Translations under genes and position numbers: made by a program | Assembly: GCA_004431415.1 (NCBI GenBank) | Contig: QPMI01000335.1 | Location: 1-49,322 of the forward strand | DNA length: 49,322 nt | DNA from: Cyanophora paradoxa CCMP329 | Taxonomy: Eukaryota; Plantae; Glaucophyta | Direction: 5' to 3' | In this document: positions 1 through 49,322 of the stretch, piece after piece | How positions within the stretch are numbered: the stretch's first letter is position 1 | Layout: each line of letters opens with the position of its first letter | The notes under the pieces: generated by a model | Database searches by the model: none | What the model saw: the letters and a program-made list of their open reading frames with translations, nothing else | What the model was told of the DNA's origin: nothing

Positions 1-2730
1 GTCGCTGACCGCAGAGAGCGAGCAGCAAAAGGGCGGGGGTACCGACCTTGGAGGGGACGAGCCCCTCGATCCGCGCCCTGCAGCGGAACTTCCAGGGGAC
101 CTGCCAGGGGGGGGGGGGGGGGGGGCGGGGAGGGGAGGGGGAAAGCACGTGGGTACGGGCGCGGGGGAGGTGCGAGGAGCTGGGCGGCGAACGTTCTCGG
201 AGGCAAGGACCTCGGCGAGGCTCGAGAGGGGTACGGAATCGAAGGAGGTGGCTGGGACGGCCGGGGAGGGTGAGCTGGCGGCGGTCCGCCGCGAGGGGAG
301 ACCGCGGGAGCGCACTGGTAACGGGCGGGGCGGGGGGCCGGCAGGGCGAGGGCGGGCCCGCGCGGCAAAGCGGGCAAGGCCGGGACCGGGCCAGGGCCTG
401 CGGGGCGGGGTCCGGTGGGGCGGGGCGACGGATGCGGCTGCGGCTGCCGCAGCCGTTGCGGCGGCGAGGGCCTCCTGCGGGGGCAGGCTGAGAGCGGGAT
501 GGAGCGGGGGCTGGAGGGGCGGGCCTGGTGGCGGGCGAGGGCGTCGCGGACGTCGCGGGCGGCGGGGGCACGCGGAGGACGGAGGACTTGGCGGCGAGCT
601 CGAGCCGCGGCGCGGGAGGCGCCCCGGCCCCCGCCGAGGAGGAGGATGAGGAGGAGGCGAGCTTGAGGAGGACCCAGTCGCCGGGCCGCAGGGAGGCCAG
701 CAGCGCCCGCAGCGGCGGGCCCGCCCCGCACGCCCGCGCCAGCCGCGCCGCCACCACCGCCCCAGCCCGCCGGCGCCTCCGGGCCCCCGCCCCTGCCGCC
801 GCCCCCGCCTCAGCGCGAGCCGCGAGCTGGGCGCCGGCGGGCCGACCGGGGGAAGGATCGGGCGGGGGTACCGTCCCATACGAGGACCTCCATCGCGGGC
901 CCCACGTCCACAGGATCGGAGAGGACCTGGGGGGGCGGGTCGGGCTACCAGGAGCCGGGCAGGGGGGTACACGGGCCTGGCAGAGGATGTCCGCCTCGGA
1001 CACCCCGACGGACAAGACGTCCTCGAGCCGCTTCCGGAACGTGGCTCCTGGGAGCCAGCTCAGGTCCGCCGGTCTGAAGGCGCCGCGCCGGTGGGCGCAC
1101 GGGGTAGCGGGTTGCCGGACAGCAGGGAGACGGCGAAGGATCGGAGCTCCTCGACGCGCCTGGGCCGCGCGTGAGGCGCGCTCGGTGGGGGTTCGAGGGG
1201 TACACGGACCTCGTGTCCTCTGCGGTGAGGCGGCCCTTCGGGTCGCTGGACACGGGCGCCACGGGTCCACCTGGGGTTAAGGTGAGGGGCGACGCGAAAT
1301 CGGACCCCGACGGAGTCGAACCGGGGGCTCCCGGGAAGAGGGACCACGCCGGGGCGGGAATATTCCTGAAGAAGGCCTTCCCGCAGAGCCGCCCGTTGAA
1401 CATTTCAAACTGCGGCCGGCCTCGCGTGAGCGAGAGACGGTGCCGGCCGCGGCGTGGGGGTGCGGGCGCGCCTGGATCCGCTCCCCGCGGAATACTTCTC
1501 CAAGCCGACCGGGTAGCGGCACTGCGGCGAAAGGGTCTTGCAGGGGGTACTTGCGGGGAGCCGCAGGGGCGCGCACGGTAGCCTGGGGGGCCGAAGAGGG
1601 TGAGCTGCACCCCCGCCGGGCAGCTCTCGTCGGCGACCACGAGGCGCGCGTTGTAGTCTGAGGCTCGTTCGAGGCGAGCGCCGCGCGCGAGGGTGCCGGG
1701 GAGGGCCCACCGGAACCGCCGGTGCGGTAGGGTACGATGTAGTCGAGGACGACGCCCCAGACGTGCAGCGTACCCAGCCTGACGTCGGCGAGGCGGGTGT
1801 ACTGCAGCCCAGCCGGCGCGGATAAGGAGGAGGAGGAGGAGGAGGAGGAGGACGAGGAGGGCGCGGGTTGAGGCGGGCCGAAGGATAGGGCGGGGCGGGG
1901 CGCGGCGGCGGGGGCCGGGGCCGGAGTGCTGACGGGGGCAGGGGCGCCCCCCGAGGCGGAAGAGGGGTCCGGGCGGGGTCGCTTGGGATCCGATCCGCCG
2001 GCCGCAGCTGCGACCGATTCGTCTACATTGAGGGCAACAGGGGCGGCCTCGGAGGGGCACGCACGCTCCGCCTCCAGCTCAGAGAGGGGTACGATCCCGC
2101 GGTGGGGCCCGCGGAGGACCTGGGGAACCCGTCGGTTGGCGGCGGCCGGGGGCGGAAGGGGGCGCCAAACCGTGACGGGCGGCTCGGGTCCGCCGGGGGC
2201 GGCGGCGTGGACGGCGAGGCGGAACGGGTGGCGGCCCCCCTCCTCCTCGTCCTCCAGCGCGAACGACCGCAGCACGAGCATGTCCTGCGCTCCCTTCGCG
2301 CGCGGCGCATCGAATTCCCGCAGGCGCCAGCCGCACCTTTCGCGCGATGCGTGCGTACTGCCTCGCCTCGTCCCCGCGGAAGACGACGCGGATCTCGGAC
2401 GGGTGCGGCCCCTTCGGTGGCCCGGCGTGCGCCGCACCCTCGTCTCGGCAGTCAAAGATGAGCGCCTCGCTGTCCGCCCCAGCCGAACGCAGCTTCATCA
2501 CCACTTCGACCTGCGTTGCGTGTTGAACGATCATTTAAACGCGGCACGCGGGCCGGACCGAGCTGCGCTCGGCAGACCTTCAGTGGCAGCCCATCCGTGT
2601 GTGGCAGGCCGGAGACCGCGGCGAAGCGCGCAGCGGCCGAGGTCGAAGTCGACGCGGCGGCTGAGCTCGCCGCGGTGGCTGAGCTCGATGGAGCTGCTTC
2701 AGGCGCCTCGGAAGAGCGCTTGGGGGGCAT
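1..2730 (-). CDS. POT1: POT1/TEBP-alpha-like OB-fold telomere ssDNA-binding protein (multi-exon, 3' end beyond window)
   Basis: Probable ATG at 2730 (MPPKRSSEAP). Spliced exons read YTRLADVRLGTLHVWGVVLDYIVPYRTGGS / DYNARLVVADES...VQLTLFGPP / PLPGRLGEVFRGERIQ / FEMFNGRLCG...WSLF (POT1 OB1 pattern). They continue EADILCQ / MEVLVWDG / LRPGDWVLLK (POT1 OB2 'vWDGt' and 'pGdwv' pattern). Family assigned from recalled motifs. Confidence 0.75.
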
Positions 2731-2791
2731 CTGCCGCTCCTGCTGAGCGTTCGAAGTTGAACTTGCCAGGGTACAGTTTGAAGGCAGCGGT

Positions 2792-2818
2792 GAACGTGAT
2801 GCAACCGAACGTGATGCA
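2792..2818. repeat. 12-nt direct repeat in the POT1/ankyrin divergent spacer
   Basis: GAACGTGATGCA at 2792-2803 and 2807-2818. Confidence 0.7.
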
Positions 2819-2860
2819 CCGAGTTTGAAGGGTGGCGGCCGGTCACCTAGCACGCTTGAG

Positions 2861-5800
2861 ATGCTCGAACAGTTCGCACCGATCGACCACCTCGACCATG
2901 AGGCGCTGGAGCTTGGACTTCCTCGGTCGCGGTCGTCGTCGAGTACGCCTCCTTTCCCCGCCGGCTCGTCGGCTTCGCCAGTGCCGCATGCTATCGGGTC
3001 ACCTGGCTCCTTTTCCAACCGATGCGCCTCGCCCGTCCTGCGGGATGCAAGTGGCCGATCCGTGTTCTCTCGCCCACGCTCCTTGTACGTCCTCCGTCTG
3101 CGGGCCGGGCGGAAGCCGCTAGCTATGCGCTCCAGGACCGCGAATAGCTTATGCACCCCTCGCGCACGCGCAGCTGGAACAAGAAGCAGCAAGACCCCGA
3201 ACATACCTGCAGGTCTGCGGCCCGCTGAGCGTACGGCCGGCCTCCCAATAGCGCGCGCTGCTAACACGCGCTACGTGCAGCACGGCTGAACGCACTTCCC
3301 TTATGCGCGCGGCCGAGGAGGGCGATCTCACGACCATCGAGTGCGTGGGGCCAGCCCGGCCAAGCGGCCGATCGCTCATACGAATGCAGGGAGCTGCTGC
3401 GCGATGAAACAGCAAATGTAAACGAAACGAACTCTGCGGGCGTGTCAGCCGTCGTGTACGCGGCGCGCGCGGAGCAGTGGGCTGCAGTGCGGTGCGCGGT
3501 CGCGCCGGCCCGGGTCGGCCTCCCGCTGAGCGGAAGGGGCCAGGCTTCTGGCTTCGCGGGGGGCGGATGTGGACGCGTGCAGCAAGATGTACCGGAAGAC
3601 CCCCCTCATATGGGCCTCCAAGGCAGGGGACCTCGACACCGTCCGGTGGGGCCGCCCCCGCCGCGCCCCCAGCGCCGCCCCGCTGACCCCGCGCAGCTTC
3701 CTCCTCGACCGCGGCGCCAGCGTGACCCACCGCGACGTCGGTCCGCGAGCCCGCCCCCGCCCCCGCGCCGGCCGGCCCCCCGCGCGGGCGCCGAGGGCGG
3801 GCGGGCAGACCACATGACGGCGGCGCTGGTAGCGGCCGACGCGACCCACTGGGAAGCCGTCTGGCTGCTCCTCGAGTGCGCCCTCTCTTTTGCCGCCTTT
3901 CCTCTCCTTTCCTCCCCCGGCGACCCTCGAGCGCCGCAGCCGGGGGGCGGACGTGAACGTGAAGCCGAGCCAGGACAAGAAGACGCTGCTGATGATGGCG
4001 GCGATCCAGGCCAACGCGGAGGCCATCCGCGGCCTCTGCGTCCGCGGCGCCAAGGTCGACATCGCCCAGGTCGACGGCATCACCCCCTTGGTCCGCCCCG
4101 CCGGCCCGCCCCGCCCCGTCCCGCCCCCGCTCCGCCCCTGAACCCGCGGGAAGATGTACGCCGCCTACGTGGGGGACGTCGAGAGCGTGAGGCGCGCCCC
4201 CTTTCCCCCGCTCTCCGCCCGCCCCCTTCTCGAGCCCTTACCCCGGGGCAGGGCCCTCATCGAGGCCGGCGCGAACGTGAACCACAAGGACCGCAACGGC
4301 ACCACCGTCCTCTTCTGGGTACCCTTGCGGCTCCCCCGCTGCCCCCCCCCCCCCCCCCCCCTCCCGCCCCGGTAACGCTTACCCCGGGCAGGCGATCAGC
4401 CACGGCGGTTCGGACGAGGTGGTCAGGTGCGGCCGGCCGTTCGCGATTTCCCCTCCGGGTGCTTCTCGAGTGAGCGCGGGGGGCAGGGTGCTGCTGGAGA
4501 AGGGAAGCGACGGGAACGAGAAGGCGGAGGTGGTGCAGCTGGCGCCCATCTCCATGGCCGCCAAGATCGGCCGCTTCGACGTCGTCAGGCCCGCCCCGGC
4601 CCCGCCCGCCCCGCTCGCTGCGCCGCGCTCACCGCCTCCCCCCGCAGCGTGCTCGCCGAGTGCGGGGCCGAGGTCGATGCCAAGGACGAGGACGGGTGCC
4701 CGGGCCGCCCCGCCCGCGGCCCCCGCGCGCCCCGCCCCCTGAACCCCCTCCGCAGCTGCACGCCCCTCATGATCGCCGCCGCCGCCGGCGCACACGAGGC
4801 CGTCCGGTACCCCGCCGCCTCCTCCCATGCCCCCCCCCCCGTACCCCTCCGAGCGGCCTGGCAGGGCGCTGCTGGACGCGGGGGCCTCGCACGAGGAGAG
4901 CGACGACGTGGAGCAGACCGCCCTGCACCGTGCCCCGCCCCCGGCGCCCCCGCGCCCCGTACCCTTCCCGATCCCCCGCCCAGACGCGTGCGAGCCGATC
5001 CCGGGGTGCCCCATCGACACGGAGGTCGTGAGGCGAGCCTCGCGCGGCGCCCGGGGGCCCGAGGGGCGGGGCCTGACGCGGCGCCCTGGGGCAGGATGCT
5101 GCTGGAGGCGGGGGCGGACGGGGACGCGGAGGACGAGCGGCAGCTGCGGCCCCTCCACCGCGCCTGCGCCGCCGCCTGCCCCGACGCCGTCCGGTGCCCC
5201 CGCGCCCCTCTCGCCCCGCCCTCGCTCTCCCCGCCCGCCGCTGAGGCGCGGCAGGCTGCTGCTGGAGGCCGGGGCGGAGGTGGACGCGCAGGACGGCGAG
5301 GGGCGCACCCCGCTGCTCTTCGCCTGCAAGCTGCGCCACCTTGCCGCCGCCGCCGAGGTCGCCGGCCTCCTCCTCGAGGCCGGCGCCGACGCCAGCGCCG
5401 GCGACTGCGCCGGCAAGACGCCCCTCATGGCCGCCGCCAAGGTCTCCCCCGGACGCCCGCCCGCCGCCCCGGCCGCCCCAGCCGCCCGCCCGCGCCGACG
5501 CCGGGGCGCCCGCCGCAGAGGAACAACACGCGGCTAATCCGCATGCTCTGCGATGCCGGCGCCGATACCGATACCAAGGCGCGTCGCGCCCCTCCCCGCC
5601 AGCCCCGGGCGGCCCCGCCTGACTCGCGGCGGCAGGACTGGCGCTCGGACACGGCGGTCCTGATCGCCGCGAGGCTCTCCAAGTGGGAAGCCCTCAAGTG
5701 CGCCCCGCCGGCCCCCGGCCCCCTGCCCGCCCGCGCGCCTGGCCCGAGCTTCGGGCAGGGAGCTGGCGGCGTGCGGGGCGGACGTGAACGCCGCCGAGCA

Positions 5801-7530
5801 CAACGTCGCCGGCGTGCCCCGCACGTGCGCCCCGCCGCCCGCCCGCCCCCGCAGAGGCCGCCCCTGAGCCCGCGCAGGCCGGGGACGCCTGCGCCCTCGC
5901 CGGCGGAGGAGTCGCTGCTGGCGCGGGCGGCGGACCTGCCGCGGCGCCAGCAGCGCGCCCTCCTTGAGCGCGGCTTCTCCTTCTGCCTCCCCGACCGCTC
6001 CCAGGCCCGCCGCGCCCGCGCGGCCCCGCCCCGCCCCGCGCGAGCCGGTCTCGCGCAGGGGCGGACGGCGCTGATGTACTGCGCGGAGCACGGGGACGCG
6101 GCGACCGTGCGGGGCCTCCTCCGCCGCGGGGCCGACCCCCAGCGGGCGCGCGACCCCCCGCCCCGCCCGCGGCGCGCGCGCCGGGGCTGAGGCGGGGCGG
6201 CGGCAGACGACGTCGGCCGGCTGGAGCGCCATCGAGTTCTGCAAGCGCGGCCGCCGCGAGCGCCTCGAGCGGCGCGCCCCCGCCCCGCCCCGCCCGCCCC
6301 TCCCGTCTAGCCAGGCTCACGGCGCCGCCCTGCCGGTCGCTCGCAGGGCGATGTCGCGCCACGCGGAGGAGGCCCTGCAGCACGCGCGCCCGGGCTCCCC
6401 GCTCCTCCACCGCATCCCCTCCTCCGGCGTCGGTGCCCGCCCGCCCCGCCGCCCCGCCCCCCCGCCCCGCCCCCGTTTCCCCTGCCTTAGCCCTGCGACG
6501 CAGCCTCGGTGGCGTCGCCGCTGCCGAGCGTGCCCAACTCCGTCACGGACCTCGCGGCGGCCGATGCGCCGGCGCCGGCCCAGGCGCCCCGCGACGGGGT
6601 GCGCCCCGCCTCGCGCCAGGCGCCGCGCCGCGCCCCGCCGGGGCCCGCTGAGAGGCCGGCAGCTGGAGCGGAGCTCGTCGAACCACGCGCGGACGATCTC
6701 GCTCGGCATCCTCGCCCACCAGCAGTCCTCCACAGCCGCCGCCGCCGCCGCCGCCGCCGTCGCCGCCGCGGCGGCCGCGGGGCGGGGCCGGCGGGCGCCT
6801 CGCAGAACGCGCTGGGGGGCGCCCCCTCGGACTCCTCCTCCGCCTCCGCCTTCACCTCCCTCGCCTCCTCCGCCAACCCTCCTTCGCCCTCCCGCCCCCG
6901 CCGCCCCCCCGCGCACCCCGCCGACCGCACGCCCCCGGCCTCCCTCCTCACCGCCGCCTCCAGGGCCTCGCGGTGCGGCGCGTCTCGCCCTCGGGGCCGC
7001 CCCCGGGCTCGCCCTCGCGCTCCCGGCGCCTCTCCACGGAGGGCTCCCGCGCCTCCTCCGCCTCCCCCGCGCGCCGGCCGCGCCGCGTCCCCTCCCTCTC
7101 CGACCTCCGCGCCCTCCTCTTCCCCACCCTCGTCAACGCCCAGCTGGAGGCCAAGCCGGCGGGGCCCGTCGCCGCCCGCCGCCGCCGCTGCAGCGTCGCC
7201 TACATAGAGCACGCCGCCTCGCCCCGCAACCACGAGCTCGAGCCGCCCTCGGCGCTCTCGGACCGCATGGGCCGCGCCAACCGGCGGCGCTCGCTCAACG
7301 ACGCGACGCTCGCCGCCGGCGCGCCGCCCGACGACGCCGAGGCGGCGGCCATTATGGAGGCCCTGCAGCGCGCCATCGCCGGGCAGCTCCCGCCCTCCCC
7401 GCCCCTCTCCGCCTCCGCCTCCAGCGGCGCCGCCAGCCCCGCCTCGTCCCCGCGGCACCGCGGCCCCTCCAACGGGAAGGCGAAGCCCGGCGGTGGCGGC
7501 AGCGACAGGGAGGAGGAGGACGACGACTGA
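2861..7530 (+). CDS. Multi-ankyrin-repeat protein with low-complexity Ser/Pro/Arg C-terminus (multi-exon)
   Basis: More than a dozen ANK motifs across short exons: RTSLMRAAEEGDLTTIE, KTPLIWASKAGDLDTVR, ALIEAGANVNHKDRNGTTVLFW, CTPLMIAAAAG, GRTPLLFACK, GKTPLMAAAK, GRTALMYCAEHGD. ATG 2861 joins in phase to the first repeat via two GT-AG introns. Stop at 7528-7530 (SDREEEDDD*). Confidence 0.85.
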
Positions 7531-8018
7531 CCCGCATCCGCACGGCTCGCGTCGCCGCCGGCGCCGCTTCTATCTCACCCGTTATATGTCTAGAGTATGT
7601 CAAGGCCACTTTCAATAGTTCAAATTTAACATGTACACAGCTGCAGAGCAAAGAACTTTGAAAGAAACGTTTTAAGAAAGGCCAGAGGGGGTGGGTACAG
7701 GCAACACGCTCCGCCTCGGGGCTCATCGCTACTCACGCGGCGTTCTATAGCTAGCAGCTGAGCTTCTTCACGTCTTTAGTTTAACTCGGCTGCAGTGCGC
7801 CGCTGCCGAGCCTTGTCTGAGCGTGCTGTTCGGCATCGAGGACAATCCAACCGAGCGCGCGTGGAGCGGACGACAGGGACAAATAGAAGTTAGCTGTATC
7901 GCATAGCGCACTATCTGCACTTAGAGGCGGGCGCTAGTTACGATACGACTTCTTGCGACAGCTGCCGTGACCGGCTCAGCGTTCCGCCCGCCGTGCTAGC
8001 AGATTTAGAGGAGCTGCG

Positions 8019-8991
8019 ATGCCTCCCGTGAAGCGGAAGGTGCCCGTGAAAGGCGGCATCAAAATGGGGAGGACGTCGCTGGCGCCGGCCTTAGTGAAGC
8101 GCATGCACTCGTCGAAGACCGTCGGGCTGGAGATTGACTGGAAGGGATTCTTGAACGATGCGCTGGCGGCCGGGCCCTTCAAGCTTCTGATCCTTTCCGC
8201 TGCGGGGGCCGTCATCTTCCTCCTCCTGCCGGGCGGCAAGGAGAATGTTGGGCGATTCCTCTCGTGCGTCCCGCAGTTCTCCCTCGTGCGCGGCACTGCC
8301 TCTCACTCCGCTTCCCGCGCTCAGCTGGACGAGCTTCTGGTCGTCGCTGCTGGTGGCTTGGTGGCTCGTGATAGGCGCGCGGCGCGGCTTCTCCGCCGAC
8401 TTCGAAGAGGAGGGGGCCCTCGTGTCCCTTGTCGGCTCGCACTCCATCCACCTCGTCGGCACAGGTGCACGCCCTCGCCCGCGCAACTGTCATCCGCAAT
8501 TTGATTCGAGGCGACCCGCAGTCCTGTCCTACATCTGGTTCCCTGGCAACTTGCCCCGCGGCGACGGGCTCGTGTCCCTCGCGATCTGCTATGGGAGCTT
8601 GTACCTCGGCGGGGCCCTGCGCCTTGCGGGCTACGGGCGTACAAACACCCTCGCACGCCTCCTGAAGGCCGTCACGTGGGCCACCTTCGCCGAGTCGTCG
8701 TATCGAACCATCCAGGGACCCAAGGACGAGCGTGCGTGGCCCCTGGAACCGGTAGCCAGCCAGGCATTGCAAATTTGATCTTGGCGCGCAGCCCAGGTGT
8801 ACATGTCGATGGTGGTCCTGGTTATGAGCGCGCTCTACAGGCTCACGCTCTACTTCGATAAGCCGCCAGCAGGGAAGGCGCCGCTTGCGCGGGCGCCCTC
8901 GCCCGTCGCTCCAGAGTCCGTGCCGGCTGAGGCCGCGTTTGCGCACGCGGACGACGATGCCCCACCAGCGCCCGAGGAGCAAGACGAGTAG
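8019..8991 (+). CDS. Hypothetical multi-pass membrane protein (about 4 exons)
   Basis: MPPVKRK start. Hydrophobic segments FKLLILSAAGAVIFLLL, FWSSLLVAWWLVIGA, LVSLAICYGSLYLGGAL and YMSMVVLVMSALYRL are separated by short GT-AG introns. Acidic tail ends PEEQDE* at 8991. No family recognised. Confidence 0.65.
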
Positions 8992-9253
8992 TTCGGTAGT
9001 TCTATTTTATTGATTAATCGATGATGCGCTCGCGATGCAAGCTGCGAGCCTCGAAGACTCGAGCTGAGCGCCTGCAGCGCTAGCGTGGTGCAGCCGACAC
9101 CGGCTATGGGTATCGTGTGCGCAAGTAAACTGGCGCACATCGATATCGGCGGTGGGCCGGCGCGCTGCTTGCCAGCTAGCCCGAACGGCTCAGCTGCGCT
9201 TGGGGGGTGCCTTTAGTGGAGGGGTACAGCTCACCACACAGCTAGTCGGCAAA

Positions 9254-10241
9254 ATGTATTCGTCGACCTACGCACGCCCTGGCTCCTCTGGACCTGCTGC
9301 CGCTGGCAGCGCTGCGATCCGTGGCTCGACCCGGAAGGGCCGCTACGAGATTTCGGAAGCCCAGAAGATGGAGATCCGCGAGGTGCGTTTTGAACGTTAG
9401 CCGGGCCAGGCGGCTGGGCGGGAGAGTGCCGAGCCTTGTAGAAGAGATTCTGATGTGATTTTCCGCGCATTCGTGCAGGCGTTCGACCTCTTCGACACTG
9501 GTGAGGCTGGGCCTCCCGCGCTCGTTCAAAACGCAGTGTGCTGATGTGGCGCCCCCGGGCACGTGGGTTCGCAGACGGCAATGGCTACATTGATTCTAAG
9601 GAGCTGAAGGTTGCCATGCGGGCCCTGGGCATTGAGCCGAAGAAGGGCGAGGTCAAGAAGATGATTGCGGGTCCGTGGCTACCGCCCCGGCTGAACTTGC
9701 TTTCCGGCGACCGAGTGTGACGGCAGAGGTCGACAAAGACGGCAACGGGACCATCGACTTCGATGAGTTCCTTTCCCTCATGACCCAGAAGTTCGCGGAG
9801 CGGGACCCGAAGGAGGAGGTTCTGAAGGCGTTCCGTCTCTTCGATGACGACAATACTGGTTCGTCATAGCTAGGCCGTTGCCGCCAGCCGAGCGCCGCAG
9901 CGCGTCGGGGGCTGCAACCGAGCGGGTAGCTGACGAACTGTTATGTCCGCACGGCAGGCAAGATCTCGTTCAAGAACCTGAAGCGAGTGGCAAAGGAGCT
10001 CGGCGAGCGGATGACGGACGAGGTAGCCTACTCGGTGGTGGTCCTTGTTCTTGATCGCCGCTCAACGCCATAGCGCGCAGGAGCTGCAGGAGATGATCGA
10101 CGAGTTCGACACCGACGGCGACGGCGAGATCAACGAGGAGGACTTCATGCGGTGCGCTTTCTTGTTGCCGCTCTGCGTGGCCGCCGTCGTCGAACCCGCT
10201 GCAGGATCATGAAGAAGTCGCTTCTCGCGGGCGCGCAATGA
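9254..10241 (+). CDS. CETN: Centrin (caltractin), four EF hands, 7 exons
   Basis: Spliced product: MYSSTYARP...[11 protein letters not shown]|AFDLFDT|[32 protein letters not shown]|[44 protein letters not shown]|[22 protein letters not shown]|[24 protein letters not shown]|[11 protein letters not shown]. These are centrin-specific signatures. Confidence 0.96.
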
Positions 10242-10546
10242 GCAGCGCTCGTTCCGCTCCCTTCCTTCCCCATCCTTTTCCTCTTCCCTCTCTCCTTCCC
10301 AAGCCGCCGCGTAATCTCTCCTCGCTTCGCCTTTCCCGTCCCGTGCTCCCCAAGCCGGCGCCCGCCCCTTCCGCCTGGCCGAGAGGAGCACCTGTCAGTG
10401 TATTTTCTTTTGCTGCGTTCTAGTAACATCGGCTACGCCCGCGCAAAGACCGAGAAGAGCGCCCGATGCGGTTTGGGGGTGGTCGGCGGGACGTCTGCCA
10501 GCTCACGGAGTCTACAAAGTGTGCAGCGACGGCACTTGCGGTTCGA

Positions 10547-10668
10547 CACACAGCTAGTCGGCATTCGAAAGATGTATTCACTAAGCTGCTCACTCGCCCT
10601 GACGTCGACTCTTCTGGACCTGCTGGCAGCGTTACAATCCGTGGCCATGCCAGTGGCTCGACCCGGAA
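10547..10668 (+). pseudogene. Decayed duplicate of centrin 5' UTR and exon 1
   Basis: Collinear identical blocks shared with 9235-9336: CACACAGCTAGTCGGCA, ATGTATTC, CGCCCTG, TCTGGACCTGCTG, GCTGGCAGCG, ATCCGTGGC, GTGGCTCGACCCGGAA. The copy is frameshifted and no EF-hand exons follow. Confidence 0.8.
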
Positions 10669-11071
10669 AAAAGGCCTCCGTATCCGCGCCGGCGCCATGA
10701 CTCCGAGGCTCGGCGCGCGATATCGGACGCCGCTGAGCTCCGGCCCTCGGGCACCGAGCCAAGAAGCTTTTTTAGATGGAGCCTCGGAGATCTATAGAGC
10801 CGCAAGATTTGGACTGGAATTCGAATGAAATCTGAGCGAGAACTCACTCAAATTGAAGCCAGCTAACCGTGAACTACGTATACTGCTGAATACAAACTAT
10901 GTTAAGCATCGTCTGCCACTAGGGCAGCTGCAGGGGTTTCCTTCTTCCCTGCTTTTCGAGATCGCTGTGCCCGCATGAACGCCGACTGCGATTATGGGGC
11001 GGTCGCGGGTCTGCTCGGCCTCGGAGACGCCGTGTGTGACGCGGGGGCCCCTAGGCCAGGCCGGTCGTCCG

Positions 11072-14000
11072 TCACTCGGACGAGGAGGCAGCGGGGGCCG
11101 AAGCAGGGACCGCCGGTGCCGGGGCCGGTGCCGGGGCCGGGGCCGCGGCCGCGGCCGGCGCAGCGGCCGGCTTGGGGGCCGGCTTGGCGGCGGGCTTGGC
11201 GGCGGGCTTGGCGGCGGGCTTGCGGGCCCGCTTCGGCGTCGGCTTACGTGCGGCGGGCTGCGGCGCCGGCTTGGGAGCCGCGGGCTTCGGCGGCGCCGGC
11301 TTGGGAGCTGCCGGCTTGGGCGGCGCCGGCTTGGGCGGCGCCGGCTTGGGGGCGCGGACGCCTTGGGAGGGGCAGGGGCCGGCGGGGCGGGCTTCGCGGG
11401 CGGGGCGGGGGCGACGGCGGAGGCGCTGGCTTGGCCGCCACGGGGGCGGGGTGGGCGGGACGGCGGGGCGGGCGGGGCGGGGCGGGGCCTCCTTGGCCTC
11501 GGGGCGGGGCCTCCTCCGCCGGCTCGCGGGGCCGGCCTCGTGGCGCGGGCGCGCTCGCCGAAGAAGGCGCGGGGGCCGCGGTGCGCGTCGACGGCCTCGC
11601 CGGCGGCGTCGAAGCGGGCGGCGGGGGCGAGGCTGTTGTAGAGGCGCAGGTAGCACCAGTAGTTCGCCAGCACCGCCTTCGTGTAGTACCGCGTCTCCCC
11701 GAACGGGATCTCCTCCACGAACCGGTCCCAGTCCGCCGGCGCGGGGCCGGCGCCGGAGCTGGGGGCGCCGCGGGGGCCGCCGGGGCGGGCCGTGGGGCCC
11801 GCCGCTTGCGGGCGGCGGCGAGGGGCCCCTCGTCGAGGCGCCAGCCGACGATCGCGCCGCGCTTCGCCGCCTCCGCCGCCCGCTCCGCCGCCCGCTGCGC
11901 GATCCAGTGCTCCACGTTTCCGGGGCCTGCGCCGCCGCCTCTGCGGGCGCGAAGCGGGAGGGGCCGGGATCCGCACCGGCGTTGTAGCCGGCGAGCGCCA
12001 GCGCGGGGTTGCCCCGGAACCGTGCCATCATCTGTGGAGCGGGCAGAGTGGGCGGGGTACGGGGTTCCGAGGGAGGGGTGCGGGGCCGCACGTCGGCGAG
12101 GTACGAGGTGCCGACCATGATGGAGGCCTCCGGGGTCGCCAGGTCGAGGCTGCGCGGGGCGATCACGGGAAAGTCGGACGGATGGAGGCGGGGATGATCG
12201 AGAGGCGCTCGCCTGCCCAGGCCGAGCCCGGAAGCGACCATCTGGCCGGTGGACGGCATGACCTGAGGGGCGTGGTCGGCCCGCAAGCGCGGCGCGAACG
12301 GGCGGGCAGGCGGGCGGGGGTACAGCGGGGCGCGGCGCGCCTGCATGACGCCCTGGGCACCCGCCGAGGAGGTGAGGCCCGTCACGAAGCGGCTCTCCTG
12401 CGCCGAAGGCGTGAGGCGAGAGCCTGCGGGCTGGAGAGGGCCCGCCGGGGTATGACACAGCGCGAACCTGCCGGATGACGCTGAGGACCAGGAGAGGGTT
12501 CACGTTGCGCCTGGCACGCGTTCAGCAAGGCCCGCAGCTCTGCAGCGACACGCGGGGGCGCGGGCGCGCTTCCTGGCCCATTGCGACAGCTGCGGCCACC
12601 AGGCGAGGGGGTACAGAGCCTGCCAGAAGCCCGGGTGGTCCGAGAGGGCCTGCGGGGGAGGCGTTCGCGGTCGGTGCGACGGGGGGCGCGGCGGGGGGCG
12701 GGGGCGCGTGCCTCGTAGAGCTTGCGCTCGGTCCTACCGGTTCCGAGGGCCTGCCGCGCCTCCAGCGACGAGAGCCTAGGCCCCGCCCGGTCGTTAGGGG
12801 GCGGGGAGGAGGAGGAGGAGGGAGCGGGGCCGAAAGCTGCGCGCCTGGCGACGGCGCCGCCGTAGTCGCGGACGGCGTAGCGGAGGAAGGCGTCCGTGGC
12901 GATCTCCGCCGCCGAGACCACCGTCCGCTTCCGCGCGGGGAACTCCTTCTGCCACTGCGCCCACGCCTCCTCGTACCGCCCCTTCCGGTACAGCCTCCGC
13001 ACCTGCGGCGCCCGCCCCGCTCGGCCGCCGCCCCGCCGGGCGATTTGTGGGGGCACGGCCCGCACCCTCCAGGAGCCGCAGGGCAGGTCGACGCGGTACA
13101 GGGCGGGGAACTCGCCCTCCTCGGCCGGCAGGCCGGTGGCGGAGGCGACGGCGGCGGCCGCCGCGGCGGCCGTGGCGCCGGGCACCGCGGCCGGCGGGGC
13201 AACCGCCGGCTCGTCGAAGGGAACGAGCCCCTTCTCGGGGCACCCGACCGGTTTCCCCAGCTTCTCCGCCGAGCGCCAGGCTGAGGGGCGCGCGACGGGC
13301 GTGGGCGGCGCAGCGCGCGCACGGCGGTCGGGGGGAGGGGTGGGTACCGTAGTAGGAGCGGGGGTACCGGTCGAGGAGCTTCTGGAGGTCGCGGCGGCCG
13401 GCGTGCGAGAGGGAGGGGGCGGACGGGGAGCCCTCGCGCCGCGCGGACCAGAGGACGCGCCAGTAGGCCGCCGCCGCCGCGAAGCCGCCCTTTTTGTTGT
13501 GCCGCCCGATCTGGATCGGGTTCGAGCTCAGTCGGGGCGCGCGCGGGGGCCGGGGGTGCGGGCTGGGGGCGGCGGGGGCACCTCCTCGGCGCGGCGGATG
13601 GCGAGGGCGACGTTGCCGGCCTTGGCCGCCTCGAGGGCCTCGCCCCAGCGCAGCTCCGCCGCCACGTCCGACCCCGGGTACGACCGCAGGATCTCTTTCC
13701 GCACCGCCTCCGCCCGCTCCGGCTCCGTCTTTGCCAGCAGCCGCGACTGCTGCAGCATCGCCTGCCCCGCCGGCGTCACGCGGCGCCCCGCGGCGCTGCG
13801 CGCTCGAGCGCGCCTGCGGGCCGAGGGTCGGAAAGCGTCGGCGGAGCGTGGCGAGGTGCTCCATGGCCACTTGGTGCTCGCTCATCGCCGCGAGCTGGTA
13901 CAGTGCCCGGGCCGCCTCGTTGCTCTTGGGGAATCTGCGGGGCCGCGGGGACTCGACGCGCGCGCTTCGGGCGGGGCGCGGTGGCCGACGCACTTGCGCG

Positions 14001-14567
14001 AGAGCTCCGCGTATGTTTTCAGAGCGTCGGACTGGCGCCCCTCGGTCTCGGCGAGTTGCCCGGCGCGCCACATGCGCTCCGCGCTCGTCATCTGCCGCTG
14101 CTGCGCGTCCGTCGCGAAGATCTTCGCGGAGATGATGTCCGTGGCCAGCGACGGAGCGCTCCTACACAGCCCGAAGAACGCGCAGACGCGCGTGTTGAAG
14201 AGGTTCCACCATCCGTAGTGCCGGATTCTCCGGTTGATCCTGCGTACGCGCCGCTCCTTTCCTTCCGGGCTCGCCTCGGTGGCCATGAGCTGAGGCGAGC
14301 GGGGGCGTCGGAGGCGGCGAGCGTTCCGGGCAGGGCCGCTCAGCAGGCGCTCACCGGCCAAGGCTTGTTCAAGTTGATCAAGCCAATGTGTGCCATGCCA
14401 TGGGCTGCCCGGAACGGCGAGGGCAAGTTTGATGACTTGTTCGAGTTGATCGAGCCAATGTGCGACATGCCACGAGCTGCCCCGGACGAGGCCGGGGTTG
14501 AAACGCTCGCCGGGCCTGCCGCTACCGCGGGGAGGCTCGATTGCCGGGAGCGCCGAGCGCGCTTCAT
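11072..14567 (-). CDS. slt: Soluble lytic murein transglycosylase (Slt70/GH23 type, TPR-like helical region plus catalytic domain), multi-exon
   Basis: Catalytic motifs VNPLLVLSVIRQ|ESRF (catalytic Glu), AGAQGVMQ|VMPSTG, ALAGYNAG|PGNV and DRFVEEIPFGETRYYTKAVLANYWCYLRLYN. Upstream TPR-like helices include ARALYQLA, YPGSDVAAELRW and LLDRYPRSYYG. ATG 14567 joins in phase (WP|LMATE) through a GT-AG intron. The Pro/Ala/Lys tail ends at TGA 11072, with a frameshift near 11355. Confidence 0.9.
11090..11420 (-). repeat. Coding tandem repeats (12-15 nt units) encoding KPAPP/KPAAP/KPAA
   Basis: The plus strand shows repeated GGCTTGGCGGCG and GCCGGCTTGGGCGGC units. Translation: KPAPPKPAPPKPAAPKPAPPKPAAPKPAP...KPAAKPAAKPAAKPAPKPAA. 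Confidence 0.85.
14364..14486 (-). repeat. About 50-nt imperfect direct repeat, 72-nt period, in the first exon of the transglycosylase
   Basis: cttgttcaagttgatcaagccaatgtgtgccatgccatgggctgccc versus cttgttcgagttgatcgagccaatgtgcgacatgccacgagctgccc. Peptides AARGMSHIGSINSNK and AAHGMAHIGLINLNK. Confidence 0.9.
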
Positions 14568-14800
14568 CGCTTCGTCACGCTGTTCTAATGCTGCTCGCGC
14601 GCGCTCGCACGCCAGCCGGTTGAATCTGCTGGCGCCTAAGTTTCTGGCGCCGCGCCGAGCGGGTCCTGAGGTCGCGCCGTAGCCGCCAATGCCTTCGCTA
14701 TCTCGCGCGCGAGGCGTTCTTTCGCTCGCGCGCGCTCGGGAGCTGTGGTTGAGACAACTTTGAGTTCCAGGGTACAGGGTTTCACCGCAAAATCCGCAAC

Positions 14801-15885
14801 ATGGCCTTCACCGTTGTCGTGCCCGCCGTCGCCAGCAGCAGCGCGGTCTTCTCGACCCGCTCCCAGACGAGCCAGGCCGCGGTCTCGCGCCAGCCCCGCG
14901 TCGCCCGCTCGGTGTTCGAGGCGAAGCAGCAGTTCGTCGCTGGCGAGGCCGCCTCGTTCCTGCCCGCTCGCTCTTTCAAGGCCTCCTCCTCCCCTTCCAC
15001 CTCTTTCGGTGCGCCAGCCTTCGGTGCGCCTCGCATTCCGGGCGAATCTTTCTCGACCCGTCTGCGCGCAGCGTTCGATATCCGCTGCGACAACACCGAG
15101 CGCACTTTCATCGCCATCAAGCCTGACGGCGTTCAGCGCGGCAAGGTTTGCGCCCCGCGCGGTGCGACGTCCGCTTGCCCTTAGCCCGCGTCACAGGTCG
15201 GCGCCATCATCTCCCGCTTCGAGGAGAAGGGCTACAAGCTCGTCGGCATGAAGGCGCTCATCCCGAGCAAGGCGCTCGCGGAGGAGCACTACGCGGCCCT
15301 GAAGGAGAAGCCCTTCTTCAACGACCTCGTCAGCTTCATCACCTCGGGCCCCGTCATCGGCATGGTGCGCGCGCGACCGGAGCTCGCGCGTACGCGGCGC
15401 TGACGCGTCGGCAGGTCTGGGAGGGCAAGGGCGTCGTCGCCACGGGCCGCAAGCTCATCGGCGCGACCAACCCGCTCGCCTCGGAGCCCGGCACCATCCG
15501 CGGCGACTTCGGCGTCGACGTCGGCCGGTGCGTGGGCCCCGGGCGGGGCGGGGCGGAGCGGGCCCCTTTAAGCTATCGCCAGCTTCCTGCCCCACGGGAG
15601 CGACTCCCCCCGCGCCGCCGCGCGAGAGCTCTCGCTGTGGTTCCCAGAAGCAGAGGAGGCGAGCGGCGCGCTCCCGCCTCGGGCCGCCGGCGCTGACGCT
15701 TTGGCCCCGCGCAGGAATGTGATCCACGGCTCGGACTCGGTGGAGAACGGCCAGCGCGAGATCAACTTGTGGTTCAAGGTCCGCCGCGCCGCCCGCTCCG
15801 CCTCGGCGCGCGCTGACGGGGGCGGCGGCAGTCGGAGGAGGTGTTCAACTGGACTCCCTCCACGACCTCCTGGATCTACGAGTAG
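14801..15885 (+). CDS. NDK: Nucleoside diphosphate kinase with plastid-type transit peptide (6 exons)
   Basis: [14 protein letters not shown]... Ser/Ala/Arg-rich leader, then [60 protein letters not shown], catalytic NVIHGSDS, ending SWIYE*. Confidence 0.95.
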
Positions 15886-16253
15886 ACGAGGCGGGCGGCG
15901 GGGCCTCGGTCATACGCGCCTGCATCACGGAGGCGCGCGCCGGGCCGGACGGGAGCATCGTGGTCAGCATCGACCGGACCGTCTTCAGGCCAGGCGGGCC
16001 CCACGCAGCGGACGTGGGGCGGTGACTTCTAGCCCACTTTGTAATGTAGCAACTTGTAGAGGCGCAATCTAGTTTCATTCAAGGCGTCTGCGCCTTCGGC
16101 TGCCTGGCCGGGGCCAGGGGATGACCTGGACAGTCTGCTCCTGAAGCTGCGCAGCGGCTGCTCCATTCATTCACGCACGAATTCGAAGTTTGCACGCGTG
16201 ATCATGAGAACTCCGGGATCTTGATCTAAGCCGACTAGAGCTAGCTGTCGGCC

Positions 16254-18437
16254 TCAGGCCTTGCGGGTGCCCTCCTTGGACGCCGGCCGCTTCGCGTTGG
16301 CGGCGGCGGCGGCGGCGGCGGCGGCGGGCTCCGGGGGCCGCGGGAGGGGCTCCTCGGCCATGGGCTGGAGGGCGCCGGCCGCCTCGAGGGCCTCCTCGAT
16401 GGCGAGGAGGCGGTTGTACTTGGCGACCCGCTCGCCCCGCACCGGCGCCCCGATCTTCGCGTAGGGCGCCCCCAGCGCCACCGCCAGGTCCGCCAGGAAC
16501 GCGCCGTTCGTCTCCCCCGCCCGCTGGGAAGACCCGCCCCGCTCGCACCGGGCGGCCGGCGGCGCAGGGCGAGGGCAGGGGGGGCGCGGGGCGCACGTGG
16601 GAGACGACGAGCTTGGCGCCGGCGGCGCGGGCCTCGCGGGCGGCGGCGAAGGCCTCCCAGACCGTCCCCGCCTGCGCCAGCTTCACGCAGACCGCCGAGG
16701 GGGCCCAACCATCCGACGCCGCCTGCTCCACCCGCGACGCCTGCGCCGGTCGCGAGGCCGGGGTCAGCTCGGAGCTCGCGCACCCCCCTCCGGCCCCCGC
16801 GCACGCGTGTGGAGGTGGCGCGGTCGGAGCAGAGGAGGACGCGCGGCCCGAGGAGCTCCTTCGCCTTCTTCCACGCCTCCACGTCCTGCGCCGGCCCCGG
16901 CTCGCCGGCGGAGGGGGATGGCGAGGGCGGGAACGAGGGGGTACGCGCACGTTGGGCGAGAAGGGGTCCTCCAGCATAATGATGGACGGGTGCTGCGCGG
17001 GGCCGCCCAGCGCTGGGTACGCGCGCCGGAAAGCGGCCCTCGGGGGACCCGAACCTTGTCGAGGATGGCGGTGTAGTAGGTGCAGAGGTCGACGCCGGCG
17101 GCGGGCTTGCCGGGCGGCACTGCGGGGGCCATCGGTGCGGGGGCGGGGGGCGGGGGGGCGAAGGGGGCGGAGAGGGGAGCGCGCGGTCGGGTACGTCGTA
17201 GAGGCCGGTGTCCTTGTTCTGCAGGTCGTGCGCCGCGATGTCCACCGCCAGGTCCAACTGCGCCCGCCCCGCTCGGCCGGCCCCGCCCCGCACGCTCGCC
17301 GGGGCCGGCCCCCCGCACCTGCCCCTTCAGGCCGCACTCGTCGATGGCCTTCTCGACGAGCGTGCAGGCCTCGTCGAGGGTGGAGACGGCGGGGGCGAGG
17401 GCGCCCGTGACGGCCGTGTTCTGGCCCAGGGCCGCCTGGCTCGCCGCGAGGTTCTTGCCGAGGTGCTCGCGGACGGCGAGGACCATCTCGAGGGCCTGCC
17501 GGAAGCTCCCGCACGTCCGCGGCACGACGCACACCTGCTGCGCCTTCAGCTTGTTCGCCCCCGCCCGCGGCCCGCCCGCGATGACCGCCGCCACCGGCCG
17601 CGGCATCCGCAGCTGCTTCGGCGGCTGCGGCGGGCGCGGTCGGCGGTCAGCGGGCGCGGCGCGCCGGGGCGGGGGCCGGGGCGGGGCGGCTCGCCTCGGA
17701 GCTGAAGAGGGCGGAGAGGTGGCGGAAGAGGGGCACGCCGGCGGCGGCGGCCCCCGCCTCGGCGACCGCCATCGACACCGACGCGATGGCGTTCGCCCCC
17801 TGCTCCGCCTTGTTCGGCGTCTCGTCCGAGAGCCTGCCGCCCGCCCCGGCGCCCTCAGCGGGGAAGGCAAAGGGCGCCTCGGCGAGCCCCGCACCGGAGC
17901 GCGGCGTCGACCTCGGCCTGCCGCGAGGGGTCCCTCCCCAGCACGAGCGGCCGCAGGTGCTCCCGCACGTTCGCGACGGCCTTTTGCACGCCGCGGCCGC
18001 CCATCCGCGTCGGCTGCCGGCCCGTTAAGCGGCCGCCGACGGCGGGGCGGCGGGGGGTCAGACCTCGCCGTCTCGCAGCTCCACGCACTCGAATTCGTTC
18101 GCCCCGCACGCGTGCGCGCCGGCTGCGCTTGCCCGGCCCAGCACCTGCGCGCGTCGGGCGTCGGCGGGTCGCCTGGAGCGCAGCATCTAACGCGGCGAGG
18201 GCGAACCCGGCGGAGCCCGAGGTGCTCCACCTCGACCTCCACCTCGACGGCGGGGTGCCCTCTGCAGTCCAGGATTTCTCGCGCAGTCACGTCCGACACT
18301 TTGGGAGGCAGTGCTAGCGGTGTGCCGGCAAGCTCCCGCACGACGAAGGCTGCAACGTCATCGGGCTTCTGTGCTGCAAGCCTGTTGACTATGCGGGAGA
18401 AGAGCGCCTCAATGTTCTTCTCGCGTAGGTACTCCAT
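16254..18437 (-). CDS. ENO4: Enolase-4-like protein: N-terminal RIIa/DPY30-like dimerisation helices plus degenerate enolase
   Basis: [36 protein letters not shown] (D/D-like). Then [74 protein letters not shown]|RAGET and [25 protein letters not shown]. Confidence 0.85.
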
Positions 18438-19114
18438 GGCAGCGGCTGCTTTGGGAGGTTTTGGGGCAGTTCTTCGGGTACAGCTGCCGCGCTAGATTGC
18501 ACTTCGAGACTAACTTGCTGCTTAATATATACAAGCAGTGCCTTGCCCCGTTCGAGCTTCGCTGGCCGGCCGCCAAACCCGTCTCGAGCCGGGCCTGTGT
18601 ACCCGTTCCGCCCGGACTTCAAATTTGGCGATGCCATCATGGCATGATGCCGCATGCAGTGCCATGAATCATGAATCATGATGTCGCGATCCGGGCCGCC
18701 GGGGCGCCAGCTGCGGACCCAGATCTAGAACTCAGTGACTACCGGTAGTCCTCTTGTCGACAACGCCGGAACGTCGGCACGCGCGGAACTTGCAAAGTCG
18801 AATATTCTCATTAATATCGATAGGAGGCCGGGCGGGCGGCTGTACAAAACGCATTCATGATGAAAACTGAAAATCGGAAAGCCAGGGTCAGGGGAAATTG
18901 CAGCTGCTGGGCATGAGCCGCTGCACCTCAGCTGATTACTAAGCTGAGTTTTGAGACGGGGCGGGATGGGGAAGCGGAGCTGCCACCGGTGGGGAGGGAA
19001 GGGGAAGGGAGGGGTGGAGTGCTGTCTGTCTGCATTAGCCTAGGCGACTAGCCTGCCTGGGGATGCACCTACCCAGAGCGAGATCGAAATGTGAAAGTCA
19101 GATAGACATCGGCA

Positions 19115-21898
19115 TCATTCGATGTCTATGACGGTCGCTTCGCTGGCGGCGCCCCGCGCATCGGCGTCGCTGGGCGACGAGGCGAAGAGGACGCGGCGGG
19201 GCTTCGCGGCCCCGTTCGCGGCGGGGGCGGCGGGGGCGGCGCCGTTGGCGGCGGTGGCGGCGGGGGCGGCGCCGTTGGCGGCGGTGGCGGCGGGGACGGA
19301 AGAGGGGCGGAGGGCGGGGGCGCGGCGGCCACGGTGGCGGTGGCGGGGAAGTTGCTGGCGGCGCCGGCCGTCGAGCGGCTCCCGAGCTGGCCCATGGAGG
19401 CGAAGCCGGGGCCACCGGGCTCGCCGAGGACGGCGGCGGCGGAGGCGCGGCGCTGCTGGATGACGCTGCGGATGCCCCCGCCCGGCGTGGCCGGCCTTCG
19501 CAGCGACGCCAGCACCTCCGCCAGCGTGTCCGCCGGCGCCCCCGCGGGGCCCCCGCCGCCAGCAGCGCCTCCCGGGGTCCCGCCGCGCCGGCGCCGCCGC
19601 TGCGCTCGCCGGCGACATCGGCGAGCTCGCCTCGTCCTCGCCGCCCCCGCCGTCCCACGCCGCCCTCGCTATGCTGTTCGACCGCGCCAGCCGCCGCCGC
19701 CCCGCCTCCGCCGCCGCTGCCGCCCCTGCCTCCGCCGTCCAATCCCCCGACGTCGACGGCGCCGGCGCCGCAGGTTCCGAGCGCGCCCGCGCGGGGCCGG
19801 CCGCCGGCGCGGGATCCAGCGCCGAGGAGGAGGAGGCGTGCGGGCCGGGGCCGGGGCGGCGGCGGCGGCGGCGGCGCGGTGCGCTGCGGCGAGGCGGGCG
19901 CCCAGCGCCGCCTCCGGGGCCAGGCCCTCCGCGAAGCCCGCCCCAGGCCCGGCTGCGCCGGCGACCCGGGCCGCCCGTTCGCGCCGGCGAGCGGCCGGAA
20001 GCGCGCCCGCGCCGCCGCCAGCGCCGCGAGCCGCTCCTCCTCCGACTGCGGGGGCATCACCGGGGCCCCCGCGCCGCCCGCCTCCAGCCAGTTGGGCATC
20101 GAGCTGCGCCGCATGCCGAGCGCCGCCGCCGGGGGAGCGCCGGGGCGGCCTGCCCGAGGGCGGCGTGGCGGCGCGCGAGCTGCCGGCGCTGCTGCCGCGC
20201 TTGTCGCCGGCGCCCTTGCCCTCCTCCTTGGCGCCGGAGCCGCCGAAGCCGAAGATGCTGGCGAAGCTGACCTTCTTCTTGCGGCCGCGGCCGCTGCTCG
20301 CCCCGCCCCGCTCGTCGCCGCCGGCCGCCCCGCCTCCTCGTCCGCCGTGCTCCCCGTGCTGCCCTTCCTCGCGGGAGGGCCAGCCTCGGCGCCGCCCGCC
20401 TCGCCTCCGGGAGGGCGCCCCGCTGCTGCTCCCGCCGGCCGCCGGCGGCGGCGTCAGGCCCCGCGACGGGTAGTCGGCGTCCCCGCCGCCGGAGCGCGCC
20501 GTGCTGGGGTTGGAGCCGCCGCCGCCGTACCCGTCGGAGCTCTCGAGGGACATGCCCCGCCGGTAGCGCCGCCGGTAGCCGACGGAGCCGTCGCCGGCGA
20601 GGGCCCCCTCGGCGTCGCCCAGCGCCGCCGCGCTGCTGCTCCGGCTCGAGCCGCCCTGCCCCACGCTCCCCTCCGACGGCACCCGCCGCCCCGCCTCCCC
20701 GCCCTCCTCCGGCCCCTCGCCGCCGTCAACCCCCGGCGCCCAGCTCTGCTTCCGCGCCCCGACGACGATCGGCCCGCCCAGCCGGTCCTTCCGCTCCCCG
20801 GGTCGCGACTCCCGCGGGGGCGTCGGCGACCGAACCTCTGCGCGCGGCGGGGCGTGAGCGAGCGCGGTCGGAGTCGAGCTCGCGCGCCGGCGGGCTCACT
20901 CTGCGCGAGGCTGGAGGACGTCGAGGCCGTATCGTCGTCGTCATCCTCGTCGTCGTCCTTCTTCTTCTTCTTTCCGCCCTCCTCCGCCTCTTTTCTCCTC
21001 GCGAGCGCCGCGGATGGCTTGTCTATGTTCAAAATGGCCCTCGCGAACGGTCCTCTGTTCTTCGCGGCCGCCGCCAGCGCCCGGCACCACCTGCGGGCGC
21101 GGCGTGAGTGGAGAGGCGGCCGGATCGGCGCCGACGATGCGCACTCATTCTTCACCGCGGCGCTCTCCGCCCGCAAGAGCAGCTGCTTCTTTTTCTTCTT
21201 CTGCGCGTCGGCGGCAGGCAATTCGTTAGCAAGGGGCCCAAACAAGGGACGGCGAGACCCGCGTCGTTGCAAGTATAGGAGTGATCAGGGACAGCATGGC
21301 CGAGCCACTCGGAGGCCGGCCGAGTGCGTGAGCGCCCTCCGGTTGCGGACCGCGCGGGCGCCAGGCACTCATATGCGCTGCCAGACAATGCACACCTCTC
21401 TTATAGAGATAACAAAGCGGTGCTCCCCGGACTTGCTCCAGGACTTCGAGAGCTCGGACAGTTCCACTACAGATACGGGCCACGCGCGCTTAGGCTCCGT
21501 GCTTTCCTCATCACTTGCATAAGACTGCAAAGAGATGGAGTGAGCACCAGCGTGGACTGCAGCTGGCACCGGGAATCGAGCGCACGAGTGCTCCTTCTTC
21601 CAGAGAGAAATAACGCTTGTTCCAAGGTATGTCTGCGTGAGCAAAGACTTTCAGACCGAGCCGCGGCGCACGCCCGTTGCCGGGGGCGCCAACTCGCGCT
21701 CTGCGGAGCTGTCGTGGAGGGATGCCCCAGCTCGGCCGGCCAAGAGAGAGATAGCTCTCCCAGACCTTAGGCCCGGCCCCCGTGCCGCGCACCGAATGCT
21801 CCAGCTAGTCCACGAAATCTGTGGTTCGCCTTGTATAGGTAGCCTCGGCACTCGGCTTCTGCCGATGGCAGGCTGCCTCGGACCTCGCCTGCCTGCAT
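19115..21898 (-). CDS. N-terminal PH-domain protein with long disordered C-terminus (multi-exon)
   Basis: MQAGEVRGSLPSAEAECRGYLYK / PWNKRYFSLEEGAL|SYASDEESTEPKRAWPV...HRFVISIRE / QLLLRAESAAVKNE|WCRALAAA match PH beta1-beta7 and the Trp helix. The rest is low complexity. The stop is assumed after TVIDIE* at 19115, so the 3' boundary is less certain. Confidence 0.7.
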
Positions 21899-21997
21899 CT
21901 ATGGCTGCTGTAGGAGCATGGCTTGGTCGCACCGTCTGGGTACACGTGCACGGTCCACCAAATTCTCGACCAGCAGAGCCCCGCGAGCTTTGACGTC

Positions 21998-24086
21998 ATG
22001 GTACGCATCACGGAGGAGCTGCTGCGGAAGCGCTCAGAGCACAACGACGGCTGCCTCTCGACCCTGAAGGAGATCACGCTCCACCAGTTCGACATCGAGA
22101 AGATAGAGCTCTTTGACAAGCTATGCCGTGGTCTAGAGATCATCTACTTGCAGAACAACCTTGTAGGGAAGCTTGGTGCGAATGTCTCCAAATTTGATGC
22201 CTGGCGCCGCTGACCGAAGCTGCGGCGCACGCAGAGAACCTTAACCGCCTGAAAGCGCTCAAGTACCTCAACATGGCCGTGAACAACATAACCAAGATAG
22301 AGGGCCTGCAGGGCTGCGAGTCGCTCGAGAAGCTGGACCTGACCTGCAACTTCGTCGACGTGGACGAGCTGGCCTCCCTGGAGTCGCTCAAGCACAATAT
22401 CTTCCTGCGCGAGCTGTGCGCGCGCCGCCGCCGCCGCCGCCGCTGCCTGCGCGCCGCGGCGCCGACGCTAGCGCCGCCGGCCGCAGGCACATGGTTGGGA
22501 ACCCGTGCACCAATTTCGAAGGCTACCGCGACTTCGTGGCCGCCGTCCTGCCGCAGCTAAGGGTGCTGGACGGCAAGGAGATCATGAAGTCGGACCGCAT
22601 CCAGGCCGTGCAGAAGCTTCCCGAGATCCGCGCCAAGCTCGCCGAGGCGGCCGAGCTCTGCAGGCAGGAGAAGGCGCTCAAGAAGCAGCAGCAGCCGCAG
22701 CAGCAACCGAGCGAGGCGAGCCGCGCCCGCCGCGCCGTGCGGCGCCGCCGCGCGCCGGCCGCTGACGCCGCGCAGGCGGGGCCCTCCAGCAGGTCCGAGG
22801 GCGCGGCCGAGGCCGGGGACAGGTCGGACGGCGGCGAGGGCACAAGCGCGGCGGCGGAGGCATCGGCGGAGGCGGCGGCGGAGGCTTCAGCGGAGGCAGC
22901 AGCAGCGACGGGCGAGGGTGCGCAGGAGGGGGGCGAGAAGGGGGAGGAGGGCGGCCAGAAGGACAACATGTACCAGGACCTGAGCGGCCCTTCGGCGGGC
23001 TGGTCCCCCGAGGCGCGGTGCGCGGGGCCCCTCCCTCGCCCGCCCCGCCCCCGCCATCCCGGCGCCTGACGGGCGGGGGCGGCAGGTGGGCGGACCACCT
23101 GAAGGCGAAGGCGGAGCGGGAGGAGCAGGAGCGGATCGCGAACGAGGCGCGGACCTTCAAGGAGCCCAAGAAGGAGAAGCGCGGCCCCGAGCTCTCCTTC
23201 ACCGAGGAGGGTCCGCCCCCCCCCGGCCCCGGCCCCGGCCCCCCGCCAGACGGGCGCCCCAGCTCCCTTCCCTCCGCGCCGGCCAACGGGGGCGGGCGGG
23301 GGGGCAGGGCTCCCGCGGCAGCGGAACGACGCGCGGTGGGACTTCAGCATCAACGAGGACGCCGCGCGCCTCAACGTCGTCGTCGACATCGCCTTCCCCA
23401 AGGCACGCCCGCCCCCACGCCCCCATGCCCGGGGGCCCGGGCGCCGCCGGGGGCTGAGGCGCGGGGGCAGTTCCTGGACACGTCGCTGATCGAGGTGGAC
23501 GTGCACCCGCGCTGGCTCAAGTGCGCCGCCAAGGGCAAGGTCATCTGCCTCACCTGGGACGAGGATGTGCGCCCGCCCCCGGCCCCGGCCCCGCCCCCGC
23601 CTCCGACGCCGACGCGGCCCCCCGCCCCCAGGTGGTGGTCGCCAAGGCCAAGGTGCTGCGCTCCACGACGACGGGCCACCTCACCTTCACCCTCCCCAAG
23701 GCCCGCCGCCCCTCCCGCGCCCCTTCTTTCGTCGCCCCCTCGAACGCGCCGCCCCCGCGCGCAGGTGAACGCCACGATCCGGGCGGCGGCGCCCCCGAAG
23801 GAGAAGGAGCTCGTCCCGAAGCAGGCCCGGCCCGACGCTCGCTTGAGCGCAGCCGAGGCCGCCCGCTCACCCGGGCCGGCTTGCGCAGGTTGCCAAGCCG
23901 GGGGAGGGGGCGGAGGAGGCGAAGGAGAACCGGCGGGAGCTGCGCGGCCCCGTGGACGTGCGGAACATCGTGCCCCGGGCGGACGCCGCCGGCTCCAAGG
24001 GGGCGGCCGCGGCCATCAAGCTCAGCGCGCCGCAGACGACGCTGCCGCCCGAGCTCGACAACCCCGAGGTGCCCCCCCTCGAGTAG
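21998..24086 (+). CDS. LRRC6: Dynein axonemal assembly factor 11 (LRRC6/tilB/Seahorse), 10 exons
   Basis: [37 protein letters not shown]...[58 protein letters not shown]-domain PK|[15 protein letters not shown] and terminal NPEVPPLE*. Confidence 0.95.
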
Positions 24087-24283
24087 GCGCCCCCGGCCGC
24101 GGGCGGCGGCCAGGCCGCAGGCAGGCTAGCGAGGAGCGGTAGGCAGCAAGTTTGATACACAGGTTTTAGTCCTACGGTAGCAGTACGGCACACAAAAAAA
24201 CAAACTCTCAAGAAGCGATGGAAGAAATGCGGGTGCGATGAAATGAGAAAGGCAGGGCTTGCCCCTGCAGCGGGTTCCTCCGG

Positions 24284-26801
24284 CTACGCGGACCGGGCCT
24301 GCTTGGCGAGGTACCCCTCCTTGCCGAGCTTGCGGAGCTTGCGCTCGTCGCGCTGCTGCTCCTCGAGCGTGCATTTGTTCACCTGCGCCCCGGGTTCGAG
24401 TCCGCGCGGGCCGGTTTCGAGGCTCGCAGGGGCTCGGGGTCACCTGGGCCGCCTCGTAGTCGCCCTTGGCCAGGGCCTGCGGGCGGGGTACGGAATGAAG
24501 GGAGAGGTACACGTACAGGGGCGTGCGGGGGTACGCGAACTGTGAGGTCGGAGCGGAAGCTGACCTGCGGGGGAGGGTCAGGATTAGACGAGTAATGGCA
24601 AGGCGCGGGTACACGGACGTCGGAGGGAAGGGGGTTCTTCACGGGGACCGCCTTGATGGGCTGGATGCGCGTGCCCCTTCAGCGCCCCGGTACCCCTGCA
24701 CGCGCGGCCCCCCGCACCTGGTCCTTCTGCATGTCCCAGTAGACCTTGTCGCCGAACTTCACTTTGTCCAGCCACGAGCTGGGAGGGGCTCAGCGCCGAG
24801 GCGGGGGCGTCAGGCGGGGCGGGGCGGGGCGGGGCGGACCCGTCGCCCTCCGCCAGCACCTCGTCGCCCTCGTCGGGCGCCTGCGCGCGCCCTCGCGCTT
24901 AGGAGGGCGGCGCCCGGGGCTGGGCCCGGGGTGGCGGCGCCTGCTCGGGGGCCGGGGCGGCGTCGCCCTCGTCGAGGTCGAGGCGGTAGATGCGGGCGAC
25001 GAAGTAGTCGGAGGGCGTCTTCGCGCTGCCGAGGGGAGGGGGTGAGGGGAGGCGCAGGGGCGAGGAGGGGAACGGGAGGGGCGAGGACCTCCGGAAGAAG
25101 GACATGAACCAGCTGCGGGGCGGGGATCAGTGGGGTAGGGGAAGGGCAGAGGCAGCGGGAAGGAACGAGGGCACCCGGGCTCGTCGGGGTTGAACTTGAC
25201 GACGGCGAGGAGCTTGTTGCGCTCGTCCACGAAATGCATCGTGCCCTGCCCGGGCGCCCCAGCTCAGTCCGGGGCGGAAGAACGAGACGGGACGGGGAGC
25301 GGTGCGGGGTAGAGACGGCGCGCGCACCTGGACGTTGGCGATACGCTCGCCGTAGAAGATGCCGTCGAGACGGAAGGCCGGCATGTCCCACCGGATCTGC
25401 CCCGCCCCGCCCCGCCGCCGCTCAGCCCGGGCGCCCCCAGGCCGGGCCGGCGGCGGCTCGGGGGCGGGCGGACCGTCGTGCCGTCGGGGAAGGTCGCGTG
25501 GTGCTCCCCGACGTGAGTCACGCGCACTGCGGCGGCGCGGTGAGGCAGGGCGCGCCTCCCGGCGCGGCCTTGAGAGCAGCGGACCGTAGTTGCCGCGGAC
25601 GGCGGCGCCGAGCTGCATGAAGCCGTGCAGGTGGTACGGCGCCGACCCGGGGCCCCGCACGTCGAAGTGGGAGACGGGGGGGTCTGCGGGGGCGTGAGGG
25701 CCGGGCGGCGGCGCTGGGCGCGGGGCCGGGGGCGGGGCCGCACGGTGCGAGGTCTGCTCGCAGTAGACCTCGGAGCCGTCGGGCCAGCCGGCCTGGAAGG
25801 TCTCGCCCAAGATCGGGTTGAACGGCTTCTTCGGGCTTCGCGGCGCGGCGCGGCGCGGCGCTCAGCGGGGCGGCCGTGGCGGAGGGGCGCGGGCTCGCTC
25901 ACTCCTTGATGTCCCTGTGCAGCCCGGCGATTGCGAAGGCCACTGTGTACTTCATGCGCTCCACGGGATCCTTCTCGGCCAGCGCCTTCTTCAGCAGGTC
26001 GTGGTACGTCCAGAACTCCTGCAGCGCCGCCAATCGACGGTCGGTCAGCATTCGTGGTCGGTCCGGCAGGAACGGCCCCCCGCTCACCGTCATGCGCTCG
26101 AGGAAGGAGCTTTTGTTTTGTTGGGAAAAACAAAAAGAAAGAGTTTGAAGCATCAGCGGAGGCTCCGAGGCTCGCGCGTCGCCTTGCGGGGCAAACGGCA
26201 CCGAGGCTCGAACAGCCGAACCTGCGCGCGCAGAGCGGAGCCTTCAGTCGACAAGCCGAGAATGATGCACATTGAATTGCATTCGAGCGTACCGGAAGGC
26301 TGGTGTTGGCCACGTCTCCGCCAGAGAGGAATTGATAACCCTGCATTCATTCATGCGAGGCGGCCGAGCGTCCCGGCGCTCGGAGGCGCTTAGCGCCATT
26401 TAAAGCGACGCACCAGGTTGCGCACGAACTCGAAGCAAACCTTTCCTGTGCCGGCGAATCGTCAGCGGCGCGCGCCGTGCTTCGTTCAGATTGCGTGGCG
26501 CACGCTGCTCTGCAAGCTCGACGTCACTCATATATCTCATACCGCCTGCTTGGCCGCGCTCCTTACTGCTCTCGGCGCCCTCCATCTCTGCTAGCAGCTT
26601 CTTTTCCTCGGCAGTCACATCGGCGCCTGAACGAATTTCAGCTGCATGCATACCAGCGCCTGAACACGTCAGCTACGCACTGCCAGTCGTCGAATTCGCT
26701 TTCACCGCAGCGTCATTGATCTTCTTCTTCTGTTCATAGGAGCGCTCGAACGCCGGCGATGCCCTGGATGCGTCACTATCTGCTGGCGGAGCGAGGCTCA
26801 T
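24284..26801 (-). CDS. Oxysterol-binding-protein-related protein (short, ORD-only ORP), multi-exon
   Basis: SLP|VRLFEPR|SFLERM, KPFNPILGETF, signature EQTSH|HPPVSHF split by an intron, PLPSDVRFRSDL, LEEQQRDERKLRK. Stop at 24284-24286. The exact start (26801) is tentative. Confidence 0.9.
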
Positions 26802-27019
26802 CGTTTCCTAGCTGTACCGGACCAGCTGGATGCCAGCCGCTGAAGCTTTTTGGCAGCAGCGACCTTCGTGCGTGTACTCCCCCTTGGCTGGCAAAACTGC
26901 GGCAAACAGTGGTGAACATCGCTGTCGGCCGCCAGTTGTGAGCCTAGCGCGTCTGTGATGCTGCGAGCGTCTATTGATACCGCGCGCGGCGGCCCGACGT
27001 CGACCGAGCTCTGCGGCGG

Positions 27020-27043
27020 TTCAGTCGAACATTCAGTCGAACA
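27020..27043. repeat. 12-nt tandem repeat in the ORP/FKBP divergent spacer
   Basis: TTCAGTCGAACA twice, followed by a partial third unit. Confidence 0.7.
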
Positions 27044-27108
27044 TGAGTCGATAGATCGACGGTCCCGAGATTGAAATCAGCGAATTCTACTATAAGAGCG
27101 CATTCGGG

Positions 27109-28666
27109 ATGGCGATCGGTGACGACGGCGCAGCAGGCGCCGTGCAGCGGATTGCGGACCTGGACGACGACGGCGCCCTCTCGTGCGCGCTTCTCCAAAC
27201 CTCATTCTTTCTTGGACGAGTTTGATCCTCGCCCAGGGATGCCGAGGGCGGCAGCGTGGAGCCCGAGCTCGAGGACCTGGACCGGGAGCTCGTGGAGGCG
27301 GAGTGGCAGGAGGGAGACGCCGCCTGCTCGCTCGCAGTGCGTGGAGTTCGAAAGCTTGTTACCGCCGTGGGCGAGGGTCTTCCGATCGGCGAGGACTGGC
27401 GCAACATCCGCGGCTCGCGCTTTTCCTCCTCGCCTGGCCATGGCCATGGTCTCATGAACCGCGCGCTCAATCCTCTGCTGCGCAGGCCACGTCGCCATCA
27501 GCCTCGCGCGTCCCCGCGCGCCGCTCATCTCTACGACCCGCGGGCCCCGTCGCTCCAACCAGCCGACGTCCATCCACCTCGGTGCTGTCGACGTCGACGT
27601 CGGCGTCGCGCGGGCGCCTCGCTCTCCCCCGACCGCCAAGCTGACGCGTGGGCAGACGAGCTGCTCCCCGGCGTGCAGCTTGCGCTCCTGTCGATGCGCG
27701 TTGGGGAGCGCGCCGTGTTCTGGATCGCCCCACCCCTCGCATACGACGCCCTCGGGGAGCCCTCGGTCGGCATACCCCCCAACGCGGCGCTGAAGGTGCC
27801 GCTCTCTCTCGCCCCTACCCGCCCCGTTCCCGTCACCGAAACCACCCAGGTCTGGATCCACCTCGTCGGCGCCGAGCCCCCCGCCGAGGTCCCCTCCCGC
27901 TGTGCCCCCCGCTGCATTCGCCGGCCGACGGGAGGCAGGCGCCGCTGCCGCCGGGCGGGAGCCTCGAGGAGCGGCTCGCAAAGGCGGAGGAGTGCCGCGC
28001 GGAGGGCAAGGGCCACTTCGAGCGCGGGGCGTTCCGGCAGGCCGCCAAGTGCTTCAACAGGGTGCCCCCGTTCCCTCCGCCCGCCGGCGCCCAGCGCACC
28101 GACCGACACCTGCGCAGGGCCTGGCTCAGCTGGTGGGCGCCAACCTGCCCGACACACCCGAACGCCGGGAGCTCGCCGCGGTACCCGCGCCCCGGTCCCG
28201 GGCTACCTTTCCCCACAAACCGTCGAGCAGGCGCTCCGGACCAACGCGGCGGCGGCGGAGCTGAGGCTCGGGGCGCACGCGAAGGCCGCCGGCCTCTGCG
28301 AGCAGGCGCGCCTGCGGCTCGGGCCGGCCTCGCGGGGCGTGCGGCCGCTCACGGGCGCCGGGCCGGGGCGCAGGTGCTGCGGGACTTCCCGGGGCGGGCG
28401 AAGGCGCGCTACCTGCGGGCGGCGGCGTGGGCGGCGGGGCCGGCCCCGGGCCCGCCGCCGCCGCCGCTGAGCTCGCCGCCCTCGCCCGCGAGCTCCCCGC
28501 CGACCCCCTGGCACGCCCCGCCCGCCCCGCCCGCCTTCGGGCTCGGGCGCCGCCTGCTGAGCGGCCGGGGGCGCAGGTGCGGGAGCGGCTGGCGGAGGCG
28601 CGGGCGCGGGCGGCCGAGGAGGAGCGGCGCGCCCGCGCCGCCATGGCCGGCTTCCTCCTCCGCTGA
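27109..28666 (+). CDS. FKBP-type PPIase domain plus TPR (large immunophilin), multi-exon
   Basis: LLPGVQLALLSMRVGERAVFWIAPPLAYDALGEPSVGIPPNAALK|VWIHLV (FKBP C-terminal half). TPRs: ERLAKAEECRAEGKGHFERGAFRQAAKCFNR, LRTNAAAAELRLG, KARYLRA. Ends AMAGFLLR*. Confidence 0.85.
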
Positions 28667-28943
28667 CGTCGACCTCGCAAGTGCAAGGCGGCCCGCGCTT
28701 TCCTCGTAGTTCGTAGTGGATTACAGCATAGCGATCTCGAAAAACAGTAGGAGATACACGTGGGGCGAATAACTTAAGCTACAGGTTCGCTACGGTCGAA
28801 TAACTTACACTATAAGATGGCTGGGGGCGAGTAATCACCCTTTCGGAAAGAAGACAGCAGCCCGGAGGGAAAATGGGCGGGGTTTATGTAAACGGACTCG
28901 GCTCGCCAGGTCGTGCCGACTCGGCTCAATACTATGATGGCAC

Positions 28944-30263
28944 TCATTTATGCCGTCGCGTCCGCTCTTTACTTGCAGGGGTCAGGCCCTCGTGAGCTCC
29001 TTCCACGCCTGGGTCGCAAAAGAGGTCAGAAACGAAGGAAGCGGAGAGGGCGGACGCCAGGGAAAGCACCAGCAGCGTGGCCCAGGCGGGGGTCGCTAAG
29101 GAGAGAAGCCTCTGCGCGGAGGCCGTCAGGGGAAGGCGGGCGGCGCAGCGGGGAGGGCGGCTCGCCTGCGGCTCCGAAGCCGCCCGCCCGAGCTGAGGCT
29201 CGGCCACCGGGAAGCCTGAGGCGGGGCTCGGGCGTCCCTACACAGGCGAAGCGGGCCCCGGAGAGGGGCGCGGGGGCGGCGCACCGAGCTGCTGCCGACA
29301 GATATCGGAGAGGGGCGGTGGCCCGCCCCTCGCGCGCTTCGGGAACCGTTGCGCGAACAGCGGCGCCAGCTGCGCCCGCCGGCTCTCAGACGGGACGACG
29401 GGCGGGCGGGCGGCCCGGCGGGGGCACAGAGGCACGCACGTCCACCGCGCCGCGGACGGTCGCGCCGGAGAGCTGCTGGAGGAGGCGCAGCGCCTGCGGG
29501 GGCGAGCCTACGTGAGGGGCGCGCGGGCGGAAGGAGGGGGGTACGGACATCCTGGGCCCCGGAGCCGCAGACGATCTTCGAGACCTTGGGATCCTCGAGG
29601 ATAGACCTGGGGCGGGGCAGCCGATCGGTCCGGCGCGTGGAGCCGATGAAAGAATTAGAAACATACGCGAGCGGCTGAGGAAGAACGAGGCGGCCGTCCC
29701 GCGCCCCGAAGGACCAGACGACGCAGTATGAGGCCGTGGACGTGACGACCGTCGCGGAGCCGGCGGGGGCCTGCGGGGCGTATCGGGATGCAGAACCGAC
29801 GCTCGAATGATCTCGAGGGTGCGCACGAGCTCGCTCTGCGCCCAGAAGAGGGTCAGGCCGACTGCCGGCGTGCGGTCCCTTTGCATGGACTCGTACAACC
29901 AGCCTTTGCACTCGAACGCCTGGGCGCGCGGGGGGCGTGAGGCACGGGAAATCAAGAAGAGAGAATCGCGCGCACCCGCCGGCTGACGCATTCGATCAGC
30001 TCGACGTGCCCCGGAAAAGTCGCCGGGGCCGCATCGAGCTCGACCTCGTCACGGTCAGGCTGAGCTCGAGGGCAACCCGCTTTCAAGCAGAAGTGCGCAG
30101 ACGACTCTGAAATCCGCTGAAATTTGGGAGAGGACGTGCACGGCCCCCAACCGGCGAGGCTCGACCCGCACGCTGACGCGACGGGGAAGGCTGACTGCGA
30201 AAGTAGGCCGGCTCCGCTCGGCACAATGACCTGTCCGACCCCATAAATGTCGCTCGGGGCCAT
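28944..30263 (-). CDS. Degenerate WRN/EXD-type (DEDDy) 3'-5' exonuclease-fold protein, multi-exon
   Basis: TFPGHVELIE, AVGLTLFW (cf. VGLDxEW), STASYCVVW, LPQPLA|SILEDPKVSKIVCGSGAQD|ALRLLQQLSGATVRGAVDV and LSDICRQQLG follow the WRN-exonuclease motif order. Assignment is by recalled pattern only. Confidence 0.6.
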
Positions 30264-30553
30264 GTCGTCACGACGTCGGCTTCCCCGCGCGCTGCGCGCT
30301 GTGCGCCGAGGCTTCGGAGGCTGCCGCCACGGTTTATGGATGCCGATCCTATGTGCGAAAAGATGATCCAATGCTTGAAAGAGCTGCGAGGGCCCGTCTA
30401 AGCGTAACTGCTGCCTTCCGACTGTGTACCCGTCTGCACAGGGGGGGAGAAGCAAGCGCACGCTTGTATCTCGAGCCAGTGCACAGGCCGCCGCGCAGGC
30501 CCCGTTCGTAGACGCCCGGCTTCGCCGTAAAGCAAATACCCGCAGAAGCAAGT

Positions 30554-32670
30554 ATGGCGTTCCTCGGCTCCGCCGTCGCCGGGCCCAGCTGCAGCCGCGC
30601 GACCCCGCTCCGCGCGCGCTCCTCCGCCGAGCACGTCTGCCCCCTGCGTTCGTCCGCTCGCCAGGTGATGCCGTCGCGAGCCGCCCCTGCGCCCCTGCCC
30701 ACACAATCATAGGCAAGATTCACTCACACCCCAATCTCCTGCAGGAGGCCCAGTCCGGCGAGGCCCGCTCGTTTTTCGGCGAGGCCGCGGAATCTTCTTC
30801 CAACAGCCGCTTCTTCGGCGCTCGCCCCGCTCGCCGGATCGCAGCGGCGGCCCAGCCGACCTCTCGTCTGGAAATCAGCGCCAGCTCGGTTGCTGCCGAG
30901 AGCTCGGAGCAGACCTCGCAGCCTGCGACTACCAGCTCTAAGACAGAGCGTGTCGGCGTTCTGCTGCTGAACCTCGGTGGCCCCGAGCGCCTGGAGGACG
31001 TCCGGCCCTTCCTGTACAACCTGTTTGCGGACCCCGACATCATTCGGCTGCCGCTGCCGTTCCTTCAGAAGCCCCTCGGCTATCTCATCTCCACCGTCCG
31101 CTCGAAGAAGTCGCAGGAGGCGTACAAGTCCATCGGCGGCGGGTCGCCCATCCGCCGCATCACCGAGGCCCAGGCCGCGGAGCTCGTCGACACCCTGCGC
31201 GAGCGGGTGCCGCGAATCTCTCTCTTCTCTTTCTCTTTCCGGCGTCCGACGGCGGCGGCGCAGGGCCTGAAGAACGCCAAGGTGTACGTCGGCATGCGCT
31301 ACTGGCACCCGTACACCGATGAGGCGATCGAGGAGATCAAGCGCGACGGGATCACCAAGCTCGTCGTTCTTCCTCTCTACCCGCAGGTGCCCGCGGCGCG
31401 GCCCTTCTCCGCAATCCCTCGCCAGGCCGCCGATCGCCGGCCCGCCGCAGTTCTCCATTTCCACCTCGGGCTCGTCGTTCCGCCAGCTCGAGAAGCTGTG
31501 GCAGGTGCCGCTCGCCACTTTCCTCCCCTCGCGGGGCCTTCCTGACGCCGGCGCGCGCCACAGGAGGACCCCGCGCTCGCGGACATTGAGATGACGGTCA
31601 TCCCGTCGTACCCGACGCGCGCCGGCTACGTGAAGGCCCAGGCGGACCTCATCCGCAAGGAGCTCGAGCAGTTCCCCGACCCCGAGGCCGTGCGCCGCCC
31701 CGCCCGCCCCACCCCGCGCCGCGCGCTCCGATCGCCTCGGCTCACGCGGCGGCGGCGCAGGCGCACATCTTCTTCAGCGCGCACGGCGTGCCGCAGAGCT
31801 ACGTGGAGCAGGCGGGCGACCCGTACCAGCGCGAGGTGGAGGAGTGCGTCGAGGCCATCATGCGGGAGCTGAACGTGCGCCGTGCCCTCTCTCGACCCCC
31901 TCGCGCCCCCGCTCAGCCGTCCATGCAGGTTGAGAACAAGTTCACGCTGGCGTACCAGAGCCGCGTGGGGCCCGTCGAGTGGCTCAAGCCGTACACGGAG
32001 GACACCATCGAGGCGCTCGGCGCCAAGTGCGCTCCCCGGCCCCAGCGCCCCACCGTCATCCCATCCTTCCTTAGCGCGGCGCGCGCGTAGGGGCATCAAG
32101 GACCTGTGCGTCATCCCCATCTCGTTCGTCTCGGAGCACATCGAGACCCTCGAGGAGGTGCGCTCTCCTCGTTCCTGCACGAGCTTTCGTGTTCGAACGC
32201 GGGGAGGCAGATCGACCAGGAGTACCGCGAGCTGGCGGAGGAGAACGGCGTGGAGCGGTGGCGCCGCGTTCCGGCCCTGGACACGTACCCCGCGTTCATC
32301 GAGGACCTCGCCAGCATGGTCGAGGAGGCCCTCCGCCAGGTGCCCTCCGCGCCCTTTTCGGAGAACTGTCCCCGGCCGGTCTCGAACCCGTGTCCCCGCG
32401 CGCGCGCAGCCGAACGTGAGCATCCACGACGCGATGGACAGCGTGCGCCTGACGGTGACGAGGAAGCTCCCGATGGGCGTCCAGCCCCAGAGCCTCGCCG
32501 ACTGGGGCTTCACCGACTCGGCCGAGGTGCCCCCACCCGCCGCCCCGCCCCCTATTTTGAGCTAGGGCGCGTCTGACATCGTCCGGCAGGTCATCAACGG
32601 GCGCCTGGCGATGATTGCCTTCGTCGTGCTCATCAGCCAGTTCCTCTCCGGCCACCTCCAGTGGAAGTGA
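30554..32670 (+). CDS. hemH: Plastid ferrochelatase with C-terminal CAB (LHC-like) domain, multi-exon
   Basis: MAFLGSAV transit peptide, [51 protein letters not shown]|[44 protein letters not shown]|ID. C-terminus WGFTDSAE|[11 protein letters not shown] carries the ExxNxR motif. Confidence 0.97.
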
Positions 32671-32826
32671 GCGCCGCGCCCCCGCGCGCGCGCCCGGCCC
32701 CCCGGGCGCCCCTTTCAAGTGTCCCCGCCTTTCGTGTCGTATTGCGGAGCCGCCCGCCGCGGCCCGCGTAGTCTAGGCTATGGTATGCAAATGCTACGCG
32801 TATAATGCATGTGATTCGCCTTCGGG

Positions 32827-34618
32827 CTACCTGCGGGAGGCGGGGCGGGCGGAGGCGGGGCGGGCGAGGTCCTCGGTGGCGAAGCGGACGGCGGGGTGGC
32901 GGCGGGTGAGCTCCGCGGCCTGCTCGGGGGTGACGGCGGACTTGGCGAGGCAGACGTGGCGGAGGCGGGGCAGGCCGGCGGCGAGGCCGGCGAGGCCGGC
33001 GGGGGAGACGAGGGGCAGGCCCCGCAGGTCCAGCTCCTCCAGCGCCGCCCCGCACCCCGCCAGCTGCCCCAGCCCCGCGTCCGTGACCCGCTTGCAGCCC
33101 CCTGCGCCCCCGTTCGACGCGGGGGGGGGGGCGCGGGGCGTGGGGGGCGGCGCTGACCGAGGTCGAGGGATGTCAGGGGCCCGTACCCCTCGCCGCGCTT
33201 CGCCTGGCCCCTGACGAGCGCCGCGACGCTCCTGCGGCACACGTGAGGAGGGCGCACGGGGCATGCGCAGGGCGGGGGGGCGGGGCGGGGGCACTTGAGG
33301 CAAGCGTCTGTCACGCGCCAGCAGGCGCGCAGGCAGAGGCGGCGCAGGCGGAACGCCCGCTTCGTCAGGTCCGCCACGTCTGCCGCCGACACCGTTCAGC
33401 GGCCGCGCCGGGGCTCGCGCACGCGCGTAGCTATAGCACCCATGTCCATGATCCCTGTACGGGGGCGTCGCGCTTGGAAGAGGGGGTAGAGCGGCAGGGC
33501 GCGGGGTACCGTCGAGGCCACCGACGTCAAGAGACTCGATTCGTCCCCCCATGTGCTCGCCGATGATCTGGGTACTAGATGCTCGCGGAGGGGGGTACGG
33601 CGTCGGGGAGAGGGGTACGGACCTGCATAGAGACGTTGGATACCTTCTTGCAGCCTCCGAGCGAGAGCGAGCGCAGCGTGCCCCCCAGTCTCCTCGCCAC
33701 GGACTGGGGGTACGTCGCATGGTCTCGCGGGGCGGCGGGGAGGGGTACAGGGGCGCCTGGACGCCGACGTCGGAGACGCCGGGGCAGAGGTCGACGTCGA
33801 GGCGCTCGAGGCCCCTGCAGCGCGCCGCGATCGCCCCCAGCGTCTCGTCGTTCGCCCTGCGCCGGCGTTCGCGCGCGTCGGGGGCCTCCCCTCGGGGCTG
33901 TAGGGGCGGGGCGGGGCGGGCTTGGTGGCGGTGAGGATGAGGGCGCGGAGGGACTCGGCGGACGCGGCGACGACCTCCTCAAGCCCCTTGGGCGAGATCC
34001 GCTCGCACAGGCCTGCCCGCGCGCCGGCTTCAGCCTTCAAGGGCGGCGGGGTCCGCGAGCGAGGCCCAGGGGAGGGGGGTGACCGAGGTCGAGGTGGCGG
34101 AGGTGCGGGAGGCGCTCGGCGATGGTGCGGCAGGCGGCGTCGCTGATGGCCGCCCCCCGCAGCGAGAGGACGTCCACGCCGCCCAGCAGCGCCTCCTGCG
34201 ACGATGCCGACGCCGAGGCCGCCACGCCGGCCCCGGCGCCCAGCGAGAACGAGAGGTACAGCCTGGGCGCTCCGAGGTCGATGCGCGACGCTGCCGCGCG
34301 AGGGGAGAGCACGCGCGCGGCGTACGTACGTGATCGTGTCATCTGTGATCGTCTGCGAGCGGCAGCTGAAGATGCGCGCCTGCAGCTCGTCGGGGATGCC
34401 CTCCTGCCGAACGCAGCGCGAGTTGCGTCGGCCGTATGCCGGCGGAATCAAGCGGGAGAGCTTACTAGTGTCTCCACATACTGCAGCCGCTTGGCAACGT
34501 ACTGAATGCAGAGCTCCAGCTGCGAGACCAAGCCGTCTCAGCAAGCGCCGCGTACGCGTTCGCATCGCCCGCGCGTGGTACGCACAAGCGACGGAACGCC
34601 CGTCTTGCTGGCAGCCAT
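32827..34618 (-). CDS. AMN1/Rad7-like cysteine-containing LRR protein with N-terminal BC-box-like motif, multi-exon
   Basis: MAASKTGVPSL|LELCIQYVAKRLQYVETL|EGIPDELQARIF, then LRR-CC units LERLDVDLCPGVSDVGVQ, LRSLSLGGCKKVSNVSM, LRRLCLRACWRVTDACL and LTSLDLG|GCKRVTDAGL. Confidence 0.8.
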
Positions 34619-35015
34619 GCCGCAACTCCGCCGCTGGCGCCAACTTAACTGCTGCCGGGGTCAGCCCGGGCCGCCCGGCCCGGCCGCGCGGCGGGTACTG
34701 CGGTTCGACGTTCGAGCGCGCGCGCCGACTCGCGAGATGCCCGTGCGGGCGCGGGCCACTTGTGCGGGAGTCGTAATTGCGGAGGGAGACGCGGAGATCG
34801 TGAGCCGTGCGCCTGCCGTGCGCCCGCGCTGGTATCGGTTTCATGCCGCCGGGCCAGCGCAGAGCGCGTCTGGTTCCACCCGTCGGCGCTCCGTCAAAAG
34901 CATATTGTGCAGTCCGCGCGCACGTGGCGATGAGCCCGCGGTGAGACCGCCGCACACTTCTTGCAGCTGCGCATACGGCGCTGAACGCGCGCGCCCCGCC
35001 AGGCGAGCGGCACTA

Positions 35016-36987
35016 CTACGACCTCCACGTGCGCGGCGAAACGCTGAAGGACGCGTGCGCTACGCCGCTTGCGCCCCCCAGCGCCTTTCCGTCTAGCTGC
35101 TGATACTCCGTTTCTTTAGGGCGTTCTACTATGTCAACTGCAGGCCGGGGCGCGAGGTCCTGGAAGGCTGCGTCCGCTTCGTCACGGAGAAGGTGCTGCG
35201 GGGCCGCTTCGGGGCGTGCCGCCGAACTACGCTCGCTGATCATCAGCCCGGGCCGGGGCGCCCGCTCCGCTTCCGCGCAGGGCATCAGCGTCTCCGTCGT
35301 CGGCCCCGGCGCCGAGGCGGCGCCGCGTAGCCTGGCGTAGTTCGTGCTGGAGGTGCGCGTCGGCCAGAGGACGAGGGGGCGGCCAGTGTGACGGCGTGAC
35401 CCGGAAACGCGCGTGTTTGGCGCGCGCGGGTCGCCCTGACGGCCCCAGCCCGCCGCTAGCCAGGCGCGAATGTGTTTAGAAATGAGGAATCCAAGATCGG
35501 CGATGAAACTTTCTGGTTTGATTGGGCGAAGGGATAGTCGACGATAGTTGGAGCGGGAGCGGCACAGGGGATTGGGAGGACGCTGCGAGGAGATGCGCCT
35601 GGGGCCGACGGAGGGACCGGAGGGGAGGCGGCGCGGTCTGCAGGGGAGGGAGGTGGAACTGCCTACTTGCGGGGGGCTGCCTGGGCGGCCGCCGTCTCCT
35701 TGCTGCGGGGCGGGACGGGGCGCGTCAGCGGGGGCCACACGCGGAGACTGCGGCGGAGTGCTCGACGCTGACGCACGCGAAAGGCGGGGGTACGAGGTCG
35801 AGGCGGAGGGGGGGGATGAAGGGCTTCGACTTCTTGGCGGAGGAGGAGCGACCGCCGGTGGCGGGGCTGGCGGCGCCGGCGCCGGCGCCGACGGGAGGGG
35901 GGGAGACGGCGCCGTCGAAGGGGACGGGGGAGGTGACCGGCACGAAGGCGGTCTGCTGGAGGGAGGGGTGCGGGGAGGCCACCGAGGAGGAGCGAGCGCT
36001 GGAGCCCGGCCGCGAGCCCGGGCCGGCCGGGGCGCCCGGCAGCGGGCTCTTCGTCTTGTCCGGCACCATCGCCACCGCCGCGATGCTCTTCACCGTCGGC
36101 ACTGCGGCGCGCGCCCTCGGCGGCCCGCGGCGGCGTGGAATGGAGGGGCGGCGCCGCACCGTCCCGCCCGTAGGACGGGCTTCGCCGCGGCTGGCCCTCC
36201 TCGCCCTCGGCGAGCTGCCGCTGCCTGTCTTCAAGCGTACTCGCCAGCCGTTCGATGTCTGTGGCTAGCGTGGGCAAGGCGCGAGGCGAAAACGGGCGCT
36301 AGCACGCGCAGGCACCTCGCCGGATGCCGGCGTCTTTCGGGTGCCCGCCATCGATGATCACTGATGACAGGGGCTGCTTGTCCGAGGTCTTTTTCCCTGC
36401 CGTCGAGGGTGAGGCATGCACCTGGCGGCAGTCCCGGGCCTCGGGGCGCCAGCGTGCTGCCGCCAGCGCGTGCTTAGGGAGCAACGACTCGCACCCGCTG
36501 TCCGGCTCGGATTCGGCGTCCTGCACTTGTAAGCGATGTAGATGCCTATGACGAAGACGACCAGCGCCACTCCGATCCCCAGGAAGATCGGCTGTTGAGG
36601 TTCGTAAGTCAAGCTAGCGGCACGTGGCGCTTCAGCGCGTTGGGTGTTATACAAACCCATGTCTCGTCCAGCTCCGACATCTCGCTGGCCTGGGCGGTAG
36701 GCAGCCGCCCGCCTGCCTGGCTAGCTGGGGTACGCGTCGCAATCGCCTTCTGGGGTACAGCCGCTGGGTGCCGAAACGCAGCCGGTCGGCTCCACGACCA
36801 AGCGCACTGCGGCATCGATATCAACATGCGTGTTCATTACATCCGCCGGCATGCGCAGCAGCGCCGCTCGAGCTGCAATGGGGTACATGGTGCGTTCATC
36901 CGGGACGGTAACCCCCGTAGATTCAGGACCGCTGCGCTGATGGGTGAGAGGCGCCCCCGCGAGCACGCAGGTCGCTTCGCATTGCAT
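35016..36987 (-). CDS. Hypothetical single-pass membrane protein with Cys-containing N-terminal part and disordered tail
   Basis: In-phase splicing gives GCVSAPSGCTPEGDCDA|PARCRSWTRHG|LTYEPQQPIFLGIGVALVVFVIGIYIAYKCR (clear TM helix followed by basic residues). Downstream exons are Ser/Pro rich. Both ends are uncertain. Confidence 0.45.
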
Positions 36988-37061
36988 GCGCTAATGCACT
37001 TATTCGCGCAGCCTCTCAATCGAGCGCGTGCCCGGCCTCAGCGTACATCGCTCCGTCCCCA

Positions 37062-40024
37062 ATGCTCGCATCAGCAGTCCGGCAACCGGCGTCGAATATC
37101 GTCGGTGCGGCGGCACGCAGCCTCATCAACGCCTCGCCCCGCCACGTCGCCGCCGCCGCCGCCGCTCGGCCCGAGCTCCGGTTCTCGTACTCGCCGCGTC
37201 CCGTGTCCGTGCTTAGCCACAGCGCGTTCCTGGGGAGTCGCGTCGCAGCTGGTGCGAAGCTAGAGCCTCCCGGCCCGCGCACGTCGTCGCTCCCTCATGA
37301 CTCGGCCGGGCGCAGTCAACGTCGCGGCCGCGGCGCGTAGCTCGAGCGCGGCGCGGCGAACTCTTGTCCAGGCCTCCGCGGCCGCCCCTGCGGCGGCCAA
37401 GCGCTCCAGGTCCGCGCGAAGCGAGCGCCTGCGCACGCGGCTCGCGTCATCGCGGACCTGGAGCTAAGGCGCGAGCACGGCGCAGCAAGATCGATGTGAT
37501 CAAGACGCTGCAGGAGCGGGGCCTGGTGTTCCAGCTGACGGACGCAGAGATGGGCGCCAAGCTGAACGGCGACGAGCCCGTCACCGTCTACGCCGGCTTC
37601 GACCCCACCGCCGACAGGCGCGCCCGCCTCGCAGCGCCGGCGCCGCGTCGCGCGGGGCCGGCCTCCGAGCGGGCGGGGCAGCCTGCACCTGGGGAACCTG
37701 GTGGCGATCATGGCGCTCGCCCACTTCCAGCGGGCCGGCCACCGGCCCATCGCCATCGTGCCCGCCCCGCCCCCCCCCCCCCCCCCCCCCCCCCCCGCCC
37801 CGCCCCGCTCCTCGACCGACCGCCTCCGCCGCCCGCAGGTCGGCGGCGCCACGGGCCTCATCGGCGACCCCTCGGGCCGCAAGACCGAGCGCGACCTGCT
37901 CGGGGTGCGCCATCCCTGTACCCCCTCCCTTCCCCCGGGACCCGGCCCCGGCCCAGCGGCGCTGAGAGGGCGGGGCGGGGCAGGTGGAGACGATCGAGAA
38001 GAACCTGCGGGGCATCGAGGAGAACCTCTCGCGCTTCATGAAGTTCGAGCCCGGCACCATCGGTGCCCCGCACCCAGCACCGCCCCTCCCGCCCCCGCGC
38101 CCCCCGACCCCCGCCCCCAGACGGCGTTGCCATCCAGCCCGCCAAGATCATCAACAACATGTCCTGGTGCACGACCCTCTTCTCGCGCGTGCCCTCTCCT
38201 CCGGCTGACGCGTACGCCCTCAGGTACGAGGACAAGAACGTTGTCCAGTTCATCCGCGAGGTCGGCAAGCACTTCCGGTGCGCGGGCTCGGATCCGCGCA
38301 CCGCCGTTTCTCCCGTCACCGGCCGCGCAGCCTCTCTACCATGCTCAACAAGGATTCGGTCCGGATCCGGCTGGAGCAGGTTCCAACCTCCCGCGCTCCC
38401 CCCGCCCCCCGCCCCCGCCCCCCCCTCCCCCCCCCCCCCCCCCGCCCCCCGCTCCTCTCCCTCCCCTCTTTTCCCCCAATCGCGCCCCGAACGGTACCCC
38501 GCTGATCCCTCCGGTGCAGGCGGAGGAGGGCCACGACCAGGGCGGTATGTCCTTCACCGAGTTCACCTACCAAATCTTCCAGGTACCCCTGCAATCTTCC
38601 TATACCCCTCCCCCATCCCAGCCATCCGACGGGGCGGGGCAGGCGTACGATTTCATGCACCTGGCGAGGGCGGAGAACTGCCGCGTCCAGGTTCGAACCC
38701 GAGGCGCGGGCCTGGGCGTCGCGGCGGCCCCTCACTTTGCGGGCAGGTCGGGGGGAGCGACCAGTGGGGCAACATCACGGCGGGCACGGAGCTCATCCGG
38801 AAGGCAGCCTGGCCGTCCCATGCCCCTCGGCCTCGGCCTGGGGCGATGCGGGGCGGGGCGGGGCGGGCAGGTGCTGCCGGGGACGGAGGCGTTCGGGCTG
38901 ACGCTGCCGCTGATGACGACGGCGAACGGGGAGAAGTTCGGCAAGTCGGCCGGCAACGCCATCTGGCTCGACGAGGAGAAGACCTCCTGCTACGAGCTCT
39001 TCCAGTGCGCCCCGCGCCGGGCCGCGGGGGGCGGGGCGGGGGGCGAGCGGGGGCGGCAGGTACTTCCTGCGGTCGGAGGACGCGGACGCGGGGCGCTTCC
39101 TCAAGGTCTTCACCTTCCTGCCCCTCGACGAGATCGACGCCATCATCGCCGAGCACGAGCAGGCCCGCCCCGCCCAGCATAGCGGGGCCCCCGTGCGCTG
39201 ACGGCGGCGGCGGGGCGCGGGGCGCAGGCGCCGGAGAAGCGGCACGCGCAGCGCATCCTCGCCGAGCAGGCGAGCCGGGGCCCCCGCCCGCCCCTCCCCC
39301 CGGGGCGCGCCTTTGGCGGGGGCGCTGAGGGGGGCGGCAGGTGACGCGGCTGATCCACGGGGAGGCCGGCGTGGCGAAGGCCCAGCGCGCCACCAACGTC
39401 CTCTTCGGTGCGCCCCGGCCCCGGCCCCGGACCCGGCCCCGGCCCCGGCCTCGCTGCCGGCGGGGACGAGCCGGGGCGGGGCGGGGCGCAGGGAACGAGG
39501 ACCTGCGGGGCCTCTCGGCCAAGGAGGTCCTCGGCATCTTCAAGGACGTCCCCTCCGCCGAGCTCTCCCGCGACCAGGCCCGCCCGCCCGCCCGCCCCGC
39601 GGCAGCCCCGCCCCGCCGCCCGCCCCTCACGCCGCCCCGCGCAGGTGGTCGGCAAGGACGTCGTCTCCGTCGTCGCCGCCGCCAAGGCCTGCCCCTCTAA
39701 GGGTGACCCCCGCCTTCCGCCCACCTCCCGCGCCCGCGCCCCCGACCCCGCCGCCGACCGCGCCCCGCCCCGCTCCGCCGCCGGCAGGCGAGGCCCGGCG
39801 CCTGATCCAGAACGGCGGCCTCTACCTCAACAACGAGAAGGTCCCGCCCGCCGGCCGGCCGGGGCCCTCGGGCGCGCCGCGCTGGTCGCTGAGGGATGTG
39901 GGGCTGGCGGGACGCGCAGGTGACGGCGGCGGAGCAGGTGGTGGGGGAGGGGGACCTCGTGGACGGCTCCATCGCCATCGTCCGCACCGGCAAGAAGAAC
40001 TTCCGCGTCATCCGCGTCCTCTAG
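37062..40024 (+). CDS. YARS2: Organellar (mitochondrial YARS2-type) tyrosyl-tRNA synthetase with S4-like C-terminus, about 20 exons
   Basis: Arg/Ala/Ser presequence, YAGFDPTAD|SLHLGNL (HIGH), [22 protein letters not shown]|[26 protein letters not shown] (KMSKS), SK|[22 protein letters not shown]. Stop at 40022-40024. Confidence 0.95.
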
Positions 40025-40500
40025 CGCCCCGGCCCCGGCCCCCGCCCCGCGAGCGCGAGCCGCCTTCGTCTTGGCGACTGCCAGGCTGGATATCGATCCG
40101 AGCGAAAGTGTTCCTCGAGCTCTTTACATCAGCGCGTGCTGCGCCTGCGCATGCGCGCGGGGGGGCGTATGAAGAAGACATTCGCTAGCCAGCTGCCGCA
40201 GTACTGCGGCAAGAAGCACAGCCGTTGAGCTGCGCGCAGCTGTGGTCGGCAGGGCCGGCGCCGCATGCATGTAGCTGCAATGTACTAGTACTAGTATATG
40301 GCCACTCGAGCTCAAGGAAAGCTGCGCGAGCGCTAGCTCTAGCGCGTGCAAGCGTAGCGCTAGCGCTAGTGGGGGGGGGGGGAGGGGGAGGGGGGTAAGA
40401 CAGCCTTCTAAAGCAACGTACCCAGTTTTCGGGCAGAGTACCTAGCGGCGGCGCCAGTGTTCGTGATGAGCAAGCCCGATTGTTGCTAGGCTCTGCTGTC

Positions 40501-40545
40501 CGGATCGACTGCCCGCAGCTCGTCGGATCGACTGCCCGCGGCTCG
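40501..40545. repeat. 22-nt direct repeat upstream of the NACHT gene
   Basis: CGGATCGACTGCCCGC(A/G)GCTCG at 40501 and 40524. Confidence 0.75.
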
Positions 40546-40650
40546 GAGGAGCTGCAAGGAGCCGCCTCGGATCGCCGGCTCAGATCGTAGCTAGGTGCGG
40601 CCGCTTCGTGCAGTCTGCGGCGCAGACACCAGCAGCCTTCCATCTCAACA

Positions 40651-43600
40651 ATGGGGCCTCAAAACGCGGACTTTCCGGACGGCGGCGGAGTGCCGATGTC
40701 GCCCGGCTTCGAGGCGTCGGTCCCGTATGGCGGATACTTGTTTGTCAAGAAGATGCTAGGTTGGAGGAAGCGATATGTGCACATATACTTCGACAAGCTC
40801 GCGTACGGGTCCAAGAAAGAGGTGCGCCGAGCCCGTGCGCCGAACCAGTCTCGAGGCTGACTGGGGCGCGACGTGCCGAGCAGTCGAAGCAGAAGAGCTA
40901 CTCATACCCGGAAACGTCGAAGTGCATCATTCGGCCCATCGCGAACCCGAAGGGCGGCAAGTTCGGGTTTCGGGTGCGCGCGAGCCCTCCCGAGTCGGCC
41001 GCGGGGCCGCGGCGAGCGCGGCGCGGCGCAGGTCGACCTGCCGGAGCGGAAATTTGCGCTGTACGCCGAGTCGGAGGGGGAGCGGGACCTGTGGATGAGG
41101 TGCTTCCGCCTGGTGCACTTCCGGCTCTCCACGGACGAGGTCAAGTCCGACGACGAGGAGACCGGCGGCGACCCGACCGTGCGCCCCGTTTCCTCGCTCA
41201 TCCTGCCACCTCGCCGCCCCCGACCCCGCCGAGCGGCGCGCGCGCAGTCCGGCGGGAACCGGACGTCGAATGAGGGCCGCCCGTCGCTCGATGGCGCCTC
41301 GAGCGCGACGCCGTCGTCCCGGAGGGCGAGCGCGAGGCACGCGATGCCGCCCGAGTCGCCGCCCGACCCGCAGACCGTCGTCAGCTTCGCCCCGGCCGAC
41401 GGGCACCAGTTCCGGGAGGACGCGCTGGTGCCCATCCCGACGGGCCCCGCCCTCTTCCGCCTGGCGGAGGCGCCGGTGTGGGAGTCGCCCTCGCGGTCGC
41501 TGCCGCCGGACGCGGCGGTGCAGCTGGACAACATCACGCGCGCCTCGTTCCTCGCCGCCTGCGCCCGCGACGTCCGCGACAACGGCGAGTTCCTCGCCCT
41601 CGCCAGCAGGTCCCGCCCCCGCCCCGCCCCGCCCCGTCCCGCCCCGCCCCGCCCCGCCCTCGCTGCCGCCGCGCCGGCGGCTGAGGCGGTGGCGGCAGCC
41701 TGTGCGACGAGTTCGCGGGGCTCTCGGCGCCCTCGGCGGCCGAGTGCCTCGAGCTCGCCGCCCTCGTCACCGCCCGCAACATCCCCCTCACCAACCGCGT
41801 CCGCCCGCCCCCTGCTTCCCGGCGCGCCGCGCCGGGCCGAGCCGGGCGGCGGGGCGCAGGTGCTGCTGCTGCTCCTCGCCAAGGGCGTCCTCCCGTTCCT
41901 GGACGCGCCCCCGGGGAGCCCCTGCTTCTCCTGGGCCCCCGTCGCCGCCCTCGGCCTGGTGCCGCCCCCGCCCCCCCGCCAGCCCTGGCTGCCAGCCCGG
42001 GGGCCGCTGAGCGGCTGGTGCGCGTCGCGGCCGCAGGCGCTGCAGCACTCGTGGCCCGGGGCCGTCGAGGAGGGCACCGTCTACGCCGTCTCCTCCGCCG
42101 TCCTCGTGCGCCCCGCCCCGTCCTCCCCGCCCCCGCCCCGCCCGGCCACGGCGGCTTCCGACGGGGCCGGCAGGCGATGCTGCGGCGGGCGTTCGGGGCG
42201 GCTCCGGCGTCGGCGACGGCGGCGAGCCAGGCGCGGGCGGCGCTGCGGGCGGCCGGCATGGCCGACTCGCTGGGCGGCTCGGGGGAGTGGGAGGAGGACC
42301 CGCCCGGCGCCGCCGAGGAGGAAGAGGAGGAGGAGGAGGAGGAGCCCCTCGCCGCCGCCGGGCACGCCCCGGGGGCCGCCGCGGGGCCGGGGGCGTCGCG
42401 GCGGGGCAGCACGGCGGGGGCCCCCCGAAGCAGGCGTACGACCTGACGCCGGTCTTCGTGCTGCAAGCGGCGGGGGAGCTGCTGGAGGGCCTGGGGCGAC
42501 GGCGCGCACGGGGCGGCGACGATCGCGCAGTGCTGCGCCGAGGCCGGCGCCCTCTCCGGCGTCGACGCCTCCTGCGCGATGCCGAGGCCTCCGGCTCCGG
42601 CGCGGCGGCGGAGGCGCGGCGGCCTCGCGGGTGCCGGCGGCGTGCGGGGCGCTGCAGGGCGAGGCGGCGTACGCGCGCAGGCCCTGCGCGACCTCGCCCT
42701 CCTCGCCGCCGAGTCCGCCGCCGGCGGCCGCCCCGTCCAGGGCTCCCCTCCTTTGACCAGGTCCCCGGCGCCCCGCCCGCTCCCCGCCCCGCCAGCGCTG
42801 AGGGCCGGGGGGCGGGGCGGCAGGCGCTGCGGAACGCGGCGGTGCACGTGAACGTGGGGGTGGGGGCGGCGGTGCGGCTGGCGGGGATGCAGGACGCGGT
42901 GCAGTCCGTCGTGCAGCTCCCCCCGGGGGCCCTCCTCGACTGCTGCCTCCTCCTCGACGGGCCCGAGCCGCGCTCCCCGGACCAGGCCCGCCCCGCCCCG
43001 CCCCGCCCGCTCCGCTTCGCTGACGAGGCGGCGGGGCGCAGCGGGCGGCGCCGCAGCCGCTCTCGATGCCGTTCGCGGCGGCGACGATCTCGCAGCTGGC
43101 GCCGGGGGGCCTCAAGGACCAGGTCCCCGCCCCGGGCCCCGGCGAGAGGCCCCAGCCCGTGCGCCCCGCCCCCCGCCCCGGGAGACCGCCGCCGCCCGAC
43201 CGAGCGCTCCGAGCCGGCGCAGGGGCGGGAGTGGTACGCCGCGGCGCGCCTCATCAAGGCGCTGCTGGACCGCGGCCGCACCGCCCAGGTCCGCCCCCGC
43301 CCCCGCCCCCGCCCCCGCCTCCGGGGGAGGGCCCGAGGCAGGGGCGAGCGGGCTGGGCGGGCGCGCAGGTGGAGATCCTGCTGGGGGAGCCCTCGTTGGG
43401 CCGCCTCCTCGCCACGACGCCGCTCGGGCCCTGGCTCGCCGGCCGCTTCCAGATCCTCGCCGCCTCCGCCCCCGAGTACCACGTGTTCAGCGGGGCGGCC
43501 AAGTGGCTGGCGAGCCTGGCGCGCACGGCGGGGGACTCGCCGGCGCTGCTGGCGGCCGCCGTGCACGCCCTCGTCGAGCTCGGCTGCCACCCGGACGGCC

Positions 43601-46600
43601 GCCGCCGCAAGGCCGCCCGCAACCTCCTCCGCAGCCTCCAGCAGCAGAGCACCTCGGGCGCCGCCGCCGCCGCCTTCAGGGCCGAGGTGGCGCGCGCCGC
43701 GGGGGCCGGGCGGCGGGGGCGGCGGGGGCGGCGCTGGACGCGCTGCCCGTGCACACGTCGTCCCCCGCCTGCGCCATCGAGAGCGTGGGCGGCGGGGTCG
43801 ACTTCGTGCGCGCCGCCCGCGCCCGCTTCGGCCGCCTCCCCGGCGCCACCCACTTCAGCGACGTCGACGAGGTCCCGCACCCGCCCGCGCGGCCCCTTCC
43901 CCCCCTCCCCACTGACTTTCGGCGCAGGCGCTGGACTTTGCGCGCGAGGAGTTCTACGGGACGGGCGTCGGGCGGGACCAGGTGCGCGCGGCTCGCCCCT
44001 CGGGCCGCCCCCCGACGCCGGCGCCGGCGCCGAGGCCGACTCGTCGCCCCGGGCAGACGTACGTGCCGCTGATGGCGGACGCGCTGGACTGCAACGGGCC
44101 GGCGCCGGGCCCGGCCGCCCTCATGGCGGCCTCGGAGCTCGAGGGCGACCTGGACACCCCCGCCGGCCCCCCCGCCCCTTGCGCCTCCCCCGCCGACGCG
44201 GCGCGCCCGGCCCCTGCCCACCCCCGCCCCTCGCCCCTCTGACGCCCCCGCCCCCCCGCAGGTGGCGTTCGCGCTGAACGTGGTGAACGGGAACCTGAAC
44301 CAGCTGGGGGACCCGGCGAGCGCGCCCAAGGTGGTCCTCCTGGCGGGGCCCTCGGGCGCCGGCAAGTCCTCCGCCCTCCAGCGCCTCCACCGGGCCCTCT
44401 GGGAGGGGTGGAGCCCCGGGGGCGCCAACCCCGTGCCCCTCTACGTCTCCATGCGCGCCGGCGCCGGCTCCGGCGGCGGCGCCGCGCCCCTCCGCGAGGC
44501 CCTCGAGGCCCTCAATCTCTCGGTACCCCCCCGCCTCCCCGCCCCGCCGCGCCCCGCCGGCCGCCGACGCGCCCCTCCTCCTCCTCCTCCGCCCGGCAGG
44601 AGGAGCGGGCGCGGGAGGCGCAGGCGCGGTACAACTTCGTGCTGCTGGTGGACTGCTTCGACGAGGGGCGCCTGCGCGAGAACCTCTGGGACGCCCTCGT
44701 CCGCCCCTGGGGCCTCTGCGCCGTCGTCCGCCCCGCCCCTCGCCCCGCCCCGCCCGCCCCGCCCGCCTCTCGCCGACGCGGGGCGGGGCGGGGCGGCAGG
44801 TGGCGTGCCGGACGGAGTACCTGGCGAGCCTGGGGCCCGACTACCGGGCGCTCTTCGCGCCGCAGGGGACGCAGACGCGGCTGCTGGCGGAGCTGCACCT
44901 GCGGCCCCTCGACCGCGCGCAGGCGGCCCGCCTGCTCGCCGTCGTCGAGGCCCGCCTCGCCGCCGCCGCCGCCGCCGCCCCCATCCAGCGCCACGACTCC
45001 ATCGACTCCTCCTCCAGCCAGCTCGTCCGCCCCCGCCCCGCCCTTCTTTCTACCCCTTCTTTCTTGACGCCCGGGGGCAGCTGGGGGAGCCGCGCCCGCC
45101 GCCCCCGCCGCGGGCGCCGCCGCCGAACCCGAACGCGGGGGTGCCGATCCTGCAGCGCATCCAGCGGATCCCGGGGCTCGAGTGCCTCGCCCGCAACCCG
45201 CTCCTCCTCGTCATGGCCGCCACCGCGCTCCCCACCATCGAGCAGGCCTACTCCGGGCCCGCCCCCCGCGGCCCCGTGCGCCCTGCCCCGCCCCGCGCCG
45301 CCCCGCCATCCGGCCCGGGGCTCACAGCGGGGCGGGGGGGCAGATCGGGCCGTACGAGGTGCACATGTACTACGTGGAGGACCGCATCCGCACCAAGCTC
45401 TTGGGCGGCGCCGCCGACGAGGCCGGCGCCGGGGGGTCCCTCCCCGGCGGCCCGGGCCCCGCGGGGCGGCCGGCGCCTCGGCCTCGTCGGCGGCGGTGCT
45501 GCGGGCGGTGCGGCGGCTGTGCGGGCGGGCGGCGGCGGCGCTGCGGGGCGGGGGCGCCTCGGAGCGGCGCTTCCCGTCGCAGTCGGCGGACGATCTCTCC
45601 GCCGCCGTCCTCGCCCGACTCGGCGTCGGCGTCCGCGGCGGGCCCGCCCCCGTCGCCGGCCACGCCTCCTTCGCCCCCGCCGGCCCGGCGTGGACGGCCG
45701 CGCCCGCCTCTGGTCCCAGCTGCTCGGCACCGCGCCGGCGTCGGCCTCTGCCTCGGCGGCGGTGGCGGCGGCGGCGGCGGCGGCCGTGGCGGTGGCGCCG
45801 CTGGCGCGGGGCCGCGGGCCCATGGGCGCCTGGCTCTTCGTCGCCTTCCCCACACGTGCGCCCGCCCGCCCGCCCGCCCGCCGCCGCCGCGCCGCCCGCC
45901 GCGCCGCCCGACCTCCTCCCGGCGCAGGGGTTTGCTGGATTTCTTCCTCGCGGACTTTGCGCTGCGCTCGCTGGCCTCGCGCCACAAGGGCAGCGGGCGG
46001 CCCCGGCGCGCCCTCGCGCTCCTCGCGCGGCTCGACTGCGCGGCCGACGCGGGGGCCATCCGCCTCCTTGCCGACCGCGCCCGCGAGGACACCGCCCTCC
46101 AGCGGGTGCCCCCCGCTTTCCATCTCCCGCCCTCTTCCCTTCCTCACGCCGCTCTCGTTCTCAGGTGCTCCTCGACGCGCTCGTCTCGTCGCGCTCGGTC
46201 CGCGGCGGCGGCGGCGGCGATGACGACGACCTCGTGCTCGCCCTGAAGCGGCGGGGCCAGCCGGCGGCGGCGCCCTCGGGGGGCCCCGGGGCGGCCCTCG
46301 CCTCGGTGCTGGCGGCGGCCGGCGTGCCCCTCTCCAACTGCGACCTGAGCGGGGCGCGCCTCGCGGGGGCGGACCTCTCCGGGGCGATCATGGAGGGGAC
46401 GCTCCTGCGGGGGGCCGACCTCTCGCGGGCCTGCCTCGCGGCCGCGTGCCTGCAGCGGCGGACCTGCGGGAGGCCAAGCTGGAGGGGGCCGAGCTCGGCG
46501 AGCGCCTCCCCGTCACCGTCGAGGGGCCCCCTTCCTCCGCCTCGCCCTCGCCCGCGACGCCCCGTACCCTCCGCCCCGCCGCTGCCCCCCGCCCCGCCGC

Positions 46601-49322
46601 GAGCCCGCCGAGCGAGCGCGCGCGCGTGCGCAGGTGATGGCGCTGGCGTGCGCGGACGGGAGCGTGACCGTCGCGGACGCGGCGACGGGCCGCACCGTCC
46701 GCTCCCTCGTCGTCTGCCCGCCCCCGACGAGTACGGCCAGTCCGCCATCGAGGCCCGCCGCCCTCCCCCCTCCCCTGCGCCCCGCCCGCGCTCGCGCTGA
46801 CGCTGCGGCGGCGGCAGGCCCCGCCGGGGCCCCCGTGGTGACGTCGGTGGCGATCTCGGCGGACGGGCGCGCCGTGGCGGCGGGGTGCGAGGACGGCACC
46901 CTCCGCGTCTGGGACGTCCAGAGCGTGCGCCGCCCCCGCCCCGCCTCGGCCTCCCCTCCACCCCGCTGACGCTCGGGCAGGGGCGGGAGGTGGCGACGCT
47001 GGCGGGCACCCGATGTCCCCGTGCACGCCCTCCGCCTCTCCGACGACGGCGCCGCCCTCCTCTCCGGTGCCCCGCGCCCCCGCCCCTCCCCCCCGCACCG
47101 CCCGCGCCCGCTCACGCGGCGGGGCGGGCAGGGTCGTACGACAACACGGTGCGGCTCTCGCACGTGGCGGGCCCGCACGCCGGCCGTTCCGCCGTCTTCG
47201 GGCGGGAGGACCTCGGGGGCGAGGCCTGGGTGCGCCCCGCCCCGCCCCTCCCCTCCTCGAAGCGGGCGGGGCGGGGCCGACGGGGCGGGCGGGCAGGTGT
47301 CGGGGGTGGACGCCTCGCGGGACATGGGCGTGCTCGTCTCCGCCGCCGGCGACGAGCGCCGCGCCCTCGTCTGGGACCCCGCCTCCCCGCCCCCGCGCCG
47401 CCCTCGCCGGTGCCCCCGCCCGCCCATCCGCCCCGCTCCCCGCCCCGCGCCTGCTCAGCCTCCCGGCAGGGTTCCACGAGGCGCCCGTGGGCGGCGCCGG
47501 CGTCTCCCCCGACGGGCGCTTCGCCATCACCGTCGCCGGGACGGCTCCTGGGCCCTCTGGAACGTGCGCTTCGCCCCCGAAGAAGGAAGCGTCCCGAGGA
47601 TCGCCGCGCCCTGACTCTCGCCCGCCGGCGCGCCCCGCCCCGGCAGGCCCTCTCGGGCGAATTCCTGCACGGCAACCGCGGCGGCTCGCGCGTCCGTGGG
47701 CCCCTGCCCCCGCCCGCCCCGCGCCGCTCCCCGGGCCCGGCGGCCCCGACGCCGAGGAGGGTCCGCCCGCCCCGATCCCCTCCCGCTCCTGCCGCGCCCG
47801 ACGCGGCTGCAGCGGACCCGGCGATGGAGCGGGCGGCGGCGACGCGGCGCGCGTGGGCCGTCTCCTGGCGCGGCGGCCTCATCCTCGTCGCCGGTGCGCA
47901 TGCCGCGCCGCTGCCGGACCTGCGGGGTCGGCAGGCGGGCCTGACGGGGCCCCGTGCAGACGGGGAGAGCGTGGTGCTCTTCGACCTGAACTCGGGGGCG
48001 GCGGTGGGCGCGTGGCGACGGGCGCGCCGCCCCTCTCCCTCGCCTGCTCCGAGGACGGCCGCCTCTTCTTTGCCGCCCTCGCCGCCGATCCCGGCGACGC
48101 CCCCGCCCCGCCCCGCGCCGCGGCGCCCGCCGCGGCGCCCGCAGCGTGCGCCCCCGCCCGCCCCGCCCCGCCCCGCCCGCCCCGCCCCGCCGCTCCGAGC
48201 TGAAGCCGGCGGCAGGTGCCGGCGGGGCGGACGGTGCTGGTGGGGAGCTGGGCGGGAGGCGGCGCGGGCCTCGAGCGGCTTCGGGCGGCCTGCGGCGCCG
48301 CCGCCGAGAAGCGCCAGCTCCTCTGCATCGGCGACGAGGTCCCGCCCCCCCCCCCCCCCCCCCCCCCCCGCCGCCCGCCCCGGCGGCGCCGGGCTGAGAC
48401 GCGGGGCGGCAGAGGGCGAGCTGCGGCTCATCTCGCTGGCGTCGGGGCGGACGGCGCGGGCGCTGCGGCCGCCCCCGAGATGGCGGGGCGCCGACGGCGG
48501 TGGACCGGCCGGCCTCGGGGCGCGCGGGGGCGTGCGGGCGGTCTGCTGGTCGGCCGACGAGTCGAGCGTCGCCGCCGCGTACGACTCGGGCGGCATCGTC
48601 GTGCGCCCGCCCCCGCGCCCCTGCCGGCCCGCCCTCCGCCCTCCCCTCACGGCGCCGCGGCGCGCAGCTGTACGACGTGGAGTCCGGGCGGCCTTCAGCC
48701 TGGTGCAGTCGCCCGTGCCGCCGGCCTCGATCTGCTTCGCGGGCCCGGCGCCCGCTGCCTCGTGGCCTGCGGCGGCCCGACCCGCTCACCGGCGCCAGCC
48801 TCACGTGCGCGCGCGTCGCGGCCCCGCCGCCCCGCCCTCTCCGCGCTGAGCGCCGGCGCGCGCAGCGTGCACGACGTCGGCTCCAGCAGCGGGCGCCCCG
48901 TCTCGGGCCCCGGCGCCGACGGCGCCCCGCTCGCGCCCGTCCTCGCGATCGCCGCCTGCCCGCCCCTGCCCGGCCAGCCGCGCTGGTGCCCGCCCAACGC
49001 CCTCCCCGTCGCCGCCGGTCCGCCCCGCCCCGCCCCGCCACCGCGCCCCGCGGCGAGGCGCGCGGGCGACGCGGGGCGCAGCGTGCGGGGACGGGACGGT
49101 GGAGCTGGTGGACGCGCGGACGTCGGGGCGGCTGCGGACGCTCTCGGCGCACGGGGCGGCCGCCGCCTGCGTCGCCTTCGCCCCGGACGGCCGCTTCCTC
49201 GCCTCGGGCGGCCTCGACGCCACCGTGCGCCCGCCCGCCCCGCCCCGCCCCGCCCCGCCCCAGGCCGGGAGCCCGAGCCGGGGACGGCGGGCAGGTGTGC
49301 GTCTGGTCGCTGGCGAACGACT
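40651..49322 (+). CDS. Large NLR-like STAND protein: PH - helical/ARM-like - NACHT NTPase - pentapeptide repeat - WD40 repeats (3' end beyond window)
   Basis: PH: GGYLFVKKMLGWRKRYVHIYFDKLAY...FALYAESEGERDLWMRCF. Walker A VVLLAGPSGAGKSS (about 44331-44372), Walker B FVLLVDCFDE (about 44636-44665), sensor VACRTEYL, LARNPLLL. Pentapeptides LSNCDLSGARLAGADLSGAIMEGTLLRGADLSRA (about 46330-46500). WD40: VTSVAISADGRAVAAGCEDGTLRVWD and VAFAPDGRFLASGGLDAT|VCVWS. Contains a few single-base frameshifts in G/C runs. Confidence 0.85.

Follow-up and report, generated by a model that had tools for sequence, protein, structure and literature searches.

A PH-headed NACHT-pentapeptide-WD40 gene, probably split by public annotation, in the glaucophyte Cyanophora paradoxa

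The window analyzed here (49,322 nucleotides) is contig tig00001388 of the glaucophyte alga Cyanophora paradoxa, and it carries on its + strand, at 40651-49322, what we consider reasonably probable to be one nuclear, intron-rich gene. Its product would combine a PH domain, an ARM_5-like helical region, a NAIP-like NACHT module, a pentapeptide block and WD40 repeats, and its output would most likely be at a membrane or through a binding partner; the public annotation would have split the gene, and its 3' part is lost. The features of the gene are as follows.

40651 to 49322, + strand: whole gene, starting with an ATG at 40651 and still without a stop codon where window and contig end
40651 to 41178, + strand: PH domain in three exons (40651-40821, 40884-40973, 41032-41178)
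41248 to 42443, + strand: low-complexity linker and N-terminal half of the helical ARM_5-like region (exons 41248-41609, 41699-41798, 41860-41958, 42037-42105, 42174-42443)
42444 to 42823, + strand: gap between the public models, with candidate exons at about 42488-42560 and 42660-42735 in frame 2
42824 to 44062, + strand: C-terminal half of the helical ARM_5-like region (exons 42824-42985, 43042-43158, 43223-43288 with the WY motif, 43369-43686, 43782-43871, 43928-43981 and one from 44057)
44057 to 44261, + strand: junction before the NACHT, with the conserved TYVPLMA starting at 44057 and without any GT in 44066-44261
44262 to 46105, + strand: NACHT NTPase module (exons 44262-44522, 44600-44725, 44800-45024, about 45156-45275, 45344 to about 45405, about 45800-45855, 45928-46105)
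46165 to 46517, + strand: linker, 'VLAAAG' junction motif and about 8 pentapeptide repeats, with the frame changing (0 to 2) at about 46454
46452 to 46456, + strand: frame break 1, one base short, within the pentapeptide run
46634 to 49322, + strand: WD40 beta-propeller region with about 10 WD-like units, encoded by short exons and truncated where the contig ends
46996 to 47006, + strand: frame breaks 2 and 3, two changes of frame in about 6 nt (0 to 2 to 1) where a G run and a C run lie
47534 to 47538, + strand: frame break 4, at a G run where '..FAITVAG' in frame 2 gives way to 'DGSWALWNV' in frame 1

Two public models cover the region at 100% identity: P0011 (g8588) maps at 40651-42443, and P0001 (g8589) maps at 42579-49321 in 32 exons, its final codon being the last codon of the window and not a stop. 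Because the contig ends at 49322, the 3' part is missing and the gene is incomplete. The neighboring gene upstream ends at 40024. The initial annotation had placed the start at 41400; the gene begins at 40651, and three PH exons as well as the split in the public annotation had been overlooked. Its description of a fully intronised gene in a glaucophyte was correct: the gene has about 40 spliceosomal introns of approximately 47-200 nt with splice sites of the form GT[GC]C...CAG, and its GC content is host-like (the DNA here is 80% GC). Ab initio exon chains were overfitted (tiny exons, pentapeptide block spliced out) and served for splice-site statistics only; individual exons were used as search queries, and the database models P0011 and P0001 stood in for the joined spliced gene. 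Word-index protein searches gave either no match or only the models of the locus itself, and recovered g8588, and in MAFFT alignments with exons entered as separate rows the exons were scattered. The paralogue P0003 is colinear with the window over 40732-49306, from the first PH exon onward. P0003 is an automatic model and may have fused two adjacent genes.

Sequence comparison leads us to infer that g8588 (the PH domain and half of the helical region) and g8589 (the remainder) are parts of one gene that was split wrongly and would be read as a single transcript. If they were instead two genes, as annotated, g8588 would encode a small protein made up of a PH domain and a helical tail, and g8589 a separate NACHT-PPR-WD40 protein from about 42579; this accords with the two public models, with the frame-2 stop that follows the exon from 42174 at position 42444, and with the low complexity of the sequence at 42.4-42.8 kb, where exons could not be fixed. 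However, the annotated start of g8589 at 42579 sits in a junk-like, R/P/A/G-rich frame, and ARM_5-like matches flank the annotation break (template columns 78-207 upstream, 351-385 downstream), so that the break would split one domain. In P0003 the PH domain, helical region, NACHT, PPR and WD40 occur together in a single model and in the same order, and in every one of the bacterial and fungal relatives ARM_5 directly precedes the NACHT in a single open reading frame. Within the gap, the frame of the ab initio chain stays open through 42444-42823, and the stretch 42660-42735 recalls, by eye, the 'YA.QAL' motif of P0003 and ARM_5. Two genes are thus an improbable reading, and we treat the locus as one.

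The N-terminal head is identified by Pfam PH (PF00169; gathering cut-off 25.1), which scores P0011 at 33 bits and P0011:1-140 at 36.2 bits, and the PH domain of P0003, with 27.8 bits of its own, aligns to the same exons; Pfam scans of single N-terminal exons gave no match except a weak one to PH. The beta1-beta2 segment is basic (K-K...R-K-R). The product of 41248-42443 is 35% identical to P0003:160-345, and the exons of 42824-44062 are based on the P0001 exon map and on alignments to P0003 and P0009. A helical region precedes the NACHT, as the 'ARM' label of the initial annotation implied, but its assignment to ARM_5 (PF23948) is weakly supported for the window copy. Pfam found no ARM_5 match on the window gene, and the hhalign matches to the ARM_5 family profile are colinear but individually not significant (E 0.005-0.04): the upstream half gave E 0.016 as a single sequence and 0.0049 as a two-sequence profile (columns 78-207 and 112-192), and the WY motif E 0.043 (template columns 351-385). 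When a local ARM_5-family HMM was run against all stop-free window frames, the window exons remained unmatched and the sole match was the paralogue P0009, which also matches the ARM_5 family profile with 94.9% probability (E 4e-8; Pfam 18.6 bits). By sequence, P0009 shows clear homology to ARM_5 in its helical region, and the window gene a weak one. At the junction before the NACHT, where TYVPLMA was compared with Y[IV]P.. of P0008, P0003 and P0009 (alignment A1), the annotation passes through a 6-nt micro-exon (44057-44062), and a GC donor at 44114 would equally keep the frame.

All 13 of the motifs searched from the initial annotation occur on the + strand and follow the order given there (41742-46502), and the order NACHT, pentapeptide, WD40 was confirmed by Pfam on stop-free frames. 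The NACHT retains the STAND/NACHT signature residues GPSGAGKS, LLVDCFDE and ACRTEYL (with the conserved Arg after strand 4). Its motifs are distributed over the exons, with Walker A GPSGAGKS in 44262-44522, Walker B VDCFDE in 44600-44725, the CR..YL sensor region in 44800-45024, NPLLL..LP in about 45156-45275, and the winged-helix HTGLLDFFLAD in about 45800-45855 and 45928-46105. All ten invariant columns of the family alignment A1 are kept, and an HMM built from family members matched six exons in profile order, with nothing comparable elsewhere in the window. Pfam detects the N-terminal part of the NACHT with 23 bits at 44331-44459 in stop-free frames; PF05729 scores 26.6 bits on P0001:300-900 (24.9 on full P0001), 0.1 bit short of the gathering score of 26.7, compared with 36.2 bits for the sister paralogue P0003, the score of P0001 being lowered by the exon structure and by junk inserts in the model.

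The best solved match of the family profile is the NACHT of NLRC4 (E 2.6e-6), a likeness that spans only the first ~150 of 399 profile positions. The winged helix reads '..LPHTGLLDFFLAD' in the window and 'YRF.H.S.LEYF' in the family consensus; the NAIP-like 'HETHS' winged-helix motif is F.H..[FY]QE[YF]..A (PMC12258605). A frame-2 peptide near 45795-45850 was considered as the NACHT end, together with an extra frameshift, and was rejected, since frame 1 '..RRLPHTGLLDFFLAD' fits the family motif far better. On these sequence grounds the window NACHT is NAIP/NLRC4-like rather than TEP1-like, a distinction drawn from the motif and the PDB match. Grouping with TEP1/NWD1, which would have spoken against an NLR-like receptor, is thus not what the winged helix and the best solved match point to.

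Between NACHT and WD40, a '..IL..AG' junction precedes the pentapeptide block (family HMM positions 439-508), which Pfam Pentapeptide recognizes with 37.4-38 bits (cut-off 20.2) at 46339-46455. Positions 439-491 of the family HMM lie in frame 0 at 46297-46455 and positions 492-508 in frame 2 at 46455-46505, i.e., the two matches abut both in the DNA and in the profile. Pfam WD40 (PF00400) gives 66.9 bits on P0001 and, in stop-free frames, 32 bits against a cut-off of 27 at 46832-46915; WD-repeat HMM matches were found at 46838-46921 (E 5e-11) and 49129-49230 (E 2e-11). Where the initial annotation spoke of 'many WD40s', two repeats are significant by sequence, and the other units (about eight, seen in the three-frame translation and the alignment with P0003) are degenerate.

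The abutting matches mark the first of four single-base breaks in G/C runs, which are either assembly errors or decay. Breaks 2 and 3 were judged by eye from the three-frame translation and the P0003 alignment and are less certain than break 1 (the WD40 'GH' dipeptide at 46996-47006 occurs in the middle frame only); at the place matching break 4, P0003 reads 'DDGSRVVWEL'. Since canonical splicing explains neither the four breaks nor the junction at 44057-44261, the copy may be in decay, and the annotated open frame would then be a predictor's threading through 80% GC DNA. Such a pseudogene would be in keeping with four breaks inside 1.1 kb, with the degenerate WD40 units, with the one junction that lacks a GT donor and with a very long NACHT tree branch (2.6 substitutions per site). 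Against this, all four breaks are one-base deficits beside G or C runs, as long-read homopolymer under-calling would leave them in a Canu-style contig; the homologous exons contain no in-frame stops, every invariant NTPase residue is retained, and the same kind of junk inserts occurs in the paralogue models, which suggests an assembly-wide problem. We regard decay as unlikely, though not negligibly so, and the breaks as probable assembly errors. The public models at this locus are wrong: besides the probable split, they leave out WD40 signature exons and run on into introns, and because the contig probably carries homopolymer errors along with faulty models, domain censuses based on the proteome will miscount such genes.

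The resemblance to Mortierella and Mycoavidus proteins noted initially was confirmed: these are the nearest relatives outside Cyanophora among 1.84 billion proteins, and a search of that set with the P-loop exon yielded, besides the gene, nothing but two Cyanophora paralogues, Mortierella proteins and one Mycoavidus protein, a restricted set that supports the family resemblance. In the NACHT tree the window copy is sister to P0003 (99/91), and the three Cyanophora copies form a deep clade of their own (94/89) outside the clade of Burkholderiaceae and Mortierella (96/94), in which Mortierella is nested within Mycoavidus (97/98); in one tree the Cyanophora clade adjoins a Chlamydiae ARM_5-NACHT protein. 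Judged by sequence, the Cyanophora copies are best filed as a separate deep lineage within the wider NACHT-PPR-WD40 group.

The initial suggestion of horizontal movement, taken as a recent acquisition, with introns added later, from the Mycoavidus/Mortierella lineage or from a comparable endosymbiont, would explain why Mortierella and Mycoavidus proteins are the best matches outside Cyanophora and share its architecture, and a Mycoavidus-Mortierella transfer has been published (bioRxiv 10.1101/2021.12.02.471044). It is not supported by the position of the Cyanophora clade outside theirs: a tree constrained to unite Cyanophora with Mortierella is worse by 20 log-likelihood units (p-AU 0.0096), the NACHT identity to the Mortierella/Mycoavidus proteins is just 22-26%, and the gene combines host-like GC with about 40 introns. 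We consider a recent transfer very improbable. The deep-lineage placement leaves room for an older history, in which glaucophytes would have kept a bacterial-type NACHT-pentapeptide-WD40 lineage that entered Archaeplastida early, maybe from a chlamydial or cyanobacterial source, and the PH head would have rewired one subfamily to membranes; we put this forward as a speculation that is more likely to be wrong than right.

The family of NACHT-PPR-WD40 proteins described in Mortierella/Mycoavidus (bioRxiv 10.1101/2021.12.02.471044) offers the closest comparison. Proteins of Mortierellomycota and Mycoavidus cysteinexigens have the same order of an ARM_5-type (PF23948) region, NACHT, '..IL..AG' junction, pentapeptide block and WD40 repeats, whereas the window gene has one NACHT where several of theirs have two in tandem, adds the PH domain and the introns, matches ARM_5 weakly and belongs to a separate clade. 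The core is no undescribed system, as the locus was initially thought to represent, because bacteria of several phyla carry NACHT-PPR-WD40 proteins with exchanged N-terminal effector domains. In these bacterial cousins the same NACHT-PPR(-WD40) core follows a PRTase-CE, a metallophosphatase, or TIR plus NA-iREase, and one of them (L027, metallophosphatase type) matches the PADLOC candidate PDC-S60 (E 3e-64). The bacterial NACHT-pentapeptide-WD40 conflict proteins share the core and a variable N-terminal position with the window gene but have enzyme heads and single uninterrupted open reading frames; among PADLOC models, P0001 and P0009 matched none and P0003 gave a match at the level of the P-loop only. 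A tblastn search of plasmids returned mostly bare pentapeptide proteins, the Nonomuraea match alone being informative.

Among the animal NLRs of the NAIP/NLRC4 type (4KXF, 3JBL), NLRC4 provides the closest solved NACHT, the winged-helix F.H.s..E[YF]F.A is NAIP-like (PMC12258605), and ligand-gated oligomerization would, by analogy, be common to them and the window protein; their sensor is an LRR and their head CARD/BIR, compared with a WD40 sensor and a PH/ARM-like head here. The combination of a STAND NTPase with a WD40 sensor is shared with fungal NACHT-WD40 proteins of the HET-E / NWD type. HET-E-type proteins function in non-self recognition. Proteins of this type are without a pentapeptide block and have heads such as HET and HeLo, unlike the window gene, and fungal NACHTs are mostly of the TLP1/TEP1-like type (PMC12258605). 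With plant NB-ARC-LRR resistance proteins the window gene shares the overall three-part logic of STAND receptors; it was rightly called distinct from them, as neither NB-ARC nor LRR was matched in any Pfam scan of the locus.

If the protein works like solved NACHT and AP-ATPase receptors, its WD40 propellers would hold the NACHT in a closed, ADP-bound state until ligand binding; nucleotide exchange would then open the protein, and the NACHT modules would oligomerize and bring the N-terminal modules together. These modules would be an ARM_5-like scaffold and a PH domain, with no enzyme, and the pentapeptide block might act as a rigid spacer, at the same place as in the bacterial and fungal relatives. 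Because the head is non-enzymatic and its PH domain has a basic beta1-beta2 segment, the protein would most likely act by being recruited to, or clustering at, a phosphoinositide-bearing membrane, or by binding a partner; membrane targeting through the PH domain, with predicted lipid binding, is likewise suggested by analogy. An immune or non-self role may be presumed on the same basis. The gene could also encode a non-immune scaffold, i.e., a phosphoinositide-regulated, NTP-gated platform for housekeeping signaling: its head of PH and scaffold contains neither a death nor an enzymatic effector domain, the Cyanophora proteins match no PADLOC model, and ARM_5 has no assigned function. We think a housekeeping platform rather unlikely, as the family is multi-copy in Cyanophora (paralogues P0003 and P0009), the same core is fused in bacteria to classical conflict effectors, and the NACHT is of the NAIP/NLRC4 type, unlike the TEP1 type.

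The NLR-type receptors usually discussed are plant NB-ARC-LRR, animal NACHT-LRR and fungal NACHT/NB-ARC-WD40/TPR/ANK proteins. In the literature searched we found no description of a PH-headed, phosphoinositide-membrane form of NLR output. A NAIP-like NACHT-pentapeptide-WD40 gene in a glaucophyte gives a wider and older range to an architecture tied so far to Mortierella and its endobacteria, and, being present in an early-branching lineage of Archaeplastida, the architecture bears on the equipment of the first algae before NB-ARC-LRRs. Through its PH head, the gene points to a tie between an NLR-like switch and membrane phosphoinositides that can be tested.

The P-loop exon (window:44262-44522), searched by phmmer against 1.84 billion representative proteins, returned nine proteins. 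The top match (E 5e-45) was P0001, the public model EukProt EP00741 Cyanophora paradoxa tig00001388_g8589.t1, which aligned to the window in 32 exons with 100% identity (spliced alignment, 42579-49321). Its last codon is the last codon of the window and a stop is absent, so the contig almost certainly ends here and truncates the gene. The matches beyond this locus were from Mortierella alpina and other Mortierella species, two paralogues of C. paradoxa, and P0008, identified in the bacterial genome scan as a Mycoavidus cysteinexigens protein. The resemblance to the Mortierella/Mycoavidus family proposed in the initial annotation is thus real. NACHT-PPR-WD40 receptors are common to Mycoavidus and Mortierellomycota (bioRxiv 10.1101/2021.12.02.471044). 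The literature searched contained no report of Cyanophora NACHT receptors.

Two genes, g8588 and g8589, are annotated publicly at the locus. The former (P0011, tig00001388_g8588.t1, 436 aa) was recovered by a word search with the upstream frame and maps to 40651-42443. The searches used single exons as queries, with P0011 and P0001 standing in for the joined spliced model. The upstream neighbour ends at 40024, its terminal peptide (39896-40024, + strand) resembling the tyrosyl-tRNA synthetase C-terminal domain (Pfam SYY_C-terminal, E 0.003; TyrRSs_C, E 0.008), and 40025-40650 is likely intergenic and 5' region, with GC falling to ~64%.

The region is ~80% G+C, with long open frames in every one of the six phases; an open frame by itself is therefore meaningless at this locus. 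GC is ~64% at 40001-41000, the first kilobase with PH exons (40651-41178), versus ~80% in the rest of the gene. All motifs quoted in the initial annotation were located at 41742-46502 of the + strand, distributed over three frames as short exons predict. The introns of the gene are about 47-200 nt long (5' end GT[GC]C[GC]C, 3' end (G)CAG), and many of them have, immediately 3' of the donor GT[GC]C, a microsatellite of the form (CCCGC)n or (CCGCCC)n, which may be a general intron feature of C. paradoxa or a splicing signal.

Features of the gene (window coordinates; Pfam matches in stop-free frames)
40651-40821, 40884-40973, 41032-41178, +, PH-encoding exons (P0011 exon map)
44331-44459, +, NACHT N-terminal part, Pfam 23 bits
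46339-46455, +, Pentapeptide, Pfam 37.4 bits, cut-off 20.2
46832-46915, +, WD40, Pfam 32 bits, cut-off 27
44325-44453, +, family HMM match, profile positions 44-86, E 2e-9
44621-44692, +, family HMM match
44800-44922, +, family HMM match
45153-45245, +, family HMM match
46297-46455, +, family HMM match, profile positions 439-491, E 2e-7
46455-46505, +, family HMM match
46835-46927, +, family HMM match
41612-41659, 43291-43323, 44728-44767, 48101-48191, 49230-49261, intron-opening microsatellites

P0011 contains a PH domain (Pfam, 33 bits for the whole protein and 36.2 bits for residues 1-140, cut-off 25.1), which the initial domain list had overlooked at the start of the gene, while its later motifs are present. 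The paralogue P0003 (C. paradoxa tig00021433_g21275.t1, 2781 aa) also carries an N-terminal PH domain (27.8 bits), followed within a single model by the same helical motifs, NACHT, pentapeptide and WD40. In spliced alignment it is colinear with the window from the first PH exon through the last WD40 exon, and in the NACHT tree it is sister to the window's gene (branch supports 99/91). The annotated start of g8589 (42579) sits in an R/P/A/G-rich, junk-like frame, and a two-gene reading would halve a domain, because ARM_5-family similarity is present both 5' and 3' of the annotation break. From these comparisons, and from the end of the upstream neighbour at 40024, we favour the reading that g8588 and g8589 are one gene, whose exons between 42394 and 42824 are tentative. 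A (GAG)10 repeat at 42315-42344 encodes poly-Glu in the linker, just before the break.

Pfam ARM_5 (PF23948) scores strongly in the relatives from Mycoavidus (231 bits), Ca. Glomeribacter (199 bits), Mortierella (151 bits) and a Chlamydiae MAG (125 bits). The second paralogue, P0009, matched a profile of the relatives' ARM_5 regions over 278 columns (94.9% probability, E 4e-8; Pfam score 18.6 bits). The three matches of the window's gene to the ARM_5 profile are weak, yet colinear (P0011:170-400, E 0.016, template columns 78-207; P0011 and P0003 combined in a two-sequence profile, E 0.0049, columns 112-192; P0001:20-300, E 0.043, columns 351-385, at the 'WY' motif), and its helical region is therefore named ARM_5-like, with putative ARM_5 membership for this copy.

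The window's NACHT, in an alignment with modules from Mortierella, Mycoavidus and Cyanophora, retains Walker A, Walker B, 'CR..YL', the F.P, E and Q positions and 'NPLLL..LP', and its exons match the family HMM singly, in profile order. The public model of P0009 (tig00000042_g15554.t1) is without the Walker B segment (columns ~130-150 of the family NACHT alignment), probably an exon missed by annotation rather than a real loss. The best solved relative of the family NACHT profile is NLRC4 (E 2.6e-6). The winged-helix motif '..LPHTGLLDFFLAD' (family consensus 'YRF.H.S.LEYF') belongs to the NAIP-like kind. PMC12258605 sets this kind apart from the TLP1/TEP1-like NACHT common in fungi and reports its expansion in Entomortierella. 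The initial annotation had considered a NACHT of the TEP1/NWD1 type as an alternative; the NAIP-like motif and NLRC4 as best solved match speak against it, the distinction from TEP1 being by motif description. Its separation from plant NB-ARC-LRRs holds, since Pfam scans gave no NB-ARC or LRR match anywhere in the locus.

The homology-guided reading requires frame changes beyond what any intron could supply. At ~46454, inside the pentapeptide run, frame 0 passes to frame 2 although the HMM match is gapless in DNA and profile; at 46996-47006 two changes (0 to 2, then 2 to 1) fall within six bases, and only the middle frame shows the 'GH' dipeptide of WD40; and at ~47536 frame 2 passes to 1 between '..FAITVAG' and 'DGSWALWNV' (the P0003 equivalent is 'DDGSRVVWEL'). 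All four breaks are one-base deficits adjoining G or C runs, and the homologous exons contain no stop codons. They resemble homopolymer under-calling of a long-read contig (contig names with 'tig' presumably indicate Canu assembly), which we infer rather than report as a result, because G/C runs are very common here (241 with a length of at least three in 3.3 kb). The public model bypasses the break sites by skipping real WD40 signature exons (e.g., '..CEDGTLRVWDVQS') and reading through introns. A further difficulty is the splice junction following 44057, where the conserved peptide 'TYVPLMA' runs beyond the sole GT (44063), with no further GT before the acceptor at 44261; a 6-nt micro-exon is annotated, and an alternative GC donor (44114) would likewise keep the frame.

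The bacterial scan (one genome per species) identified 22 loci in Mycoavidus and one in Ca. Glomeribacter, with remoter relatives in a Chlamydiae MAG, Ca. Anammoxibacter and Nitrospirae/Magnetobacterium. The bacterial cousins have the NACHT-pentapeptide(-WD40) core in common with the Cyanophora proteins, but their N-terminal heads differ (loci L025, 5017-9084; L027, 4930-7755; L029, 4900-9372; L031, 1124-6676). The head is PRTase-CE in Ca. Anammoxibacter, a metallophosphatase (calcineurin-like phosphoesterase; PADLOC candidate PDC-S60, E 3e-64) in Magnetobacterium/Nitrospirae, and TIR_2 with NA-iREase3 in a Nonomuraea gerenzanensis ORF. The Chlamydiae MAG protein (L024, 1379-4474) has ARM_5 and NACHT but neither pentapeptide nor WD40. 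The ESM Atlas look-alikes, a lead only, are clusters of NACHT-pentapeptide type, with Cyanobacteria the most frequent source.

In the unrooted maximum-likelihood NACHT tree (37 rows, 378 columns, LG+C20+F+G4), Mortierella was placed inside Mycoavidus (97/98) within a clade of Burkholderiaceae and Mortierella (96/94). The three Cyanophora sequences, deviant in amino-acid composition, formed their own long-branched clade (94/89) outside it. Constraining Cyanophora and Mortierella together was 20 log-likelihood units worse (p-AU 0.0096, for a group chosen after tree inspection). Horizontal movement, suggested as possible in the initial annotation, thus finds no support in the form of a recent transfer out of the Mycoavidus/Mortierella lineage. 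Numerous introns and a composition like the host's favour a gene long resident in the nucleus. With Nonomuraea as far outgroup, Cyanophora adjoined the Chlamydiae ARM_5-NACHT protein (SH-aLRT 81), only a lead because both branches are long. The chlamydial gene contribution to Archaeplastida is debated, and in this light the neighbour is of interest.

If the protein works as NLRC4, Apaf-1 and their STAND relatives do, the NTPase would be held closed by the C-terminal repeats until a ligand frees it for nucleotide exchange, and the resulting oligomers would cluster the N-terminal modules. Because the head in this subfamily is a PH domain with an ARM_5-like scaffold, the expected output is recruitment to a membrane or of a partner, not enzymatic activity. 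In bacteria the same core is fused to recognised defence effectors, which makes biotic conflict the most likely role of the protein.
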